64,000 bases of DNA. Origin: Desulfobacteraceae bacterium Eth-SRB1 (GTDB taxonomy: Bacteria; Desulfobacterota; Desulfobacteria; Desulfobacterales; ETH-SRB1). Made by a program: the position numbers and the translations under genes. Under the pieces are notes generated by a model. It did no database searches. It was given only the letters and a program-made list of their open reading frames with translations, and was not told the DNA's origin. Below, in pieces: positions 1-64,000 of this stretch (positions within the stretch are counted from its first letter, which is position 1; each line of letters begins with the position of its first letter). The stretch spans positions 192,114-256,113 of the forward strand of contig RPGP01000001.1 of NCBI GenBank assembly GCA_004193555.1, read 5' to 3'.

Positions 1-651
1 GTCATCAGGATCGGCAACATTGACCGTCTGCATACCTTTGTGGGTCAAAGATGTGTGGAATTCAAAAGCCTGATAGACGGCGGAATCATAACGCAGTTAT
101 CCTTTGTGCCGGCAGCCCGCTCAAAAGAGAATCTAATCCCGGCTGAATGCGATTACAAAGGGAAAAAATACAAAATCAACAGAGAGCCCACACAGAAAGA
201 ATATGATGATATGCTGTTCGGCTGGCTTGTTGAGTCGGGTGTCACATCAAATTCTGTAATTTATGTAAAGGAGCTTGCCACTGTTGGAATCGGAACAGGA
301 GAACAGGACAGGGTGGGCGTCGCAGAAATCGCAAGAGACAAGGCATATCGGAAGCTTTGCGACCGTTATTGCTTTGAAATGCACGGCATCCCTTATAACG
401 GACTTAAAGACAAGGACGCAAAGGAAGAAATCAACAAGAGGGTGACTGATGAAAAAGGCGGGCTTGCCGGCGCTGCCATGGTAAGCGATGCATTTTTCCC
501 GTTCAGGGACGGCGTGGATGTTGGAATCCGGGAAGGAATTACTTCAGTTATCCAGCCCGGAGGATCTGTCAATGATTATCAGTCTATCGAGGCATGCAAT
601 GAGGCGGGCGTCGCAATGGTATATACGGGGCAGAGAAGCTTTAAGCACTAA
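1..651 (+). CDS. purH: AICAR formyltransferase domain protein (PurH-type), C-terminal part, open at window start
   Basis: Frame 1 has no stop from base 1 to the listed ORF at 40. The C-terminal motifs VSDAFFPFRDG, QPGGSVND and MVYTGQRSFKH are typical of the PurH AICARFT domain end. Confidence 0.7.
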   Translation, partial: VIRIGNIDRLHTFVGQRCVEFKSLIDGGIITQLSFVPAARSKENLIPAECDYKGKKYKINREPTQKEYDDMLFGWLVESGVTSNSVIYVKELATVGIGTGEQDRVGVAEIARDKAYRKLCDRYCFEMHGIPYNGLKDKDAKEEINKRVTDEKGGLAGAAMVSDAFFPFRDGVDVGIREGITSVIQPGGSVNDYQSIEACNEAGVAMVYTGQRSFKH

Positions 652-658
652 GAGATTA

Positions 659-798
659 ATGCCTAAAGTGAGCTAAAGTGTCTAAAGTGAGCTAAAGTTA
701 AGGTATGCGCCTTTGGCGCTGCCAATTTTATATAAAAGATGGAGCAAGGCGACTCATTAACTTTAGGCACTTTAGCTCACTTTAGGCACTCATAACTT
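659..798. repeat. CTAAAGT-type palindromic intergenic element (A-type), copy 1
   Basis: The left arm is gcctaaagtgagctaaagtgtctaaagtgagctaaagttaagg. The core contains the gcgcctttggcgc mini-hairpin and ggagcaaggcgac. The right arm is ttaactttaggcactttagctcactttaggcac. The element is near-identical to 8884-9047. Confidence 0.85.
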
Positions 799-813
799 AT
801 AGGAAAGTAAATC

Positions 814-2769
814 ATGTCCAAGCTATTATGGAAACCTTCGGAAAAAAGAATTAGAAGTTCAAACATGTACAGATTCATGCATGTTATTAATAATAAGTAC
901 GGCCTGGATTTAGCCGGTTATGATTCTCTCTATCAATGGTCGATTAAAAATATCCCTGATTTCTGGGAATCGATGTGGGAATTCGGCGAGATTAAAGCAT
1001 CAAAACCATTTGATCAGGTTGTTGATAATCCTGGCAAAATGCCCGGAGCGAGATGGTTTTCAGGGGCCAGGCTTAATTTTGCCGAAAATCTCCTTCGTTA
1101 CAGAGATGATCAGCCGGCTATAATCTTCAAGGGGGAGCATCAGGATTCCATTAAAATAAGCTATGCAGCGCTTTATGACGAGGTGGCACGCCTGGCCATA
1201 TCTTTAAGAGATGCAGGTGTTCAGCCGGGAGACAGGGTGGCCGGCTTTATGCCGAATCTTCCTGAGACAATCATTGCAATGCTGGCAGCCACAAGCATCG
1301 GCGCAACATGGTCTTCATGTTCTCCTGATTTTGGAATAAAGGGGGTTCTTGACCGGTTTGGCCAGATTAAACCTAAAGTCCTTTTTACGGCAGATGGATA
1401 CTTTTTCAAAGGAAAGCGCTTTGACAGCCTTGAACGTATCTCAAATATCATAAAGGAGCTTCCTTCCATTGAAAAGGTTGTTGTTGTGCCGTATACAAAT
1501 CAAAGTCCAGATATCGATATTGTCCCGAATTCCATCCTTTATAGAAATTTCAGATCTCCGCAAACCGGCCTGGAAATTCAATTTGAGCAGCTTCCTTTTG
1601 ACCATCCTCTTTATATCATGTATTCCTCCGGCACTACCGGCCTGCCGAAATGTATGGTCCAGGGCGCAGGCGGAATCCTTATCCACCACATGAAGGAACT
1701 CATGCTCCATACAGATTTAAAACGTAAAGACAAAATTTTTTACTTTACCACATGCGGCTGGATGATGTGGAACTGGCTGATTAGTTCTCTATCTGTTGGA
1801 GCTGCCATTGTTCTGTTTGAGGGCAACCCATTTTACCCTGTTCCAGGCGCCCTCTGGGAAATAGCGCAAAATGAAAAAATCACCATTTTCGGGACAAGCG
1901 CAGGATACATTGCAGCCCTGAAAAAGGCCGGAGCAAAGCCCGGCAAAGAGTATAACCTGGCGTCACTTAGAACTGTACTTTCCACCGGCTCTCCTCTTTC
2001 CGTGGAAGATTTTGAATATGTTTACAAGGAGATTAAAGAGGATATTCAGTTGTCCTCAATTGCCGGGGGCTCAGATCTCAACGGCTGCTTTGCACTGGGA
2101 AATCCAATGCTGCCGGTTTATGCAGGAGAGTTGCAATGCAGAGGGCTGGCCATGAAAGTTGAAGCTTTTGATGAAAATGGAAAATCAATAGTCAACGGGC
2201 AGGGGGAGCTGGTTTGCACAGCTCCCTTTCCTTCCATGCCGATCTATTTCTGGAACGATCCGAACAGCAAAAAATACCATTCCGCATATTTTGAGGTTTA
2301 TTCGGATATCTGGGCACATGGCGACTATATTGAAATCACGGATAGAGGAGGCGTAATCATGTCCGGACGGTCGGATGCTACCTTGAACCCGGGTGGAGTC
2401 AGGATAGGCACGGCCGAAATCTATCGTCAGATCGAACAGATTGAGGAAATAGAAAACAGTGTTGTCGTTGGCCAAAACTGGAATAACGATGTCCGTGTTA
2501 TTCTGTTTGTAAAGATGGCCACAGGATTTGATTTAACTGATGATCTCAGAAATAAAATAAAAGCAACCATCCGAAACAACGCTTCTCCGAGGCATGTCCC
2601 GGCTAAAATCCTAAGTGTGCCGGATGTGCCATATACACACAACATGAAAAAAGTTGAACTTGCGGTTAAGAAAATTATTCACAACCAGGCTGTGCTCAAC
2701 AAAGACGCTTTAAGAAACCCCGAGGCGCTGGATTACTATACCGGTATAAAGGAACTTCAGAAGGATTAA
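814..2769 (+). CDS. acetoacetyl-CoA synthetase (acetoacetate-CoA ligase)
   Basis: The 651-aa ORF has an N-terminus (LWKPS...FWESMWEF) and an AMP-binding motif (YSSGTTGLPK) characteristic of acetoacetyl-CoA synthetases. Confidence 0.85.
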   Translation: MSKLLWKPSEKRIRSSNMYRFMHVINNKYGLDLAGYDSLYQWSIKNIPDFWESMWEFGEIKASKPFDQVVDNPGKMPGARWFSGARLNFAENLLRYRDDQPAIIFKGEHQDSIKISYAALYDEVARLAISLRDAGVQPGDRVAGFMPNLPETIIAMLAATSIGATWSSCSPDFGIKGVLDRFGQIKPKVLFTADGYFFKGKRFDSLERISNIIKELPSIEKVVVVPYTNQSPDIDIVPNSILYRNFRSPQTGLEIQFEQLPFDHPLYIMYSSGTTGLPKCMVQGAGGILIHHMKELMLHTDLKRKDKIFYFTTCGWMMWNWLISSLSVGAAIVLFEGNPFYPVPGALWEIAQNEKITIFGTSAGYIAALKKAGAKPGKEYNLASLRTVLSTGSPLSVEDFEYVYKEIKEDIQLSSIAGGSDLNGCFALGNPMLPVYAGELQCRGLAMKVEAFDENGKSIVNGQGELVCTAPFPSMPIYFWNDPNSKKYHSAYFEVYSDIWAHGDYIEITDRGGVIMSGRSDATLNPGGVRIGTAEIYRQIEQIEEIENSVVVGQNWNNDVRVILFVKMATGFDLTDDLRNKIKATIRNNASPRHVPAKILSVPDVPYTHNMKKVELAVKKIIHNQAVLNKDALRNPEALDYYTGIKELQKD

Positions 2770-2778
2770 CTACCTAAA

Positions 2779-3741
2779 ATGTTAAAAAAATTCTTATCAA
2801 AATACTGGTTTTTTATCGGCATTGCCATTGTTGCAGTGCTGGCCTTTAATTTCCCTGTTGTTGGTGAAAAAATCAAGCAATGGCATCTTCTTAAAATCGG
2901 TATTTTTATCGCATTCTTAATTACCGGCCTTACACTGGAAACAAAAGCGATTTCCGATGAAATAAGAAATATAAAGGTCTTATCAGCAGCAATTATCTCA
3001 TCTTTGGTATTATTCCCGATAATAACATTTTTTCTCGCTAATATTTTCTATAAAAACACACTCGATTTTGTTGTGGGTGCATGTATTATCGCCACGGCGC
3101 CGGCAACAGTTGCGTCGGGAACCGTTTTAACCGCTATCGCCAGAGGAAATATCCCGCTCAGCCTTTTTATCTGTATTGCCAGTAATTTTGTGGCAATCTT
3201 TACCATCCCGTTTTCTCTGAATCTTCTTTTACAATTTAGCCAGGATATGGATCTGCCTGTGTTTGCCATGATCAAAAGCCTTATTTTAATTGTATTGATT
3301 CCGGTAATAGTGGGGCAACTTTTGCGAATGAAACTCAAACATCTTGTTGCTCCATATAGAAAACTGTTTTCGATTTTTGCTCAGTTAATCGTTCTTGTCA
3401 TAATTTTTAATGCAGTATCCAGTTCAACATCAAAAATATCTCAGATGGGATATGAAATCATCTTTGTTTTTGCCTTCATGATATTGCTTCACACGATTAT
3501 TCTTTTGCTGAATTTCGGACTGTCCAGGCTGATGCGATTAAACATGCCCTCAAGGGCTGCATTTACCATACATACATCACAAAAAACACTGACGGTTTCA
3601 TATATAGTATGGGCCGGATATTTCGCCTCTGATTTGCCCCTGGCATTGATTCCGCCAATCGCGTATCATCTGACACAGATGATAATGGACACATTTCTGG
3701 CGCATCGCTTTAACGAGCTGGCTCAGCAGGAAATCGCTTGA
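2779..3741 (+). CDS. bile acid:sodium symporter (BASS) family transporter
   Basis: The 320-aa polytopic membrane ORF has the hydrophobic profile and length typical of the BASS/SBF-like family. Confidence 0.65.
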   Translation: MLKKFLSKYWFFIGIAIVAVLAFNFPVVGEKIKQWHLLKIGIFIAFLITGLTLETKAISDEIRNIKVLSAAIISSLVLFPIITFFLANIFYKNTLDFVVGACIIATAPATVASGTVLTAIARGNIPLSLFICIASNFVAIFTIPFSLNLLLQFSQDMDLPVFAMIKSLILIVLIPVIVGQLLRMKLKHLVAPYRKLFSIFAQLIVLVIIFNAVSSSTSKISQMGYEIIFVFAFMILLHTIILLLNFGLSRLMRLNMPSRAAFTIHTSQKTLTVSYIVWAGYFASDLPLALIPPIAYHLTQMIMDTFLAHRFNELAQQEIA

Positions 3742-3784
3742 TTTCCACTCGCAAAGTAAACCTTTGTCTTTTAGTCTTGCATGG

Positions 3785-3966
3785 AAAAGATGAACGTCCA
3801 ACATCGAACAATGAACGTCCAACATCGAATAATGAAACAAAACACCCAATGAGAAACAAATGTTCAGGGATATTTGGTTGCTGTTTTTCTGACCTCCGAC
3901 CTCTGTTTCTTTGTTTTTCCCATTCGATGTTCAATGTTGGACGTTCGATGTTCGATGTTCATTGTT
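3785..3966. repeat. GAACATC-heptamer palindromic intergenic element (B-type), copy 1
   Basis: The left arm is aaaagatgaacgtccaacatcgaacaatgaacgtccaacatcgaataatg. The right arm is cattcgatgttcaatgttggacgttcgatgttcgatgttcatt. The loop includes a short CCGACCT-type run. Confidence 0.85.
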
Positions 3967-3980
3967 TCAGTTTAGCGTTT

Positions 3981-4394
3981 TTATTCCCACCTGTCTCCGC
4001 CTCTACGCTTGAGGTCAATATAGGTCACTTTTCCCTGTTCATTAATAAATGAATTCAGAAGCCAGCTTACAAGGCTGATAAGAAGCGAACCGAATACAGC
4101 CGACCAGAATCCGTAAACATTAAAGCCGGGAATCACGCCGGAAGCCATTTTAAGCATAAATGCGTTTATCAAGAAGGTAAATAAACCAAGGCTCATAATG
4201 TTTATGGGAAGGGTTAAAAGTAGCGCTATGGGGCGAAAAAAAGCATTCAGTATGCCAAGCATGGCTGCGGCAGACAATGCGGAAAAGAAACCGCTGACCT
4301 GTATTCCATCAAGCAGGTAGGATGTAACTATGATAGCCCCTGTTAAAGTTAGCCATCTTACAATAATTCCATTCATTTTTATAAAAAACTCCAC
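3981..4394 (-). CDS. phage holin family / DUF360-like small membrane protein
   Basis: The 137-aa ORF has 4 predicted TM segments and resembles YvlD/DUF360 proteins. Confidence 0.55.
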   Translation of the reverse strand: MEFFIKMNGIIVRWLTLTGAIIVTSYLLDGIQVSGFFSALSAAAMLGILNAFFRPIALLLTLPINIMSLGLFTFLINAFMLKMASGVIPGFNVYGFWSAVFGSLLISLVSWLLNSFINEQGKVTYIDLKRRGGDRWE

Positions 4395-4538
4395 TATGCG
4401 CGCTTCGCGGCGCTACAAACGAAAATAATTTGTCGATTATATCCAACGGTTACAATCGTCTTGTTTGGAATGGGATAAAAGTTAGAGTGTTAAGAGATTA
4501 GAAATTCAGGAGTTTTCTTAACACTTAACACTTAACAC

Positions 4539-5405
4539 CTAATCCTTAAACACTATCCCTGTATATCCAACAAAGCTGTCGCCGGGACTCTTATCATAGC
4601 TGGTAGCATAGGCGATAGACTCTGCGTGTTTTGCTCCAAGCTGTTTTGAGGCCGCTATAGCTGCCGCTGCAGCGCCTGGGCAACAGGCATTCTGGTGGCT
4701 CAGGGCTTCAGTTATAACGCCTTCAGTATCCATTTTGAGCATAATCTCAATAATCCTGCGATCATTTTCATTACGCACCCAATCAATTGATCCAGGACCG
4801 GTTCCCTCGGGCATAAACCCGTAGTTTGTGCCATAATGTGTAAGGTCTGTGGAGCCGATAACCTTTACCCTGAGGCCGAGCTTTGTTGCGATCTCTGCTG
4901 CTGCTTTTCCTATTTCAAGAGAGCTTTTATCAGGAGGAACTCCCATTGGAACGATTTTCACATCTTCAAAAAAATATTTTATAAAAGGAAGTTGAAGTTC
5001 TATTGTGTTGTCCTGCATAAAGCGCTCAGGAGTTTCAATATTAAATGTAAATTTCCGGGCAAGCTCCTCTGCGAGCTCATTTTCGATTGGAATTTCACCA
5101 AACGGGGTTTCCCACAATCCCTCTTTCATAATATAGCAGGCAGAACCCGGATGAAGGTGCATTCCAAAGATAATTATTACATCCGTATGTTTTTCATCCT
5201 TTAGGCAGCTGATTACGTTACAGGCAATACTGCCTGAGAAGTACCACCCCGCATGGGGCACAATTCCTCCGATCGTTTTTCCCTTTAAAGAATCCTTAGC
5301 CTTTATTTCTTCAAGAAAATGGCTGATTTCTTTTTCACATTCACCCGCGCTGTCAGGATACCAGCTTCCCGCAAAAACCGATCTTCTAACATTCATTGTC
5401 ATCAC
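4539..5405 (-). CDS. AmmeMemoRadiSam system protein B (MEMO1 family)
   Basis: The N-terminal R.SVFAGSWYP motif and the HAGW and HLH..G histidine motifs are typical of the Memo/AmmeMemoRadiSam B family. Confidence 0.8.
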   Translation of the reverse strand: MMTMNVRRSVFAGSWYPDSAGECEKEISHFLEEIKAKDSLKGKTIGGIVPHAGWYFSGSIACNVISCLKDEKHTDVIIIFGMHLHPGSACYIMKEGLWETPFGEIPIENELAEELARKFTFNIETPERFMQDNTIELQLPFIKYFFEDVKIVPMGVPPDKSSLEIGKAAAEIATKLGLRVKVIGSTDLTHYGTNYGFMPEGTGPGSIDWVRNENDRRIIEIMLKMDTEGVITEALSHQNACCPGAAAAAIAASKQLGAKHAESIAYATSYDKSPGDSFVGYTGIVFKD

Positions 5406-5411
5406 CCCCTT

Positions 5412-5470
5412 TGGATTGATGATTGATGGAATCGCTTCGCTCTATCTTTTCAATCGACAATCATCAATCC
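5412..5470. repeat. GATTGATGA-type small hairpin with GCTTCGCT core
   Basis: The sequence is ggattgatgattgatgg-aatcgcttcgctc-...-tcgacaatcatcaatcc. The right arm overlaps the hypB stop codon. Confidence 0.7.
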
Positions 5471-6135
5471 TTACCCTGTTTACCACGCACTTTACCCTTA
5501 AGCCACTCGATCCAGGGTTCAATGCCCTTATCCTTTGTCGCAGAAATTTCAAAGACAGGCATGTCAGGATGTACCTGCTTAATGTTATGAATTGTTTCCT
5601 TGATGTCATAATCCAGATACGGAAGTAAATCTATTTTATTTAATATCGCTGCGTCACATTCACGAAACATCAGAGGATACTTTACAGGCTTATCTTCCCC
5701 TTCTGTGACGCTAAGAACAACCACGCGAGCGTCTTCTCCAATGTCAAATTCTGCGGGGCAAACCAGGTTCCCGATATTTTCCACAATTAAAAGCTCAATG
5801 TCATTTAGATCAATGTTGTCTGCCGCCTTTTCAATGACATGGGCGGCAAGATGGCAGTCGCCGCCAAACTCATCTGTATTAACCTGGACAACAGGGGCGC
5901 CTGTCCCGGCAAGCCTGTCAGCGTCGTTTGAAGTGCAAATATCTCCCACAATAACGGCGCTTTTAATCTCGGGCATAATATAAGACAGGGTTTTTTCAAG
6001 AGTTGCTGTCTTGCCTGATCCAGGAGAACTCATGACATTAAGCACAAAAACTCCCTTTTCCGCAAAAAGCTTTCTGTTTTGCTCCGCCATTTTTTCGTTA
6101 ACATCCAAAACTTTACGAACTACTTTTATTTCCAT
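5464..6135 (-). CDS. hypB: hydrogenase nickel incorporation GTPase HypB
   Basis: The P-loop SSPGSGKT, the CH motif and the ENVGNLVCPA-like motif (ENIGNLVCPAEFD) are present. Confidence 0.9.
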   Translation of the reverse strand: MEIKVVRKVLDVNEKMAEQNRKLFAEKGVFVLNVMSSPGSGKTATLEKTLSYIMPEIKSAVIVGDICTSNDADRLAGTGAPVVQVNTDEFGGDCHLAAHVIEKAADNIDLNDIELLIVENIGNLVCPAEFDIGEDARVVVLSVTEGEDKPVKYPLMFRECDAAILNKIDLLPYLDYDIKETIHNIKQVHPDMPVFEISATKDKGIEPWIEWLKGKVRGKQGKD

Positions 6136-6159
6136 GTTGATATCCTTTACCTTAAAAAC

Positions 6160-6258
6160 GTGTTAGGTGTTAAGTACATGATTAAACAGCAAATTGCTTT
6201 CACCTAACACTTAACACATAGTGTCTTTTACCACAGAGATCACAGAGCTCACAGAGAA
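6160..6258. repeat. TAACACY-heptamer hairpin followed by 3 x CACAGAGNN 9-mers
   Basis: gtgttaggtgttaagt pairs with cacctaacacttaacac. This is followed by cacagagat cacagagct cacagagaa. Confidence 0.75.
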
Positions 6259-6266
6259 TTTTCTTT

Positions 6267-6617
6267 TTATTCTTCAACGACCTCAATCGATGTTATATCG
6301 AGTTCCCTTCCGGAAACAATATCAATCAATCCGCTTTTACACTCCCTGCATGTAAAAACAGGCTTGTTTACGGTCCATTCAAAATTACATTCCCTGCATC
6401 TTGCAACGACAGGGATCTCTTCGACATTGAGCTTTGCTCCTGAAAGAAGTGTGTCCTTAGCCACAATTTCAAAACAAAAACGAAGACTTTCAACTACGAT
6501 GGCAGACATCTTGCCTACCTTCAAATTAACCCTTTCAACCCTTGCATTTTTAATATCATCGGGTATTGAAGCTATTGCGATCTCGACTATCTCAGTTGCT
6601 ATGCCCATCTCATGCAT
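6267..6617 (-). CDS. hypA: hydrogenase maturation nickel metallochaperone HypA
   Basis: The MHEMGIA N-terminus and two CxxC pairs (CRECN, CRECK) are present. Confidence 0.9.
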   Translation of the reverse strand: MHEMGIATEIVEIAIASIPDDIKNARVERVNLKVGKMSAIVVESLRFCFEIVAKDTLLSGAKLNVEEIPVVARCRECNFEWTVNKPVFTCRECKSGLIDIVSGRELDITSIEVVEE

Positions 6618-6790
6618 TATAAGTACCTGTATTTACAAAATTAGTTCTGGACCAACCTTCTATATTTTTGGGGAAAATCGCAACCAATCGGGTTGTCGGT
6701 TCTCGGTTCACAGTTACTCAATTTCGCAGTGTTTTTTTCAACCGTGAACTGATAACTGTAAACCGTAAACGGTTACTTTTGTTTTAGCCA

Positions 6791-7666
6791 CTACTGCTTA
6801 AACACCTCAGCACAAAATTCCCCCAGGGTGCATAGATCTTCGCACATATAAACCCCGCCTTCCTTCAATGCAGCAATTTTTTCCTGTGCCGTGCCTCTGC
6901 CGCCGCTCACAATTGCGCCGGCATGCCCCATCCGCCGTCCCGGGGGCGCTGTTAAACCTGCAATAAATCCAACAACCTTTTTTTTCATATTGTTATAAAT
7001 AAACTCGGCCGCCGCCTCTTCAGCGCTGCCACCAATCTCTCCAACCATAACAATCCCTTTGGTATCCGGATCCCTTTCAAAGGCATCCAGGCAATCTATA
7101 AAGCTTGTTCCAATTACCGGATCGCCTCCAATCCCTATACAGGTAGTCTGTCCTATTCCCTGCAGGGTTAGCTGATTTACAACTTCATATGTCAGGGTGC
7201 CGGAACGGGACACAACACCTATGGGGCCACCGGGTTTGTGTATAAACCCCGGCATAATGCCGACCTTGCACTGTCCCGGTGTAATGATGCCGGGACAATT
7301 TGGGCCGACAAGACGCGACCGGGCATTCCCCAGATAACTTCTGACTTTCATCATATCCAGAACCGGAATGCCTTCAGTAATTGCAACTATAATTTCAATG
7401 CCGTTATCTGCCGCTTCCACAATTGCATCTGTTGCATATTGCGGAGGAGCGAAAACCATACTGCAGTTTGCGCCGGTCTTATCAACAGCCTCGCCAACTG
7501 TATTAAACACAGGGATATCATCAATTCTTACCCTTCCCTTGCCAGGGGTTACCCCTGCAACAATATTTGTGCCGTACGCGATACATTGGTGAGTATGAAA
7601 CCGCCCCTCTTTCCCGGTTATGCCCTGAACTAACAGGCGTGTATTTTTATCAACAAATATGCTCAC
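6791..7666 (-). CDS. sucD: succinyl-CoA synthetase alpha subunit
   Basis: The ORF has [17 protein letters not shown] and MGHAGAI motifs. It overlaps sucC by 4 nt. Confidence 0.9.
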
Positions 7667-8859
7667 ACTTTATGCCTTTCCCCGCCCAGCATAGCTCCTG
7701 CCCCTGCAAACTCTGAAATTTTTTGCGCAGCATCCTTAAGATTCTCAGTATAAATCGGCTTAAAGCTGGATTCAAAAAGAATTCTGCGGCCTTCTTCAAT
7801 GTTGGTTCCATCCATGCGAACTATTACAGGTATATTTACATCTATCTTTTCAGCAGCCTGAACAACCCCTTTTGCCAGCACGTCGCAACGAAGTATCCCG
7901 CCAAAAATATTTATGAAAACCAGCTTCACATCCTTATCGCTGAGAATAATCCCGAAACCTTTTTCAACCATTTCAATGGTAGTGCCGCCGCCCACATCAA
8001 GAAAGTTGGCCGGCGCTGCGCCGGCAAGCTTTATTATATCCATGGTTGCCATTGCCAGGCCGGCTCCGTTTACCATATTGCCGACATTTCCATTCATTTT
8101 AATATAGTTGAGATTAAATCGTGAAGCTTCGACCTCAAGAGGATCCTCCTCCTCAATATCCCGATATTCAAGGATATTCCTGTGGCGGAACATGGAATTG
8201 TCATCAATGTCTATCTTTGCATCCAGAGCAACAATAGATTCTTTGGATGTAACCACAAGCGGATTTATCTCCGCCAGGGAGCAGTCGTAATCAACAAAAA
8301 GCCTGTACAGGCTCTGAAGCATTCCAACAAACTGCTTCCAGACAGAAGATGTAAGTTTCAGGTCAAAAGCGATTTCCCGGCAGTGAAAGGGCTGAATCCC
8401 CAGATTAGGATCAATAAAAACCCTGATTATTTTATCAGGGTCTGCTGCAGCCGCATCTTCAATATCGATCCCGCCTGCCTCGCTTGCCATAATAAGGATT
8501 TTTGAAGTTTTCCTGTCAATGATAATGCCGAGATAGAGTTCTTTATCTATTTCCAGCTTCTCTTCCACAAGTACCTTCCTGACAAGCTTTCCTTCCCGCC
8601 CTGTCTGGCTGGTAACAATTTTCGTTCCGATGATGCGGTGTGTCAGGCTGTAAACCTCATCAGTCGATCCCGCAAGTTTGATGCCTCCGCCTTTCCCCCG
8701 CCCACCGGCATGGATCTGGGCTTTTATAACGACCGGAAATCTTCCGATTCTACGAGCTGTTGCCCTGGCTTCGTCAGGGTCAAAAGCGATTCCTCCATCC
8801 GGCACACTAATGTTGTATTTTTTAAATAATTCTTTTGCCTGATATTCGTGAAGCCTCAT
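7663..8859 (-). CDS. sucC: succinyl-CoA synthetase beta subunit
   Basis: The ORF starts [12 protein letters not shown] and has an ATP-grasp and CoA-ligase domain pattern. Confidence 0.9.
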
Positions 8860-8883
8860 TATCTATATTTCCTAAAAATTTTA

Positions 8884-9047
8884 CCACGGAGCTAAAGTAA
8901 CAAAGAAAGTTATAAGTGAGCTAAAGTGCCTAAAGTGAGCTAAAGTTAAGGTATGCGCCTTTGGCGCTGCCAATTCTATATAAAAAATGGAGCAAAGCGA
9001 CTCATTAACTTTAGGCACTTTAGCTCACTTTAGGCACTCGTAACTTT
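8884..9047. repeat. CTAAAGT-type palindromic element (A-type), copy 2
   Basis: The element is near-identical to 659-798 and is the reverse complement of 13461-13640. Confidence 0.85.
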
Positions 9048-9055
9048 TTTACTGT

Positions 9056-11107
9056 TTACCCAATAACACAAAGCACATCGCCCTTTGCAACCGAATCGCC
9101 GGTGCTGAAATTGATCGTCTTGATTGTTCCGGCTACCGGAGACGGAAGGGCATTCTCCATCTTCATGGCCTCCAGAATCACAACAGACTCTCCCTTTTTG
9201 ACTGAATCGCCTATATGTTTTTGATAACTTATAATCATGCCGGGCATGGGCGACGTCAGCGGAGCGCCGTCAGCATCACTTTTTTCCCTAACTGCAGGCG
9301 CAGATTCCTTAACCGGTGGAGTAACGGAAGCGGCTGCCGGTCTGGGCGGCGCAAGAGCTGCAGGCGGCGCAGTAGAGGGAGAAAGTACAGGCGTCAGGGC
9401 TGCGGTCGGTACAGCCGGAACAGATGCTGATGCAGGTCTCTGCCGGACATAGCTCACAACCGGCGATCCTCCAGGCTCTTCCACGCCAACTTCAAAGTAT
9501 TCATCATCTACAAACACGTTAAATGTACGCAGGTTTTCCCCTTTGGGAGGAGCCTCTTTTTCCGCCTTTTCAACAAGCCTGCCGGCAAGAGCCTTTGCAA
9601 TCAGCTCCTGCTCAGCCTTAACATCTTCCAGGCTCTTTGGTTTTACTTCCGGAGGAGGCTCCTCCTTGCCGTATTTCCATTTCAAAAATCTTTTTCCCGT
9701 AACAGGATAAAGAGCGTATATAAGGACATCGTCCAGATCCACCGCAAGGCCCTTCACATCCTCTCTGGCCTTTTCCAGCTCAGGCTCCAGGACTTCGGCA
9801 GGCCTGCATGTAATCGGGTTCTCCCCCCTTGAATAACTTTTCAGGACTTTTCCCCTGACCTTTGGATTAATGGGAACAGGGGTTTTTCCATACAGTCCGT
9901 AGCACAGATCTTTTACCTGGTCCGTAATCATCCTGTATTGCTCATTTTCATCATCAAAAAGAACATTGTTAACTGTCTGAACCCCGACGATCTGGCTTGT
10001 GGGCGTTACGAGAGGAACCTGTCCAAGATCTTTTCTTACTTTCGGCAGCTCTGCATATACATCATTTAGCCTGTCCAGGGCATCCATTTCACGCAACTGG
10101 TTAACCAGATTTGAAAGCATTCCCCCGGGAGTCTGGTGGAGAAGCACATTGATATCGATTATTGACATTTTTTTGTCGTCCAGCAGATGCCGGTATTTGG
10201 GAAGCACATCCCTTTCAAGAATCTCGCTTATGGCTCCCAGGAGCTTGATGTCAAATCCGGTATCCCTGTTTGTTCCAAGAAGCGCCATAACAAACGGTTC
10301 AACCGCGGGATGTGACGTGCGGTATGCATAAGGGGACAGACAGGTGTCAATAATGTCAACGCCCGCTTCTATAGCCTTTAAATGAGCCATACAGGCCATG
10401 CCTGATGTAAAATGACTGTGAAGATGCACAGGAACCGAGACAATATCTTTTAACGCCCTGACAATGGCATATGCATCATAAGGGGCAATAAGACCGGCCA
10501 TATCCTTTATGCAGATGCTGTCCGCTCCCATCTTTTTTAGTTCTTTTGCCTTATTTATATAATAGTCAAGGTTGTAAACATCTCCGCCCATCCGGGGCTC
10601 GGTCATTGAATAACAGATACATCCCTGAAAATGTTTTCCGCATTCTTTTATAACAGGCACAACCGTTTCAAAGTTACGAAAGTCATTCAGCGCATCAAAT
10701 GTCCTGAATACATCGATACCGTTTGCGGCCGCTCGATCGACAAAGGCACGGGCAACGTCATCAGCATAATTCCTGTAGCCAACAAGATTTTGCGCTCTTA
10801 GAAGCATGGCAAAAGGGGTCTTCTTTAAATATCTTTTTAAAGTCCTTATCCTTTGCCAGGGGTCTTCATTCAAAAAACGGTGCATTGTATCAAATGTTGC
10901 GCCTCCCCATGTTTCCACAGCCCAGAATCCGACCTCGTCCATCATCTCTGCAACAGAAATCATGTCTTCAGTACGCCCCCTTGTGGCAAACAAAGACTGA
11001 TGACCGTCACGCAAGGACAAATCCATTACCCTAAGAGGGTTTTTTGCCTTAGGCCTGTCTTTGCTGTAATCCATTTTTGTGATCTCTACCTTATTATGGT
11101 CGCTCAT
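9056..11107 (-). CDS. methylmalonyl-CoA:pyruvate transcarboxylase 5S-type subunit (oxaloacetate decarboxylase alpha-like) fused to a biotin carboxyl carrier domain
   Basis: An HMGL-like/PYC_OADA N-terminus (RDGHQS) is followed by a Pro/Ala-rich linker. The C-terminal biotinyl domain carries EAMKMEN. Confidence 0.8.
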   Translation of the reverse strand: MSDHNKVEITKMDYSKDRPKAKNPLRVMDLSLRDGHQSLFATRGRTEDMISVAEMMDEVGFWAVETWGGATFDTMHRFLNEDPWQRIRTLKRYLKKTPFAMLLRAQNLVGYRNYADDVARAFVDRAAANGIDVFRTFDALNDFRNFETVVPVIKECGKHFQGCICYSMTEPRMGGDVYNLDYYINKAKELKKMGADSICIKDMAGLIAPYDAYAIVRALKDIVSVPVHLHSHFTSGMACMAHLKAIEAGVDIIDTCLSPYAYRTSHPAVEPFVMALLGTNRDTGFDIKLLGAISEILERDVLPKYRHLLDDKKMSIIDINVLLHQTPGGMLSNLVNQLREMDALDRLNDVYAELPKVRKDLGQVPLVTPTSQIVGVQTVNNVLFDDENEQYRMITDQVKDLCYGLYGKTPVPINPKVRGKVLKSYSRGENPITCRPAEVLEPELEKAREDVKGLAVDLDDVLIYALYPVTGKRFLKWKYGKEEPPPEVKPKSLEDVKAEQELIAKALAGRLVEKAEKEAPPKGENLRTFNVFVDDEYFEVGVEEPGGSPVVSYVRQRPASASVPAVPTAALTPVLSPSTAPPAALAPPRPAAASVTPPVKESAPAVREKSDADGAPLTSPMPGMIISYQKHIGDSVKKGESVVILEAMKMENALPSPVAGTIKTINFSTGDSVAKGDVLCVIG

Positions 11108-11130
11108 CTTATATTTCTCCTTTTAAATAG

Positions 11131-11262
11131 TGCCTAAAGCGCCTAAAATATGTTAAAGTGCCTAAAGTTAAGGTATCGCTTCGCTCTGTTTTTTATATAA
11201 AATTAGCAAAATTCCATAACTTTAGGCACTTTAGCTCACTTTAGGCACTTGTAACTTTGCTT
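11131..11262. repeat. CTAAAGT-type palindromic element (A-type), copy 3
   Basis: The arms are gtgcctaaagcgcctaaaatatgttaaagtgcctaaagttaagg and taactttaggcactttagctcactttaggcac. The core is tcgcttcgctc. Confidence 0.8.
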
Positions 11263-11469
11263 TTGAAAGGTCTTCATCTGCATCAGATTGCGCATCTGCA
11301 TCTGCGCCTGCCTGCCGCTTATACCCCACAGCTTCAACTGAACCTGAGTTGATAAATACGGAGTCTGATTAAAAGCATCGGCAGGCTGATTACATATAAT
11401 CTCTTCCCCTGCCCCGATATAATTTATAACCGCAGATATTGCGGCTGCCATTTTCTTTTTGTTTTCCAT
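11236..11469 (-). CDS. small hypothetical protein between transcarboxylase 5S and 12S genes
   Basis: This is a 77-aa ORF in operon position. Its last 6 codons and stop lie inside the A-type repeat arm. No family was recognised with confidence. Confidence 0.35.
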   Translation of the reverse strand: MENKKKMAAAISAVINYIGAGEEIICNQPADAFNQTPYLSTQVQLKLWGISGRQAQMQMRNLMQMKTFQKQSYKCLK

Positions 11470-11485
11470 CTTGAGTGCTCTTTTA

Positions 11486-11883
11486 AGTTACAAATGACTA
11501 AAGTGACTACTGTAAGTGCCTAAAGTGAGCTAAAGTATATTAAAGTGCCTAAAGTTGTGGTACGCCTTCGGCGTGTTAATTTTAAAGTTATAAGCGCCTA
11601 AGGTAATGTAGTGAACTACTGGCTATCTTTACTTCGATTTCTACAAAACTTTGACAGTCTCGTAAAAAGTCGAAAAATACCGTTTTTCGTCATTCCGGTA
11701 AAAACCGGAATCCAGTCTTTTCAAGTAGTTACAGAACATCTGGACTCCGGTTTTCACCGGAGTGACGACTTTTTACGAGTTCATCAACTTTAGCTCACTT
11801 GCAGTTTTCAAATAAGCAGCGCCGAAGGCGCATTCCTTAACTTTAGGCACTTTAATATACTTTAGGCACTTTAGCTCACTAAA
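11486..11883. repeat. composite A-type element: 4HB-gene deletion derivative with a nested TIR element
   Basis: The left arm and 5' region match 24696-24770. Bases 11607-11655 match the last ~50 nt of the 4HB gene at 25085-25134. The right arm matches 25176-25222. Confidence 0.8.
11659..11779. repeat. nested small element with 14-bp terminal inverted repeats CTCGTAAAAAGTCG / CGACTTTTTACGAG
   Basis: The 14-bp TIRs are perfect. Internal hairpins are attccggtaaaaaccggaat and ctccggttttcaccggag. Related ends occur at 22755-22880, 55026-55158 and 55925-55950. Confidence 0.7.
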
Positions 11884-13437
11884 TTACACCGGTATATTTC
11901 CATGTTTTTTAGGAGGTCTGGTCTCCCGCTTGCCGCACATTATTTCGAGGGCATCGATTAAACGGGATCTCGTTTCTGCCGGCACAATCACGGCATCAAT
12001 ATAGCCCCTGCTTGCCGCGCAATAGGGGTTTGAAAAAAGATCCTCATACTCTTTGATTTTTTCTTTGCGCATAGCGTCAGAATTTTCGGCCGCCTTAATC
12101 ACTCTACGATGGATGATATTAGCCGCGCCGCCGGCTCCCATTACCGCGATCTGAGCGCTTGGCCACGCAAATGCCATATCAGCGCCGAGATGCTTTGAAG
12201 ACATTGCAATATAAGCGCCTCCGTAATCCTTGCGGGTAATAAGAAGCATTTTCGGAACCGTAGCTTCTGAATAACACCAGAGAAGTTTTGCGCCGTGCCG
12301 TATAATCCCTCCCCATTCCTGATGGCTCCCTGGAAGATAACCCGGGACATCGGCTATAGTCAGTATCGGGATGTTAAAGGAATCGCAAAAACGTATAAAC
12401 CGGGTAGCTTTGTCCGAAGCATCAATATCAAGACATCCCGCAAGAAACATGGGCTGGTTTGCGATAATGCCGATGGTTCTCCCGTTCAGCCTGGCAAAAC
12501 AAACAATTATATTCCTGGCATAATGCTCATGCGGCTCAAAAAATTCTCCATTGTCAACTATCGATCTTATCACATCAGTCATGTCATATGGCTGGTTCGG
12601 ATTGTCAGGAATAATTGAATTAAGAGCGAAATCTGTCCGCCCGCTAACATCACCTGTATCCTCAACAGGCGGATCCTCCATGTTGTTTGACGGCAGATAT
12701 GAAAGCAGTTTTTTTATTTTATTTATAGCATCTTCATCGTTTTCACCCGCAAAATGGGCAACCCCGCTTTTTTCGTTGTGCGCCATGGCTCCGCCGAGAT
12801 CCTCAAATGTAATTTCCTCTCCTGTAACAGACTTTATAACCTCAGGGCCGGTAATAAACATATAACTGCTGTTTTTTACCATAAAAACAAAATCCGTCAT
12901 GGCCGGTGAATAAACTGCTCCGCCGGCTGTGGGCCCCATTATCGCCGATATCTGGGGAATAACGCCCGAACAGGCTGAATTACGAAAAAAAATCTCCCCG
13001 TATCCGGAAAGGGAATCAATCCCTTCCTGTATTCTGGCTCCTCCGGAATCATTAATCCCGACAAAAGGCACGCCTGCCTTTAGGGCTAAATCCATAACCT
13101 TACAGATCTTTTTAGCCTGCATTTCACCAAGGCTGCCCGCCCTGGATGTAAAATCCTGTGAAAAGGCAAAAACAGGCCTTCCGTCAACAAGACCATGGCC
13201 TGTTATCACGCCGTCGGATGGAATCTCAACCTTTTCCATACCGAAATTTACGCATCTGTGCGCAACAAACATATCGATTTCCCGGAATGTATCAGAATCG
13301 AATAAATGATTTAATCTTTCCCTTGCGGTCAATTTTCCTTTTTCATGCTGCTTTGCAACCAGCTTTTCGCCGCCCATCTGCATGATTTTCTTTTCCCGCT
13401 TTTTCAAATCCTTTATTCCATCTTCCACAATACCCAT
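11884..13437 (-). CDS. methylmalonyl-CoA carboxyltransferase 12S subunit / propionyl-CoA carboxylase beta-type
   Basis: The 517-aa ORF belongs to the carboxyl transferase family, with motifs GGARIQEG and ITRKDYGGAY. Confidence 0.85.
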   Translation of the reverse strand: MGIVEDGIKDLKKREKKIMQMGGEKLVAKQHEKGKLTARERLNHLFDSDTFREIDMFVAHRCVNFGMEKVEIPSDGVITGHGLVDGRPVFAFSQDFTSRAGSLGEMQAKKICKVMDLALKAGVPFVGINDSGGARIQEGIDSLSGYGEIFFRNSACSGVIPQISAIMGPTAGGAVYSPAMTDFVFMVKNSSYMFITGPEVIKSVTGEEITFEDLGGAMAHNEKSGVAHFAGENDEDAINKIKKLLSYLPSNNMEDPPVEDTGDVSGRTDFALNSIIPDNPNQPYDMTDVIRSIVDNGEFFEPHEHYARNIIVCFARLNGRTIGIIANQPMFLAGCLDIDASDKATRFIRFCDSFNIPILTIADVPGYLPGSHQEWGGIIRHGAKLLWCYSEATVPKMLLITRKDYGGAYIAMSSKHLGADMAFAWPSAQIAVMGAGGAANIIHRRVIKAAENSDAMRKEKIKEYEDLFSNPYCAASRGYIDAVIVPAETRSRLIDALEIMCGKRETRPPKKHGNIPV

Positions 13438-13460
13438 TGTTATTTCCTTTCGTTAAGCAA

Positions 13461-13640
13461 GTTACGAGTGCCTAAAGTGAGCTAAAGTGCCTAAAGTTAA
13501 TGAGTCGCTTTGCTCCATCTTTTATATAGAATTGGCAGCGCCAAAGGCGCATACCTTAACTTTAGCTCACTTTAGGCACTTTAGCTCACTTGTAACTTTT
13601 TTTGTTACTTTAGCTTACTTTAAATCTCTGTGTTCTCCGT
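13461..13640. repeat. CTAAAGT-type palindromic element (A-type), copy in inverse orientation
   Basis: The element is the reverse complement of the 8884-9047 element, including the outer ccacgg...gttac flank. Confidence 0.85.
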
Positions 13641-13642
13641 GG

Positions 13643-14617
13643 TTAATAAAGTTCAAGCAGCCTACATGCCGCATTTATGGGCGCAATCAACCCTTTTTCA
13701 ACAGCCCTTTTCATTTCCGGCAACTCTCTTTTAACATCAGTGTTGTTATAAAACCGTTGTTTAAGCCCTTCTTCAAGCAGAGACCACATCCAGTCAACAG
13801 CCTGTCTCTTCCTCTTTGCCTCTAACTCTCCCGTAGCGGCGAGCTTTTCCATGTGAAGTAATATGGTCTTCCATATCTCATCTATGCCTCTCATTTCAAG
13901 TGCGCTGCAGGTTAAAACAGGAGGCGTCCATGTCGGAGATGAAGGTATCAAAAAATGCAGGGCAGATTCAACCTCTTTTCTCGCTTTTTCAGCCTTTTCA
14001 ATATTGTCGCCGTCAGCCTTGTTTATGGCAACAGCATCGGCCAGCTCTGAAATCCCCTTTTTCATTCCCTGGATTTCATCACCGGCTCCGGCCAGCATAA
14101 GAACCAAAAAAAAATCGACCATGGAGGCCACGGCGGTCTCAGACTGGCCTACCCCGACTGTCTCAACAATAATTACATCAAAACCGGAGGCTTCGCACAC
14201 AAGTATTGTTTCCCTGGTTTTTCCTGCAACCCCTCCCAGGGTGCCGCCCGAAGGAGAAGGCCGTATAAACGCCCTTTCCTCAACAGAAAGCTTTTCCATG
14301 CGGGTTTTGTCTGCCAGGATACTCCCCCCGCTCCTCTGGCTGCTTGGATCAACTGCAAGAACCGCCACACGATGCTCCCTGTTCACAAGCGTCATGCCAA
14401 GGTTCTCAATAAATGTACTCTTACCAGCGCCCGGAACCCCTGTAATGCCAAGCCGAACACCTTTTCCCGTGTATGAAAGCAGCTCATCAACAATTATCCG
14501 CGCCAGATCCTGATGGGCCGGAAGGGAGCTTTCAATCAGCGTAATGGTCTTTGCAAGCGCCAGCCTGTCATGCTCCAGCACACCCTGGATATAATATTGA
14601 TAATTATCCGCAATCAT
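13643..14617 (-). CDS. meaB: methylmalonyl-CoA mutase-associated GTPase MeaB (ArgK family)
   Basis: The P-loop GVPGAGKST and motifs ETVGVGQSE and NKAD are present. The gene is adjacent to the mutase. Confidence 0.85.
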   Translation of the reverse strand: MIADNYQYYIQGVLEHDRLALAKTITLIESSLPAHQDLARIIVDELLSYTGKGVRLGITGVPGAGKSTFIENLGMTLVNREHRVAVLAVDPSSQRSGGSILADKTRMEKLSVEERAFIRPSPSGGTLGGVAGKTRETILVCEASGFDVIIVETVGVGQSETAVASMVDFFLVLMLAGAGDEIQGMKKGISELADAVAINKADGDNIEKAEKARKEVESALHFLIPSSPTWTPPVLTCSALEMRGIDEIWKTILLHMEKLAATGELEAKRKRQAVDWMWSLLEEGLKQRFYNNTDVKRELPEMKRAVEKGLIAPINAACRLLELY

Positions 14618-14656
14618 TTTTTAGTATTTAGATTTAATCCTTACAAAGTTGTTTTG

Positions 14657-14795
14657 AAAGATGAACGTCCAACATCGAACATTGAACGTCGAACATCGAA
14701 TAATGATGTCGCTCCGCTCCGCCAGTTTATAAATTAGCAGAATACCTTATTCAACATTCGATGTTGGACGTTCGATGTTCGACGTTCATCTTTTT
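14657..14795. repeat. GAACATC-heptamer palindromic element (B-type), copy 2
   Basis: Arms built of gaacgtc/caacatc/gaacatt units flank the core aataatgatgtcgctccgctccgccagtttataaatt. The right end supplies the mutase stop codon. Confidence 0.85.
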
Positions 14796-16906
14796 TCTAA
14801 AGCCTTCAGTGTCTTATTCGCCGATTCGGTAATAACCGTGCCGGGCCCAAATATGCCTGCCACGCCTGCTTTATAGAGAAAATCATAATCCGCGGGCGGT
14901 ATTACTCCTCCAACAAACACAATAATATCCCCGCCGCCTTTCTTTCTTAACGCGTCTATAAGCTGCGGAACAAGAATCTTGTGCCCCGCGGCAAGACTCG
15001 ACACACCAACGGCATGCACATCGTTTTCAACAGCCATATTGGCGGCTTCCTCCGGAGTCTGAAACATGGGGCTGATATCTACATCAAATCCAAAGTCAGC
15101 ATACGCTGTGGCGACAACTTTAATACCACGATCATGACCGTCCTGCCCCATCTTTGTCATAAGTATCCTCGGCCTTCTCCCCTCCTTTTCCATAAAGGCC
15201 TCAGTCCTCTTCCTGAGGGAAGCGATTATCTCGCTGTCTCCATATTCAGCAGAATAAACACCGGATATACACCGGCTTACAGCCACATACCTTCCAAAAA
15301 CCTTTTCCATGGCATCTGTGATTTCTCCAACGGTTGCCCTTGCTCTAACTGCAGGGATGCATACTTCGAGAAGATTTCCTCCTGATTCAGCACATTTCGT
15401 AACGGCCTCAAGAACCTTTTTCACAGCAGCGGAACCACGTTTTGCCCTGATCTCTTTTAATCTTACAATCTGCTCATCACGGACAGAATCTGAAACCTCT
15501 AAAACATCAAGCCGGGCTTCTTCTTCTATACGGTATTTATTTACACCAACAATAACATCCCTGCCCTGGTCTATCCTTGCCTGCTTTATGGCTGCGGACT
15601 CTTCAATTCTCAGCTTCGGCATGCCGGATTCAATAGCCCTGGCCATGCCGCCAAGCTCTTCAACCTCTTTCATGATCTTTTTCGACTCCCTGATTATTCC
15701 ATTGGTCAGGGCTTCAATATAATATGAGCCTCCAAGAGGATCCACAACATGACATATCTGGGATTCGTCCTGAACTATTAACTGTGTATTCCTGGCGATC
15801 CTCGCTGACAATTCGGTTGGAAGCCCAACAGCTTCGTCAAAAGAGTTTGTATGAAGAGACTGGGTTCCTCCAAGGGTAGCGGACAGGCATTCAAGGGTGG
15901 TTCGTATTATATTATTATAAGGGTCCTGCTGGGCGAGACTCCAGCCGGATGTCTGGCAGTGGGTTCTTAACATGAGCGATTTGGGATTTTTAGGTTCAAA
16001 CCTGCTTATTATCTCAGACCACAAAAAACGGGCTGCCCTTAACATGGCTATTTCCATGAAAAAATTCATTCCTATCCCGAAGAAAAAGGAAAGGCGCGGA
16101 GCAAAAGTGTCGATATCAAGCCCTGCATCAAGCGCTGCTCTGACATATTCCAGCCCGTCGGCAAGAGTAAATGCTGTCTGAAGAACAGAATTTGCTCCTG
16201 CCTCCATCATATGATAACCGCTTATACTTACGGTGTTGTATTTAGGCATATTTTTTGAGCAAAAACCTATGATATCGGAGACTATCCTCATGGACGGTTT
16301 TGGAGGATAAATATAGGTATTTCTTGTAAGATATTCCTTTAATATATCGTTCTGTATCGTGCCCATGAGCTTATCCTGGGGCACACCCTGCTCCTCGGCC
16401 GCGACTATATATCCGGCAAGCACAGGCAAAACAGCGCCGTTCATGGTCATGGAAACAGACATCTTGTCCAGCGGTATTCTGTCAAAAAGGATCTTCATAT
16501 CCTCCACAGAGTCAATTGCCACTCCTGCCTTGCCGATATCGCCAACAACCCTTGGATGATCCGAATCATAACCCCTGTGAGTAGCCAGATCAAAGGCCAC
16601 TGAAAGTCCTTTCTGACCTGCGGCAAGGTTCTTTCTATAAAATTCGTTAGACTCCTTTGCCGTGGAAAAACCTGCATACTGACGAATAGTCCATGGACGG
16701 CCGGCATACATAGTGGCTTTCACCCCGCGAACATACGGAGCAAACCCGGGAAATGTATTCACGCATTCAAGCCCTTCCAGATCTTCGGCAGTATAAAGCG
16801 GCTTTACATTTATCCCTTCCGGAGTCATCCAGTTCAGTGAGTCAAGAGGTTTCCCCCTCAACTCCTTTTCCGCTAATTCAATCCATTTATTTTTATCAGG
16901 ATGCAT
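14786..16906 (-). CDS. methylmalonyl-CoA mutase, catalytic domain fused to B12-binding domain
   Basis: Mutase large-subunit motifs and a C-terminal GQDGHDRG cobalamin-binding motif are present. The start is moved to MHPDKNKW at 16906 because the upstream 18 codons are repeat-arm sequence. Confidence 0.9.
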
Positions 16907-16938
16907 AGCTATAATATATTTCCTTTTACAAGGTCGTT

Positions 16939-17080
16939 TAAAAAGATGAACGTCCAACATTGAACATCGAACATCGAACGTCGAATAATGATGTCGCTCC
17001 GCTCCGCCAGTTTATAAATTGGCAAAATACCTTATTCAACATTCGATGTTGGACGTTCGATGTTCGATGTTCATTTTTTT
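16939..17080. repeat. GAACATC-heptamer palindromic element (B-type), copy 3
   Basis: The element is about 90 percent identical by eye to 14657-14795, including the core. Confidence 0.85.
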
Positions 17081-17123
17081 CTGTCCCTCAATCCCTTAAC
17101 ACTTAGCACCTAACACCTAATCC

Positions 17124-17525
17124 CTATCTTTCACACAATTCAACCAGAACCCCGTTTGTCGATTTAGGGTGCAGAAAAGCTATTTTTGCGCCCCCCGCGC
17201 CCTTCCTCGGCTTTTCATCAACAAGCCTTATCCCTTTCTCCTTTAATTCCGCCAGCGCCTCTTCGATATTTTCCACAAGAAAGGCAACGTGATGTATCCC
17301 CTCCCCCCTCTTTTCCAGATATTTTCCGATAGGCCCATCAGGGTCGGTAGATTCAAGCAGCTCGATCTCACTTTCTCCAATCGGGAAAAAAGCTGTAATA
17401 AGCTTTTCATCCGCCATTACTTCACTGTCTTCAAGCCAGAGCCCTAAACGGTCTCCCCAGAATTTTTTTCCTTTATTGATGCTATTTACTGCAATCCCTA
17501 AATGATCAATTTTTATTACCTTCAT
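17124..17525 (-). CDS. mce: methylmalonyl-CoA epimerase (VOC/glyoxalase family)
   Basis: The ORF has IDHLGIAV and GIHHVAF motifs. The start is set at MKVIKIDH because upstream codons are repeat sequence. Confidence 0.8.
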   Translation of the reverse strand: MKVIKIDHLGIAVNSINKGKKFWGDRLGLWLEDSEVMADEKLITAFFPIGESEIELLESTDPDGPIGKYLEKRGEGIHHVAFLVENIEEALAELKEKGIRLVDEKPRKGAGGAKIAFLHPKSTNGVLVELCER

Positions 17526-17548
17526 GAAATCTCCTTTTAAAAGGTTCA

Positions 17549-17689
17549 AACTAAAGTGCCTAAAGTGAGCTAAAGTGCCTAAAATGCCTAAAGTTAAGGA
17601 GTCGCTCCGCTCCGGTTGTTTCCAAATTGAGGAGCGAAGCGACAACAACATTCATCATTCGATGTTGGACGTTCGATGTTCATCTTTTT
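17549..17689. repeat. chimeric element: CTAAAGT arm + GCTYCGCT core hairpin + GAACATC arm
   Basis: The left arm is A-type and the right arm is B-type. The central 13-bp stem is gtcgctccgctcc/ggagcgaagcgac. The element is the reverse complement of 23045-23178. Confidence 0.85.
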
Positions 17690-17719
17690 CAATCCCCTAA
17701 TCCTCTAATCCTCTAATCC

Positions 17720-17761
17720 AACACCTAACACTTAACACCTAACACTTAACACCTAACACTT
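17720..17761. repeat. 6 x heptamer array AACACCT/AACACTT
   Basis: Two heptamers alternate perfectly. The array is preceded by TAATCCTC octamers and abuts the aminotransferase stop codon. Confidence 0.85.
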
Positions 17762-18945
17762 CATCCCCTATACTTATCCATTGCCTTTTTAAACCCCGGC
17801 ATAGAATTAATTATAGTTTCATCATCCACGCAGAAAGCGATCCTAAAGTGTCCGGGCGCGCCAAAACCGCTTCCCGGCACAACAAGTATCAATTCTTCCT
17901 GAAGCGTCTTTACAAATTCAACATCATCAGGAATCGGAGTCCTGGGAAAAAGATAGAAAGCTCCCGGAGGCCTGAGAAACTCATATCCGCTGTCTGCAAG
18001 GCCATTGCATAAAAGATCCCTTTTCCTTGCATATTCGGAAACATCCACGCTCATCCCCTGTATGGATGCCACAACCCGCTGCATAAGGGCAGGGGCGTTT
18101 ACAAACCCTAAAATCCTGTTGGCAAGGGCCATGCCCCCTAAAAGATTCTCCTTAAAGGAAGCGTCCGGGTTAACCGCAATAAATCCTATGCGCTCTCCTG
18201 GAATCGAAATATCCTTGGAATATGAAGTGGCGATTATGCTTTCATTATAGCAGGAAAATATACTTGGCACTTTAAGCCCGTCATATACTATCTTCCGGTA
18301 CGGCTCATCTGAAATCATATAGATTGTCCTGCCGGAACTGTTGCTCCTGTCTTTTAAAAGAGCGCCAAGTTCATTGAGGCTCTCTTTTGAATATACCTGG
18401 CCTGTGGGATTGTTCGGCGAATTTATCAGGACAGCCTTGGTTTTTTCAGTAATTGCGGATGAAATAGCGTCAATATTCAGGGAAAAATCGGGTTTTGTCG
18501 AAACAGTCTTTAATACACCGCCATGATTGTCTGCATAAAAACTGTATTCTACAAAATAGGGAGCAGGAGTTATAACCTCATCTCCAGGATCAAGTATAGC
18601 CTTCAGTATAACATTAAGGCCTCCTGCCGCTCCGCATGTCATGATAATCTCATTTTCAGAAATTCGCGCCTGCTGCTCCGCGGAAAGATAATCCGCCACA
18701 GATTTGCGTACATGCGGATAACCGGTATTCGGCATATAAGCATGGTTTCTGTCTCCGGATGCGGATGCAGCCTCTATAAGAGCTTTCCTGAACTCTTCCG
18801 GAGGCTTCAAGTTCGGATTGCCCAGGCTGAAGTCAAAAACATTATCCGCCCCATGCTCTGCCTTAAGCCGCGCCCCATCTTCAAACATCTTCCGGATCCA
18901 GGATGCCCTTGACATCATTGTTTCAATCTTTTTCGCTATTGTCAT
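17761..18945 (-). CDS. pyridoxal phosphate-dependent aminotransferase (class I/II, aspartate/alanine type)
   Basis: The ORF has NPNNPTG and SYSKD motifs. The start is at MTIAKK, preceded by GGAGG; upstream codons are repeat-derived. Confidence 0.8.
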   Translation of the reverse strand: MTIAKKIETMMSRASWIRKMFEDGARLKAEHGADNVFDFSLGNPNLKPPEEFRKALIEAASASGDRNHAYMPNTGYPHVRKSVADYLSAEQQARISENEIIMTCGAAGGLNVILKAILDPGDEVITPAPYFVEYSFYADNHGGVLKTVSTKPDFSLNIDAISSAITEKTKAVLINSPNNPTGQVYSKESLNELGALLKDRSNSSGRTIYMISDEPYRKIVYDGLKVPSIFSCYNESIIATSYSKDISIPGERIGFIAVNPDASFKENLLGGMALANRILGFVNAPALMQRVVASIQGMSVDVSEYARKRDLLCNGLADSGYEFLRPPGAFYLFPRTPIPDDVEFVKTLQEELILVVPGSGFGAPGHFRIAFCVDDETIINSMPGFKKAMDKYRG

Positions 18946-19004
18946 ATTTAACAAACCTCCATGTTCACGGTTTTCCGACTTCCGACCTCCGACCTCTAAT
19001 CCCT

Positions 19005-19229
19005 TCACGCCTGTTCCACAGATTTTACCTCCGGTATCTCCTGTTTCAGCAATCTTTCTATTCCGTTTTTAAGGGTCATCTGCGACATGGGGCATCCGGC
19101 GCATGCGCCCTGCAGGCGCACAGTAACCACTCCGTCTTTATAATCGATCAGCTCCACATCGCCTCCGTCTGCCTGGAGCATCGGCCTGATTTTGTTGATT
19201 ATTTCCTGAATTTTTTCCTTCACAATCAA
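19005..19229 (-). CDS. NifU-like Fe-S cluster assembly domain protein
   Basis: The 74-aa ORF has the GGDVEL and CxGCP (ACAGCPMS) motifs of the NifU C-terminal domain. Confidence 0.8.
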   Translation of the reverse strand: MIVKEKIQEIINKIRPMLQADGGDVELIDYKDGVVTVRLQGACAGCPMSQMTLKNGIERLLKQEIPEVKSVEQA

Positions 19230-19247
19230 ATTCCTCCTTATTTTTTT

Positions 19248-19333
19248 ACCACTGAGATCACAGAGAACACAGAGAATTTTCTTTTTGTTTTTTTATATAT
19301 TATCCCTCTGTGGTCTCTGTGGGCTCTGTGGTT
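19248..19333. repeat. CACAGAG 9-mer hairpin
   Basis: accactgagatcacagagaacacagagaa pairs with ccctctgtggtctctgtgggctctgtggt. The hairpin ends on the tgt stop codon. Confidence 0.8.
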
Positions 19334-20453
19334 AATCCTTCTTTTTAGCGGCTAAACTGTTATAAAATTTCTCTCTGAACACCTCAAACTTATCATCAAT
19401 TATTGCCTTTCGCATATTCTTCATCAAGCCGACATAATAGTTTATATTATGAATTGTATTTAAACGATAGGCAAGCAGTTCTTTTGACATATAAAGGTGG
19501 CGCAGATAAGCCTTGGAATAATTTCTGCACGTATAACATGTACACCCCTGCTCCACAGGCTCTTTATCATACTTGAACCGTGAATTAGATATGTTTATCG
19601 TGCCGCAGCTTGTAAACAACTGCCCGTTCCTGGCATTTCTGGTGGGCATAACACAATCAAACATGTCTGCGCCAAGGGCAACAAGCTCGACAATATCCTC
19701 AGGAGTTCCCACGCCCATGATGTATTTGGGCTTATTATCAGGCAGCTCAGGCAGCGTAAAATCCGCAATATCAAGCATTATATCTTTTGGTTCGCCCACG
19801 CTCAACCCGCCGATTGCATAGCCGCTGAAACCGATGTCAACGAGAGCTTCAACAGACATCTCCCTTAGATCCTTGAACATCCCACCCTGAACAATACCGA
19901 AAAGAGCGGATTTTGAACCATTATCCCATGCTGTTTTACATTTTTCAGCCCAGCTTGTGGTAAGTTTAAGGGCGTACATTGCTTCATCTCTGCTTGACGG
20001 ATATGCAATGCAATTATCGAGGCACATCATTATATCAGAACCGAGACAGTTTTGTATTTCAACCGCCTTTTCAGGTGTCAGCAAATGGCTCGATCCATCG
20101 ATATGAGATTGAAATGAAACCCCCTCGGGAGATATTTTCGCAAGCTTTGCAAGGGAAAATATCTGAAATCCGCCGCTATCCGTCAGAATTGGCCTGTTCC
20201 AGTTCATAAATCTGTGCAAGCCGGAAAAGAGGCTTATCACATCGCAACCCGGCCTTAAGTACAAATGGTATGTATTCCCCAAAATTATACTGGCTCCGGC
20301 GCCCGCAAGCTCTTCCGGAGACACCGATTTCACGCTTGCAAGAGTGCCCACAGGCATAAACACAGGTGTTTCAATCACACCGTGAGAAGTCTGCAACAGC
20401 CCCGCCCGGGCTCTTGTCTTTTTAGATTTTGCTGTTATCTTAAAATTGAACAT
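19332..20453 (-). CDS. tgt: tRNA-guanine transglycosylase
   Basis: The ORF has TPVFMPVGT and DSGGFQ motifs and the zinc site CxCxxC...H. The start is set at MFNFKI. Confidence 0.9.
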   Translation of the reverse strand: MFNFKITAKSKKTRARAGLLQTSHGVIETPVFMPVGTLASVKSVSPEELAGAGASIILGNTYHLYLRPGCDVISLFSGLHRFMNWNRPILTDSGGFQIFSLAKLAKISPEGVSFQSHIDGSSHLLTPEKAVEIQNCLGSDIMMCLDNCIAYPSSRDEAMYALKLTTSWAEKCKTAWDNGSKSALFGIVQGGMFKDLREMSVEALVDIGFSGYAIGGLSVGEPKDIMLDIADFTLPELPDNKPKYIMGVGTPEDIVELVALGADMFDCVMPTRNARNGQLFTSCGTINISNSRFKYDKEPVEQGCTCYTCRNYSKAYLRHLYMSKELLAYRLNTIHNINYYVGLMKNMRKAIIDDKFEVFREKFYNSLAAKKKD

Positions 20454-20557
20454 GTTTAAATAATTTGGTTCACGGTTCAAGGTTCACGGTTCTCCAACTT
20501 CTAAACCCTGAACCCACAGTTACATAAACTTGACCATTATCTGAATAACGAAGATAT

Positions 20558-20685
20558 TAAAAGATGAACGTCCAACATCGAACATCGAATAATGAAATCG
20601 CTTCGCTCCGCCGGTTTATAAATTGGCAGAATACCTTATTCAAAATTCGACGTTGGACGTTCGATGTTCGATGTTTATTTTTTTC
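20558..20685. repeat. GAACATC-heptamer palindromic element (B-type), copy 4
   Basis: The core is aataatgaaatcgcttcgctccgccggtttataaatt. The element is followed by the shared module cagcgctactgctggg...gctacgatcc, also present at 22441-22490. Confidence 0.85.
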
Positions 20686-20776
20686 AGCGCTACTGCTGGG
20701 AACAGAGCCCCCACGCTACGATCCCTAATCCTCAAATCCCTTAATCCCCTAACACCTGACACTTAACACCTAACAC

Positions 20777-21838
20777 TTATATTATAACCATCGCATCCCC
20801 ATAACTGTAAAACCTGTACCTTTCCTTTATCGCCTCTTTGTATGCATTCAGAATACTTTCCCGTCCGGCAAAAGCCGATACAAGCATCAGCAGGGTTGAT
20901 TCAGGTAAATGAAAATTTGTAACCATTGCGTCTATAACTTTAAACCTGTAGCCGGGATATATAAAAAGATCGCAGTGTCCACCACCGGAAGCAATATGTC
21001 CGTTTTTATCCGATGCATACTCCAGAGTTCGCACACATGTTGTCCCTACAGCCACTATTCGGCTTCCCCGCTCTTTTGCAGTGTTGATTAACTCTGCGCT
21101 TTTCTTAGAAATATGAAACTGCTCGGAATGAATCATGTGATCCCTGATATCGCTCTCCCTTACAGGCAAAAAGGTGCCATATCCTACATGGAGGGTAATT
21201 TCTGCTGTCTTGACTCCAACACCCTTTATTTTTTCAATAAGACTTTCAGAAAAATGGAGACCTGCCGTAGGCGCCGCAATCGCCCCTTTTTCACTGGCAT
21301 ATACTGTCTGGTAAGACCTCTTGTCATCGCAGGCAGAGCCTTTGCCGTTTCTTTTAATATAAGGCGGAAGCGGCACATTCCCTATCCTGTAAAGCAGGGT
21401 TTCAAAATCTCCATCATATAAAAACCTTACATTAAAATATCCATTTCTAACTTCGAGCACTTCGGCTTTTAATCCCTGATCAAAAAAAAGCAGCGCTCCT
21501 GGTTTCGGACGTTTTGAAGCCTTTATAAGACATTCACATATAAATTCGCCGTTAGCCTCCCTTTTTACAGCGCCTCCGGCATAGTCAAGAATAAGGAGTT
21601 CCACCTTTCCGCCGGTTTCCTTGTTTCCAAAAAGACGTCCGGGGATAACCTCCGTATTGTTTATAACCAGTATGTCCGACGGCCGCAAAAGGTCGGAAAT
21701 TTCATAAAATAAATGATGGGACACTTCTCCTGTCCTGCGGCGCAAAAACAACAGCCTCGACCGGTCTCTCTGGTCTGCCGGCTTTTGAGCAATAAACTCT
21801 TCAGGAAAATCGTAGTTATAGTCAATAAGTGAGTACAT
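20777..21838 (-). CDS. queA: S-adenosylmethionine:tRNA ribosyltransferase-isomerase
   Basis: The ORF has DYNYDFPEEFIAQKP, PLPPYI and GTT.VRTLE motifs. The start is set at MYSLIDY; upstream codons are repeat arm. Confidence 0.9.
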   Translation of the reverse strand: MYSLIDYNYDFPEEFIAQKPADQRDRSRLLFLRRRTGEVSHHLFYEISDLLRPSDILVINNTEVIPGRLFGNKETGGKVELLILDYAGGAVKREANGEFICECLIKASKRPKPGALLFFDQGLKAEVLEVRNGYFNVRFLYDGDFETLLYRIGNVPLPPYIKRNGKGSACDDKRSYQTVYASEKGAIAAPTAGLHFSESLIEKIKGVGVKTAEITLHVGYGTFLPVRESDIRDHMIHSEQFHISKKSAELINTAKERGSRIVAVGTTCVRTLEYASDKNGHIASGGGHCDLFIYPGYRFKVIDAMVTNFHLPESTLLMLVSAFAGRESILNAYKEAIKERYRFYSYGDAMVII

Positions 21839-21845
21839 AATATTT

Positions 21846-22437
21846 AAAAGATGAACGTCCAACATCGAACATTGAACATCCAACATCGAATAATGCTATC
21901 GCTTCGCTCCTCAATTTATTTCTGTTTCTTTTCAGCCGTTCTGATACTCGTAACGAAAATCTTAATTAATTCCTCTGTTTCCTGTAAAATATCATCTAAT
22001 AGTTCAGGTTTTTTAATTAAAGGCACACGCTGAATAAGTTTTAACCATCGCTGGCTCTCCCTGAGTTCCTTTAATGAGATACGAAGCTTATGGATAAAGT
22101 CCTTTGGGGACTCCGCTGCCTGAGCTTCACCATGGTTTGGATAAGGTGAAGTTCCCGATCTTAACAATTGGCCAGCAACATGGTTGCCTGTTCTGGTATT
22201 TGGCATCTGTTCAACGATCTTTATTATTCGCACCGAATACTCGAGCAGCCTTTCTTCCAGATCATATGTTTGTTTCTTCATCTTTTCCCATTCAACGTTC
22301 GATGCTCATCCATTTGGATTGTTGATTGATGATTTTCTCGTTCCCACGCTCTTGCGTGTGAATTCATATTTGAAGGAGCGAAGCGACATCATCATTCAAA
22401 ATTCGATGTTGGACGTTCGATGTTCGATGTTCATTTT
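21846..22437. mobile_element. B-type hairpin element carrying a four-helix-bundle gene in its loop
   Basis: The left arm is 21846-21894 plus core tcgcttcgctcctc. The right arm is 22371-22437 (gaaggagcgaagcgac plus cgatgttggacgttcgatgttcgatgttcat). ORF 21916-22281 lies between them. Confidence 0.7.
21916..22281 (-). CDS. four helix bundle protein (23S rRNA intervening sequence protein family)
   Basis: The 121-aa ORF has motifs LLRSGTS, KDFIHKLRISLKELRE and W characteristic of the TIGR02436/PF05635 family. Confidence 0.85.
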   Translation of the reverse strand: MKKQTYDLEERLLEYSVRIIKIVEQMPNTRTGNHVAGQLLRSGTSPYPNHGEAQAAESPKDFIHKLRISLKELRESQRWLKLIQRVPLIKKPELLDDILQETEELIKIFVTSIRTAEKKQK

Positions 22438-22496
22438 TTTCAGCGCTACTGCTGGGGACAGAGCCCCCGTGCTACGATCCTTAATTCCCTAATCCC

Positions 22497-22682
22497 TCAA
22501 TCCCTTCCCAAATATATCAGCGCTAAGCCTGTAAGCATAAGCACAAAACCGAACCAGCGGAGAGAGCTGTCCGGTATTTCAAGAACCTTTTGCACCCAGA
22601 ATTTCATCTTTTCCGGAAATGCAAAATACGGCAGCCCCTCAACTATCATCACCATTCCAAGTACACACAAGAAAAATTCCAT
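22497..22682 (-). CDS. DUF2065-like small membrane protein
   Basis: The 61-aa ORF has two TM segments and an EGLPYFAFP motif. Confidence 0.6.
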   Translation of the reverse strand: MEFFLCVLGMVMIVEGLPYFAFPEKMKFWVQKVLEIPDSSLRWFGFVLMLTGLALIYLGRD

Positions 22683-22960
22683 TTAATTCCTCTTTTTTAT
22701 CACGAAAACACGAAAGTACGAAAACACGAAGAAAAGCATAAAAAAGTATGATGAACCCGTAAAAAGTCATTCCAGAACCGCATCAAGCCCCACCCCTTCC
22801 CTTTCCTCTTCGTGGCCTTCGTGTTCTTCGTGGTACAACACACTCTGTGGTAAAAAATCGACTTTATACGAAACCGTCAAAATTTTATTTTATAAACTTA
22901 TGCACCCTGTTTTGTCAAAACAAAATGGCTTGACTATGCGCCGCATTAAGATATAAATTG

Positions 22961-23040
22961 TTCAGGAGTTCAGGAGTTCAGGAGTTCAGGAGTTCAGGAG
23001 TTCAGGAGTTCAGGGGTTCAGGGGTTCAGGGGTTCAGGGG
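22961..23040. repeat. 10-unit octamer tandem array (6 x TTCAGGAG then 4 x TTCAGGGG)
   Basis: A direct count gives 80 nt with period 8. Confidence 0.9.
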
Positions 23041-23044
23041 ACTG

Positions 23045-23178
23045 AAAAAGATGAACATCGAACGTCCAACATCGAATGATGAATGTTGTTGTCGCTTCGC
23101 TCCTCAATTTGGAAACAAACTGAGCGAAGCGACTCATTAACTTTAGGCACTTTAGCTCACTTTAGGCACTTTTTAACT
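23045..23178. repeat. chimeric element: GAACATC arm + GCTTCGCT core hairpin + CTAAAGT arm
   Basis: The first ~78 nt are identical to the reverse complement of 17549-17689. The core stem is gtcgcttcgctc/gagcgaagcgac. Confidence 0.85.
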
Positions 23179-23264
23179 TTTTCTGTTTCGTGTTTTCGTA
23201 ATATTTTTTTATTTATACTTTTCTCTGTGATCTCTGTGATCTCCGTGGTTAACAAAATATAATT

Positions 23265-24695
23265 ATGGAATTTGAATCTGTTATAGGGCTTGAAATACAT
23301 GCCCAGCTAAAGACAAAAACAAAAATCTTCTGCGGCTGTTCAACAAAATTCGGAGCCCCTCCCAATACCCATACCTGTCCGGTATGTCTTGGCATGCCCG
23401 GGGTGCTCCCTGTGCTCAACAAAAAGGTTGTTGAATACAGTTTGCGCATGGCGCTTGCCACAAATTGCAAAATCAACAGGCAAAGCAGATTTGCCAGGAA
23501 AAACTACTTTTATCCTGACCTTCCAAAAGGGTACCAGATCTCCCAGTATGAACTGCCGATTGCGGAAAACGGGCATGTCGATATTGAAATCAACAGCCAT
23601 AAAAAAAGGATCGGAATCACAAGAATTCACATGGAAGAGGATGCAGGCAAACTGACTCACAATCCTGACAGGCCGCTTAGTATGGTCGATTTCAACAGGA
23701 CAGGGGTTCCTCTTATTGAGATAGTCAGCGAGCCGGATCTAAGATCCCCTGAAGAAGCCGGGGCATACTTAAGGCAGCTCAGGTCGATTGTTCGTTATCT
23801 CAGTATATGCGACGGCAACATGGAGGAGGGAAGCTTCAGGTGCGATGCAAACGTATCGATCAGGCCGATTGGCTCTGAAACTTTCGGCACGCGCGCAGAG
23901 CTTAAAAATTTAAATTCCTTTAAACATGTTGAAAAGGCGCTGCAATACGAAATAACAAGGCAAAAAGAAATTTTATCTGACGGCGGTGAGGTAATCCAGG
24001 AAACAAGGCTATGGAGCCCTGATAAAAACAGGACGACTTCAATGCGATCAAAGGAGGAGGCGCACGATTACAGGTATTTTCCAGACCCTGATCTTTTGCC
24101 TCTTGTAATTGACGATACATGGATTAATAATGTAAAAAAAAGCCTGCCCGAACTGCCGGATGAAAGAAAAATCCGTTTTATAAACAAATTTTTCCTTTCT
24201 TCAAACGACGCCGAAGCATTGACATCCAGCCGGGAGCTTGCAGAATATTTTGAGGAATGTGTAAAACAATTTCCGAATCCAAAACAGGTTTGCAACTGGG
24301 TCATGGGGGAGCTGCTCGGACTATTGAATGCAGAAGAAAAAACCATAAATGAATCCCCGGTTTCAACCGGCGATCTTGCCGGGCTGCTCAAATTAATCGA
24401 CAAAGGGGTCATAAGCGGCAAAATCGCAAAAACGGTATTTGAAGAAATGGCAAAAACAGGCCGTGCCCCTGAAAAGATTGTAAAGGAAAAACAGCTTGTA
24501 CAGGTCACGGACGTATCTGCCATTGAAGAGGTGGTATCAAAGATACTTTCAAACAACCCCAAAGAGGTGGAGGCTTACAAAAACGGCAAAACCAAACTTA
24601 TGGGTTTCTTCGTCGGCCAGGTTATGAAAGAAACAAGGGGCAAGGCCAATCCGAAGATCGTGAATGAAGTCCTGAAAAAGAGGCTGATAAATTAA
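23265..24695 (+). CDS. gatB: Asp-tRNA(Asn)/Glu-tRNA(Gln) amidotransferase subunit B
   Basis: The N-terminus is [15 protein letters not shown] and the [10 protein letters not shown] motif is present. The ORF is full length at 476 aa. Confidence 0.95.
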
Positions 24696-25222
24696 GTGCC
24701 TAAAATGCCTAAAGTATGTTAAAGTGCCTAAAGTTGTGGTACGCCTTCGGCGTGCTAATTTTAAAATTATAGGATGAAAGGTGGATAACAAAAAATTTGC
24801 TGCAGCGCTTGAAAAACGAACTCGTGAATTTGCGGTGCGGATTATTCACTTATCTTCGAAATTGCCGAATACACATGAAGGCAGAGTAATACGGAATCAG
24901 ATTACTAAATCCGGTACATCTATAGGCGCTAATTATCGTGAGGCAAATCATTCCAGAAGCAAAGCAGATTTTAAAAATAAAATCAAGATTTCTGAAAGTG
25001 AAGCAAGCGAAACTCAATATTGGATTGAAGTTGTTGTAGAGGCAAAAATGTTGCCATGGAAACAGGTAAAAGCAGAACACAAAGAATGTGGCGAACTATT
25101 GGCCATCTTTACTTCGATTTCTGCAAAACTTTAACTCATTTACAACTTATAACTTTAAAATAGACAGAATACATTAACTTTAGGCATTTTAGGCACTTTA
25201 ATATACTTTAGGCACTTTAGTT
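24696..25222. mobile_element. A-type hairpin element carrying a four-helix-bundle gene in its loop
   Basis: The element starts on the base after the gatB stop. The left arm is 24696-24745 and the right arm is 25176-25222; they are complementary over ~30 bp in best register. ORF 24781-25134 lies inside. Confidence 0.7.
24781..25134 (+). CDS. four helix bundle protein (23S rRNA intervening sequence protein family)
   Basis: The 117-aa ORF has a GTG start and motifs QITKSGTSIGANYREA, DFKNKIKISESEASET and YW. Confidence 0.85.
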   Translation: MDNKKFAAALEKRTREFAVRIIHLSSKLPNTHEGRVIRNQITKSGTSIGANYREANHSRSKADFKNKIKISESEASETQYWIEVVVEAKMLPWKQVKAEHKECGELLAIFTSISAKL

Positions 25223-25237
25223 TAGAAGGAGGAATTT

Positions 25238-26929
25238 TTGAAAAATTTATTTAATAAACTCATCAGGCTGGCTTTCGTTAGCCTTGCCTTTATAATAATT
25301 ATAGATTCACCAGCTCTTGCGTCCGCAAAACAAAGCACGATCGCAATCGTGCCGTTTACCATGAATGCGGAAAAGGATCTTACCTATCTGCAGGAAGGCA
25401 TCCTTTCAATGCTTACATCCCGCCTTTCATGGGAAAACAAGGTCTCTGTTATTGCCAGGCAGGAAACAGCCGCGGCTGTTAAAACTGTTGCTCCCCCTTT
25501 AAATGAGGCAAAGGCGCGTAAAATCGGCGAAATGCTCAAGGCCGATTACGTGCTTTTCGGCTCTCTTACCATATTCGGAAACAGCGTGAGCCTGGATGCA
25601 AAAATAGTGGATATTCCCAATACCAGACCACCTGTTTCAGTTTTTAACCAGAGCCAGGGCATGGAAGAGGTGATCCCCAGGATAAACTTGTTTGCCGAAG
25701 AGATAAATGAAAAGGTGTTTAACAGAAAAACCGCTGTCAGGCAGCTTCCGCAGCAAAGAGTTCCTACGCAAATGCCGTCCCAGTATATGCATCCTGAGCG
25801 CCTGCTTTCAGGAGAATTTGTCGGGCCGGAAGCTGGAATTGGAGGAGGGCAGGGAGCAGGACAAGGAGGCTCTTCCTTTATAATGACCGGGCGCAGCGAC
25901 AGGGCGCCGGGATTCTGGAAAAGCAAAAATTTCAGATTTCAGATAAGGGGTGTGGCGCTTGGAGATGTGGACGGGGACGGCAAAACAGAGACCGTAATCA
26001 TATCAAACCATGAAATCCATATTTACAGGTCTGAAGCAGGCCGTTTTTTAAAAATAAAAGAGATTGTCGGCGCAAAACATCATAAATATATCGCTGTTGA
26101 CATTGCCGATATACAAAAAAACGGGATTGCGGAGATCTTTATCACATGTTTAAACACAACCAGAAAAAGCCTTCAATCGTTTGTCCTGGAATGGGACGGA
26201 AGCGGGTTTGCCCCTGTTGCAAAGGATAAAAACTGGTATTTCAGGGTTCTTCACCGTCCTGAACTGGGCCATATGCTTACAGGCCAGAAAAAGGGGGTTT
26301 CAGACCTTTTTCTTGGCGGCGTTTACGAACTGACATGGACAGGCAGCGGATATGAAGCGCAAAACAGGATCAGCCTGCCAAAAGAGACCACGGTTTTCGG
26401 CTTTGCCATGGGTGACATATTAAATGACGGCGGCGAATCATTTGTCACACTGGATGATCACGACCGGCTCCGGCTCTTTAGTGTGGCGGGAGAGCGGGAA
26501 TGGAAAAGCGAAGACAGGTTCGGCGGCAGTGAAAATTATATTGATCTAGATTCCGCTGAAAAAAAGAGCGAATTTGAAGACCGCATCTACCTGCCCCACA
26601 GGATCTTTGTAACAGACTTAAACCAGGACGGCAAAACCGAGGTAGTTGTCATAAAACACAGCTCTATTTCAGGCCGGCTCTTCAGGCGGTTTCGCCAGTA
26701 CGGCAGCGCTCAGTTTGAATCCCTGTCCTGGAACGGTCTGGGACTTTCTGAAAACTGGCATACCCGCAAGGTGTCCGGCTATATCTGCGACTATGCCATA
26801 GGAGATATAAATAATGACGGGGGGCTCGACCTTGTGGCCGCAATTGTGAGCAAACGTGATGTAATCGGGCAAAAAGCAAAAAGCTCGATTATAACCTATG
26901 ACCTCAGCCCGCTTATCGGGAAAAAATAA
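25238..26929 (+). CDS. FG-GAP/VCBS repeat lipoprotein-like protein with LpoB/CsgG-like N-terminal domain
   Basis: The ORF has a signal peptide and repeated DxDGDGKTE / DxNxDG calcium-binding propeller motifs. It has a TTG start after AAGGAGG. Confidence 0.7.
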   Translation: MKNLFNKLIRLAFVSLAFIIIIDSPALASAKQSTIAIVPFTMNAEKDLTYLQEGILSMLTSRLSWENKVSVIARQETAAAVKTVAPPLNEAKARKIGEMLKADYVLFGSLTIFGNSVSLDAKIVDIPNTRPPVSVFNQSQGMEEVIPRINLFAEEINEKVFNRKTAVRQLPQQRVPTQMPSQYMHPERLLSGEFVGPEAGIGGGQGAGQGGSSFIMTGRSDRAPGFWKSKNFRFQIRGVALGDVDGDGKTETVIISNHEIHIYRSEAGRFLKIKEIVGAKHHKYIAVDIADIQKNGIAEIFITCLNTTRKSLQSFVLEWDGSGFAPVAKDKNWYFRVLHRPELGHMLTGQKKGVSDLFLGGVYELTWTGSGYEAQNRISLPKETTVFGFAMGDILNDGGESFVTLDDHDRLRLFSVAGEREWKSEDRFGGSENYIDLDSAEKKSEFEDRIYLPHRIFVTDLNQDGKTEVVVIKHSSISGRLFRRFRQYGSAQFESLSWNGLGLSENWHTRKVSGYICDYAIGDINNDGGLDLVAAIVSKRDVIGQKAKSSIITYDLSPLIGKK

Positions 26930-27025
26930 AAAATTATCACAAAGCACGAAGGTACGAAAACACGAAAAAATGACTGAAAAAAGAAAGATAACTCCAAAAA
27001 TCATGAATGAAGTGAGGACATAAAC

Positions 27026-27259
27026 ATGGGACAGATAGTAATTCAGGTGTCAGATAAAGAAAAAGCCGATATGTTGTTTAAGTTGCTCAACTCATTGGAT
27101 TTTGTCGATTTTGTCAGTCCACATATGGAAGAAAACAAGCAAACAACTACAACGGCAGGTGGTAAAAATCGTCTTGATTTTTTTTCTTTAGCAGGCTTGT
27201 GGAAGAACAGAAAAGTAGATCTGGAATTGATTCGCAAGAAAGCATGGCCGAGAGCGTAG
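27026..27259 (+). CDS. putative VapB-like antitoxin (orphan)
   Basis: The 77-aa ORF has the C-terminal motif AGLWKNRKVDLELIRKKAW, seen in small partners of PIN toxins. A PIN C-terminal remnant lies downstream. Confidence 0.4.
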   Translation: MGQIVIQVSDKEKADMLFKLLNSLDFVDFVSPHMEENKQTTTTAGGKNRLDFFSLAGLWKNRKVDLELIRKKAWPRA

Positions 27260-27390
27260 GTTGGGTTGAGGAACGAAACCCAACAATAATGATTGCGCAG
27301 AAGTGTATATTAATTGTGTAAAAGTAAAGTGGTTCATCGAAAGAAGATATGATGTTGGGTTGCTTCGCTTAACCCAACCTACGAACTACG
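27256..27390. repeat. small palindromic element with GTAGGTTGGGTT / AACCCAACCTAC termini
   Basis: The terminal inverted repeat is 12 bp. Each end is itself a mini-hairpin (gttgggtt-N9-aacccaac), and the right one carries the gcttcgct core. Confidence 0.7.
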
Positions 27391-27394
27391 AACT

Positions 27395-27487
27395 GCCCTG
27401 GAATATATGCTGGAACTTTATACGCTGAATACAAAGGACTTTCAGTTCATTCCAGGCTTGATACTGTACCATCCGCAAAGCTATTGA
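27395..27487 (+). pseudogene. PIN-domain toxin (VapC-like) C-terminal remnant
   Basis: The translation ALEYMLELYTLNTKDFQFIPGLILYHPQSY* matches the conserved VapC C-terminus (T.N.KDF..IPGL). The N-terminal ~100 codons are absent. Confidence 0.5.
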
Positions 27488-27538
27488 CATCGGGATTCAT
27501 TTGGCGTTTTTTATTAGCACACTTATAACTTTTTTTGC

Positions 27539-27566
27539 TTGACAATCCAGGCTGATACATATAAAT
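27539..27566 (+). promoter_or_regulatory. candidate sigma70-type promoter upstream of porin gene
   Basis: TTGACA at 27539-27544 is followed 16 nt later by ATAAAT at 27561-27566. Confidence 0.3.
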
Positions 27567-27758
27567 GTGTTAAAATTGATATAAGGATTAGGAATCAAAG
27601 GTTTTTTTCTTAACACTTAACAGCTAACACTTTCTTTAAAGGGGGTGATATCCGTTCAATTTGGCTAAAGGGTTGACATCCCATGATTAAATTCAAGAAA
27701 ATATAATATTTGGGTAAAAATTATTTGGATTAAACAATTTTTTAAGGAGAAAAAACAG

Positions 27759-29054
27759 ATGAAAAAATTTACTATAATGGCCTTGGCCGTGTGTTTGACG
27801 GTTGTTATGGCCGCGCCTGTTATGGCGGTTGACGTTGATTTCAGCGGCGCCTACAGGGTAAGAGGGGCTTATGTCTCTCACTGGGATCTGACCGACAAAT
27901 CGTCTTCAGTTGACTTTATGGACATGCGTTTCAGACTCCAGACCGTTTTCAAGGTCACAGACAACCTGTCTGTGACCACAAGGTTTGACGCTCTGGAGAA
28001 AGTATGGGGCGATGGAGACCTTCCTGCTGCTCCCGGCGATGATAACATCGACTTTGACCGTGCCTACATGACCATCAAGACCGACTTCGGCAAGTTTGAT
28101 GTCGGACGTATGAAAGGCGGAGCATGGGGAACAAGCTTTGTAGACAACGAGGGTGACTTTGACCGTATCAAGTTCACCAAGGTCATGGACAACCTGACGA
28201 CTATTGCTCTTTACCAGAAAAACGCAGAAAATGACGACCTTCGTGGCCTTGCAGATACTTATAGCCAGAGCACCTCAGACGAGGATTCCGAAAACTACTA
28301 CCTGCTCAACATATACAAGATGGAAAACATTACGGCCGGCTTGCTGTTAGCATTCAACAATAACAAGACCGTTGCAACCCAGACTACACACAAGTACATC
28401 GCAATCCCCTATTTTGTAAGCAAGTTCGGCCCCCTGGCCATTCAGGGCGAACTGGCATACAACTGGGGTCAAACAGACTATGATGCAGTCGGAACGGTTG
28501 ACCGCGACATCAAAGAGCTTGCCTACAACATCGAGGCATCTTATGACTTTGGTTTTCTCTCAGCGCTGGCCGGTTATGCGTATGTCAGCGGTGATGAAAA
28601 TGTTGCGGCAGACAATGAAGATTCTGCATACGGCGGTGTCGGAGATGACTGGGAAAAGCTGTTTATCCTTACAACAGATGAAGTTCCCGGACTTGTTAAT
28701 CTTGGCGGAGCCGGAAACCTTTCAAGAGATGGTGTTGCTGCTGCCGGCGCTGACTACGGCGCAAAGATCATTTACGCCGGCGCAAGCGTAAAGCCTGTCG
28801 AAAATGTGACACTGGGTTTCGTAATCGGCAAAGCTGACGCTGATGAAATCCCGGCTGCTAACACAAAAGACGACTACGGCGTAGAGTATGATTTTACGCT
28901 GAACTGGAAAATTTATGACAACCTGTCATACACAGCCATTGCAGCGTTTCTCTCAGCCGGAGATATCTGGTGGGAACAGGCTGGCTATGCTACAGAACCA
29001 AATGCTTTCGAAGACACCTATGCTCTGTTCCATCAGCTCCAACTGTCCTTTTAG
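27759..29054 (+). CDS. outer-membrane beta-barrel porin-like protein
   Basis: The ORF has a signal peptide ending VMA and an alternating beta-strand pattern. It is rich in D/G/Y and has a C-terminal LSF. Confidence 0.6.
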   Translation: MKKFTIMALAVCLTVVMAAPVMAVDVDFSGAYRVRGAYVSHWDLTDKSSSVDFMDMRFRLQTVFKVTDNLSVTTRFDALEKVWGDGDLPAAPGDDNIDFDRAYMTIKTDFGKFDVGRMKGGAWGTSFVDNEGDFDRIKFTKVMDNLTTIALYQKNAENDDLRGLADTYSQSTSDEDSENYYLLNIYKMENITAGLLLAFNNNKTVATQTTHKYIAIPYFVSKFGPLAIQGELAYNWGQTDYDAVGTVDRDIKELAYNIEASYDFGFLSALAGYAYVSGDENVAADNEDSAYGGVGDDWEKLFILTTDEVPGLVNLGGAGNLSRDGVAAAGADYGAKIIYAGASVKPVENVTLGFVIGKADADEIPAANTKDDYGVEYDFTLNWKIYDNLSYTAIAAFLSAGDIWWEQAGYATEPNAFEDTYALFHQLQLSF

Positions 29055-29092
29055 GTTAAGCTGATAGAAAACAGGTTTCTTAGCAGTTAAAC

Positions 29093-29130
29093 AAAAAAAC
29101 CCCTGACCGGAAACGGTCGGGGGTTTTTTG
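29093..29130 (+). terminator. intrinsic terminator after porin gene
   Basis: The 10-bp stem cccctgaccg/cggtcggggg has a GAAA loop and is followed by TTTTTTG. An A-run upstream makes it potentially bidirectional. Confidence 0.8.
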
Positions 29131-29262
29131 TTTAAACAGGTGTTAAGGGTTAGGTGTTAAGTGTTAAGAAAGGCAAGGAGAGTTTTCGGTCCGGCCGTGC
29201 GGGCAATGGGAGGGATTTTCGCATCTGTCTAATTGTCCAAGGCAACTACTTTATAATTTTGT

Positions 29263-29291
29263 TTGACAATATGGGATAAATACAATACATT
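29263..29291 (+). promoter_or_regulatory. candidate promoter with overlapping palindromes (possible antitoxin operator)
   Basis: The promoter is TTGACA-N17-TACATT. The palindromes ACAAT-AC-ATTGT and CATTG-N5-CAATG overlap the -10 region. Confidence 0.4.
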
Positions 29292-29325
29292 GTAATTCAA
29301 TGGGATGCAATAATCAGGAGGTTAT

Positions 29326-29760
29326 ATGAGCAGAGTTCAAACCGTGCAAAAAAGCTTGAGAATACCGAGGGAAACTTTTGATGATATTGAAAAAATTGCC
29401 GGCGAGACCGGACGTGAATTTTCAGCCATAGCCAAGGATCTCCTTGCAGAAGCCGTAAAAATGCGCCGATGTCCAGGCATTGTGTTCGTAGATGGTGTGA
29501 GAGGAAGAAAAGCCAAAATAGCAGGAACCGGGCTTGATGTCTGGGAAATCATTGCAACATATAAAAGCATTAATAATAAGTTCCCTCGCCTTCGCAAAGC
29601 ATATCACTGGCTTTCCGATCAGCAATTAAAAGCTGCAATCGGCTATTATACCGCTTATCGCGATGAGATTGATTATCTGATTAAACAAAATGAATCATGG
29701 AACAGCAAAACCGTTATTGATCGTTACCCTTTCCTTGATAAGGAGACTGTCCGAGAATGA
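29326..29760 (+). CDS. DUF433 domain protein with N-terminal ribbon-helix-helix-like region (putative antitoxin)
   Basis: The CopG-like N-terminus is SLRIPRETFDDIEKIA. The DUF433 core is PGIVFVDGVRGRKAKIAGTGLDVWEI. Confidence 0.7.
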   Translation: MSRVQTVQKSLRIPRETFDDIEKIAGETGREFSAIAKDLLAEAVKMRRCPGIVFVDGVRGRKAKIAGTGLDVWEIIATYKSINNKFPRLRKAYHWLSDQQLKAAIGYYTAYRDEIDYLIKQNESWNSKTVIDRYPFLDKETVRE

Positions 29761-29895
29761 GAGATTTTTTGCAAGGTCAAGGAAGGCGAAGATTTTAACC
29801 GCAGGAATACATTGAGTATTTTGAGGATTAAAATCTGAACCTGACGCAGAGATTGCGCAAAATAGCCATTCTCGGATAGCCTCCAAGGGCGATGC

Positions 29896-30243
29896 ATGAA
29901 ATATTACATAGATGAAGATCTAAGCCCAAAGATAGCTGAAATACTGCGAAAACAGAATGTCGACTGTATCAGTGTGCATGAAGTCAGTATGGTTCAGGCA
30001 TCTGATTTGGAGCAGCTAATGATGGCTGCCAAAAAAAAGCGATGTTTTGTCACAAAAAACAGAGATGATTTTATTCGTTTGACTGTACAGTTTTTTAATG
30101 ACCACATATCTCATTATGGCGTGCTGATTATTCCTTATACAATTCCCGGGGATCAATTTGCCCGTATCGCTGACAAACTTGTGAACTATGCTCTTAAACA
30201 CCCCGACGGAATGATGCCTTATACTGTTGATTTTTTGTCTTAA
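29896..30243 (+). CDS. DUF5615 (PIN-like) family putative toxin
   Basis: The N-terminus is MKYYIDEDLSPKIAEILR and the ORF is 115 aa. It has the usual partnership with a DUF433 gene. Confidence 0.7.
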   Translation: MKYYIDEDLSPKIAEILRKQNVDCISVHEVSMVQASDLEQLMMAAKKKRCFVTKNRDDFIRLTVQFFNDHISHYGVLIIPYTIPGDQFARIADKLVNYALKHPDGMMPYTVDFLS

Positions 30244-30271
30244 TCCAGTAATTACAATTTGATTTTCTTTT

Positions 30272-30351
30272 TTCGTGTTTTCGTGTTTTCGTGTTTTCGT
30301 GTTTTCGTGTTTTCGTGTTTTCGTGTTTTCGTACTTTCGTGCTTTCGTGAT
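30272..30351. repeat. 10-unit octamer tandem array (7 x TTCGTGTT + 3 variants)
   Basis: A direct count gives period 8. The array lies between the convergent DUF5615 and mutL genes. Confidence 0.9.
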
Positions 30352-30452
30352 TAAAACTGCTTTTCTCTGTGTACTCTGTGATCTCTGTGGTAAATACTTT
30401 TCTTCTTCGTGCTTCGTGGTAAATATTTTCTGTCATAGAAACACTTTAGCTA

Positions 30453-32330
30453 CTAAACTACTCTCCCAAACAATTTCTCAATTTCTCCTTTGCTCCACCT
30501 TATCCATGTAGGCCGGCCATGCGGACAGTGGGAAGAATTTTTGCATTTATCAAGCTGGTCGAGAAGACCTTTCATCTCTTTATCGGAAAGCGGATGGTTT
30601 GCCCTGATTGCCCCGTGGCAGGCCATGAGTATCAGGCATTTATCAATGGCTTTTTCAATGCCGGGCCCGAAACCTGTTTCTGCAATTTTTTCCGTAATCT
30701 CGATAACGAGCGGCCTGATCTCCCTGCCGGCAAGAACCGCCGGCACAGACTTTACCACAAAGGTATCTGATCCAAAGGGCTCTATTTCAAGACCGGTCTC
30801 CTTTAAATCAGGGATCAGCTTTTCAAGTATGCCTGCCTCTTTATAGCCCAGGTCAACTGTTTCAGGAACAAGCAGTCTCTGGGATTCTGTTTTCCCTGCC
30901 ATGGATCTGTTTTTCAGATGCTCATAAACAATTCTCTCATGTGCTGCATGCTGATCAATAATCAGAAGCTCCTTGTCCGACTCGCAGAGTATATATGTGT
31001 CATGAAACTGGCCGATTACCCGCAAATCGCCAACACCTTTTTTATCCCAGATTTGCGCCTGTTCGGAGGCTGGAGGTCGGAGGTCAGAGGCCAGAGGTCG
31101 GATGCCAGAGGTCGGAGATCGGAGATCGGAGGTCAGGGGTCGGCGGTCGGCGGTCGGCGGTCGGAAGTCGGAGATCAGAGGTCGGAGGTCAGAGGTCAGG
31201 GGTCGGAGGCCAGAGGTCGGAGGTCGGAAGTCGGAAGTCGGATCGGAAAAGGGTGTTGGAAAGCCGCTGTAACGGGAAGCAGGCTCGGAAACGGAAAGCC
31301 TGTCCTGCACGGACAATGGACCGGCGCTCCATCCTGCCCTTTCAGCGATTTCCAGTCCCCTTTTTACAGCTTGTTTTACAGCATAATGAACCATGTTCTG
31401 CTGCGCAAACCTGACTTCCTGCTTTGCCGGATGAACATTTACATCCACGCTGTCAAATGGCAGGTCAATAAAAAGAACCGCCACGGGGAACCGCCCTTTC
31501 ATCAATCTTTGTTCATATCCTTCAAACAGGGCATGCGAAATAATCCTGTCCCGCACAAACCTTCCGTTTACATACACATAGATTCCCCGGGATGTAGTCC
31601 GGTCAACTCCGGGAGATGATATCCAGCCGGCCACAGAAATATTATCGTCATCAAATTTTATCCTGTGCAACCCCCTTTTTAAACCGCTGCCGAGGACATC
31701 CACGACCCTGTCAAAAGGATCTGTTGCAACAGGCCGGCCTTTGACAAGCCTTCCGTTGTGATTCAGCAAAAATTTCACATCAGGCCTGCCCAGACCGATG
31801 CTCGAAATAATATCTGCGATATGCCCGAACTCTGTATTGACGCTCTTTAAAAACTTTCGTCTTGCAGGCACATTAAAGAAAAGCTGCTTTACTGTAACCA
31901 TGCTGCCTGTGGGCGCGCCGATTTGAGAAACCTTTTTAATCTTTCCTCCATGGATTAGTATCTCGGCGCCTGCATCAGAGGCCTTATCCCTCGTAACAAG
32001 GGAAAATTTTGATACCGAAGCAATGCTCGGCAGCGCCTCGCCCCTGAAGCCGAGACTCTTTATGGAAAACAGATCGTCGTTTTTGTAAATCTTACTGGTC
32101 GCATACCTCTCCAGGGAAAGAAGCGCATCGTCTTTGTTCATGCCGCAGCCGTTGTCTGAAACACGAATTAATGACCTGCCGCCGTTTTCAATCTCGATTG
32201 CTATCCGGCTGCTGCCCGCATCCAGCGCATTTTCGACAAGCTCCTTTACAACAGAAGCCGGCCTCTCCACGACTTCGCCCGCAGCTATCCTGTTTGAAAG
32301 GTTTTCGGGAAGTATTCTTATTTTCGACAT
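30453..32330 (-). CDS. mutL: DNA mismatch repair endonuclease MutL
   Basis: The N-terminal GHKL ATPase (IAAGEVVERPASVVKELVENALDAG) and the C-terminal endonuclease motif DQHAAHERIVYE are present. The linker carries a 7-aa periodic insert. Confidence 0.9.
   Translation of the reverse strand: MSKIRILPENLSNRIAAGEVVERPASVVKELVENALDAGSSRIAIEIENGGRSLIRVSDNGCGMNKDDALLSLERYATSKIYKNDDLFSIKSLGFRGEALPSIASVSKFSLVTRDKASDAGAEILIHGGKIKKVSQIGAPTGSMVTVKQLFFNVPARRKFLKSVNTEFGHIADIISSIGLGRPDVKFLLNHNGRLVKGRPVATDPFDRVVDVLGSGLKRGLHRIKFDDDNISVAGWISSPGVDRTTSRGIYVYVNGRFVRDRIISHALFEGYEQRLMKGRFPVAVLFIDLPFDSVDVNVHPAKQEVRFAQQNMVHYAVKQAVKRGLEIAERAGWSAGPLSVQDRLSVSEPASRYSGFPTPFSDPTSDFRPPTSGLRPLTSDLRPLISDFRPPTADRRPLTSDLRSPTSGIRPLASDLRPPASEQAQIWDKKGVGDLRVIGQFHDTYILCESDKELLIIDQHAAHERIVYEHLKNRSMAGKTESQRLLVPETVDLGYKEAGILEKLIPDLKETGLEIEPFGSDTFVVKSVPAVLAGREIRPLVIEITEKIAETGFGPGIEKAIDKCLILMACHGAIRANHPLSDKEMKGLLDQLDKCKNSSHCPHGRPTWIRWSKGEIEKLFGRVV
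31064..31245. repeat. ~26 tandem heptamers (plus strand YRGAGGT; coding strand ACCTCYG) inside the mutL linker
   Basis: A direct count was made. The array is translated as eight SDLRPPT-like 7-aa units. The same unit type occurs intergenically at 3889-3905 and 18975-19000. Confidence 0.9.
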
Positions 32331-32342
32331 GATATTTTTGTC

Positions 32343-33035
32343 TTAGCTGCCGGCTGCTCTTTCACTTACGAGCCTGATATAGATTGAATCCGTATAATCG
32401 GAAATAATCTTCTTGAAAGCTGTCAGGCTTTTCTCGTTTTCACCCATTGCCGCATAAATTCGGCCCAGATTGAAAAAAGCCTCATCTTTCATAATGGAAT
32501 CAGATCCTGAAGCAATCATTTCAAAATATTTTATTGCTGAATTGTAATCTTTATTTCCTTCATAAGAGTAACCAAGGCTGCTCAGAATAATATTTTCATA
32601 TGAACGATTATTCTTAAAGTCATGAAGCGCTTTATTATATAAGGCAATAGCCCTGTCAAAATTACCTGAATTATAACATATGTTGGCATAAACAACTTTT
32701 GTGAATTTTCCGGCATCCTTTTTTGAATATTTATCCAGAATTGTCTGGAAATCCTTTTCCACGGCAAGGTAAGCTTTGTCGTGCCCGTCTTTTTTCATAA
32801 TGGTTGCATATTTTTGCATTCCCTGTTCCAGCATGTCAAAGGCCCTGGTTTCGGCCTTATTTGAAAAATAACTAAAGCCTGCAACAGCAATCACAAGTAC
32901 AATCAATACGCTCAGCCCATATGATAACCGGGTTTTATATTTTATGGCCAGCGCAAACAGCCTGGATGTAAGCGTTATGAATTCATCGGGTTTATTAAGA
33001 AGCATTTTCCGCGCAATCTTTTTTTTCTTTGCCAT
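32343..33035 (-). CDS. tetratricopeptide repeat membrane-anchored protein (YfgM-like)
   Basis: A single TM segment is followed by TPR-like repeats. The start is MAKKKK after GGAGG. Confidence 0.6.
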   Translation of the reverse strand: MAKKKKIARKMLLNKPDEFITLTSRLFALAIKYKTRLSYGLSVLIVLVIAVAGFSYFSNKAETRAFDMLEQGMQKYATIMKKDGHDKAYLAVEKDFQTILDKYSKKDAGKFTKVVYANICYNSGNFDRAIALYNKALHDFKNNRSYENIILSSLGYSYEGNKDYNSAIKYFEMIASGSDSIMKDEAFFNLGRIYAAMGENEKSLTAFKKIISDYTDSIYIRLVSERAAGS

Positions 33036-33045
33036 TATTCCTCCG

Positions 33046-33558
33046 TTACCAGACCAGAGATTTATGAATCCAGCCTCTGTCTCCATCAGCATGCTGGATG
33101 TAAATCCAGTTGCCTTTAGATTTTATCACCTTAAACGGTATTCCATCTTCGACTGTAAATAATATATCATAGTTTGTGCCCGGGCCTGATCGAATATTGC
33201 ATTTAACCTTATTTGTAATAACAGATGAAATTTTACCGACAAGAGATTTGTGAATCCATCCTTTATCACCTTCAAAGTCGCGAAAACGATACCATGGGCC
33301 GGACTTCTCCAAAACAACAACAGGATGGTATTTCTCCACGTTCCATATGATATCGTACTTTGTTCCCGGCCCGGAACGGATATTTGCCAGAGAGACCTTT
33401 GTTGAGAGGCGCTCGGCCAGAGCATCAGCGCTGCAAATAATGAGCAGAACTGCAATGATAATGGGATATAGTATATTAAAATGCTTTTCAGGCCTTTTCC
33501 CAATAAACTTAATTCTAACTATGCTCAAATTTATTCCTTTGGTTGATTTGCGAAGCAA
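33046..33558 (-). CDS. SH3 domain (bacterial SH3_3) x2 protein
   Basis: There are two repeats of the N/CNIRSGPGT.YD...GWIHKSLV motif after a signal anchor. Confidence 0.65.
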   Translation of the reverse strand: MLRKSTKGINLSIVRIKFIGKRPEKHFNILYPIIIAVLLIICSADALAERLSTKVSLANIRSGPGTKYDIIWNVEKYHPVVVLEKSGPWYRFRDFEGDKGWIHKSLVGKISSVITNKVKCNIRSGPGTNYDILFTVEDGIPFKVIKSKGNWIYIQHADGDRGWIHKSLVW

Positions 33559-33570
33559 TGTAATAGGCTC

Positions 33571-35763
33571 CTAATTAAGTCCAATCAGCCTTCCTCCCTG
33601 ATAAACGCAAAAAGCTGCAACCCATGCAAGGGATGTGGTGTAAGCAATACTGAAAAACATCCACTTAAGGGAACCTGTCTCATGTTTAATTGCTGCTATT
33701 GTTGCAATACACGGCAGATACAAAAGAACAAAGATCATCATTGAAAGCGCTGAAAGAGGGGTCATGCCGGATGATATAATGGTTTTTTGAAGTGCGTCCT
33801 CCTCCTCTTCTTCGGCAGCATAAAGAATTCCCATTGTGCTGACAACTATTTCCTTGGCAACGAAGCCTGTAAGAAGGGCAACCCCGCCGCGCCAGTCTAT
33901 ACCAAGAGGAGCAAACAGCGGAGCAAATTTTTTCCCGATACGGCCCATAAACGATTTTTCCATTTTTTCCGCATCTTGAGCCAGTTTAATTTTACTTATA
34001 GCGGCCTCACGCTCTTCTTCAATAGATTTCATGCCGAAGCTATCAGCAGTTCTGGCGGCAGTTTTGATTTCTGCTTCATACAATGCATTGACTCCGGCAA
34101 TTTCCGCAGAATAATCGACAGAATACTGTATGTTCCTGGGAAATGCTGAAAGAGCCCATATAACAACAGAACCGATGAGTATAATACCACCCATCTTTTT
34201 TAAAAACATCTTGCCCCTGTCCCACATATGAATCAACACGCTCTTTAACATAGGGGCTCTGTACGGAGGCAGTTCCATTACAAACGGAGCATCAGCCCCT
34301 TTTAAGAGGGTGAACCGGAACAGGCGGCCTGAGATAAATGCAGCGATAATCCCGAAAATATAAATGGCAAATATTACGGTTCCGGCCTTAGCGCTGAAAA
34401 ATGTGCCTGCAAGAATTATATAAACAGGCAGTTTGGCAGAGCAGGACATAAAGGGGGTTATAAGTATGGTAAGTATGCGGTCCTTTTCACTTTCAAGGGT
34501 GCGGGTAGCTATGACGGCAGGGACACTGCAACCAAAACCCATTAGCATGGGAATAAATGATTTGCCGTGAAGCCCGATAAGATGCATTATCTTATCCATA
34601 AGAAAAGCTGCTCTTGCCATATATCCCGTATCTTCAAAGAGCGCTATGCAGAAAAACAGAATCAATATGTTCGGCAGAAAAATTATTACACTTCCCACTC
34701 CTGCAATTATTCCGTTTATAAGAAGATCCTTTAAAAGGCTGTCCGGAAGAAAGCTTTCAAATAATGCTGAAATACCGCCAACGCCCATGTCTATCCAGTC
34801 CATGGGATAAGCCCCTAATGAAAAGGTCAACTGGAACATGGCCCAGATAAAAAATATAAAAATAGGAAACCCGATAAACCGGTGCGTCAGCACAAGATCA
34901 ATATTCCGGGATATATCGATACGATTTTTTTGGGAAGTTGTAAGCACCTCCTTTATTATTCCGGCAATAAATCCGTACCTCTCATCTGTCATTACCATTT
35001 CAGGCTCTTCATGAAAACGATCTATAAGCTTCTTTCGAAGCTCTTGTATTTCCTGAATAATATCCTGACCGTTATCCCCGGCTTTTTGGACAACGCGTTC
35101 TTTGACAATCCTGTCATCTTCTAGCAGCTTAATTGCCGTCCACCTGCTATTATAAGGAAGTTTTCCGGCAATCTTTTTTTCAATTGAGCGTTGCAGTTTT
35201 GTGATTGAGTTCTCGATATCCTTGCTGTATTTAACTCTGCGCTTCTGCGAGATTTCGGATTCTGACTCCGCCAGTTCAATAGCTTTTTGCAAAAGTGTAT
35301 CAATACCCTCGTTTTTATTTCCAATCGTAAATACTACCGGCAGATCAAGGAGTTCGGACAGTTTTTCAGCATCAATCTTCAATCCGCGTGTGCGCGCAAC
35401 ATCAGCCATATTAAGGGCGAATATAACCTTGCAGTCGGTTTCTCTTAACTGGGTTGCAAGATAAAGGCTGCGTTCAAGGTTGGAAGCGTCGATTATATCG
35501 ATTAGAACATCCGGGCATTCTTCAAGGACATAATCCCGGGCAATGATCTCTTCAACAGAAAAAGGGGTTAAACTGTATGTCCCCGGCAGATCGACTATTT
35601 TAAGATCATAGCCGTGCTTACTGACAATTCCCTCTTTTTTTTCAACTGTTACACCGGGCCAGTTTCCGACTTTCTGCCTGGTTCCGGTGATATTGTTAAA
35701 CAGAGTCGTCTTTCCTGAATTTGGATTGCCTGCAAGAGCTATGGTAATATTTTTATTATGCAT
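33571..35763 (-). CDS. feoB: ferrous iron transporter FeoB
   Basis: The N-terminal G-domain carries GNPNSGKTTLFN, followed by a polytopic C-terminus. The ORF is 730 aa. Confidence 0.95.
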   Translation of the reverse strand: MHNKNITIALAGNPNSGKTTLFNNITGTRQKVGNWPGVTVEKKEGIVSKHGYDLKIVDLPGTYSLTPFSVEEIIARDYVLEECPDVLIDIIDASNLERSLYLATQLRETDCKVIFALNMADVARTRGLKIDAEKLSELLDLPVVFTIGNKNEGIDTLLQKAIELAESESEISQKRRVKYSKDIENSITKLQRSIEKKIAGKLPYNSRWTAIKLLEDDRIVKERVVQKAGDNGQDIIQEIQELRKKLIDRFHEEPEMVMTDERYGFIAGIIKEVLTTSQKNRIDISRNIDLVLTHRFIGFPIFIFFIWAMFQLTFSLGAYPMDWIDMGVGGISALFESFLPDSLLKDLLINGIIAGVGSVIIFLPNILILFFCIALFEDTGYMARAAFLMDKIMHLIGLHGKSFIPMLMGFGCSVPAVIATRTLESEKDRILTILITPFMSCSAKLPVYIILAGTFFSAKAGTVIFAIYIFGIIAAFISGRLFRFTLLKGADAPFVMELPPYRAPMLKSVLIHMWDRGKMFLKKMGGIILIGSVVIWALSAFPRNIQYSVDYSAEIAGVNALYEAEIKTAARTADSFGMKSIEEEREAAISKIKLAQDAEKMEKSFMGRIGKKFAPLFAPLGIDWRGGVALLTGFVAKEIVVSTMGILYAAEEEEEDALQKTIISSGMTPLSALSMMIFVLLYLPCIATIAAIKHETGSLKWMFFSIAYTTSLAWVAAFCVYQGGRLIGLN

Positions 35764-36014
35764 TACCTTAAATTCTCTTTTAAACTATTGACCACATTAT
35801 CAACGGTTATTTGCGCTGCTTCTTCGACACGAAGGGATATATGATAGCCCTTTAAAATCAATTCAAGAGGATCTTTCAGGGGGGCATATTTTTCCACGTA
35901 TATCTCAGTGCCGTTAATTAAACCCATTTCAAGTATCCTTCTTCGCAGGGCGCCATTTCCTCCAACGTGAACTATAATACCGGTTTGTCCTTCTTTCATT
36001 TCACTAAGCAGCAT
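35763..36014 (-). CDS. feoA: ferrous iron transport protein FeoA
   Basis: The 83-aa SH3-like ORF has a LRRRILEMGL motif. It overlaps feoB by 1 nt. Confidence 0.85.
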   Translation of the reverse strand: MLLSEMKEGQTGIIVHVGGNGALRRRILEMGLINGTEIYVEKYAPLKDPLELILKGYHISLRVEEAAQITVDNVVNSLKENLR

Positions 36015-36046
36015 AAATAAATCTCCGGTCAGGTTAAAAGTTTTTA

Positions 36047-36067
36047 CGGGCGGGTTTATCCCGCCCG
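36047..36067. other. GC-rich hairpin between FmdB-like gene and feoA
   Basis: The 8-bp stem cgggcggg/cccgcccg has loop tttat. There is only a weak U-run on the minus strand. Confidence 0.35.
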
Positions 36068-36117
36068 CACTTAGGTCTCGGCAAAAAAATACGCAAAAGT
36101 TATCTCGTCCCCGTTCC

Positions 36118-36363
36118 TTACCTCGTTGGCCCGGGAACAGTATAAGTAGTGCATGTGCCGGTTGAACATGTTCTGGTTTTCACATCTGCCTTCTTGCTTC
36201 CGGCAGAGCTGTCTGACATTGCATAGTTGGTTGTACTTACAATGCGTTCAAATACCGTAGAATTACATTTAGGACATTTTAATTCTAATTCATCATTTTT
36301 GTTCATTACAAGCAACTCGAAATACTCCTGGCATTTTAAACATTTATATTCATATATAGGCAT
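36118..36363 (-). CDS. FmdB family zinc ribbon protein
   Basis: The N-terminus is MPIYEYKCLKC with a second CPKC pair. Confidence 0.7.
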   Translation of the reverse strand: MPIYEYKCLKCQEYFELLVMNKNDELELKCPKCNSTVFERIVSTTNYAMSDSSAGSKKADVKTRTCSTGTCTTYTVPGPTR

Positions 36364-36410
36364 GGTCAAACTCCTTCATATTGATGAACTTAGCGCCCTT
36401 TAAGCGGGCT

Positions 36411-36547
36411 TAAAAGATGAACGTCGAACATCGAACGTTCAACATCGAATTTTGAATAAGGAATTCTACCAATTTATAAACTGGCGGAGCGAAGCGATTT
36501 CATCATTCGATGTTCAATGTTCGACGTTCGATATTCGATGTTCAAAA
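36411..36547. repeat. GAACATC-heptamer palindromic element (B-type) with core in inverse orientation
   Basis: The core aatttataaactggcggagcgaagcgatttc is the reverse complement of the B2/B3 core. Confidence 0.8.
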
Positions 36548-36625
36548 GAATTTTCACTCTACCGCTCCCACTTGGCAACCTATTGATAAAATTAATCATA
36601 AAATGGAAATTTCTATACTATCAAG

Positions 36626-36660
36626 TTAGCACGCCGAAGGCGTACCACAACTTTAGGCAC
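36626..36660. repeat. solo fragment identical to the inner left arm of the 4HB-carrying A element
   Basis: The reverse complement gtgcctaaagttgtggtacgccttcggcgtgctaa is identical to 24722-24756. Confidence 0.85.
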
Positions 36661-36671
36661 TTTTTACTCAT

Positions 36672-37262
36672 CTATACTATATATTCATCAAGGGCTTCCC
36701 TGACAATTTGAGCATTTTCAAACGATGAACCTTTGCTGTTGTCGATAATTATTTCAGCATCCGGGTTTTCCTCGTAGGGCACATCAACGCCGATTACTTT
36801 GCCAAGATCTTTAAACCGGGTTCCTTTTTCCTTTCGTTCCAGTGCGCGCACATACATTTGCGCTACGACCTTTCCCTTTTTGCGTTTTGATTCTCTTTCA
36901 ATGCAGGTTGAAAGGGGGCATTTTACCATTACTTCAACAAACCGCTTGATTTTTTTTCTCGCTCTTTCCCTGTATAAAAGTTTGTGAGCTGTTGCGTCTA
37001 TGATTAAATTCATTTTGTTCCGGACGCGTTCAAAGGCAAAATCAGCCAGTTTTTCGTAAACAAAATCACGTTCTTTGACTGTATATTGCGGATTTGCAAC
37101 ATACTGTTTTCGAATATAGTCCAGCTCAACCCTTTCGCATTTGACTCCGTTTTTGCTCAGCATCTGATAAACTAATTTTGAGATCTCGCTTTTACCGGAC
37201 CCTGGCAGACCTGTGAACCAGACAGCCCATCCGTTATTCGAGGTATCGGTTGATTTCATCAA
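36672..37262 (-). CDS. P-loop kinase, adenylylsulfate kinase-like (AAA_33/APS kinase family)
   Basis: The Walker A motif is GLPGSGKS. The ORF is 196 aa and overlaps the upstream kinase gene by 29 nt. Confidence 0.6.
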   Translation of the reverse strand: MMKSTDTSNNGWAVWFTGLPGSGKSEISKLVYQMLSKNGVKCERVELDYIRKQYVANPQYTVKERDFVYEKLADFAFERVRNKMNLIIDATAHKLLYRERARKKIKRFVEVMVKCPLSTCIERESKRKKGKVVAQMYVRALERKEKGTRFKDLGKVIGVDVPYEENPDAEIIIDNSKGSSFENAQIVREALDEYIV

Positions 37263-38331
37263 TATTTATCCTGTCTGTTGAAAGCACGTTCCTGATAAAG
37301 TTAAAAAGCTTTCTTCGTACTTCTTCCGGGTGATCGGGATACCATTCAGGAGAAGCGATTACCAAGCCTCGAAACGCGTAAAATGGCTGGATAACCTTAA
37401 AGATATCGTAATCATTTGTTCTGTCTAAATAGGTTTCCATATACATATCATGCAGCTTTTTGTATGGACCATCCAATTTGCCGTATTTTAAAATGGAATA
37501 AAGGAGATAGTTTATGCTCAATGTCGCAACATCATCGGCTGCTTCCCCGTATTCTCCGCGGCTGCGATCAAAGGTGGAAAAGTCGGTTCCTTCCCGAAAT
37601 TTTATATTCCATGGATGGAAATCGCCATGTTCCCGGCACAGGCGAGAGGTATGCTGCTTGAGCTTCCAGCGCCACTCAACACAGAGCTTTTCGATTTCAC
37701 AAAAAGTATCGTCACCACAGAATTTGTAATGTCGCGGATATCCGTCAACAATTCCCATTATGCATTCGCCATGACCTAAAAGATCTCTGACTTTTCTGAT
37801 ATAAAGATCCGGTTCATCCTTTTTTTCCTTATGCACATCCGCCAGATATTCGCCAAGGGTCTTTGCTCTCTCAAGATCTCTATTTGTAAGCGGCTCCTTA
37901 CTTAAACGCGCCAGGTCTAAATAGTAATCGGTTCCCTCCACCTTTTCGGTCAGTAAAAAATATGCTGAAGCATCACGAACAGAACAGGCGCCGCCATGCT
38001 CCGCAAAATAACCTATGTCAAGAGGTTTTGCATGCCTGGGAAGCTTCTGACCGGCATAATACTGAAACATTAATACATGTACTCTGTCCCACATATACTG
38101 GTGGCCGTACTTATCATTGCGCATGGTAGAAAAGACAACCGACCTGTCGATGCCGTCTTTGCGAAATGTAATTAAAAATGTATCTCCATAGCCCAATTTT
38201 TTTATTGTATCGTCAAATCCACCCAGTTTGTCGCTTCCTATCAGCTCCACAGGCCCGCCAAAACGTTCTTCAAGGTATTTTTTTAGCGCTTCGAGTCTTA
38301 TAGGTATGTTTTCTGTTGTTTCGTCTTTCAT
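37234..38331 (-). CDS. aminoglycoside phosphotransferase (APH)/protein-kinase-like family enzyme
   Basis: The catalytic loop is HGDFHPWN and a downstream D-containing motif (FDRSRGEYG) is present. Confidence 0.6.
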   Translation of the reverse strand: MKDETTENIPIRLEALKKYLEERFGGPVELIGSDKLGGFDDTIKKLGYGDTFLITFRKDGIDRSVVFSTMRNDKYGHQYMWDRVHVLMFQYYAGQKLPRHAKPLDIGYFAEHGGACSVRDASAYFLLTEKVEGTDYYLDLARLSKEPLTNRDLERAKTLGEYLADVHKEKKDEPDLYIRKVRDLLGHGECIMGIVDGYPRHYKFCGDDTFCEIEKLCVEWRWKLKQHTSRLCREHGDFHPWNIKFREGTDFSTFDRSRGEYGEAADDVATLSINYLLYSILKYGKLDGPYKKLHDMYMETYLDRTNDYDIFKVIQPFYAFRGLVIASPEWYPDHPEEVRRKLFNFIRNVLSTDRINIDEINRYLE

Positions 38332-38350
38332 GCTCTACTCCTTACAAAAA

Positions 38351-38421
38351 ATTGTCGATTGAAAATTGTCGATTGAAGATTGAAGGTCGTCTCTAAATCG
38401 ACAATCATCAATCATCAATCC
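38351..38421. repeat. GATTGA/TCGACAAT-type hairpin
   Basis: attgtcgattgaaaattgtcgattgaagattga pairs with tcgacaatcatcaatcatcaatcc. The hairpin overlaps the histidine kinase stop codon. Confidence 0.7.
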
Positions 38422-40601
38422 ATAACGGGCAATCTTACAACAAACCTGGCGCCATGTCCATCGGTGTTTTCAAGTGTTATGGCGCCTCCATGTTTCCGAA
38501 CAATTTCATGGCAGATATATAACCCAAGCCCTGTGCCTCTGCCGACCTCTTTTGTAGTAAAAAAAGGCTTGAAAATATTCTGTCTTATAGATTCCGGAAC
38601 ACCGTCCCCGGTATCCCTGCATTCAAAAAAAATCTGGTTCATATTATTATCATAACCGGTTGTAAGATAGATGCTTCCCTGTCTGTCGTCAACCGCCTGG
38701 ATGGCATTTTTTATTATATTCAGCGCAACCTGGCCTAAATTGGCAAAATTCCCCTGAATATCAGACAGATTCTCCGCATAGTTTTTAATTATATTAAGAT
38801 CGCTGTGCTTGTACTGGTTATATAGAATTCTTAATGCATCTTCTATAACAAGGTTTAAATTTACTGCTTCTGTATATGTTTGAGTCTGTCTGGAGAGCCC
38901 GAGAAGGCTCGCGACTATCAGCCTTGCTCTGTCAAGCTCTTTATCTGCAAACTTAAGATCATTTATTATATCTTGATCCAAAGGCATTTTGTTATCCCAT
39001 TGAGATAAATCTTCTATTGTTGATTGTATAAGGCTTGTAACACTTGTAAGCGGGTTATTCAGCTCATGGGCGGTTCCCGCAACTAATTGGCCGATTGCAG
39101 CAAGGCTCTCCGAACGTATTAACTGTTCCTGTGTCCGTTCTTTTTCAGATAAAGCCTCTTGAAGAGCAAAAGTCCTTTCTTCCACCTTTTTTTCAAGGTT
39201 TTTGTTTAGGTCATCAATCAGTTTGTAGGATCGCGCATTTTCAACAGCCACCGCGCATTGACTGGATAATGTTTCAAGAAGGTCCATATCCTCTGGTGTA
39301 AAAAGATCTCCGGAAAGCTTTTCACCAAGGACAATGAAACCGTTTAATCTTTTATCGAAAATCATTGGGAAAACTGTTTCTGCATATAGCCTGTTCATAT
39401 CTGAAAGCACGTCCGGGATATCAGGGTCGCCTGATCGCTCCATAAGTTTTTTCTTTATTGCCGGCAGCCCTTGCCTTTTAATATGTTGAATAATGGAATC
39501 ACTACCGGTCATTGATATAGAACTTACGAAATTACAATATTTCCCCTGAGCCGCAAAATATTTACACCCAAAATCCGACAAATCGCATAAAAACAGGGCG
39601 CAGTAATCAACCTTCATTACATTTACAACCGTATCCATAAGATGTTTGGCTATTTCATCAAGATCAAGAACAGAGGCTATCATCCGGCTTACATTTTTGA
39701 TTGTTTTTTTGTAGTCATACTTTCCTTTTGAGAAGATACTATCTATCAGCCCCTGTATTTTTGCTTTTAGAGGCCCAATTGCAAAAGCAATCAAAAGGAA
39801 AAAGAGCAGATGGAAAAACATTGAATCGGAAAAGTCAAAACCGGTAAAAAGCCTGTTTGTAAAAGTAATAATCAGAGCATACAAACAGGTAAGCAGCGCT
39901 GTTATCAACGAATAAACCAGGCTTTTTTTGATAAGCACTCCCATATCGAGCAGATCGTGCTTAAAAAGACCAACCGCAAAAATCACCAAAGGAATAAAGC
40001 TGAAGTTACCCGGAGGATATACTGAATATCCTAAAATCGGAAGAACGTTCAGCCCGTTCATAACCCCCATGACTCCAAATCCTGCAAAAACATATTTCAG
40101 CCTGTTTTTCTGGACGCTGCTTTTTTCATTGCGGATTGCTTGGTAGATAAGTGTAAGGACAATTATGGTTACGCACAAACCTCCGATTCCGAAAAGAGGA
40201 TAAAGTGCTCCGCCCTTTGCAAAAAAACCAAATGTATATTTTTGCATCGACTCGATATAAAGCGGCGTGGGAATAAACCACATAAGGATAAAAGCAAAAG
40301 CATATGCAAGCCGGACAAGCCATTTTTTGCCGGGAATGTTAAGGTATGAATGAAAAAAGTGGATATATACCGGGAAAAGATAAATTATAAAAAAATGATC
40401 TATACGGCTGATCATTAAAGCTGTTTCAGATGATGTTGCATTAAAGGCAAAAAGAATATCAAAGTAAAGAAAGGAGCCGAACATACAGATTATTATAAAA
40501 AGGAAGTTGACCTTTGTTTTGCGACCACGCAAAACAGTCAGGACGGCAAGCCCTAAGAAACAGCACAATGTCAAAAATGGCGGAAGGCTATATAGATTCA
40601 T
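38415..40601 (-). CDS. sensor histidine kinase with N-terminal 7TM receptor region and GAF domain
   Basis: Multiple TM helices are followed by a GAF-like region. The HisKA H-box is AHELNNPL and HATPase_c carries GTGLGL. Confidence 0.8.
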   Translation of the reverse strand: MNLYSLPPFLTLCCFLGLAVLTVLRGRKTKVNFLFIIICMFGSFLYFDILFAFNATSSETALMISRIDHFFIIYLFPVYIHFFHSYLNIPGKKWLVRLAYAFAFILMWFIPTPLYIESMQKYTFGFFAKGGALYPLFGIGGLCVTIIVLTLIYQAIRNEKSSVQKNRLKYVFAGFGVMGVMNGLNVLPILGYSVYPPGNFSFIPLVIFAVGLFKHDLLDMGVLIKKSLVYSLITALLTCLYALIITFTNRLFTGFDFSDSMFFHLLFFLLIAFAIGPLKAKIQGLIDSIFSKGKYDYKKTIKNVSRMIASVLDLDEIAKHLMDTVVNVMKVDYCALFLCDLSDFGCKYFAAQGKYCNFVSSISMTGSDSIIQHIKRQGLPAIKKKLMERSGDPDIPDVLSDMNRLYAETVFPMIFDKRLNGFIVLGEKLSGDLFTPEDMDLLETLSSQCAVAVENARSYKLIDDLNKNLEKKVEERTFALQEALSEKERTQEQLIRSESLAAIGQLVAGTAHELNNPLTSVTSLIQSTIEDLSQWDNKMPLDQDIINDLKFADKELDRARLIVASLLGLSRQTQTYTEAVNLNLVIEDALRILYNQYKHSDLNIIKNYAENLSDIQGNFANLGQVALNIIKNAIQAVDDRQGSIYLTTGYDNNMNQIFFECRDTGDGVPESIRQNIFKPFFTTKEVGRGTGLGLYICHEIVRKHGGAITLENTDGHGARFVVRLPVMD

Positions 40602-42313
40602 TATTCAGTTGTTTTTACACACGCCAGCAGCTCACGCGCATGATCCAGTGTTGTCTTTGTAATTTTTATACCACCTAACATTCTGGCTAATTCTTTTATA
40701 CGTTCTTCTTTGTTTAGCGGGTTTATATCGGTTTTAGTTCTGCCGCGTGAAACAGTTTTCGATATTCTGAAATGATGATCGCCGAATTTTGCAATCTGCG
40801 GCAGATGAGTTATGCATATAATCTGGTGATAACCGGCAAGAGCAGACAGCTTCTTTCCGACAACTTCAGCCACCTTGCCGCCGATCCCTGCGTCAACCTC
40901 GTCAAAAACAAGGGTTTCAACCGATTCTGTTTTAGCGAGAATTGCCTTTAGAGCAAGCACTACCCTTGAAAGTTCACCTCCTGAAACAATGCCGGATAGC
41001 GGTTTTAACGCCTCTCCTACATTCGGAGCTATTATAAATACAGCGCGATCCATTCCTGTTTCATTTATTACATTTCCATCGGTTGTAAGGTGAGGATCTG
41101 CATTACTGTCTGCCGGCATTGTTTGAAGAGATATTTGAAATTTCGCCTTGGGCATTTCAAGTGTAGTTAGCTCCTTTTCCAGTTTTTCTGCAAGGGTTTT
41201 TGCCGTCTGTTTTCTTTTCGCAGAAAGGTGTGTTGACGCCTTGGTTAGCCTGTTATGCAGATTAAATATCATTGCTTCGGTTTCATCTATCTTTACAGAA
41301 ATATTTTCAATGCCTGAAATTTCGTGATCAATTGATTCAAGATAAGTTAGCGCCGCCTCAAGAGATCCCCCGTATTTGCGCTTTAGCTTATTTAGCGTAT
41401 CAAGGCGTTCTTCAACCTCTTCGAGCCTTTTTTCATCAATCTGTATGCTGTCCATGTAAGTTCTAAGTTCTTCGGCAATATCCTCAATATTAAAAGTCGC
41501 TTCAGAGATCCTTCCTGCTTTGGATAAGAGTTCCGTGTCAATCCGGCACGCCTTTTCAAGACTTTTCTTTACCTCAACAAGCCTTTCAATAATTGCGCCC
41601 TGGGCGCTGTAAAGTTCATCAACTGAAGCGCGGACAGACCGGTAAAGCTCTTCTCCGTTTTTAAGACGCAATTTTTCCTGCTCAAGCATTGTATCCTCGT
41701 CAAGGCTGATCGAAGCTTCTACAATCTCTTTTTTCTGAAACTCAAGCAGTTTAATGTGTTCGCCCTGTTTATCTTTTAGGGCGTTAAGCTCTCTTAATTC
41801 CCGGATCAAAGGAACTATTTCGTGATAATACCTGTAAATTTCGTGACGCAAAGGCATTAAACCGCCGAACTGATCAAGCACAATCAGGTGCTGATCTTCC
41901 TTTAAAAGCCCCTGGTGTGCGTGCTGGCCGGATATGCTGGCCATATTTTCAGTTATTGAATTCAGCATCTGTATGGTGGCAAGGTGTCCGTTGATATAAA
42001 TCCTGTGTCTGTCTTTGCGGGAAATAATTCTTCTTATTAACAGCCCTTCTGATGTATTAAAGCCATGGTCCTTCAAAACTTCGGCAATCCTGCTTTTTTT
42101 TGAAATTTGAAATAAAGCTTCAAGCTCGGCAGTATCGGAACCGGTTCGAATAAGCCTGGATGTCGCTCTGCTGCCAAGCAGCAAATTTACCGCATTTATT
42201 ATAATAGACTTGCCGGCGCCTGTTTCACCGCTTAATATCGTCAGCCCCTCTGAAAAACATATATGCAGGTTGTCGATTATTGCAAAATTTTTAATGGAAA
42301 GCTCTCTAAGCAT
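40601..42313 (-). CDS. recN: DNA repair protein RecN
   Basis: The N-terminus is MLRELSIKNFAIID. Walker A GETGAGKS, a coiled-coil middle and the C-terminal signature SGGELSR are present. Confidence 0.95.
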   Translation of the reverse strand: MLRELSIKNFAIIDNLHICFSEGLTILSGETGAGKSIIINAVNLLLGSRATSRLIRTGSDTAELEALFQISKKSRIAEVLKDHGFNTSEGLLIRRIISRKDRHRIYINGHLATIQMLNSITENMASISGQHAHQGLLKEDQHLIVLDQFGGLMPLRHEIYRYYHEIVPLIRELRELNALKDKQGEHIKLLEFQKKEIVEASISLDEDTMLEQEKLRLKNGEELYRSVRASVDELYSAQGAIIERLVEVKKSLEKACRIDTELLSKAGRISEATFNIEDIAEELRTYMDSIQIDEKRLEEVEERLDTLNKLKRKYGGSLEAALTYLESIDHEISGIENISVKIDETEAMIFNLHNRLTKASTHLSAKRKQTAKTLAEKLEKELTTLEMPKAKFQISLQTMPADSNADPHLTTDGNVINETGMDRAVFIIAPNVGEALKPLSGIVSGGELSRVVLALKAILAKTESVETLVFDEVDAGIGGKVAEVVGKKLSALAGYHQIICITHLPQIAKFGDHHFRISKTVSRGRTKTDINPLNKEERIKELARMLGGIKITKTTLDHARELLACVKTTE

Positions 42314-42487
42314 AAAAGAAATATTGCATAACCTTCTTTATTTGTAAAGTTACTTATACTGGTTTTAACCTCCTTCTGAACCTGTGAACGGTTACGAAAA
42401 TCCTTTACACAAGAAACAATGCTGGTATATATCTAATAATCGTTCACGGTTGAAAAAAACAAGCCGAACTAAAATTTATTATCTCGT

Positions 42488-42626
42488 GTCCATCCACAAG
42501 TGGTAGATTTTGGTTCCCGGCAAGGCTCGAGCGTTTTTGCAACCGCAGGCATAGTGCGCCTATTCCGAGGATTGCAAAAAAGCGAGAACGCCGCCAGGGG
42601 CCGAAAGAGGCCATTTGTGGATGGAC
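42488..42626 (+). other. 139-nt candidate structured element in the iorA leader
   Basis: A 16-bp closing stem pairs gtccatccacaagtgg (42488-42503) with ccatttgtggatggac (42611-42626), with one G-U pair. It encloses the nested helices gcgtttttgcaa/ttgcaaaaaagcg and aggc/gcct. Confidence 0.4.
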
Positions 42627-42652
42627 GCTATCTAAAATTCAGAGGAAATACA

Positions 42653-44503
42653 ATGCACAAACTATTAACCGAAAACCCTGGCAAAAAAATGCTGCTTCTT
42701 GGCAATGAAGCTATCGCCCGCGGGGCAATTGAGGCTGGAGTAGCTGTTGCAACCACATATCCCGGCACACCTTCTTCAGAAATTTCTTTGAACCTTTTCC
42801 AAATGTCCCTGGAAAGCGATCTTTATTTCGAATACAGCACTAATGAAAAAGTGGCTCTTGAAGTAGCGGCTGCCACTGCGAATTCAGGAATTCGCAGTCT
42901 GTGCATAATGAAGCATGTAGGAATGAATGTTGCCTCTGATGCCCTGATGACCCTTGCTTATGTTGGAGTGAAGGGAGGCCTGGTAATCATAACGGCAGAC
43001 GACCCTTTCATGTTCTCCAGCCAGAACGAACAGGATAACCGTTATTATGCCGTTCTTTCAGGCCTTCCCATGCTTGAACCATCTTCGATTGAAGAAGCAA
43101 AAGATATGCTCGGCTATGCATTTGATCTTTCTGAAGAGCTGCAGGAGCCGGTTATATTCAGAACCACAACCAGAATCAACCATTCCAACGCTGTTGTTGT
43201 TTTTGGAGAGATAAAGAAACGCATAACTACAGGTGATTTCCAAAAGGACCCCTTCAACTATGTGACAGTGCCCGCTGTTTCCAGAAAGCTGCATGCAAAA
43301 CTGCTGAAGAACCTTGAAAAAGCTGAGACAATATCCGAAAAGAGCAAATATAATTTCATTACAGGAGACGGTAATCTGGGCATTATATGCAATGGAGTCA
43401 GTTATAACTATGTATATGACGCATTAAACGACCTGAATTTGAAAGACAGGGTTAAAATACTTCGCATAGGGTTTTCGCATCCCATGCCTGGAGCTATGAT
43501 AAAAGATTTCTTAAAAGGGTGTGAAAAGGTTCTTGTTGTCGAGGAAGGAGAGCCTTACATGGAAGAAAGCGTAAAGGCGCTTGCCCAGGAAGAGGGGCTA
43601 ACCCTGTCGATAAGAGGAAAAGGAAAAGATCTCTTTTCGCATCTTTACGAATTTAACCCGGGCCTTGTCAGGAAATGTCTATCAAAATACTTTGGCGTTG
43701 AATTTACGCCGCCCGCAGTCCCCGATCTTTCCGATATCCCCGAAATTCCGATGCGTCCGCCCAACCTGTGTGCCGGCTGCTCCCACAGGGCCACATATTA
43801 TGAGGTTAAAAAAGCGGCTGAAGGTATGGATACAATTTGTCCAATAGATATAGGCTGCTATACCCTTGGGTTTCTGCCGCCCCTGTCTATGGGAGATTTC
43901 CTGATATGTATGGGTTCTTCTGTAGGCACGTCATGCGGGTTTTCAAAGGTTACGCAGAAAAAAGTCATTGGATTTATAGGTGACTCCACCTTTTTCCATT
44001 CAGGGATGCCAGGGCTGGCAAATGCCGTTTTCAATAACCATAATTTTACGCTAATAATTTTAGACAATGGAACTACCGCAATGACCGGGCATCAACCAAA
44101 CCCGGGCGTTGACATGAAAAAGTTAAACCTTGACGGGTATAATCAGATTTCTATTGAAAAGGTTGTGAGGTCTTTGGGCGTATCCCATGTTTCCGTTATC
44201 AGGCCGTACAAGGTGCAAAAAAGCATAGAAGCCATAAAAGAGGCTCTGAATGTAAAAGGTGTTTCAGTTATTATATCAAGGCAGATGTGCTCTCTGTATG
44301 CAAAAAGCTTGAAAAAGCTTAAGGCTCTGCCTTTTTATATCAGTGATAAATGCAAAAATCACAGAACCTGCGTCAATGAATTAGCATGTCCGGCCTTTTA
44401 TATTCAGGATGAAAAGGTTGAAATAGATCCTGTAATGTGTGTGGGATGCGCTGTTTGCGCTCAGTTATGCCCGGAAAAGGCGATTTTGCCGCTAAAAAAG
44501 TAA
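42653..44503 (+). CDS. iorA: indolepyruvate:ferredoxin oxidoreductase alpha subunit
   Basis: The N-terminus is LLLGNEAIARGAIEAG and a TPP-binding GDSTFFHSG motif is present. The C-terminus has 2x CxxCxxC ferredoxin motifs. The start is at MHKLL after AGAGGA. Confidence 0.9.
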   Translation: MHKLLTENPGKKMLLLGNEAIARGAIEAGVAVATTYPGTPSSEISLNLFQMSLESDLYFEYSTNEKVALEVAAATANSGIRSLCIMKHVGMNVASDALMTLAYVGVKGGLVIITADDPFMFSSQNEQDNRYYAVLSGLPMLEPSSIEEAKDMLGYAFDLSEELQEPVIFRTTTRINHSNAVVVFGEIKKRITTGDFQKDPFNYVTVPAVSRKLHAKLLKNLEKAETISEKSKYNFITGDGNLGIICNGVSYNYVYDALNDLNLKDRVKILRIGFSHPMPGAMIKDFLKGCEKVLVVEEGEPYMEESVKALAQEEGLTLSIRGKGKDLFSHLYEFNPGLVRKCLSKYFGVEFTPPAVPDLSDIPEIPMRPPNLCAGCSHRATYYEVKKAAEGMDTICPIDIGCYTLGFLPPLSMGDFLICMGSSVGTSCGFSKVTQKKVIGFIGDSTFFHSGMPGLANAVFNNHNFTLIILDNGTTAMTGHQPNPGVDMKKLNLDGYNQISIEKVVRSLGVSHVSVIRPYKVQKSIEAIKEALNVKGVSVIISRQMCSLYAKSLKKLKALPFYISDKCKNHRTCVNELACPAFYIQDEKVEIDPVMCVGCAVCAQLCPEKAILPLKK

Positions 44504-44569
44504 AAACACAGAACATCACGGGCAGGAGGCAAAAAGGGGCGTTTTCAAAGGTCCCTTAAAGGTTTCATA

Positions 44570-45328
44570 TTAATAAGCAGGTTGCAGAATCTTTGTGTCT
44601 ACCTCTTCCCTCAGTGGTTGGAATTCAATTCCAAGGTATGTTGCAAACGCAATTCTAAAAAACTCTGTTGCCCTGCGTCTGAGTTTTAGAAAATCATCGG
44701 TATCAATCGCATGTGTTTTTCTGATTTGTTCAAGCTTTTCTATATGCCTGACCTCCTCCATTTCCCTGCCGTCAAGACTATATTGGACAACGTCTAAGGC
44801 AAGGGCAAAGAGCTCCTTAACTGTTTCAAAATAGCTTTTTTTGTGGTCTTTATAGTGCATTAGACTGTCCCCCCAAAAGTCAGGATTTTCGATCTGGTTT
44901 TCCGTGGTTTCCCGAAAATTATCGGAAGGAATGAGGGAGACAAGGAGTGTGTAAATTTTTTTTAAAACCGGTTTAACAAGCGCTGTATTGCCTGCCATTG
45001 GAAATATCAGCTCGTTCATGATTTCCTGGAATTCAACATTGAGTTCTTCACATTCATAAGACAGTGCCTGGCCCAACTTTTCCATTCGCTTTTCATCAGC
45101 CTTATCCTCTTCCGGCCGAATATTCGGAAGATCGGAGTGCTCTTTGATTGAGCGAAAAATTAAAAAGTTAGCCATTATAGATACAACATATAACAGCCCG
45201 GAGGCGTTATCTATGTCAACATCCCGTTTCAGCAAAAACTGCTGTATTTCTGTTTTCATGGGATGTTCTTTTGCTGTTTCAGATTGCTTTTTTGCTTTTT
45301 CTCGCTTTAGTCTGCTTTTTTTCCCCAT
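44570..45328 (-). CDS. hypothetical protein (lysine-rich N-terminus), inserted between iorA and iorB
   Basis: The 252-aa ORF is on the opposite strand to the flanking genes. No family was recognised. Confidence 0.5.
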   Translation of the reverse strand: MGKKSRLKREKAKKQSETAKEHPMKTEIQQFLLKRDVDIDNASGLLYVVSIMANFLIFRSIKEHSDLPNIRPEEDKADEKRMEKLGQALSYECEELNVEFQEIMNELIFPMAGNTALVKPVLKKIYTLLVSLIPSDNFRETTENQIENPDFWGDSLMHYKDHKKSYFETVKELFALALDVVQYSLDGREMEEVRHIEKLEQIRKTHAIDTDDFLKLRRRATEFFRIAFATYLGIEFQPLREEVDTKILQPAY

Positions 45329-45622
45329 AACTTCTCCTGAATTTGGATTAATGGTTCGCCCTAAGCTGATTTATCGTAATTTGTTATTTGCAGCTATCAA
45401 AAAAGACTGTTACTGTCAATCAGAGTATAAACTTTGCTGACAAAATTCTTGATTTGAAGGTTTGACTTAAATATTTTCCGGCAGGCGGGTGAATCGTGGT
45501 GACAAAGAGGAGAAGTAAAGGAAAAACTTGCAATAAGGGGCGTGACACAGTATGGTTATTACAAAATAAATACAGGCGTAATCAAAATTTTAGTGAATAA
45601 ACCGAAAAACAGGACTAACACA

Positions 45623-46219
45623 ATGGATACAACAAGATTGATTATCGTGGCAGTCGGGGGACAGGGAAATCTGCTTACTACCCGGGTTATAGGAGAAGCA
45701 GCGCTCCTGTCCGGCACACCTGTCCGGATGAGTGAAATACACGGCATGGCACAGAGGGGCGGCGTTGTCGAATCTGCCGTTGTGTTTGGAGATGCGCAAA
45801 GCACTACCATTGCAGATGGCGAAGCAGACGCGCTTGTCGGCTTTGAGCCGTCTGAAACTCTCCGGGCAATAAATAAATGCAATTTAAACACTGTTGTTAT
45901 CACAAATCTTGCTACGCTCCCCCCTTTTACAGTAACCCTTGGGAAGAGTGTTTATCCTGATCTGAACGAACTGCAGGACCAGATCCGTGCAAAGACAGGT
46001 AATTTAATCGCTTTTGATGCCGCTGCCCTCGCAAAGGAAGCAGGAAATATCATGTCGGTGAACATGGTACTGTTAGGCTCTCTTATTCAGACAGATATTC
46101 TTCCCCTGTCTGCAAATAATGTAAAAGAGGCGATAAAGACAACAACAAAGAAAGCATTTGTGGGATCAAATTTAAAGGCTTTTGAGCTTGGTTTTACCGC
46201 CGCAAAAGAACTTGGTTAA
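45623..46219 (+). CDS. iorB: indolepyruvate:ferredoxin oxidoreductase beta subunit
   Basis: The ORF has VGGQGNLL and EIHGMAQRGG motifs. The start is set at MDTTRLII. Confidence 0.85.
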   Translation: MDTTRLIIVAVGGQGNLLTTRVIGEAALLSGTPVRMSEIHGMAQRGGVVESAVVFGDAQSTTIADGEADALVGFEPSETLRAINKCNLNTVVITNLATLPPFTVTLGKSVYPDLNELQDQIRAKTGNLIAFDAAALAKEAGNIMSVNMVLLGSLIQTDILPLSANNVKEAIKTTTKKAFVGSNLKAFELGFTAAKELG

Positions 46220-46230
46220 GAAGTTTTTCG

Positions 46231-47238
46231 ATGAATATTAAAAAAAGATTATATTTTGTGTTGCTTGCTATTTTTGTAGTAATATCGGCAGGAAGCATAG
46301 GCTATTATATTCTGTTTGGCGGAAAACCAAAGTTTATAGATTGCATATTCATGACGGTAATTTCATTGACCAGCGTTGGTTACGGTGAGATTCTTCAGGT
46401 TACAGGCAATGCTACTGCACAGATATTTACCATGATTCTCATCACCTTTGGGATGGGAATCTTACTCTATGGCATAAGTACCATGACGGCACTGTTGGTT
46501 GAGGGAGATCTCTCCGGAATATTGAGGAAAAAACAGATGGATAAACAGATAAAGAAGTTAAATAACCATTATATCGTCTGCGGCGGCGGCGAAACAGGAT
46601 GCCCCCTTATTGCCGAACTTATCAAAAATCGTGAACAGGTGGTTCTGATAGAGCTTGATGAAAAAAATATTGAGCGGTGCAGCCAGACGGAAAACCTGCT
46701 CTACGTCAAAGGGGATGCCACAGATGATCAGAATCTTTTGGACGCAGGGATTGAAAGAGCAGCTGGGATTATCATCGCCCTTCCTTCTGATAAGGACAAC
46801 CTTTATATTACAATGACCGCGAGAATGCTCAACAAAAAGATACGGATAATAAGCAAAATGATAAATCAGGAGCTGAAACCAAAACTCAAAAAGGCCGGAG
46901 CAAACAGTGTTGTATCACCGAATTTCATCGGTGCGCTTCGCATGGCTTCTGAAATGATCCGTCCCGCGGCCGTTGATTTTCTTGACAGCATGCTGCGCAG
47001 GAAGGGGTCTCATTTAAGAATTCATCAAATAGCTGTTTCAGAAAAAACCGGCGCTGTGGGGAAAAAAATTAGTGAGTCAGGAATAAAAGACAAGTTCGAT
47101 CTACTTGTTCTTGGAGCAAGGCAATATGGGGAAGAAATCGAATTTAACCCTCCTCCTTCAATGATCCTTAAAGAGGGAATTACTCTGATAGTGATGGGAG
47201 AAGTTGATAATATCGCCAGGGCAAAAAAGGCATTATAA
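46231..47238 (+). CDS. potassium channel protein with TrkA-N/TrkA-C (RCK) domains
   Basis: The selectivity filter is TSVGYGE. A Rossmann GGGETG motif and a C-terminal TrkA-C-like region are present. Confidence 0.8.
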   Translation: MNIKKRLYFVLLAIFVVISAGSIGYYILFGGKPKFIDCIFMTVISLTSVGYGEILQVTGNATAQIFTMILITFGMGILLYGISTMTALLVEGDLSGILRKKQMDKQIKKLNNHYIVCGGGETGCPLIAELIKNREQVVLIELDEKNIERCSQTENLLYVKGDATDDQNLLDAGIERAAGIIIALPSDKDNLYITMTARMLNKKIRIISKMINQELKPKLKKAGANSVVSPNFIGALRMASEMIRPAAVDFLDSMLRRKGSHLRIHQIAVSEKTGAVGKKISESGIKDKFDLLVLGARQYGEEIEFNPPPSMILKEGITLIVMGEVDNIARAKKAL

Positions 47239-47353
47239 CAGGTGTCGGGCTTAAATTTTTAGCTTTTACCATCTATACCTCGAAATGCCACGACTCCCGA
47301 GGTATAACGCTCAACATTCAACGTGTTTCATAATTTCATAGAGAAATATCTCC

Positions 47354-49555
47354 ATGCTTACCGATCTTGAAGGTCAAATCGAGGGAATTACATATACCAG
47401 CGAGGAAAGCGGCTTTACCATTGTCAGGGTAAGGGTGCATGGGCAGCGCGGCACAGTAACCGTGGTCGGAAACCTGATGTCTCCATGCACCGGAGAAGTA
47501 CTCAGAATGAAAGGGGAATGGATAAACCATCCCAGGTATGGAAGGCAGTTTAAGGTGATGCATTATAAAACAGAGGTTCCGGCCTCTATTGATGGCATCA
47601 GAAAATATTTGGGCTCCGGACTCATAAAAGGCATAGGCCCTGTCATAGCAAAACGTATTGTAAAAAAATTCGGCAAAATGACCCTTGCCATCATAGAGGA
47701 TGAAATCGAGAGGTTAGCGAAAGTTGATGGCATAGGAAAAAACCGTCTGTCAATGATTAAAACAGCCTGGGAGGAGCAGAAAGATATACGGGATGTAATG
47801 CTGTTTTTGCAAACACACGGAGTAGGTTCAGGGTATGCGGTCAAAATATTCAAAAAGTATGGAAACAGGTCAATACAGGCTGTAAAAGAAAATCCGTATC
47901 GTCTTGCAACCGATATTTTTGGGATCGGGTTTATAACGGCAGACAGCATTGCAGACAAACTCGGTTTTTCCAGAAATTCCGAATTAAGGGCTAAGGCAGG
48001 CATACTCTATGTTATGCGTCAGCTCGCAGATGACGGACATGTTTACTACCCTTATGAACCGCTTGTAGCAAAGTGCATGGAAACACTTCAGGTTGACAGG
48101 GAGATTATTATCAGGGCTATTGGATCAATTGCCATTGAAGGAATGATAATTATTGATGATCTGAATGATAATATTGAAGAATTCAGGAAAAACAATAAGG
48201 CTGTTTATCTGCCTGTTTTTTATTTCAGCGAAGTCAAAACAGCCGCTATATTAAAAAAACTGGTGAACACTCCCAAAATGATCCGCGATGTCAATGTGGC
48301 AAAGGCAATAGAGTGGGTGCAAAACAGACTTGTTGTTAACCTGGCGGAAAATCAGATTGCGGCGATAAAAGGTTCCCTTGAAAATAAAGTCATGGTCATT
48401 ACCGGTGGCCCCGGTACAGGCAAAACAACTATTATCAATGCTGTGTTAAAGATAATTTCCAGGCTTAAAGTAAAAACATTGCTTGCTGCGCCTACAGGAA
48501 GGGCTGCAAAACAAATGAGTGAAACCACAGGTCACAAAGCTGTGACTATTCACCGTTTGTTAGAATTCAGCTTTCAAAAAGGAGGTTTCCAGAAAAATGA
48601 GAAAAATCTTCTGAATTGCGGACTGTTGATTATTGATGAAGCTTCGATGATCGACCAAGTCCTGATGCATCACCTTTTAAAGGCTATTCCTTACAGCGCC
48701 GCTCTTATTGTTGTCGGTGATGTGAATCAGCTTCCCTCTGTAGGAGCCGGAAATGTCCTCAATGATATTATCGCATCCGGTATAGCGCCTGTAATAGAGC
48801 TTACAGATATTTTCCGTCAGGCCAGGGAAAGCCGGATTATTGTAAATGCCCATAAGATAAACAGCGGTATTATCCCTGACCTTGAACCACAAGACGCTTC
48901 CGGCTTAAAGAATGACTTCTACTTTATCCGGCAGGAAGATCCTGAGAAGGCGCTCAAGATTATTATAGAGCTTGTTAAGGAACGTATTCCGCTACGCTTC
49001 GGTTTTGACCCTTTCGATGATATTCAGGTGTTGACCCCCATGCACAGGGGTATTGTCGGGGCTGAAAATCTCAATGCAAAATTACAAAAAGCGTTAAATC
49101 CCGGCAAAGATCAAATAATGCGTGGGAATAGAAACTACAGGGTCAACGACAAGGTAATGCAGATAAAAAATAATTATGAAAAGGATATTTTTAATGGCGA
49201 TATCGGCAGAATTGTCGGGATTTCTCATGAAGATCAGGAAGTAATTATCTCTTTTGATGGTCGAAATATTTTATACAAACTATCAGACCTGGATGAAATT
49301 ATTCTTGCCTATGCTGTTTCCGTTCATAAGTCACAGGGTTCTGAATATCCTGCCGTGATAATACCTGTCCTTACTCAGCATTATATACTATTGCAGCGTA
49401 ATCTAATTTATACGGCAGTTACAAGAGGCCGGAAGTTGGTGGTAATGGTAGGCACAGGGAAGGCTCTGGCAATTGGGGTGAATAACAACAAAACGCAAAG
49501 GCGTTATACATATTTAAAGCATAGACTGAACGTGAACAGTTACCAGAAATTGTAA
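47354..49555 (+). CDS. recD2: RecD2-like SF1B ATP-dependent DNA helicase
   Basis: Walker A is GGPGTGKTT. The IIDEASM, VGDVNQLPSV and SVHKSQGSEY motifs are present. The ORF is 733 aa. Confidence 0.9.
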   Translation: MLTDLEGQIEGITYTSEESGFTIVRVRVHGQRGTVTVVGNLMSPCTGEVLRMKGEWINHPRYGRQFKVMHYKTEVPASIDGIRKYLGSGLIKGIGPVIAKRIVKKFGKMTLAIIEDEIERLAKVDGIGKNRLSMIKTAWEEQKDIRDVMLFLQTHGVGSGYAVKIFKKYGNRSIQAVKENPYRLATDIFGIGFITADSIADKLGFSRNSELRAKAGILYVMRQLADDGHVYYPYEPLVAKCMETLQVDREIIIRAIGSIAIEGMIIIDDLNDNIEEFRKNNKAVYLPVFYFSEVKTAAILKKLVNTPKMIRDVNVAKAIEWVQNRLVVNLAENQIAAIKGSLENKVMVITGGPGTGKTTIINAVLKIISRLKVKTLLAAPTGRAAKQMSETTGHKAVTIHRLLEFSFQKGGFQKNEKNLLNCGLLIIDEASMIDQVLMHHLLKAIPYSAALIVVGDVNQLPSVGAGNVLNDIIASGIAPVIELTDIFRQARESRIIVNAHKINSGIIPDLEPQDASGLKNDFYFIRQEDPEKALKIIIELVKERIPLRFGFDPFDDIQVLTPMHRGIVGAENLNAKLQKALNPGKDQIMRGNRNYRVNDKVMQIKNNYEKDIFNGDIGRIVGISHEDQEVIISFDGRNILYKLSDLDEIILAYAVSVHKSQGSEYPAVIIPVLTQHYILLQRNLIYTAVTRGRKLVVMVGTGKALAIGVNNNKTQRRYTYLKHRLNVNSYQKL

Positions 49556-49566
49556 CTGTTCACGTT
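49529..49566. repeat. 15-bp perfect hairpin of the GTGAACAGTTAC family spanning the recD2 stop codon
   Basis: aacgtgaacagttac pairs with gtaactgttcacgtt around an 8-nt loop. Related units occur at 6700-6780, 20466-20495 and 42380-42460. Confidence 0.8.
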
Positions 49567-49600
49567 GTTAGATTGAAAGCTGCAGGCTGATGAATATTAA

Positions 49601-50881
49601 TTATCCCTTTTTCCCCAACTTGATCGCACAGAACTCCCCGCACATGGTACATCCCTCTTTGCTTGCGCTTTCACTGGTTTCCAGAAGCGCCCCGGCCTTA
49701 TCAGGATCAATGGACATATTTACCTGTTCTTCCCAGTTAAATTCATTTCTGTACTTTGCCATCAGCAGATCTTTTTCAAGCGCTCCATGAACCCCCTTGG
49801 CAATGTCTGCAATATGAGCGGCAATCCTTGATGCTATGATGCCTTCCTTGACATCTTCTATGGTCGGAAGTCTCAGATGCTCTGACGGGGTGACATAACA
49901 AAGAAAGTCTGCGCCTGCTGATGCGGCAATGGCTCCTCCCACAGCCGCAGTAATGTGATCATAGCCGGGAGCTATGTCTGTTGGAAGAGGGCCAAGCACA
50001 TAAAATGGAGCTCCATGGCAGATACTTTTTTCCAGCTCAACATTAGCCTGTATCTCTTTTATTGGAACATGCCCAGGTCCTTCTATCATAACCTGAACCC
50101 CCTTATCTCTTGCTCTCTTTGTGAGTTCACCTAAAATAAGGAGTTCTTCAACCTGTCCTCTATCAGTCGCATCAGCAATGCAGCCTGGTCTCAAGCCATC
50201 GCCAAGGCTGAGAACCATGTCATAGGAAGCAGCTATTTTAAGCAGCCTGTCGTATTGTTCATACAGAGGGTTTTCACATTTGTTATATTCCATCCATTTT
50301 GATAAAAAGGTTCCTCCCCTGCTGACAATACCGAGACGACGCCCCTCTTTCTCAATGCAACTTACGCTTCTTTTTGTCACGCCGCAATGGACGGTAATAA
50401 AATCTACGCCGTCTTCCCCATTTTCTTCAATGACCTCAAACATGTCATCAGCGCTCATCTCCACAATAGCTTTTTTTGAATTAAGCATCTCAACAGCCGC
50501 CTGGTATATGGGAACGGTTCCGATAGTTAGCAACGACTCTTTTAAGATGGCTTTTCTTATCTTTCCTATATCACCGCCCGTTGAAAGATCCATTATAGTA
50601 TCGGCTCCTGCGGCAATAGATATCCTTACCTTTTCAAGCTCCAGATCCACATCAATACGGTCTTTTGATGTGCCGATATTAGAGTTGACCTTTGTTCTGA
50701 GTCCCCTGCCGATGGCAATAGGCAAAACAGAGGTATGTTTTATGTTTCTTATTACTACAATATTGCCATCTTCAACGCCTTTGCGGATAAATTCCGGCTC
50801 AACACCTTCGCGCCCGGCGCATATCTCCATTTCTTCAGAAATTTTATTTTTACGCGCTATTTCTAATTGAGTCATACTCAA
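49601..50881 (-). CDS. thiC: phosphomethylpyrimidine synthase ThiC
   Basis: The 426-aa ORF has a conserved ThiC core and the C-terminal CTMCGEFCA cluster motif. Confidence 0.95.
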   Translation of the reverse strand: MSMTQLEIARKNKISEEMEICAGREGVEPEFIRKGVEDGNIVVIRNIKHTSVLPIAIGRGLRTKVNSNIGTSKDRIDVDLELEKVRISIAAGADTIMDLSTGGDIGKIRKAILKESLLTIGTVPIYQAAVEMLNSKKAIVEMSADDMFEVIEENGEDGVDFITVHCGVTKRSVSCIEKEGRRLGIVSRGGTFLSKWMEYNKCENPLYEQYDRLLKIAASYDMVLSLGDGLRPGCIADATDRGQVEELLILGELTKRARDKGVQVMIEGPGHVPIKEIQANVELEKSICHGAPFYVLGPLPTDIAPGYDHITAAVGGAIAASAGADFLCYVTPSEHLRLPTIEDVKEGIIASRIAAHIADIAKGVHGALEKDLLMAKYRNEFNWEEQVNMSIDPDKAGALLETSESASKEGCTMCGEFCAIKLGKKG

Positions 50882-50900
50882 CCCCCTTGATTATTATCAA

Positions 50901-51000
50901 TGAACTTAGCGCCTTTCGGGCGCACGTTAGCGCCTGAAGTGAGCTAACGTATATTAAAGTGCCTAAAGTTAAGGAATTCTGCCATTTTTAGCTCACTTTT
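50901..51000. repeat. degenerate CTAAAGT-type element between thi4 and thiC
   Basis: The element reads gcgcctttcgggcgc hairpin, gtgagctaacgtatattaaagtgcctaaagttaagg, then agctcac. Confidence 0.65.
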
Positions 51001-51007
51001 TGCCCAT

Positions 51008-51796
51008 CTATTCGGATTTATTCTGATCTTCTGCAACAATAAGTTCCGCCACCTTTTTCCCGGAAAGAAGCATTCCGCCGAACACAGGTCCCATTCTGGG
51101 GCCGCCAAAAGCAGCATTAGCGGACATTCCGGCCACAAAAACTCCTGGGCAGATTTTTTTTGTATTTTCAATCGTGAGCCTTTCCGCCTTATCAGCCCAG
51201 AGAGAACGTTCGCCCATTACTTTTCCGGTTTTTGTGTTTAATTTCATATCTGCTTTTCGTTCAATCACACGAAGCACCTCATTAGCATGTCCGGTTGTAT
51301 CAACAATATTTTCTGCTTTGATAGTAAGAGGATCCACATGAAGACCGGCTGCTTCAACCGGCGACCAGGTAATAACAAGACCGGCGACACGATTCTCGCG
51401 GATCATGACATCTTCAACGCTCATGCAATTAAAAACCTTTGCTCCAGCCCTGGTCGCATATGAAGCGATGGTTGTGATCGATTCAACGGCATCTGCCGTA
51501 TAATAGCCGGGTTGATACTCTTTGGTCCTTATTTTAAATATATCAAGTATCTCTTTGCCCTCTTTTTGCACAACTATCTCGTTAAACATCATTCCGCCGC
51601 CCCACATTCCACCGCCTACGCTTAATTTGCGCTCAAATATCGCCACTTTTTTGCCGGCCTTTGCAAGAAAGTATGCAGCTACAAGGCCTGAAGGGCCTGC
51701 GCCCACTATAGCCGTATCAACCTCCGTATATTCCAGAAATTTTTGCGAAAAGCGTTCAACTATTGCCCTGGTTATTGTAATTTCGTTTAACTCCAT
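51008..51796 (-). CDS. thi4: sulfide-dependent ADP-thiazole synthase (Thi4 family)
   Basis: The FAD/NAD motif is VGAGPSGL. The 262-aa ORF has Thi4/THI1 family architecture. Confidence 0.85.
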
Positions 51797-52130
51797 AATT
51801 TTTTCCTCCAGTTTGATAAAAAGACTTTTTTGATAGGATTAACAGGATATTCAGGATTAAAACATCAAAACTCATCCAGTCAATCCTCATTAAAATCCCT
51901 TACTTTGTTTTTGATTTTAGCTTTCCGTTCACCAAAACAAACAATTAAACCTTGTTTGTTCACTTGCAATCAAACCTTGTTTATCCCTGGCCCAGACCTT
52001 GTTTTGTAGAGCAGGCGTAAACAGCTCCAGTCAGGATACTTTACGGTTGCCCAGGTAGCTTGCAAGAAAGTCGCTCCAGGGCAGGCCTGTTATCCTGTCT
52101 GATTTTTTTCAAATGGCTAAAGTATTACGC

Positions 52131-53474
52131 TTATTTAAGTTTTTTTGATATATTCAGAACCTTATCAACAACAACATCAGGATGCTTTCCAAGGATTCTT
52201 ATCATCGGCTCCTTTCCCACATCACCCCGGTCAAAGATAATATCCGGGATTGTATCCCTGTTTGAAAGGATGGAATCTGTTCCCCATTCGAGCGAAGAGC
52301 CCTCTTTTGCCTTTATCTCTTTTGGTTCATCCGACCGGTCAAAGCTATCAATCTCATATCCCGATTCACTGCATATATTGAGAATATCTTTGGAAAACCT
52401 GATATTCATTGCGCAGCGAAAGTCGGGGTTATACTTCATTGTTGTCAGGATTATGTCGGCAATATGTCGTGATGCGCCAAAAGCAGGGTCTTTGAAAGTG
52501 CAGACATTTTCCTCGACTTTGATAATTCTTCCGGGAATAGCGGCCACATCATCTTCCGTCAACGCATATGGCAGAGCATAACCGAAGTTTGATTGCACCT
52601 CAGGGATTATATTTCCACATTTTTCAGCCTTTATTTTTTCAACAGCTTTTTTAAGATCTGTAATGCATGCATAGCGCTGGCTGTCTCGTAAAATTGGGGC
52701 AAAATGGTTTGTCGGGCCATGTCCTTTGCCAAGGCAAAGGGAAAACCGTAAGGCATCAGTGATATATTCCTTGGCCATTCTTACCGATTCAAGAACTGAT
52801 TTCTCCTTTGCAAGGAATGTGGCAATTGCCGCTGAATATGTACAACCTGTACCATGAGTATTTTTAGTGTCTATCCTTTCTGAAACAAACTCATGAAACT
52901 TTTTACCGTCATAGAGAATATCGACTGCATCTCCCCTGAGGTGGCCGCCCTTGACAACGACGTTTTTTGCTCCCAGACTGTGTATAATCTTCGCCGATTT
53001 TTTCATGTCATCAACAGAAGATATTTTGATTTTTGACAGAACTTCGGCTTCAGGAATGTTGGGAGTAACAACAAAGGCTAACGGCAAAAGTTCTTCCATC
53101 AGGGATTCTTTGGCCTCATCTTCTATCAGAAGAGCTCCTCCCTTGGCTACCATAACCGGATCTACAACAAGGATATCTATTTTGTATTCTCTTATCTTTT
53201 CAGCTATTACTTTAATTATTCGTGAGTTGGCAAGCATTCCGGTCTTGGCTGCATCGATTCCTATATCGGTTGCTACGGAATCAAACTGTTTCTCTACAAA
53301 ATTTTCCGGGATATCATAAATTCCCTGGACACCAAGGGTGTTTTGAGCGGTTAAGGCGGTTATCACACTCATTCCAAATCCGCCCAAAACGGTAATTGTC
53401 TTTAAATCCGCCTGAATTCCGGCTCCACCTCCGGAATCGGAACCGGCTATGGTCAAGACTCTTGCTATATTCAT
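52131..53474 (-). CDS. thiDN: bifunctional HMP/HMP-P kinase ThiD fused to ThiN-type thiamine-phosphate synthase (ThiDN)
   Basis: The N-terminal ThiD carries AGSDSGGGAGIQADL. The C-terminal ~170-aa ThiN-like domain carries IPEVQSNFGYA. Confidence 0.8.
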   Translation of the reverse strand: MNIARVLTIAGSDSGGGAGIQADLKTITVLGGFGMSVITALTAQNTLGVQGIYDIPENFVEKQFDSVATDIGIDAAKTGMLANSRIIKVIAEKIREYKIDILVVDPVMVAKGGALLIEDEAKESLMEELLPLAFVVTPNIPEAEVLSKIKISSVDDMKKSAKIIHSLGAKNVVVKGGHLRGDAVDILYDGKKFHEFVSERIDTKNTHGTGCTYSAAIATFLAKEKSVLESVRMAKEYITDALRFSLCLGKGHGPTNHFAPILRDSQRYACITDLKKAVEKIKAEKCGNIIPEVQSNFGYALPYALTEDDVAAIPGRIIKVEENVCTFKDPAFGASRHIADIILTTMKYNPDFRCAMNIRFSKDILNICSESGYEIDSFDRSDEPKEIKAKEGSSLEWGTDSILSNRDTIPDIIFDRGDVGKEPMIRILGKHPDVVVDKVLNISKKLK

Positions 53475-53502
53475 GACTGAACTCCTTTAAACAAAATAAA
53501 AA

Positions 53503-53580
53503 TATGAACGTCCAACACGTGTCTTGGCATAGCATTTGCGAAGCCGGATCGAACATTGAACGTCGAATAATGATGTCGCT
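53503..53580. repeat. partial/degenerate B-type element between the riboswitch terminator and thiDN start
   Basis: The sequence is atgaacgtccaacac...cgaacattgaacgtcgaataatgatgtcgct. No right arm is present. Confidence 0.6.
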
Positions 53581-53631
53581 GAGTTTATGCTGAGTAACCG
53601 AAGTGTTCTTCAAATTATTTTAAAATCGAAT

Positions 53632-53670
53632 AAAAAAAAGGCCACTACCCTCTGTGTCAGGAAATGGCCT
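53632..53670 (-). terminator. riboswitch expression-platform terminator
   Basis: On the minus strand the stem-loop ggccatttcctgacacagagggtagtggcc is followed by TTTTTTTT. Confidence 0.55.
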
Positions 53671-53697
53671 TTTTGAAAATAAATTGCTTGATTATTC

Positions 53698-53778
53698 AAC
53701 TGCCGCTCCCTACGCTGGTATAATCCAGGTCAGGTTCAAAGGGTATTTTCTCAGCCCTGTCAGGCACCCCCGCATATT
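53698..53778 (-). ncRNA. TPP (THI-box) riboswitch
   Basis: The minus-strand sequence is gggggtgcctgacagggctgagaaaataccctttgaacctgacctggattataccagcgtagggagcgg. It contains the conserved GGGGUGC, CUGAGA, ACCCUUUGAACCUGA and UACCAGCGUAGGGA elements. Confidence 0.9.
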
Positions 53779-53849
53779 TTTAATAATCTATCCGGCTTTA
53801 TCTATATAATCAAGCAATAATTTTACAACAGCTCTTTCTGTTTTCCGGG

Positions 53850-55010
53850 CTATCGCAAATAAATTCTTGGCACACGATCTGTTATTGTGGATACAATTTC
53901 ATAATTGATTGTCTTTAAAGTTGAGGCGATCTCATCGACTGTTATCAACTCATCACCCTGTTTGCCGAAAATTATCACTTCATCTCCAGGTGAAACCTCC
54001 GGGATATCCCCAACATCAAGCACGGTCATGTCCATACATACACGACCCACAACCGGCGCTCTGCGGCCGCATACCAGCATATGGCCACGGGAAGACAGCA
54101 GCCTGTTATATCCATCTGCATACCCGACAGGCACTGTTGCAATTGTTGTTGATTTTTTAGTCTCATAAGTTGCGCCGTAACTGACCTTGAAACCAGCAGG
54201 AACCCTTTTTAAGCTGATTATCTTAGCCTTAAGCTCCATCGCCGGTTTTAGCTCAACCCGGCTTTTATCCACTTCATCAGAGGTAAACAAGCCATAGATT
54301 GAAATGCCGGCGCGTACCATATCAAGATGTGTTTCCGGCATGTTTATTATTGCCGCGCTATTAGCAGCATGTTTCACCGGAATCTCAACTCCTGCAAGAT
54401 TAAGCCGGCTTAAAAAATCCATAAACATCTCAAACTGATATTCGGCATATGATCTATCAGTAATGTCTGCGGCAGCAAAGTGAGTAAATATGCCTTTCAG
54501 TTCCAGGTGTTGTAAACCCGCTATTGCCTCGACTTCACTTACCGCACTGCCGTCAACACCATGGTCCGGCGCTAAGGACCGGAATCTGTCCGGCAGCAGC
54601 CCTAATCTTCCCATCCCGGTATCTACTTTAATGTGAACTTTGATTTTTTTGCCTGTCGTTCCTGCCGCAACAGAAAGGGCTTCGGCGTTCCGGTAGGAAT
54701 AAACTGTTTGTGTGAGATCAAACTCAACAAGCTTTTTGGCCATATCCGGTGGTGTATAACTGAAAACAAGAACCGGCGCATCAAGTCCGGCCTTTCTGAT
54801 CTGAATCCCCTCGCTTGCCCTTGCCACGCCTAAGGCTTCCGCTCCATGTTGCAGCGCCTGGTCGGCCACTTCTATGATGCCGTGCCCATAGGCATTGGCC
54901 TTTACAACAGCCATCAGGCGAGCTTCCGGCGCAATAATACGTCTCAGCTCACGCACATTGTGAGCAATAGCCTTCAGGTCAATTTCCGCCCATATAATTG
55001 GAGAATCCAA
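53850..55010 (-). CDS. alr: alanine racemase
   Basis: The PLP site is AVVKANAYGHG. The ORF has the C-terminal beta domain and is 386 aa. Confidence 0.9.
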   Translation of the reverse strand: MDSPIIWAEIDLKAIAHNVRELRRIIAPEARLMAVVKANAYGHGIIEVADQALQHGAEALGVARASEGIQIRKAGLDAPVLVFSYTPPDMAKKLVEFDLTQTVYSYRNAEALSVAAGTTGKKIKVHIKVDTGMGRLGLLPDRFRSLAPDHGVDGSAVSEVEAIAGLQHLELKGIFTHFAAADITDRSYAEYQFEMFMDFLSRLNLAGVEIPVKHAANSAAIINMPETHLDMVRAGISIYGLFTSDEVDKSRVELKPAMELKAKIISLKRVPAGFKVSYGATYETKKSTTIATVPVGYADGYNRLLSSRGHMLVCGRRAPVVGRVCMDMTVLDVGDIPEVSPGDEVIIFGKQGDELITVDEIASTLKTINYEIVSTITDRVPRIYLR

Positions 55011-55025
55011 CAGATCACCTCAATA

Positions 55026-55158
55026 TTGATGGCTTCGTAAAAAGTGGTTTTTCGACTTTTTACGAACAGTGTTAAGTGTTAAGATCTTGATATGACAGTT
55101 AAATGTTTAATCTTAACACCTGACACCTGATGAATTCGACTTTTTACGAATTCATCAA
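55026..55158. repeat. composite of three consecutive module hairpins filling the alr-truA gap
   Basis: The first hairpin is cttcgtaaaaagt/actttttacgaa. The second is gtgttaagtgttaag/cttaacacctgacac. The third is tgatgaattcg/cgaattcatca, which overlaps the truA stop. Confidence 0.75.
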
Positions 55159-55895
55159 TATTTTACATGCATCAGAAACAGCCCCTGTGGAGGGGCGGTT
55201 ATGCCCGCAAGGCTGCGATCCTTTAGATTAAGTATGTTTCTAACATCATCCGGCGTTATTTTACAATGCCCCACATCAACAAGTGTGCCTACAATATTGC
55301 GGACCATATATCTTAAAAATCCGTTAGCCTCGATTTCAAAAATCAGATATCCTTGATCCTTTTGTATGAAATCAGCATTAATAACGCATCTTGTCGCATG
55401 GGATCTGGGACTGCCCGTACCTTCAAATGTCGTAAAATCATGCGTGCCGACAATATAATTTATAGCCGCGTTCATTGCATCAAGATTGAGCGCTTTACGA
55501 ATGAACCACGCATACTGCCTGCCAATGGCGGCAGGTGTTGGTGTATTTAAAATTCTGTAATTATATGTTTTGCTTCTTGCATTATACCTTGCATGAAAAC
55601 TGTCGTCAGCATGGATGCACTCTTTTATCACAATATCATCCGGCAAGAGGCTGTTAAGCCCTTTCCGGAAATCGTCCGGGATAATCCTGGTATCAGAGTG
55701 AAAGTTTGCCACCTGCCCCAGGGCATGCACACCTGCATCTGTTCTTCCTGAAGCTGTAAGAATAACCTTTTCCCCTGTCATTGTCGATAATGCTTTTTCT
55801 ATTGTCTCCTGAATTGTCGGCTCATTTGCCTGCCTTTGCCACCCATGATATAAGGTGCCGTCATATTCTATTGTGAGTTTAAAATTCTTCAGCAT
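55155..55895 (-). CDS. truA: tRNA pseudouridine(38-40) synthase TruA
   Basis: The ORF has YDGT.YHGWQRQ and GRTDAGVHA motifs. Confidence 0.9.
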   Translation of the reverse strand: MLKNFKLTIEYDGTLYHGWQRQANEPTIQETIEKALSTMTGEKVILTASGRTDAGVHALGQVANFHSDTRIIPDDFRKGLNSLLPDDIVIKECIHADDSFHARYNARSKTYNYRILNTPTPAAIGRQYAWFIRKALNLDAMNAAINYIVGTHDFTTFEGTGSPRSHATRCVINADFIQKDQGYLIFEIEANGFLRYMVRNIVGTLVDVGHCKITPDDVRNILNLKDRSLAGITAPPQGLFLMHVKY

Positions 55896-55953
55896 AGTTC
55901 TGTAATATGGTCATGAAGTGAACAAAATCGACTTTTTACGAGTGCATCAAGTG

Positions 55954-57378
55954 TTACAAAAGGTCTTGTTTTGAACCATTGTCTCTATTAAATACCAGGC
56001 TCCTGCGTTTCAGAATATCGTAATAAATCATTATCTGCTTAACATAGTTAATCGGTTCTTTTCCCCTGCAGTATCCATACCTGGCATTTTTATAATATTT
56101 TTGATAAGCTAAAAGAGGCATGGTTATTACAAGAGAGGACCATTTGTCCGGGTCCATCTGCATTTTTTTTGCAAGATTCCGTGCGTCAAATATATGCCCT
56201 TGTCCAACATTATAGGCGGCAAGAGCTATAAACAACCTGTCCAGGCCGTCAGCCTTATTAAAATGATCATACAAATCCCTTAGATGCTGTACTCCGGCAT
56301 TAATGTTTTGTTTTGGATCAAATATATCATCCACGCCAAGGCTTTCAGCGGTTGACTGGGCTAACTGCATAAGACCATAAGCTCCTGCATAACTTGTTGC
56401 CTCAGGATCGAAATGGGACTCCTGATATATTTGAGAAGCTATCAGCCTCCAGTCAAAATCGTGCTTTTCGGCTGCCTTCTGAATAATTGAGTTATATAGC
56501 GGCAGTTTGGTGATGAGTCTCCTGTGATATGTTCTGAGATCAACATAGTCAAAATGGTCAATATCAGCGTAATATTTATTGTAAATTCTGGAAAACTCGC
56601 CGTTTTTTTTGATGGTATTCAAAAAGGTGTTAACATGTTTAAGAAGTTTGTGCTCATTTACATTCAGCGCCCATCCAAGCTCTTCCCTGTCGCTTATTGG
56701 GCATGCAAGAACGGCCCTGGGATAATATCTACGGTTTAGCAAGGCAATATTTTTGTCTGCAACCGTAAAAGCAATACTCTTTTCCGCCACCTGTTGAATC
56801 AGTTCCTCGGTAGGCGTATTATCCTGCAGCTCAATTGTGAGATCTATTCCCTCTCTTTTGAGCGCTTCAAGCCTTTCCTGATATGATGTTCCCTTTCTTA
56901 CATGAACGGTTTTACCAGCAAGATCTTCTGCTTTTTTAATATCCCTGTTGTCGCGATGAGCAATAATATATTGCTGTGTTGCCATGTATCCATTGGAAAA
57001 AGCGACCCGTTTTTTCCTTTTTGGCGTGATGGTCATGCTGGCAGCAATTAATTCTCCCCTGCCATCCATTAAAGCCGGAATCATCTCATCCCATTGCTCG
57101 GATATTATTATTTCCAGTTTCACTCCGAGATAATCTGCAAAAGCATTTACAAGGTCATATTCAAAGCCCATGGGCTGATCTCGATATATATAATAGCAGT
57201 GCGAATTATTACGGGTAATAACCCTGATTTTGCCGGTTTTCAGGATATTATCAAAAACTATGTCTCTGGAAGTAAACTGATAGACAAATAGAACGCATAT
57301 GGAAATATATGCTATGATGATAAGTAGATAAACCGGTTGGTTCCGGATTTTATTTAAGCTGTTTCCGGCCATTGTCAA
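55954..57378 (-). CDS. mltF: membrane-bound lytic murein transglycosylase F-like (SBP_bac_3 + SLT domains)
   Basis: An N-terminal anchor is followed by a periplasmic binding domain. The C-terminal SLT catalytic region carries ESHF and AYNVG. Confidence 0.8.
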   Translation of the reverse strand: MTMAGNSLNKIRNQPVYLLIIIAYISICVLFVYQFTSRDIVFDNILKTGKIRVITRNNSHCYYIYRDQPMGFEYDLVNAFADYLGVKLEIIISEQWDEMIPALMDGRGELIAASMTITPKRKKRVAFSNGYMATQQYIIAHRDNRDIKKAEDLAGKTVHVRKGTSYQERLEALKREGIDLTIELQDNTPTEELIQQVAEKSIAFTVADKNIALLNRRYYPRAVLACPISDREELGWALNVNEHKLLKHVNTFLNTIKKNGEFSRIYNKYYADIDHFDYVDLRTYHRRLITKLPLYNSIIQKAAEKHDFDWRLIASQIYQESHFDPEATSYAGAYGLMQLAQSTAESLGVDDIFDPKQNINAGVQHLRDLYDHFNKADGLDRLFIALAAYNVGQGHIFDARNLAKKMQMDPDKWSSLVITMPLLAYQKYYKNARYGYCRGKEPINYVKQIMIYYDILKRRSLVFNRDNGSKQDLL

Positions 57379-57813
57379 TTAGAATGCCCCCAATTGACAA
57401 TTTATTATTCTGATATTCATGGCTTCGCATGCACAACTCACCCTCATTTTATGAACATTATACAAGGCTGCTATATCCCAAACCTTACTGCACGGCAGTT
57501 TCCCAGCAACCACAGCATCAGTGATTGCATCTTTTAAATTCTGATCCGACGGCATTTTAGGTTTTACTTTCCTTTTTTTTGGTTGATATCCATATAAGCC
57601 AAGCTGGCATTTTGCCAGTCTGAAATTAAGCAGATCAACCGTCTTCCCAACATCGGCTGGTGAAACCTGCAACTCCTTTGCAATTTTAAAGGCAATAAAA
57701 CATGGGAGTTTGCCGTTTTTACTCTGTTTTAAAATTTCATTTTTAATAACACTGTTTATTTGTGCTCCGCCTTGATGTTTTGCCGCAAACTTATTGTCTT
57801 TCTGGTCAATCAT
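57379..57813 (-). CDS. hypothetical Cys-containing protein with internal duplication
   Basis: Two ~55-aa repeats each read GKLPC...(I/V)A...CQLG(L/A)(Y/F). The stop abuts the mltF start. Confidence 0.5.
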   Translation of the reverse strand: MIDQKDNKFAAKHQGGAQINSVIKNEILKQSKNGKLPCFIAFKIAKELQVSPADVGKTVDLLNFRLAKCQLGLYGYQPKKRKVKPKMPSDQNLKDAITDAVVAGKLPCSKVWDIAALYNVHKMRVSCACEAMNIRIINCQLGAF

Positions 57814-58098
57814 TATTTTATTCCTTTTGTTAATATGGCTTGATGTTTGGCAGTTTTATACAGCAATTAAATTAAAAACACAATTATAAAGCATAGAGAT
57901 TATATTTGCTTGAACAAAGTTAAAGCCTTTGTTAATACCTAAATTGAGTTTTTAGTAATTAGCTTTTAGCAGTTAGCACAATAATTTCAATATATTGTTA
58001 GAGGTCAATCCGCCAGAGCCTGTTGGCGGAGCTGAAAATCGAATCGCTGGTAACCATCCGAAATAATAAGAGCTAATCGCTCATCTTAGGTTCTAATT

Positions 58099-59190
58099 AT
58101 GACTATAAAACGTAAAAAAACGCGCCGGATCATGGTCGGAAAAGTAAAGGTGGGCGGAACGGCTCCTGTTGCCGTACAGTCCATGACCAATACATTTACT
58201 CAGGATATTCCGGCTACGGTTGCACAAATAAAACAGCTGGAAAAAGCAGGGTGTGAAATAATCAGGGTGGCTGTTCCTGACGAAGAGGCGGCCAGAGCAA
58301 TCTCTTTAATAAAAAAGCGGATTTCCATTCCAATTATAGCGGATATTCATTTTGATTACCGGCTGGCTATTGCCGCTGCAAAAGCCGGCGCAGACGGTTT
58401 GAGGCTAAATCCGGGAAATATCGGAAGCGCAGATAAAGTGAAGATTGTTGTTGGCTGCGCAAAAGATTGTAATATTCCGATTAGGATCGGGGTAAACGCA
58501 GGCTCTCTTGAGAAAGATATTTTAAAAAAATATAATGGCGCTTGCGCTGAAGGCATGGTGGAAAGCGCCATCCGAAATATCGAGATTTTAACGTCACATG
58601 ATTTTTTTAACATAAAGATTTCTTTAAAAGCATCCGATGTGCCCCGTACAATTGCGGCATACAGACTCCTTTCTTCAAAAACAGATTTTCCTCTTCATGT
58701 CGGAGTTACAGAGGCAGGGCCTCTCTATCCGGGCATTGTCAAGTCATCTATCGGTATAGGGATGCTTCTTGCAGAAGGAATAGGCGATACTATTCGTGTT
58801 TCTCTGACCAGAGATCCTGTTGAAGAGGTGCGTGTAGGATACGAAATTTTGAAAGCCTTACAGATTCGCCGGCATGGCCCTGAAATAATCTCCTGTCCTA
58901 CCTGCGGCCGTTGCAATATTAACCTCTTTGACATTGTTGAGCGTGTTGACAGGGCTCTGTCAGCAAGCACCTTGCCTATCAAGATTGCAATCATGGGTTG
59001 TCTGGTAAATGGACCCGGAGAGGCAAAGGAGGCGGATATCGGTATTGCAGGCGGTGATGGCGCTGGAATACTGTTCAAAAAGGGAAAGGTGATCAAAAAA
59101 TTTCCCCAGGAACAGCTTGTTGATGTTCTGCTGAAAGAGATTGAGCAGACTATTTTCACCACGGAGCACACAGAGACCACAGAGAAATAG
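58099..59190 (+). CDS. ispG: 4-hydroxy-3-methylbut-2-en-1-yl diphosphate synthase IspG
   Basis: The ORF has VQSMTNT and LRLNPGNIG motifs and a CPTCGRC cluster motif. The last 10 codons (TTEHTETTEK) are CACAGAG-repeat sequence. Confidence 0.95.
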   Translation: MTIKRKKTRRIMVGKVKVGGTAPVAVQSMTNTFTQDIPATVAQIKQLEKAGCEIIRVAVPDEEAARAISLIKKRISIPIIADIHFDYRLAIAAAKAGADGLRLNPGNIGSADKVKIVVGCAKDCNIPIRIGVNAGSLEKDILKKYNGACAEGMVESAIRNIEILTSHDFFNIKISLKASDVPRTIAAYRLLSSKTDFPLHVGVTEAGPLYPGIVKSSIGIGMLLAEGIGDTIRVSLTRDPVEEVRVGYEILKALQIRRHGPEIISCPTCGRCNINLFDIVERVDRALSASTLPIKIAIMGCLVNGPGEAKEADIGIAGGDGAGILFKKGKVIKKFPQEQLVDVLLKEIEQTIFTTEHTETTEK

Positions 59191-59770
59191 AAGGGGCATT
59201 CATGAGTGAAAATGGAGTTGTTCCGGTTTCTAAAATTGAAAACATTATCCTTGTCATAAGAGGATAAAAAGTAATATCGGCCCGTGAACTTGCAGAATTG
59301 TATGGAGTTACTACTGGGAATCTGAATAAAGCCGTGAAACGCAACATTGATCGTTTCCCGAATGATTTTATGTTTCAATTGACAGCGGAAGAATATAAAT
59401 CTCTAAGATTCCATTTTGGAATCTTAGAGAAGGGCCGGCATTCAAAATATTTACCTTACGCTTTTACAGAACAAGGGGTTGCAATGCTTTCAAGTGTTCT
59501 GAAAAGCAAGCGTGCTGTGCAGGTTAATATCGAAATTATGCGCGCCTTTGTTCGCTTACGCCGAATGCTATCTGTACACAAGGACCTCGAACGCAAGCTA
59601 ACTGACTTAGAGCAAAAATACGATGAGCAGTTCAAAATTGTTTTTGAGGTGATCAATCAGCTCATGACGCCGCCTGCGAAACCACGCAAAAAGATTGGGT
59701 TTGTGGTAAAGGAAAAGAAGGCTGCCTATGGCAAAAGGACAAAGGGAAGTAGGAAAAAGAAATGATACCG
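59063..59770 (+). repeat. direct repeat copy 1 (~0.7 kb: ispG 3' end + ORF6N gene)
   Basis: The copy aligns with 60960-61667 at a constant offset of 1897 nt. The first ~370 nt differ at about one position, and the 3' third is more diverged. Confidence 0.9.
59202..59765 (+). pseudogene. ORF6N (KilA-N-related) domain protein with in-frame TAA at codon 22
   Basis: The reading [59 protein letters not shown] has TAA at 59265-59267. The stop sits where family members have Q (IRGQKV). Confidence 0.65.
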
Positions 59771-59944
59771 GTTTTGTGTACGTTCAGCACGAATGTCCCC
59801 TTGGCCTATTGATGATACAAACTTATAAACTGAGGAACGTCCCATAGATTTCCCTTACCATTTTTTATTTCTTCGTGATCTTCGTGGTATTCAATTTCTT
59901 TTGATTCGCAAAAATTATTTCATAATTAGAATTACTGTCTTCAC

Positions 59945-59973
59945 TTGACAATAACGCCAAATGGCATTACAAT
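59945..59973 (+). promoter_or_regulatory. sigma70-type promoter of the Xre/RES operon
   Basis: The promoter is TTGACA (59945-59950), N17, TACAAT (59968-59973). GGGAGA lies 6 nt before the ATG at 60004. Confidence 0.55.
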
Positions 59974-60003
59974 ATATCAAAATGACACTTTAGGGAGATA
60001 ATT

Positions 60004-60429
60004 ATGCCTGCAACCGCTTCAGCTTTACTTGGGAATGAATTAGAAAGCATACACATTAAAAATCCACTTGATATTATTAAAATAAGTCAAAACGGATTAA
60101 CAAAAGGGGCATTAACCCGTATAGGAAAAGTTCTGGCTCTTACCCAAAAAGACCTTGCAGAATTAACGTCAACATCTTTAAGAACATTCCAGAGATATGA
60201 AAACAATAAAAAGTTAAATCCCATTGTATCAGAAAGTATGATTCAACTTACTGAAATAATCCGCCTTGGATTCGATGTGTTTGAAGATCGTGATACTTTC
60301 ATAAAATGGTTAAATACAGTCAATAAAGCGCTGGGACAAAGAAGGCCGATTGAATTGCTGAAATTCAGAACTGGAAGCGATTTGGTTCGTAATCTTTTAG
60401 GCCAGATACAATATGGTATTGTAGCCTGA
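60004..60429 (+). CDS. Xre/MbcA/ParS-type antitoxin (HTH + DUF2384 toxin-binding domain)
   Basis: The C-terminal motif W...N.ALG.RRPIELL...G...V...L....YG is present. The gene overlaps the RES gene by 1 nt. Confidence 0.75.
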   Translation: MPATASALLGNELESIHIKNPLDIIKISQNGLTKGALTRIGKVLALTQKDLAELTSTSLRTFQRYENNKKLNPIVSESMIQLTEIIRLGFDVFEDRDTFIKWLNTVNKALGQRRPIELLKFRTGSDLVRNLLGQIQYGIVA

Positions 60430-60896
60430 TGAACGTATACCGTATCGGAAAGAAGAAATACATAAAGGACTTATCCGGGCAAGGAGCTCGTTTTTATGGC
60501 GGACGATGGAATTACTTTGGATATCGAGTTCTATATGCCTCCGAATCTATACCGCTGGCAATTTTAGAGTATATTACTAAAACAGGAGCTGTTGAAGAAG
60601 AACTTATAAATCTGAGTATAGCTTATATAGAAGTCAAAGATGACGCAAGTTTTTCAACTATAAAGATCGAGGATTTACCTGAGGACTGGAATACATATCC
60701 TGTTCCCGAAGATTTGAAGAAAATTGGGACTGATTGGATAATTTCAGCCCAAAGCCTGATTTTGAAGGTGCCGGCAGTTAGTGCACCTGATTCTTATAAT
60801 ATTCTAATAAATCCAGTTCATCCGGAATTTAAAAAGATAAATTTATTAAAAGTATCAGAATATCAACCCGATCTAAGATTGAGAAAGAAAAAATAA
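60429..60896 (+). CDS. RES domain toxin (NAD+-targeting family)
   Basis: The ORF has GARFYGGRWN, VLYASES and AILEY motifs and is 155 aa. Confidence 0.8.
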   Translation: MNVYRIGKKKYIKDLSGQGARFYGGRWNYFGYRVLYASESIPLAILEYITKTGAVEEELINLSIAYIEVKDDASFSTIKIEDLPEDWNTYPVPEDLKKIGTDWIISAQSLILKVPAVSAPDSYNILINPVHPEFKKINLLKVSEYQPDLRLRKKK

Positions 60897-60937
60897 TCAC
60901 ACAGCACACACCAACAGGACATGAAACGCATATTTTC

Positions 60938-61087
60938 ATGGGCGTCCCTCTGGATGTCCCTGGAATACTGTTCAAAAAGGGAAAGGTGATAAAAAAATTT
61001 CCCCAGGAACAGCTTGTTGATGTTCTGCTGAAAGAGATTGAGCAGACTATTTTCACCACGGAGCACACAGAGACCACAGAGAAATAG
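60938..61087 (+). pseudogene. duplicated ispG 3' fragment (last 42 codons) with a fortuitous upstream ATG
   Basis: Bases 60960-61087 match 59063-59190. The in-frame reading is MGVPLDVPGILFKKGKVIKKFPQEQLVDVLLKEIEQTIFTTEHTETTEK*. Confidence 0.75.
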
Positions 61088-61667
61088 AAGGGGCATTCAT
61101 GAGTGAAAATGGAGTTGTTCCGGTTTCTAAAATTGAAAACATTATCCTTGTCATAAGAGGATAAAAAGTAATATCGGCCCGTGAACTTGCAGAATTGTAT
61201 GGAGTTACTACTGGGAATCTGAATAAAGCCGTGAAACGCAACATTGATCGTTTCCCGAATGATTTTATGTTTCAATTGACAGCGGAAGAATATAAATCTC
61301 TAAGATTCCATTTTGGAATCTTAGAGAAGGGCCGGCATTCAAAATATTTACCTTACGCTTTTACAGAACAAGGGGTTGCAATGCTTTCAAGTGTTCTGAA
61401 AAGCAAGCGTGCTGTGCAGGTTAATATCGAAATTATGCGTGCCTTTGTTCGCTTACGCCGAATGCTATCTGTACACAAGGATCTCGAACGCAAGCTAACC
61501 GACTTAGAGCAAAAACACGATGAGCAGTTCAAAATCGTTTTTGAGGCGATCCGGCAACTCATGGCACCGCCTGCGAAACCACGCAAGAAGATTGGGTTTG
61601 TGGTAAAGGAAAAGCAATCTGCCTATGGCAAAAGGACAAAGGGAAGTAAAAGAAAGAAATGATAACG
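60960..61667 (+). repeat. direct repeat copy 2
   Basis: See copy 1 (59063-59770). Confidence 0.9.
61099..61662 (+). pseudogene. ORF6N domain protein copy 2 with the same in-frame TAA
   Basis: The 5' region is identical, including TAA at 61162-61164. The C-terminal third differs from copy 1 at several residues. Confidence 0.65.
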
Positions 61668-61702
61668 GAAAAGACAACATTCAATCAAGATAATATCATT
61701 AA

Positions 61703-61731
61703 GGGTCAAAGGCGGACCTGACCCCTTTTTT
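61703..61731 (+). terminator. intrinsic terminator after ORF6N copy 2
   Basis: The stem gggtca/tgaccc has a 10-nt loop and is followed by CTTTTTT. Confidence 0.5.
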
Positions 61732-61763
61732 ACAAAAAAATAAGTGTATCGTAGGAATCAAAT

Positions 61764-64000
61764 GTGAGTAACGAAACTGAAAATATGGATACAAAAATAA
61801 CTGATCGCCTATGTGAGCTTCTGGAGTATGTTCATCATGTTGGGAAGCTCAATCAAAAACCTGTTTTTAAAATTGATGACTATAAACAGCTAAATATATG
61901 GGAGCATCAAATTAAAGGGCGAATCGGTATACAGCATAATGTTGCAGATTCAGACGGAATACCTATTTGGTTAAGAATAGAGCGTTTAAAGAGGATATCT
62001 CCACCATCCATACCGGAACAGATACAAGAATGGATTAGCGTTGGCAATGATCCAGAAAGTCATCCACAGATCAAAGATAAATTAATAAAAACATTGCCAG
62101 AAAAAGAAGCTGAAAAACTAATAGAAGAAGGCATTGTTAGTGAGAATGACGTCACTAATCCGCTAAAAGATCAAAATATGGAATTAAAGTTAAAGGATGT
62201 AATCTTTAGATTAAAGAACAATCCAAAAATAAAGAATGAGATTGACAATTACCTCAATGAGCAATGGTTACCTTGGTCTGAAGAAGAAAAGCCACGTAGA
62301 GCAACTATAAAAATATACAATTCTCTGTTTAGCCTTCAGCAAACGATAGAAGCGCAAGGAGATGAACAACCAATAGAGCTTATATGGGGTATAGGAATTG
62401 CGCGCTGGTTGTGTGAGGGACATAAAATCGATCACCCGTTACTTGAAAAACCAATCGAGATTGAGGTCAATCGGAATGATGGCGCTATTCTAATACATCC
62501 AAGGAATACCGAACCAAGCCTTGCTATTGACGCATATTTTGCCTTAGAGAATCCCGGCATTGACGCATTATTGCGTTTTGGGAAGAAACATTTTTCTGAG
62601 TTATCTGAGGATGTGGAATTTTCCCCCTATATTCACGAGAGCTTTGAACCTGTTCTCAGGCAGGCATCAACCCATTTGAGTGAAAAAGGTATATATTGGC
62701 CTGACATCAATCCTGACAAAGAATATCGTGAGCCCAACAATGCAAGTGAAACGCTTGAAATAACCGATAGCTGGGTTATCTATGCAAAACCTAGAAGTGC
62801 AACTGGATTTGTACAGGATATTGAGCGGTTTCAGAAAAAGCTGGAAGAATCAGTAGATAACCTTCCCTATCCCACAAAAAGATTAGTAACAGAGTTGTCG
62901 GACAAAAAACCACTATTTACTGGAAGTGGAATCTTTTCAGGTGGTGAATCTTCGTTGTCACCAATACCCAGGAAAGAAAAATCCGAATTATTTTTTCCAA
63001 AAGCTTTTAATGATGCACAGGTACAAATAATTGATAGGCTTGAAGAGAATGATGGTGTAGTAGTTCAAGGGCCACCTGGCACAGGGAAAACACATACAAT
63101 CGCTAATATCATTTGCCATTACCTTGCAACAGGACGGACTGTTTTAGTTACATCAAAGGGTGAGCCAGCTTTATCTGTCCTTCAAGAACAAATACCCGAA
63201 GAACTGAGAAGCCTAACAATAAGCCTTCTTACAAATGAAAGGCAAGGGATGAAGCAGCTTGAAGCTGCTGTTCAACTGCTGGCGGGCTTGGTGAGTCAAA
63301 CAAGCTTAAGGGCGTTAAATCAAGAAGCGGAATCAAGCGAGTTAAGAGTCAAACAGCTTAAAAAAGAAATTAGAAAAGTTGATAGTGAAGTTAAAGAATG
63401 GGGGTTAAAACAACTGAAACCAGTTGACATGAAACTATCAGGGGCTATCGCTGAAATAACAGCAATGGAATTAGCCCAGCAGGTTATTAATGGTGCTGGA
63501 TGCCATGAATGGCTTCCAGATGAACTGGGATCATCTGAAAGATATAACCCGAAATTTTCTGATTCAGATATTGCCAGGATCAGAGCAGCAAGAAGAAAAT
63601 TAGGTAAAGATATAGCTTATGTTGGTAAGCGCCTGCCCAATCAACAGGATATGTTAGATACTGCAAATATTGTCGCAATCCATGACGATTTAGCAACATC
63701 TGTAAGAATAGCAGAAGATACAAAAAAGAACCATATTCCTCCTTTGGCGGTATCCGTGGAAAAATCGGTTGATCGTGCCAAAAGTTTGATTAAGCCGCTA
63801 AAGGAGCTTTTGGAACTTCTTAGGCAACTTGATGATTCTCAATGGCTTGGGAAAATATTTTATTCACGGATCGATAGCTCATTAGAAAATAGTGAAAACA
63901 TCGATCTCTTTGATGATTTGAAGTGTGACCTTTCCGATCTATCTCAGCAAAGACAAAAATTTGTAAAAATGCTTGTTGAGGTAAACGATCCATCCTCTTG
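61764..64000 (+). CDS. large Upf1/DNA2-like SF1 helicase (AAA_11-type), N-terminal ~745 codons, runs off window end
   Basis: The frame is open from GTG 61764 (or ATG 61785) to base 64000 by manual translation. It is missing from the ORF track because no stop is present. Walker A VVVQGPPGTGKTHTIANII is followed by TVLVTSKGEPAL and a long coiled-coil insert. Confidence 0.75.
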   Translation, partial: MSNETENMDTKITDRLCELLEYVHHVGKLNQKPVFKIDDYKQLNIWEHQIKGRIGIQHNVADSDGIPIWLRIERLKRISPPSIPEQIQEWISVGNDPESHPQIKDKLIKTLPEKEAEKLIEEGIVSENDVTNPLKDQNMELKLKDVIFRLKNNPKIKNEIDNYLNEQWLPWSEEEKPRRATIKIYNSLFSLQQTIEAQGDEQPIELIWGIGIARWLCEGHKIDHPLLEKPIEIEVNRNDGAILIHPRNTEPSLAIDAYFALENPGIDALLRFGKKHFSELSEDVEFSPYIHESFEPVLRQASTHLSEKGIYWPDINPDKEYREPNNASETLEITDSWVIYAKPRSATGFVQDIERFQKKLEESVDNLPYPTKRLVTELSDKKPLFTGSGIFSGGESSLSPIPRKEKSELFFPKAFNDAQVQIIDRLEENDGVVVQGPPGTGKTHTIANIICHYLATGRTVLVTSKGEPALSVLQEQIPEELRSLTISLLTNERQGMKQLEAAVQLLAGLVSQTSLRALNQEAESSELRVKQLKKEIRKVDSEVKEWGLKQLKPVDMKLSGAIAEITAMELAQQVINGAGCHEWLPDELGSSERYNPKFSDSDIARIRAARRKLGKDIAYVGKRLPNQQDMLDTANIVAIHDDLATSVRIAEDTKKNHIPPLAVSVEKSVDRAKSLIKPLKELLELLRQLDDSQWLGKIFYSRIDSSLENSENIDLFDDLKCDLSDLSQQRQKFVKMLVEVNDPSS

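Follow-up and report, generated by a model that had tools for sequence, protein, structure and literature searches.

In this study we analysed the region downstream of ispG in a metagenome-assembled genome (MAG) of Desulfobacteraceae bacterium Eth-SRB1, using a stretch of 64,000 nucleotides, which we call the window. An Xre/RES toxin-antitoxin (TA) module lies here between two direct repeats, each of which carries the end of ispG and an ORF6N pseudogene. We regard this X-Y-X arrangement as genuine and its central part, Y, as a module that is mobile between genomes. The structure has the appearance of an ordinary scar left by recombination in a rapidly changing phage-defence island, and not of a new kind of mobile element. 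The origin that we favour, with a probability of roughly 0.5, is a recent copy-and-paste of the ispG end together with the ORF6N body, with microhomology at one end and a homologous crossover at the other.

Results

Direct repeats with a stepped identity profile

A first-pass annotation had described two direct repeats of about 0.7 kb at a constant offset of 1897 nt, and these are real. Repeat search and blastn align 59056-59771 with 60953-61668 over 716 nt without gaps and at 96.8% identity, a similarity far above chance. The strictly matching part starts at 59063 and is 709 nt long (Table 1). Only 5 of the 7 positions at 59056-59062 match, and since similarity to the left of 59056 falls at once to the background level, we take this edge to be the original junction. 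The copies (709-716 nt) flank 1181-1188 nt of unique DNA. Each contains, as described, the last 128 nt of ispG (59063-59190 in copy A) with its TTEHTETTEK tail, followed by an ORF6N frame. The small ORF at 60938-61087 is a fragment of ispG, and its annotation is corrected here.

The differences between the copies are very unevenly distributed. There is a single one, at 59094, in the first 480 nt (59063-59542), of which the 448 nt at 59095-59542 are 100% identical, and there are 20 in the following 229 nt (59543-59771; Fisher p = 1e-9 for the two-part split). Divergence thus steps from 0.2% to 8.7%. A maximum-chi-square scan places the best split at 59639, with none of 20,000 permutations scoring as high. 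Identity had been thought to decay gradually, with a division into the first ~370 and the last ~330 nt. The profile is stepped instead, and the division is off because the differences fall as 1 in 480 nt and 20 in 229 nt.

Table 1. Features of the ispG-proximal region, in window coordinates.
Feature	Position	Strand	Remarks
ispG (GcpE), complete	58099..59190	+	Pfam GcpE E 4.5e-153; stop TAG 59188-59190
Direct repeat copy A	59063..59771	+	709 nt strict; patchy match from 59056
REP-like array, three 9-mers (NNCACRGAG)	59158..59184	+	encodes ispG C-terminal tail; again at 61055-61081
ORF6N pseudogene copy A, 'EVINQLM' tail allele	59202..59765	+	TAA 59265-59267; PADLOC PDC-S05 E 1e-45
Diverged repeat tail	59543..59771	+	20 differences/229 nt; near-identity ends between 59095 and 59543
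Spacer 1, unique DNA	59772..59937		between copy A and TA module
Sigma-70-like promoter of TA operon	59945..59973	+	TTGACA-N17-TACAAT, 11/12, best site in scan; conserved in L081
Xre/ParS-type antitoxin	60004..60429	+	Pfam PF20432 + PF09722; PDB match 8GUG_B
RES/ParT-type toxin	60429..60896	+	Pfam RES 68.8 bits (cut-off 23.2)
Spacer 2, unique DNA	60897..60959		after RES stop codon
Direct repeat copy B	60960..61668	+	ispG' fragment 60960-61087 + ORF6N pseudogene 61099-61662
Novel junction J2	60960..60964	+	microhomology CTGGA common to ispG 59063-59067, read from sequence
ORF6N pseudogene copy B, 'EAIRQLM' tail allele	61099..61662	+	TAA 61162-61164
70-nt terminator-like element (GGGTCAAAGGCGGACCTGACCCCTTTTTT)	61667..61735	+	conserved after ORF6N in relatives; absent after copy A
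SF1 P-loop helicase-like gene, 5' part	61785..64000	+	AAA_11/AAA_30; runs off window end

The ispG tail and the ORF6N copies

The nearest ispG among species representatives is 82% identical. Alignments with the IspG proteins of relatives end near residue 350, which makes the TTEHTETTEK tail specific to this lineage. The earlier suggestion that this tail is repeat-derived is confirmed: it is encoded by an array reading ACCACGGAG-CACACAGAG-ACCACAGAG, from a 9-mer family with 10 sites in the window. An array of the same type is found at the ispG 3' end in one relative (locus L001).

The ORF6N frames (Pfam PF10543, E 8e-26) run from an ATG to a TGA, and in both copies codon 22, which is Gln in intact homologues, is an in-frame TAA. 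Both are pseudogenes, or N-terminally truncated at best. The two annotated genes, SRB1_00237 (product starting at TTG 59298, copy A) and SRB1_00242 (TTG 61195, copy B), are both nonsense-interrupted. Of the ORF6N gene first proposed for each copy, the frame is therefore present and the interruption had been overlooked.

The bodies of the two copies show 0 differences in 341 positions and are 2.6-5% away from every other homologue, which makes the body a recent copy. For the tails, the dN/dS of the differences is about 0.3, so these arose in functional genes. At ten of the 20 differing sites the polymorphism is shared with ORF6N alleles of other genomes (EVINQLM versus EAIRQLM blocks), and the tail at locus L104 is 94.2% identical to A and 95.5% to B, compared with 91.5% between A and B. 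This argues against simple divergence in situ, and the tails look like two pre-existing alleles.

These observations bear on the possibility that a duplicative insertion occurred long ago (~9% of divergence) and that gene conversion has recently homogenised the ispG-proximal 480 nt, spreading the nonsense codon. Such a history is consistent with the stepped profile and with the position of the lone mismatch, which lies 32 nt from the edge, a place that conversion would be expected to miss. Over the last 160 columns, the A and B tails are also mutually nearest in the first homologue set (91% versus 84-85%). We nevertheless consider it unlikely, because half of the tail differences are shared with other genomes and the L104 tail is closer to both copies, because the tract would have to reach within 32 nt of the homology edge, and because it needs two events where one suffices. 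There is no need to invoke the ongoing gene conversion once suggested for this side, and the same shared sites weaken that idea.

The first gene of the island downstream of ispG belongs to a promiscuous cassette consisting of a ribosome-binding site, ORF6N and the 70-nt terminator-like element, which is found at 93-97% identity in other contexts. Its body is highly conserved and its tail variable. In other genomes the left boundary of this cassette corresponds to 59186-59191. The repeat reaches 123-128 nt deeper into ispG and is thus a segment copied locally, rather than the cassette inserted a second time.

An Xre/RES module between the repeats

The strong promoter and the overlapping Xre/RES pair noted earlier between the repeats hold up on closer analysis (Table 1). 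The pair is present once in the window. The antitoxin precedes the toxin in one operon, and the two genes overlap by 1 nt. The antitoxin combines an Xre-like HTH with a C-terminal MbcA/ParS toxin-binding domain and matches NCBIfam Xre_ParS_antitoxin with 105.2 bits (cut-off 90). The toxin matches Res_ParT_toxin with 146.9 bits (cut-off 110) and ParT 6D0H with an E-value of 2e-20. Its residues R26, Y36 and E47 are invariant, and the Ser of the 'VPS' motif is Ala, with a Ser two residues further on (VPAVS).

As far as the sequence can tell, the pair is an autonomous ParST-type module reaching from promoter to stop codon. The presumed role of the antitoxin is to neutralise the toxin and to autoregulate, and that of the toxin is to ADP-ribosylate a target or to degrade NAD+. 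Known ParST/Xre-RES systems, such as Sphingobium ParT (PDB 6D0H), that of Pseudomonas putida (PDB 6GW6) and MbcTA, have the same toxin and antitoxin domains. The antitoxin-first order with the 1-nt overlap, a sigma-70-like promoter of their own and the R, Y and E active-site residues are likewise common to them and the pair described here, in which both proteins score above the curated NCBIfam cut-offs. Unlike these systems, the subfamily to which our pair belongs (at least 61% identity) has Ala in place of the eponymous 'VPS' Ser, giving VPAxS.

At locus L081 the module corresponding to 59938-60896, from promoter to stop codon, is found at 97% identity with unrelated flanks, and the other TA homologues also lie in unrelated contexts. 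The module moves horizontally as a unit. Of the two spacers, the first contains a relic motif (59803-59849) that also occurs at L086 (twice) and L104, as well as a reverse 9-mer array at 59871-59888. The second has two possible hairpins and resembles sequence found where the L003 contig ends.

We rejected one origin proposed earlier for the structure, in which a 1.9-kb unit was duplicated in tandem. The region amounts to only 1.38 units, there is one Xre/RES pair in the window, and copy B is followed by the 70-nt element and the helicase-like gene and not by a second TA module.

A defence-island hotspot downstream of ispG

A comparison with related genomes shows that the region downstream of ispG is a defence-island hotspot, with a fixed core flank and a variable cargo enriched in defence genes. 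The order orf144 to ispG is kept in most of the closest relatives, and MltF is also upstream in L001 and L010. At L001 and L009 ispG is followed by a single decayed ORF6N, the 70-nt element and then differing defence genes, either an AAA_21 ATPase with a methyltransferase or DUF1016 with HsdM. The corresponding cargo in the window is the TA module and the helicase-like gene, which has weak matches to defence helicases. No island is found downstream of ispG at L003. Because ORF6N is single-copy next to ispG in the two island-bearing relatives, the duplication is derived, and the recombination origin proposed at first is borne out. Comparing the ispG downstream region in relatives, as had been recommended, thus yields a single ORF6N at L001 and L009 and no island at L003, and none of these three shares the duplication.

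Elsewhere, ORF6N copies are frequently arranged around other genes. Locus L086 has an ORF6N relic, a DinJ/YafQ TA pair and two further ORF6N copies. Loci L087 and L101 show hsdMS between two ORF6N copies, and ORF6N copies between hsdR, hsdMS and radC. ORF6N and 70-nt relics lie upstream of an intact cassette at L100, and a DUF1016 cassette at L009 is flanked by the 70-nt element. Variable cargo is likewise known from defence islands beside core genes and from accessory genes in type I restriction-modification (R-M) loci, ORF6N being the PADLOC candidate PDC-S05. In contrast to these, the anchor is here duplicated around a TA module together with 128 nt of a core gene, and the anchor gene is dead.

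The duplicated 3' end of a housekeeping gene raises the question whether an integrase has inserted an island at ispG, leaving attL and attR, or whether the insertion is integron-like. In integrase islands at the 3' ends of tRNA or protein genes, the island also starts at the housekeeping 3' end and a fragment of the gene recurs inside. In the window and at L086 the sequence breaks off at the identical nucleotide behind the stop codon of ORF6N (ATGATACCGG, with the break at its end), and the 70-nt element flanking the DUF1016 cassette would also suit such a process. The repeat, in contrast, is not a short identical core: it is 709 nt long, has a divergence step and includes a whole extra gene. 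At L081 the shared TA module extends exactly from promoter to stop codon, and no flanking sites are shared. We found no integrase or transposase in the DNA that separates the repeats or in the 2.3 kb on their right side, and no recombinase in 59.0-64.0 kb. There is also no attC-like or known RNA or structured site and no Rfam match, and the junction sequences are mutually unrelated. An integrase origin of the 1.9-kb unit is largely refuted by the lack of a recombinase and att sites in 59.0-64.0 kb, and we judge this whole class of explanation to be extremely improbable.

Discussion

The copy-and-paste reading can be laid out as a short series of steps. A recent recombination would have copied about 480 nt, made up of the last 128 nt of ispG and the ORF6N body with its nonsense codon. 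On its left side the new copy may have been joined illegitimately to the DNA past the RES stop codon at the 5-nt CTGGA (J2, 60960). The right end would have been resolved by homologous recombination within ORF6N, between 59095 and 59543 and probably near 59543, into a second, already diverged tail allele, the one that carries the helicase gene and the ancestral 70-nt element. The second ORF6N may have been a paralogue that was resident beside the TA module beforehand, as in the arrangement at L086. Alternatively, it may have been the resident allele, and the copy A tail and the TA module may have come from a conspecific donor. We infer the order of events and the repair mechanism, and likewise the activity and excisability of the TA module. 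Sequence look-ups returned no conspecific genome with an empty site or with either parental allele.

Another explanation put forward was Campbell-type integration of a small circular element. Here a circularised conspecific segment (ispG' tail, ORF6N with the A tail, spacer 1, TA module and spacer 2) would have entered through one crossover at the resident ispG-ORF6N. An insert flanked by direct repeats of the shared segment is indeed what we see, and X-Y-X with a foreign Y is the classical footprint of this process. The TA module is demonstrably mobile, the two tails resemble different alleles, and a boundary between core and island inside ORF6N could produce identity on the left and divergence on the right between donor and recipient. 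However, the copies are not reciprocal hybrids diverging on both sides of the crossover: the left 480 nt contain 1 difference and the right 229 nt contain 20. Such a one-sided step can be reconciled with Campbell integration only for a donor that was identical to the recipient in ispG' and the ORF6N body. The donor would thus have to be ~100% identical there and share the nonsense codon, when the nearest bodies are 2.6-5% off, and the segment would first have had to circularise illegitimately at the same CTGGA. We see no circle, and the 1.9 kb lack a recombinase, a replication gene and any att/attC-like site, so that nothing points to a small circular element able to move by itself. On the whole, this origin seems possible and rather unlikely.

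Foreign DNA between direct repeats of resident sequence, with one junction in homology and the other at a short microhomology, is also known from bacterial insertion-duplication (Campbell-type) products and homology-facilitated illegitimate recombination. Our structure differs from these in that its copies are not reciprocal donor/recipient hybrids, only the 3' 229 nt being different, and in that we see no vector-like circle or donor.

The source of the sequence is a MAG, and an assembler can mis-thread a 448-nt perfect repeat. Two variants, or a chromosome and an excised circle, might have been threaded through this identical stretch, which is longer than typical short reads and would form a node with two entries and two exits in the assembly graph. 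Yet k-mer overlap cannot create J2, where RES and spacer 2 meet ispG' at a 5-nt microhomology, so there must be a molecule in which the TA module lies upstream of a piece of ispG. In addition, the contig is 1.25 Mb long, and comparable ORF6N-module-ORF6N arrays are present in independent assemblies. An artefact is therefore very unlikely.

Under the copy-and-paste reading, the locus is a well-resolved example of how a defence island that adjoins a core gene is remodelled, and one homologous and one microhomology junction can still be read in it. Excision through the 480-nt near-identical direct repeats is mechanistically plausible. From these repeats one would expect a deletion or a circle of 1.9 kb that includes the TA module, the loss of which the toxin might penalise. 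Near-identical ORF6N cassettes occur in unrelated contexts, often as pairs on either side of TA or type I R-M genes, which is a hint that recombination for the exchange of defence genes in uncultured sulfate reducers may be anchored by conserved accessory genes. A further idea, speculative and quite doubtful at present, is that the ORF6N (PDC-S05) cassette serves as a portable homology handle for defence and TA modules in the islands of Desulfobacterales. If this were true, no dedicated recombinase would be needed to capture, duplicate, swap or delete modules, and the ispG-proximal structure would be one snapshot of a general ORF6N-module-ORF6N system.

Results

The 3' end of ispG and the DNA behind it contain an ungapped direct repeat of 716 nt (59056-59771 against 60953-61668; 96.8% identity), which repeat search, MAFFT and blastn all recover at the constant offset of 1897 nt reported in the first-pass annotation. 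A position-by-position comparison shows background identity (20-23%) left of 59056, matches at five of the seven positions 59056-59062, and strict identity from 59063 on. Each copy carries the last 128 nt of ispG and an ORF6N gene, and a promoter and an overlapping Xre/RES toxin-antitoxin (TA) pair (60004-60896) lie between the copies, all as first annotated. The identity profile had been described as near-perfect over about 370 nt and then decaying. The 3' part is indeed more diverged, but the profile is a step with no slow decay, and the near-identical part measures 480 nt: one mismatch, at 59094, falls in 59063-59542 and 20 in 59543-59771. This contrast is highly non-random (Fisher p = 1e-9; maximum-chi-square best split at 59639, its value reached in 0 of 20,000 permutations).

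The housekeeping genes 5' of the repeats are a MltF-like gene, a conserved 144-aa ORF and ispG (GcpE, E 4.5e-153). Most of the closest relatives keep the last two as a pair, and the relatives L001 and L010 have MltF upstream too. The 144-aa ORF, which has no Pfam or NCBIfam match, is conserved at 35-75% identity in many Desulfobacterales (more than 20 loci), where it directly precedes ispG. Rfam gives a single match above gathering score in the window, a TPP riboswitch. The ispG tail in each copy consists of three 9-mers (ACCACGGAG CACACAGAG ACCACAGAG). Tandem arrays of two to three such 9-mers (NNCACRGAG / NNCACGAAG) form a dispersed, REP-like family in the window, mostly just beyond gene 3' ends and sometimes as convergent pairs (19257+ / 19306-). 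One array provides the C-terminal TTEHTETTEK tail of IspG, and similar arrays occur in L001, L021, L049 and L079.

Comparison with relatives shows a single ORF6N downstream of ispG in both L001 and L009. In L001 (Ca. Desulfaltia) ispG is followed by a frameshifted ORF6N, a 70-nt terminator-like element, an AAA_21 ATPase and a DNA methyltransferase; in L009 the order is frameshifted ORF6N, 70-nt element, DUF1016/YhcG, second 70-nt element and HsdM; in L003 proS follows directly and the island is absent. The 70-nt element (GGGTCAAAGGCGGACCTGACCCCTTTTTT) lies 3' of copy B in the window and is absent after copy A. The older arrangement is therefore ispG with one ORF6N and the 70-nt element, and copy B keeps the ancestral 3' flank. 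The locus downstream of ispG is a typical defence-island hotspot. The ORF to the right of copy B encodes a helicase-like protein of the SF1 type that matches defence helicases weakly; its best homologue is 85% identical. Linkage of the helicase to ORF6N or ispG elsewhere was rejected on the only homologue context looked up, that of P0026 (72% identical), which adjoins leuB. No empty-site allele was obtained via the helicase homologues, and exact-protein look-ups with ispG, RES and both ORF6N products found no strain variants.

Both ORF6N genes carry the same in-frame TAA at codon 22 (IRG*KV, where intact homologues have IRGQKV). Recoding of TAA to Gln was rejected, since RES and other genes terminate in TAA. 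The products starting at an internal TTG equal SRB1_00237 and SRB1_00242 exactly (1.25-Mb Eth-SRB1 MAG contig). Frameshifts disrupt ORF6N in L001 and L009 as well, a MITE insertion does so in L104 and an internal deletion in L084; the gene is intact in L086, L087 and L100-L103. It matches the PADLOC defence candidate PDC-S05 (E 1e-45); literature searches for ORF6N in defence islands, and for how Eth-SRB1 was assembled, gave nothing decisive. A viral origin was rejected, as viral contigs lack the ORF6N tail pattern. The coding sequence contains a perfect palindrome with a 14-bp stem and a 3-nt loop, and the 11 residues it encodes are conserved in all close homologues (P0145-P0168); it may be an operator or a recombination site, or may merely result from the coding sequence by chance.

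ORF6N belongs to a cassette that begins at 59186/59191 and extends through the 70-nt element. The cassette recurs, with 93-97% nucleotide identity, at unrelated sites: clpB and a radical-SAM gene flank it in L100, a type I restriction-modification (R-M) locus contains it in L101-L103, and it follows a Fic/SLFN-like gene in L104. The L104 copy is interrupted by a 112-nt hairpin MITE with two copies of TTCCCCGCAGCTTGCTGCGGGG, and a similar hairpin, GGATTCCCGTTTTCACGGGAAT, is found at the end of L081. The cassette appears to have come from a type I R-M operon, because the last 25-40 nt of an hsdS/hsdMS gene (...GEVWGE*) precede ORF6N in several genomes. Only about 20 nt of this remnant are left in the window, where the ispG stop codon (TAG) takes the position of the remnant's stop.

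The Xre and RES proteins exceed the NCBIfam cut-offs for Xre_ParS_antitoxin and Res_ParT_toxin, RES is closest to ParT 6D0H, and its residues R26, Y36 and E47 are invariant. By its sequence the pair belongs to the known ParST/Xre-RES family, and it is probably active and autoregulated. The serine of the name-giving VPS motif is replaced by alanine, with a serine two residues on (VPAxS: VPAVS/VPAIS), in a subfamily of homologues at 61% identity or more; more distant homologues retain VPS. The segment 59938-60896, which starts a few bases ahead of the -35 box and ends with the RES stop codon, is 97% identical in the Logan contig L081, where the flanks are unrelated to the window. Another MAG holds a 206-nt RES relic adjoining SLATT/TIR genes, and more distant TA homologues also have unrelated neighbours. 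Since the neighbours of close RES homologues (L081, L089-L094) are unrelated, we rejected the TA module as part of the ORF6N unit; the two modules are independently mobile.

ORF6N copies or relics repeatedly flank small modules (L086, L087, L101, L100). L086 reads ORF6N 3' relic, TTGAYGATAYAAACTTATRAACTGAGGAWGTCCCATA motif, DinJ/YafQ TA, ORF6N, 51 nt plus 70-nt element, ORF6N; L087 and L101 have ORF6N, hsdMS, ORF6N; and L100 has a 70-nt element and ORF6N tail fragment upstream of the intact cassette. L101, alone among L101-L103 in being long enough to show the entire locus, reads hsdR, ORF6N, hsdMS, ORF6N, radC. Its hsdMS, like that of L087, is a fused hsdM-hsdS gene. In the sister contig L103 an ORF6N tail is joined to the last ~12 hsdMS codons and then a second ORF6N; the specificity/methylase gene is thus a presence/absence polymorphism between these contigs.

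Other short sequences recur at these loci. The 70-nt element starts with GGAAAAGACAAC, ends with a GGGTCA...TGACCC hairpin and a T-run, and lies 3' of ORF6N in many genomes; it also forms a direct repeat around the DUF1016/YhcG cassette in L009 and follows an unrelated gene end (...FDEEIAQNIR*). Past the ORF6N stop, window copy A and L086 lose homology at the identical nucleotide (ATGATACCGG|) and continue into different DNA; the 70-nt repeat of L009 already starts 2 nt before this point (GGAAAA, sharing the GG). The position could mark a recurrent breakpoint or just the place where selected sequence ends. Three unrelated contigs carry the TTGAYGATAYAAACTTATRAACTGAGGAWGTCCCATA motif, within a ~80-nt element, close to ORF6N genes and TA modules. 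Spacer 2, behind the TA module (TCACACAGCACACACC...CATGAAACGCATATTTTCATGGGCGTCCC), has 56 nt resembling the end of L003, an unrelated Deltaproteobacteria contig, and may be the end of a small element. The unique DNA around the TA module is a patchwork of relics.

Positions of features at the locus and of their counterparts in other loci and contigs
Feature	Window	Other loci	Remark
Copy A	59063-59771
Copy B	60960-61668
TPP riboswitch	53690-53781 (minus strand)		RF00059, 70.2 bits
144-aa ORF	57379-57813 (minus strand)
9-mer arrays	6230, 13626, 19257, 19306, 22808, 23223, 30365, 59158, 59871, 61055		59871-59888 (spacer 1): reverse array
CTGGA	59063-59067; 60960-60964		Left edge of copies
hsdS/hsdMS remnant	59183-59201	L001 ~9100-9135; L100 7966-7990; L104 7720-7745; L087 ~6200
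ORF6N ATG	59202; 61099
Codon-22 TAA	59265-59267; 61162-61164
Palindrome TCTCTAAGATTCCATTTTGGAATCTTAGAGA	59400-59430; 61297-61327
Homology break after ORF6N	59766-59772	L086 ~1580; L009 ~2148
TTGAYGATAYAAACTTATRAACTGAGGAWGTCCCATA motif	59803-59849	L086 482-510, 2935-2962; L104 7635-7674
Promoter TTGACA-N17-TACAAT	59945-59973		11/12, best in promoter scan
Xre-type antitoxin	60004-60429
RES toxin	60429-60896		One-base overlap with antitoxin gene
RES residues 115-119	60771-60785		VPAxS
Spacer 2 match	60897-60952	L003 6096-6151 (minus strand)
70-nt element	61667-61735	L009 2148-2196, 3614-3662; L100 7835-7907, 8565-8630; L084/L086
Helicase-like ORF	61785 to window end
ORF6N/fused hsdM-hsdS/ORF6N		L101 5217-8564; L087 5618-9220	Type I R-M locus
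ORF6N tail/hsdMS/ORF6N		L103 1-890
MITE-like insertion		L104 7880-7991	In ORF6N

Discussion

We favour, at a probability of about one half, the reading that a single recent recombination or repair event made the repeat-TA-repeat layout; it is the best supported of those considered. One such event would have copied the ispG 3' fragment and the ORF6N body, with one end of the copy sealed at microhomology behind the TA module and the other resolved by homology within a second ORF6N allele carrying the ancestral downstream flank. The ORF6N-TA-ORF6N array may have pre-existed, as in L086, or the event itself may have brought in tail A and the TA module from a conspecific donor.

The ORF6N body, with its nonsense codon and the ispG fragment, is a very recent copy, because the two ORF6N bodies are identical (0/341 differences) yet 2.6-5% from every other homologue. 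At its left edge the RES-distal DNA (...GGGCGTCCCTCTGGATGTCC) joins ispG at CTGGA, and beside this point the match is patchy (GATGnnnCTGGA), as is usual where DNA has been joined illegitimately. Because the repeat reaches 123-128 nt to the left of the cassette boundary, into ispG, it is a local segmental copy; the mobile cassette did not insert a second time. Insertion by an integrase or integron is highly improbable, as no recombinase in 59.0-64.0 kb and no att/attC site was found. An integron/attC or structured-RNA site at the junctions was rejected: there is no Rfam match, the 70-nt element, spacer 1 and the L086 motif fold no better than shuffled sequences, and the two hairpins that spacer 2 can form are marginal (z = -1.8 against shuffles).

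The ORF6N tails differ at 19 of 223 coding positions, with similar synonymous and non-synonymous counts; their dN/dS of ~0.3 implies that they diverged as functional genes. They look like two pre-existing alleles, because ten of the 20 repeat-tail differences also segregate among ORF6N genes of other genomes (seven are private to B and three to A) and the L104 tail is closer to each (94.2% to A, 95.5% to B) than they are to one another (91.5%). The tail A block EVINQLM recurs in L101-103 and the tail B block EAIRQLM in L104 and the homologues P0145, P0159 and P0168. Both tails are 84-85% identical to the syntenic L001/L009 tails, which does not separate donor from resident. The step at 59095-59543 is better read as a homologous crossover point than as the boundary of a conversion tract within an older duplicate. 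A scheme of early duplication and later conversion, which would bring in the gene conversion first proposed for the identity gradient, is weakened by these shared polymorphisms, and we consider it unlikely.

Literal tandem duplication of a 1.9-kb unit, also suggested at first, is ruled out by the presence of just one TA copy. The Campbell-type integration proposed alongside it fares better: the layout resembles insertion-duplication, but the reciprocal hybrids expected of a simple Campbell event are not seen. Integration of a circularised donor fragment would need a donor identical over 480 nt, the same nonsense codon included, and seems unlikely. Mis-threading of the assembly through the 448-nt identical stretch is very unlikely, since the junction of spacer 2 with the ispG fragment (60960-60964) must still exist in a real molecule.

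The strong TA promoter would now be directed at the ispG fragment, the copy B ORF6N and the helicase gene; no terminator is predicted on the way. RecA-mediated recombination between the 480-nt repeats could delete the 1,897-nt segment with the TA module, and such a deletion, if it occurs, might be counter-selected by the toxin.

Nothing at the locus is categorically new. In its working the layout resembles insertion-duplication or homology-facilitated illegitimate recombination, and the locus adds a new and clearly legible case of known processes, from an uncultured syntrophic sulfate reducer. The one lead of wider interest is the occurrence of paired, near-identical ORF6N cassettes around TA and R-M genes; that they serve there as recombination handles is an unlikely reading.

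Follow-up and report, generated by a model that had tools for sequence, protein, structure and literature searches.

A mobile, stand-alone helicase-nuclease gene with a probable role in defence lies beside ispG in Desulfobacteraceae bacterium Eth-SRB1

The right-hand end of the analysed stretch of the Eth-SRB1 genome (64,000 nucleotides of contig RPGP01000001.1, positions 192,114 to 256,113, hereafter the window) holds the 5' part of a stand-alone gene, acquired by horizontal transfer, that encodes a helicase-nuclease of about 1,550 amino acids, a protein that most likely provides single-protein defence against phage or plasmid DNA. The gene moves between phyla and is under purifying selection, and we infer a defence function for its family. 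Judged from alignments with library models, it represents an unnamed sister family of Hhe, ProA and PDC-S37.

Results

An open frame cut by the window end

The uninterrupted frame that the first-pass annotation of the window had traced from 61764 to 64000 is borne out, with a translation of 745 codons and 0 stops. As that annotation had also remarked, the frame is missing from the ORF track, because ORFs that run past the window end go unlisted. The nearest in-frame stop on the 5' side is a TAG at 61752-61754, and the first start codon is the GTG at 61764. The context AGGAAT-N6/7-GTG, with the same GTG, is conserved across 7 close homolog loci, and given that one of the homologs (L004) lacks the downstream ATG, the GTG is favoured as the start.

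Similarity to a host relative (L031) stops at 61724 and similarity to a helicase relative (L001) begins at 61739; the leader conserved among the helicase loci comprises only ~50-75 nt. The terminator-like hairpin that precedes the gene is part of the host-like flank. Its predicted fold, at -8.7 to -11.3 kcal/mol, is no better than those of shuffled sequences (z = 0.40), so that we dropped it as a strong terminator.

Table 1. Features of the ispG-proximal accessory region and of the helicase-nuclease gene (window coordinates)
Feature	Coordinates	Strand	Basis or remark
ispG (GcpE), conserved housekeeping left anchor of the slot	58099..59190	+	Pfam GcpE, E = 4.5e-153
Direct repeat of ~715 nt, copy A: ispG 3' end and ORF6N pseudogene (59202-59765)	59057..59770	+	
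Toxin-antitoxin (TA) module: Xre-like antitoxin (60004-60429) and RES toxin (60429-60896)	60004..60896	+	Bracketed by the repeat
Direct repeat, copy B: last ~135 nt of ispG and ORF6N pseudogene (61099-61662)	60953..61665	+	
Terminator-like hairpin GGGTCA...TGACCC with T-run	61703..61731	+	From sequence; between ORF6N copy B and helicase
Left junction of the helicase cassette	61725..61738	.	Homology break-points
Putative ribosome-binding site AGGA (61753-61756) and GTG start codon	61753..61766	+	From sequence
5' 745 codons of the helicase-nuclease gene	61764..64000	+	Frame open; window end cuts the gene
Family-specific N-terminal alpha/beta domain, residues 1-383	61764..62912	+	AlphaFold
Low-complexity Gly/Ser/Pro-rich linker, residues ~384-409	62913..62990	+	Predicted disordered
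N-terminal part of helicase RecA1	62991..63236	+	Pfam, PDB sequence matches, family alignment
First ~250 residues of a ~600-residue all-helical insertion	63237..64000	+	Splits RecA1 before motif II; P0004 model

Domain architecture of the family

The full-length relatives of the window gene, which are 1,534-1,560 amino acids long and up to 83% identical to it, have the following order of parts: N-terminal domain, disordered linker, Upf1-like SF1B helicase, RecA2 and a Vsr-fold endonuclease of the MTES_1575/DUF559 type. What follows past the window end is most probably no more than the ~810 codons that complete the gene; the presence and integrity of motifs II-VI, RecA2 and the nuclease in the window copy are extrapolated from the 83%-identical relative.

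The linker is of variable length in the family alignment, and AlphaFold gives it a pLDDT below 50 (residues 384-415). The helicase opens with FFPKAFNDxQ (residues 410-419; FFPKAFNDAQVQIIDRL, residues 410-426), followed by the Walker A stretch VVVQGPPGTGKTHTIANII (residues 432-450, with GPPGTGKT at 436-443, nt 63069-63092) and by motif Ia, TVLVTSKGEPAL (residues 459-470, nt 63138-63173), and the residues of all three motifs are invariant across the family. These three stretches, together with ELIWGIGIARW...HPLLEKPIEIEVNR (residues 205-237) of the N-terminal domain, had been quoted in the first-pass annotation, which assigned the protein to the Upf1/DNA2-like SF1 helicases. The assignment holds: in the window fragment, Pfam AAA_11 matches residues 415-637 with 44.8 bits, above the gathering score (cut-off 27), AAA_30 and AAA_19 also exceed their cut-offs in the RecA1 part, and PDB sequence matches include Upf1, SMUBP-2, Sen1 and DNA2, all on Walker A and motif Ia, with E-values down to 4.7e-6. 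The model TIGR00376 matches the helicase as well. With the eukaryotic Upf1/IGHMBP2/Sen1/DNA2 helicases the family has only the motor, with its core motifs, in common; neither the accessory domains nor the biological role nor the fused Vsr nuclease is related.

All 29 of the 29 full-length proteins with this N-terminal domain contain AAA_11, AAA_12 and MTES_1575. AAA_12, which covers RecA2 with motifs III-VI, scores 56-74 bits, and MTES_1575 is detected with E = 3e-29 to 1.7e-34 in all full-length members. The C-terminal nuclease suspected at the outset is therefore found in the full-length relatives as an MTES_1575/DUF559 endonuclease, which keeps the D...ExDG..H...R..GW residues and has no sequence match in the PDB.

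RecA1 is split after motif Ia by the insertion (residues ~499-1103), which in the AlphaFold model of a 72%-identical homolog is all alpha-helical, with ~20 helices and a pLDDT mostly of 80-90; in full-length homologs, motif II (DEASQS) follows near residue 1130. The first-pass description of a coiled-coil insertion stands insofar as the modelled segment is helical and resembles a coiled coil; that it is a canonical one is unproven, with Foldseek returning only weak generic coiled-coil matches for the insertion. Compared with PDB and BFVD by Foldseek, a 1,133-residue model gave no credible PDB match, and a local match over the RecA1 of Upf1.

The N-terminal domain and its remote similarity to DUF4011

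The N-terminal domain is modelled by AlphaFold with a pLDDT of 84.2 and a pTM of 0.74; within it, residues 154-198 form a long helix and residues 204-235 a beta-hairpin that carries the motif ELIWGIGIARW...PLLEKPIEIEV. It has no match in Pfam, NCBIfam or PADLOC and no fold match in the PDB by Foldseek; the earlier statement that the N-terminal region lacks recognisable motifs is thus upheld, but its length is ~410 rather than ~430 residues. A profile search with the domain retrieved at least 1,496 cluster representatives (50% identity) at E<=1e-3. About half of the family members contain, in addition, a GreA/GreB-C-like domain.

The region around the hairpin had been likened to the N-terminal part of DUF4011-type helicases. 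Pfam DUF4011 is undetected at E<=10 in the window domain, among the top 25 families of 52 members and in 29 full-length representatives, and membership in DUF4011 by Pfam was accordingly dropped. Profile-profile comparison with hhalign (a 205-sequence family profile against a 5-sequence profile of the DUF4011 group), however, aligns residues 179-264 with residues 224-311 of Hhe, the DUF4011 core, at E = 9.4e-4 and a probability of 22%, and this alignment covers the very motif in question. Reversed controls gave E ~0.5, and 29 valid column shuffles scored at most 18.4 vs 35.9 for the real alignment; one further shuffle that scored 134 over 10 terminal columns was excluded as a numerical artefact. 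Compared with the single Hhe sequence, the domain profile reaches a probability of 0.13%, and direct comparison of the N-terminus with genuine Hhe detects no pairwise similarity. A remote link between the N-terminal domain and the DUF4011 core, at the flagged motif, is thus partly supported by the profiles.

Relationship to known defence systems

No model for the family itself exists in PADLOC v2, NCBIfam r20 or Pfam, and a literature search found no paper on it. Matches to the defence libraries cover the helicase-nuclease core only and fall far below the membership cut-offs.

The comparator closest in plan is Hhe (NCBIfam NF042953, 'DUF4011 domain-containing anti-phage protein Hhe'; PADLOC Hhe), reportedly the 'hhe' system of Gao et al. 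2020. Like the proteins described here, Hhe is a single giant protein with an N-terminal domain (~420 residues), an Upf1-like SF1 helicase, an insertion before motif II and a Vsr-type nuclease, and some family members share the DUF3320 module with the DUF4011-type helicase-nucleases, where it is C-terminal. Unlike Hhe, the clade close to the window gene is ~350 residues shorter and lacks DUF3320, and the Walker A signature is QGPPGTGKTHTIANI in the window family vs GPPGSGKSQTITN in Hhe. The core of full-length relatives aligns with Hhe at 87-134 bits (PADLOC) and 135-176 bits (NCBIfam), the latter about 10-fold below the NF042953 cut-off of 2000 bits; the window fragment scores 32.5 bits. Hhe is a single-gene system that restricts phages, and mutation of a residue of its Vsr domain (E1731A) abolishes defence (bioRxiv 10.1101/2022.06.16.496414).

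The top NCBIfam match is ProA (NF058533, 'anti-phage protein ProA', a model of 1,903 positions). In full-length relatives, the alignment begins shortly before Walker A, takes in the nuclease and scores 218-278 bits; the window fragment scores 49.9 bits, and the cut-off is 1500 bits. Model positions 1 to ~640 are unmatched. No paper describing ProA was found, so there is no ProA mechanism to transfer. In PADLOC v2, the top match of every member tested is PDC-S37 (PDLC05009), a candidate single-gene system that is itself computational and for which we found no literature. For a model of 1,550 positions, the match is uniformly low (197-250 bits); it extends over the distal insertion, RecA2 and the nuclease. 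No alignment starts before model position 296, and most start at ~708, so that the N-terminal ~295 positions are never aligned.

The combination of an SF-I helicase, a Vsr REase and wHTH/DUF3320 has been assigned to conflict systems, and the prototype of the MTES_1575-type fusions carries N-terminal HEPN and transglutaminase modules (Anantharaman et al. 2013, PMC3710099). The family shares with these fusions the helicase-REase backbone, the presence of DUF3320 in some members and a variable modular N-terminus. In contrast to the prototype, its N-terminus is a different, unannotated alpha/beta domain, supplemented in half of the members by the GreA/GreB-C-like domain.

A stand-alone gene that moves between phyla

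The closest relative of the window gene, a 1,560-aa ORF in L001 (2005-6687), is 84.9% identical to it at the nucleotide level and 83% at the amino acid level, and identities of 70-83% are spread over Desulfobacterota, Bacteroidales, Gammaproteobacteria and Methylococcales, a patchy distribution that conflicts with taxonomy. Whatever the GC content of the flanks, the family genes remain at 0.36-0.41, in hosts of up to 60% GC (gene vs flank, 0.38 vs 0.60 in L003 and 0.36 vs 0.49 in L004). The A/T richness of the region, first noticed by eye, is confirmed by composition: the window gene has a GC content of 0.387 and a GC3 of 0.303, compared with a GC content of 0.432 for the window upstream of 58 kb, where the GC3 of 39 other large ORFs is 0.38-0.54.

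In an all-vs-all comparison of the ORFs from 21 loci, the helicase was the sole family shared, with no common neighbour, and the genes 3' of the closest homologs are unrelated to each other (TumE and a carboxylase in L001, PIN in L009, a transposase in L004 and an RDD protein in L008). The helicase-nuclease gene stands alone and moves between phyla. The earlier suggestion that the full system is to be found outside the window has no support in these observations, since the 21 loci have no conserved partner gene. We consider it improbable that the protein is a component of a multi-gene defence system with partners past the window end. Some related helicases, MkoA-like ones, do work with partners, and the MkoA and MkoC models match the core, albeit the RecA core only, at 96-137 bits; the hallmarks of Mokosh, namely, the partner of type I and the fused PLD nuclease of type II, have no counterpart among conserved neighbours in the 21 loci or in the domain content, which includes no PLD domain, and the comparator Hhe consists of a single gene.

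The dN/dS ratio of the window gene vs that of L001 is 0.147, with similar values for the N-terminal domain and the helicase part, and the gene is under purifying selection. Decay of the copy in the window genome to a pseudogene, which might be suspected from the two nonsense-mutated ORF6N copies next to it, from the homolog broken by an IS-like ORF in L007 and from the location of its 3' half beyond the window, is therefore quite unlikely, given this ratio, the 745 uninterrupted codons and the retention of all residues that are invariant in the family.

The association of the family with defence islands is, in qualitative terms, frequent. The neighbours are SMODS with SLATT_4 and TumE in L001 and Fic, HicB and PIN in L009; on the Acinetobacter plasmid pACI, the helicase gene is located directly 3' of brxL of BREX-1 (the Acinetobacter BREX paper is silent on the adjacent helicase), and on the Sphingobium plasmid pSF1, it adjoins a methyltransferase and an REase. 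In several other neighbourhoods, the gene lies among ORFans or among housekeeping genes (leuCDB in L022 is one case), and many copies are chromosomal.

The N-terminal domain is encoded on 32 plasmids, of which 23 are mobilizable or conjugative, and is essentially absent from phage genomes. Together with the IS256-family transposases that flank the gene on either side in L004, the IS-like interruption in L007 and the mobilisation genes that are also adjacent on pSF1, this distribution could indicate that the protein serves its carrier elements, in anti-plasmid or anti-ICE exclusion or in the processing of transfer DNA, rather than in anti-phage immunity. We regard such a role as unlikely: the family proteins lack relaxase, Rep and partition domains, many chromosomal copies sit beside housekeeping genes, and Hhe, the tested nuclease-helicase fusion of the same plan, restricts phages. 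In mechanism, a role in the service of mobile elements overlaps with single-protein defence.

A variable defence slot downstream of ispG-ORF6N

In the window, the gene is separated from ispG, which is 92% identical to its counterpart (P0121) in the close host relatives L031 and L032, by accessory DNA (Table 1). The first-pass annotation had the helicase following a TA module; it does lie 3' of the module, but a duplicated segment of the ispG 3' end and ORF6N (60953-61665) intervenes. Both ORF6N copies are nonsense-mutated, whereas ispG at copy A is intact. Copy B retains the native right flank, because homology to L031 runs past the repeat end to 61724. The antitoxin and the toxin of the bracketed module (Pfam Xre_MbcA_ParS_C, Xre-like-HTH and RES) have GC3 values of 0.26 and 0.29, respectively, and a strong sigma-70-like promoter is located at 59945-59973. 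ORF6N was considered as a conserved helicase partner and rejected, with 0 ORF6N genes in the other helicase loci of the 21 compared.

In L031 and L032, the genes after ispG-ORF6N encode a PLD/SNF2 helicase and an MmeI/Eco57I-like methyltransferase, and the more distant relatives L033 and L034 have neither ORF6N nor cargo of this kind; the helicase-nuclease gene is absent downstream of ispG in all four. To the right of the L031 slot lie host genes such as dprA. Given that the closest host relatives carry ispG-ORF6N followed by other defence cargo, the site is a variable defence slot. As in a hotspot, close relatives fill one chromosomal site with differing defence genes, and the surroundings of the family genes include defence, TA and mobile genes. 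The view of 59-64 kb as accessory DNA beside ispG is borne out by the low GC3 and by the different cargo, or none, in these relatives.

The first-pass annotation had singled out conserved housekeeping synteny as the observation that would speak against its reading; none was found in the 21 loci, and identities of 70-83% extend across phyla. A host housekeeping helicase-nuclease for repair or replication, of the Dna2 or AddAB kind, is scarcely credible and already contradicted. A weak match to DNA2 in the PDB sequence search (E = 0.03) and matches to the NCBIfam models of RecD, RecD2 and, in L010, RecB, far below the cut-offs, would fit such a function, and all of them fall in the N-terminal helicase region around Walker A. 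Against it stand the foreign composition, the absence of the gene from the corresponding site in the nearest relatives of the host, the patchy distribution at odds with taxonomy and the lack of synteny.

Discussion

Giant helicase-Vsr-nuclease proteins, such as Hhe, defend bacteria, and their N-terminal modules are obvious sensor candidates. For single-protein defence by the family described here, a model drawn from Hhe can be outlined. Autoinhibition would be relieved once the N-terminal domain, perhaps together with the helical insertion, recognises an infection cue or some feature of foreign DNA; the SF1B motor would then move along DNA with ATP, in the 5'->3' direction that we assume by analogy with Upf1-like helicases; and the C-terminal Vsr-like nuclease would cut the tracked DNA. 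The polarity of translocation, the substrate and the trigger are proposed here purely by analogy.

The family is interesting but is no new kind of system. Rather, it appears as a well-populated, highly mobile variant, with an N-terminal domain that is confidently modelled and has no solved-structure match. It is quite possible, if less likely than not, that it constitutes a large unrecognised family of single-gene immunity proteins, in which the N-terminal domain is a new sensor module that determines what triggers a translocating nuclease of the Vsr type. If this were the case, the presence of a GreA/GreB-C-like domain in about half of the proteins would be a hint of a link with RNA polymerase or transcription complexes. 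The N-terminal domain (~380 residues) is without a detectable relative of solved structure and has only a possible remote link to the DUF4011 core.

For annotation, the consequence is that current defence-finder libraries would detect the gene through weak, partial matches only. The ispG-ORF6N slot, with its differing cargo in close relatives, amounts to a natural experiment. The homologs on clinical Acinetobacter plasmids should be easily testable; one such plasmid that we examined has the homolog directly 3' of a BREX-1 operon.

Reading frame, architecture and family

Judged from its sequence, the gene at the window end encodes a putative Upf1-like helicase-nuclease and was acquired horizontally; it lies at the border of a variable defence slot next to ispG, and the first-pass interpretation of a Upf1-like helicase in an accessory or defence region at this site was largely right. 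Translation of 61764-64000 (+) gives 745 codons with no stop, and the frame is missing from the ORF track, as had been pointed out, solely because it runs past the window end. An in-frame TAG (61752-61754) bounds the frame on its 5' side, and the first start codon after it, GTG 61764, is preceded by AGGA at a distance of eight bases; given that the AGGAAT-N-GTG context is common to seven close homolog loci and that one of these seven (L004) has no downstream ATG, GTG 61764 is the likely start codon. The region is A/T-rich, as it had seemed by eye: GC is 0.387 and GC3 0.303 in the helicase gene, and GC3 is 0.26-0.29 in the toxin-antitoxin (TA) genes of the window, compared with 0.38-0.54 in the 39 other large ORFs that lie before 59.2 kb.

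The search for homologs covered 5.8 billion proteins and yielded 799 relatives (best identity, 85%), and a scan of GTDB species genomes yielded 21 helicase loci. Complete proteins of the close clade are 1,534-1,560 aa long, and distant members reach 1,959 aa. The C-terminal half of the window copy lies beyond the window end, and the architecture was accordingly read from full-length relatives; all motifs quoted in the first-pass annotation were found in the relative positions it described.

Features of the ispG slot (window nucleotides) and domains of the helicase-nuclease (residues in full-length relatives)
Feature	Position	Description
ispG	58099-59190	Followed by the direct repeat
Direct repeat, copy A	59057-59770	~715 nt; last ~135 nt of ispG and the ORF6N gene
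Xre/RES TA module	60004-60896	Bracketed by the direct repeat
Direct repeat, copy B	60953-61665	~715 nt; last ~135 nt of ispG and the ORF6N gene
N-terminal domain	1 to ~383
Linker		Gly/Ser/Pro-rich; between N-terminal domain and RecA1
RecA1		FFPKAFNDxQ; Walker A GPPGTGKTHT; motif Ia VLVTS
Insertion		~600 residues; after motif Ia, before motif II
Motif II	~1130	DEASQS
AAA_12 part		After motif II; VGDDKQVSP, EHFRC, QGKERD, NVALSRARDR
MTES_1575/DUF559 Vsr-type nuclease	1414-1506	Conserved IDLVVEG, ELDGDxYH, RQRxMERxGWxFWR

Pfam matches of the window fragment (AAA_11, AAA_30 and AAA_19) begin only at residue 415, and solved structures (Upf1, SMUBP-2, Sen1 and DNA2) match, by sequence, only its Walker-A region. 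Residues 1-410 match nothing in Pfam (even at E<=10), PADLOC or NCBIfam. AlphaFold2, run on residues 1-415 with an alignment of 52 sequences, gives an alpha/beta model of this family-specific N-terminal domain (N-domain; pLDDT 84.2, pTM 0.74), in which a 45-residue helix (154-198) is followed by a long beta-hairpin (204-235) bearing the ELxWGxGxxRW motif singled out in the first-pass annotation; residues 384-415 are disordered. Foldseek comparison of the N-domain model with the PDB returned nothing credible (best E = 0.15, TM <= 0.12). The only significant structural neighbour in PDB and BFVD is a single viral predicted structure from BFVD (A0A8S5P0T8; E = 5.7e-4, 199 columns), a 440-aa 'AAA domain protein' from a metagenomic myovirus contig (Myoviridae sp. 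ctakU3) that may correspond to the N-terminal part of a related helicase.

When the N-domain alone was used as a profile against 1.84 billion cluster representatives, 1,496 matched at E<=1e-3, of which 696 reached E<=1e-10 and 309 reached E<=1e-30; among the best 150 of the 1,496, the long proteins measure 1,500-1,920 aa and have the N-domain at or near the N-terminus. In a domain census, AAA_11, AAA_12 and MTES_1575 were present in all 29 long N-domain proteins covered, and DUF4011 in none of them. A GreA/GreB C-terminal-like domain follows the nuclease in 15 of the 29 (residues 1613-1685 in the member from locus L010), and DUF3320 (wHTH) is an additional module of some distant members; neither occurs in the close clade of the window gene. 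The N-domain defines a family that is large and fixed in its architecture.

Relation to known defence proteins and proposed function

The best PADLOC match of every member is PDC-S37 (197-250 bits), with alignments that usually begin only in the distal insertion; MkoA/MkoC score 96-137 bits and Hhe 87-134 bits, and none of these models has a curated cut-off. The NCBIfam scores are 218-278 bits for ProA (cut-off 1500) and 135-176 bits for Hhe (cut-off 2000). Because of these library scores and partial alignments, we consider the window family to be related to Hhe, ProA, PDC-S37 and MkoA/MkoC through the helicase-nuclease core but to lie outside the membership of each; the window gene belongs to a well-populated family without a name of its own, a sister to Hhe, ProA and PDC-S37.

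The first-pass annotation had also likened the N-terminal region to that of DUF4011-type helicases. The N-terminus of our Hhe comparator, a PGAP-annotated protein from a Klebsiella plasmid, has no pairwise or profile-to-sequence similarity to the N-domain. A divergent Acinetobacter member gave four weak BLAST matches (E 0.06-0.47), to four DUF4011-group proteins over one common region, and hhalign comparison of a 205-sequence family profile with a 5-sequence DUF4011-group profile gave E = 9.4e-4 and a probability of 22%, pairing window residues 179-264 with Hhe 224-311. The score was 35.9, compared with ~15 for reversed controls and at most 18.4 for 29 valid column shuffles; one of the 30 shuffles was excluded (score 134, E = 2e-17, over just 10 columns at the very end of the template) as a numerical artefact. 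The family pattern '...IY..LF..Q.E..G...ELxWGxGxxRW...PLxExxVEI' aligns with Hhe 'LRAIYGK...LEESGAN.LYLALGFLEW...APLFTIPVRC', that is, at the very motif on which the resemblance had been proposed. Hence the resemblance stands as a probable, at most remote, homology of a core of ~80-110 residues, and DUF4011 membership does not.

What the sequences establish for the family is its architecture, its conserved helicase and nuclease motifs, its mobility as a stand-alone gene, the action of purifying selection and a defence-type context. By analogy with Hhe, the protein is probably a nuclease-helicase on one polypeptide that breaks down invading DNA, in which the SF1B motor would supply ATP-driven translocation and the Vsr-like domain cleavage, whereas the N-domain, perhaps together with the helical insertion, would act as a sensor or gate. 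A preprint passage citing Gao et al. 2020 describes Hhe as active against lambda, T3, T7 and PhiV-1 and as inactivated by the Vsr-domain mutation E1731A (bioRxiv 10.1101/2022.06.16.496414). Fusions of SF-I helicases with the MTES_1575 REase have been placed among conflict systems (PMC3710099).

Mobility and genomic neighbourhoods

Close homologs (70-83% identity) occur in Desulfobacterota, Bacteroidales, Gammaproteobacteria and a Methylococcales sponge symbiont, and a 79% identical fragment is present in candidate-division Zixibacteria. In the close clade, gene GC is 0.36-0.41 regardless of flank GC (0.38 vs 0.60 in locus L003; 0.36 vs 0.49 in L004), and, among the helicase loci, conservation upstream of the start codon extends for no more than ~50-75 nt. 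Relative to the closest homolog (L001), dN/dS is 0.147 (N-domain, 0.138; remainder, 0.152).

The larger system that had been expected beyond the window finds no support, no neighbour family recurring among the 21 helicase loci. In L001, a CBASS-like pair, a SMODS nucleotidyltransferase and a SLATT_4 two-TM effector (430-1855), lies 5' of the helicase and a TumE toxin gene 3' of it; elsewhere, the neighbours are Fic, HicB and PIN genes (L009) or leuCDB (L022). IS256/Mutator-family transposase genes on both sides of the helicase in L004 (8102-8971 and 14775-15455) form a composite-transposon-like arrangement, and in L007 (9977-16148) the helicase gene is split by an IS-like 481-aa ORF, two 478-aa paralogs of which lie elsewhere in that locus. 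On the conjugative plasmid pSF1, a methyltransferase and the BPTD_3080 REase adjoin the family gene. The divergent 1,576-aa member on plasmid pACI of Acinetobacter sp. LUNF3 (6809-11539) lies 64 nt downstream of brxL, with the BREX-1 operon immediately upstream. The N-domain was found on 32 plasmids, 18 of them from Acinetobacter, including A. baumannii AYE (NC_010404.1), and these members would be convenient experimental models; in phage genomes, there was no N-domain match beyond a trivial Walker-A one.

Context and proposed evolution of the ispG slot

In the closest host relatives (L031 and L032), ispG is 92% identical to the window ispG and stands between a 144-aa gene and an intact 187-aa ORF6N gene, followed by a 1,132-aa PLD/SNF2-type helicase, a 67-aa ORF and a 1,113-aa MmeI/Eco57I-like methyltransferase (L031 11331-19073); in more distant host relatives, ispG is followed by hem genes. 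The slot after ispG-ORF6N carries different defence cargo in these closest relatives than in the window.

The two repeat copies of the window are essentially identical over the first ~480 nt and ~90% identical over the last ~230 nt. In PADLOC, the ORF6N product matches candidate PDC-S05 (E = 1e-45), and both gene copies have one common CAA-to-TAA nonsense change at codon 22 (59265-59267 and 61162-61164; IRG*KV vs IRGQKV in the L031 relative), so that ORF6N is either a pseudogene duplicated after mutation, or homogenised since, or encodes a shorter product restarting downstream.

By blastn, the L031 homology of copy A ends at 59771, whereas that of copy B runs through 61724, 60 nt past the repeat end, so that it is copy B that has retained the native right flank. 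Homology to L001 begins at 61739, and the junction of the helicase cassette therefore lies within 61725-61738. We infer that the ancestral order was ispG-ORF6N-helicase and that the TA module arrived later, on a circle with ispG-3'/ORF6N homology and through Campbell-type recombination, which the repeat pattern around the module fits; such entry would explain the divergent 3' end of the repeat copy next to the TA module.

A near-consensus sigma-70-type promoter (59945-59973, TTGACA-17-TACAAT, 11/12) lies 30 nt 5' of the Xre antitoxin gene, and the promoter search of the window found none comparable immediately ahead of the helicase, where the best candidate (61671-61699, 9/12) lies 5' of a hairpin.

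Between ispG and ORF6N, L031 contains a 92-nt ORF6N remnant (11159-11250), 96.7% identical to window 61544-61635, the 3' part of ORF6N in copy B. This remnant resembles a scar left by a previous copy of ORF6N and points to recurrent recombination at the ispG anchor.
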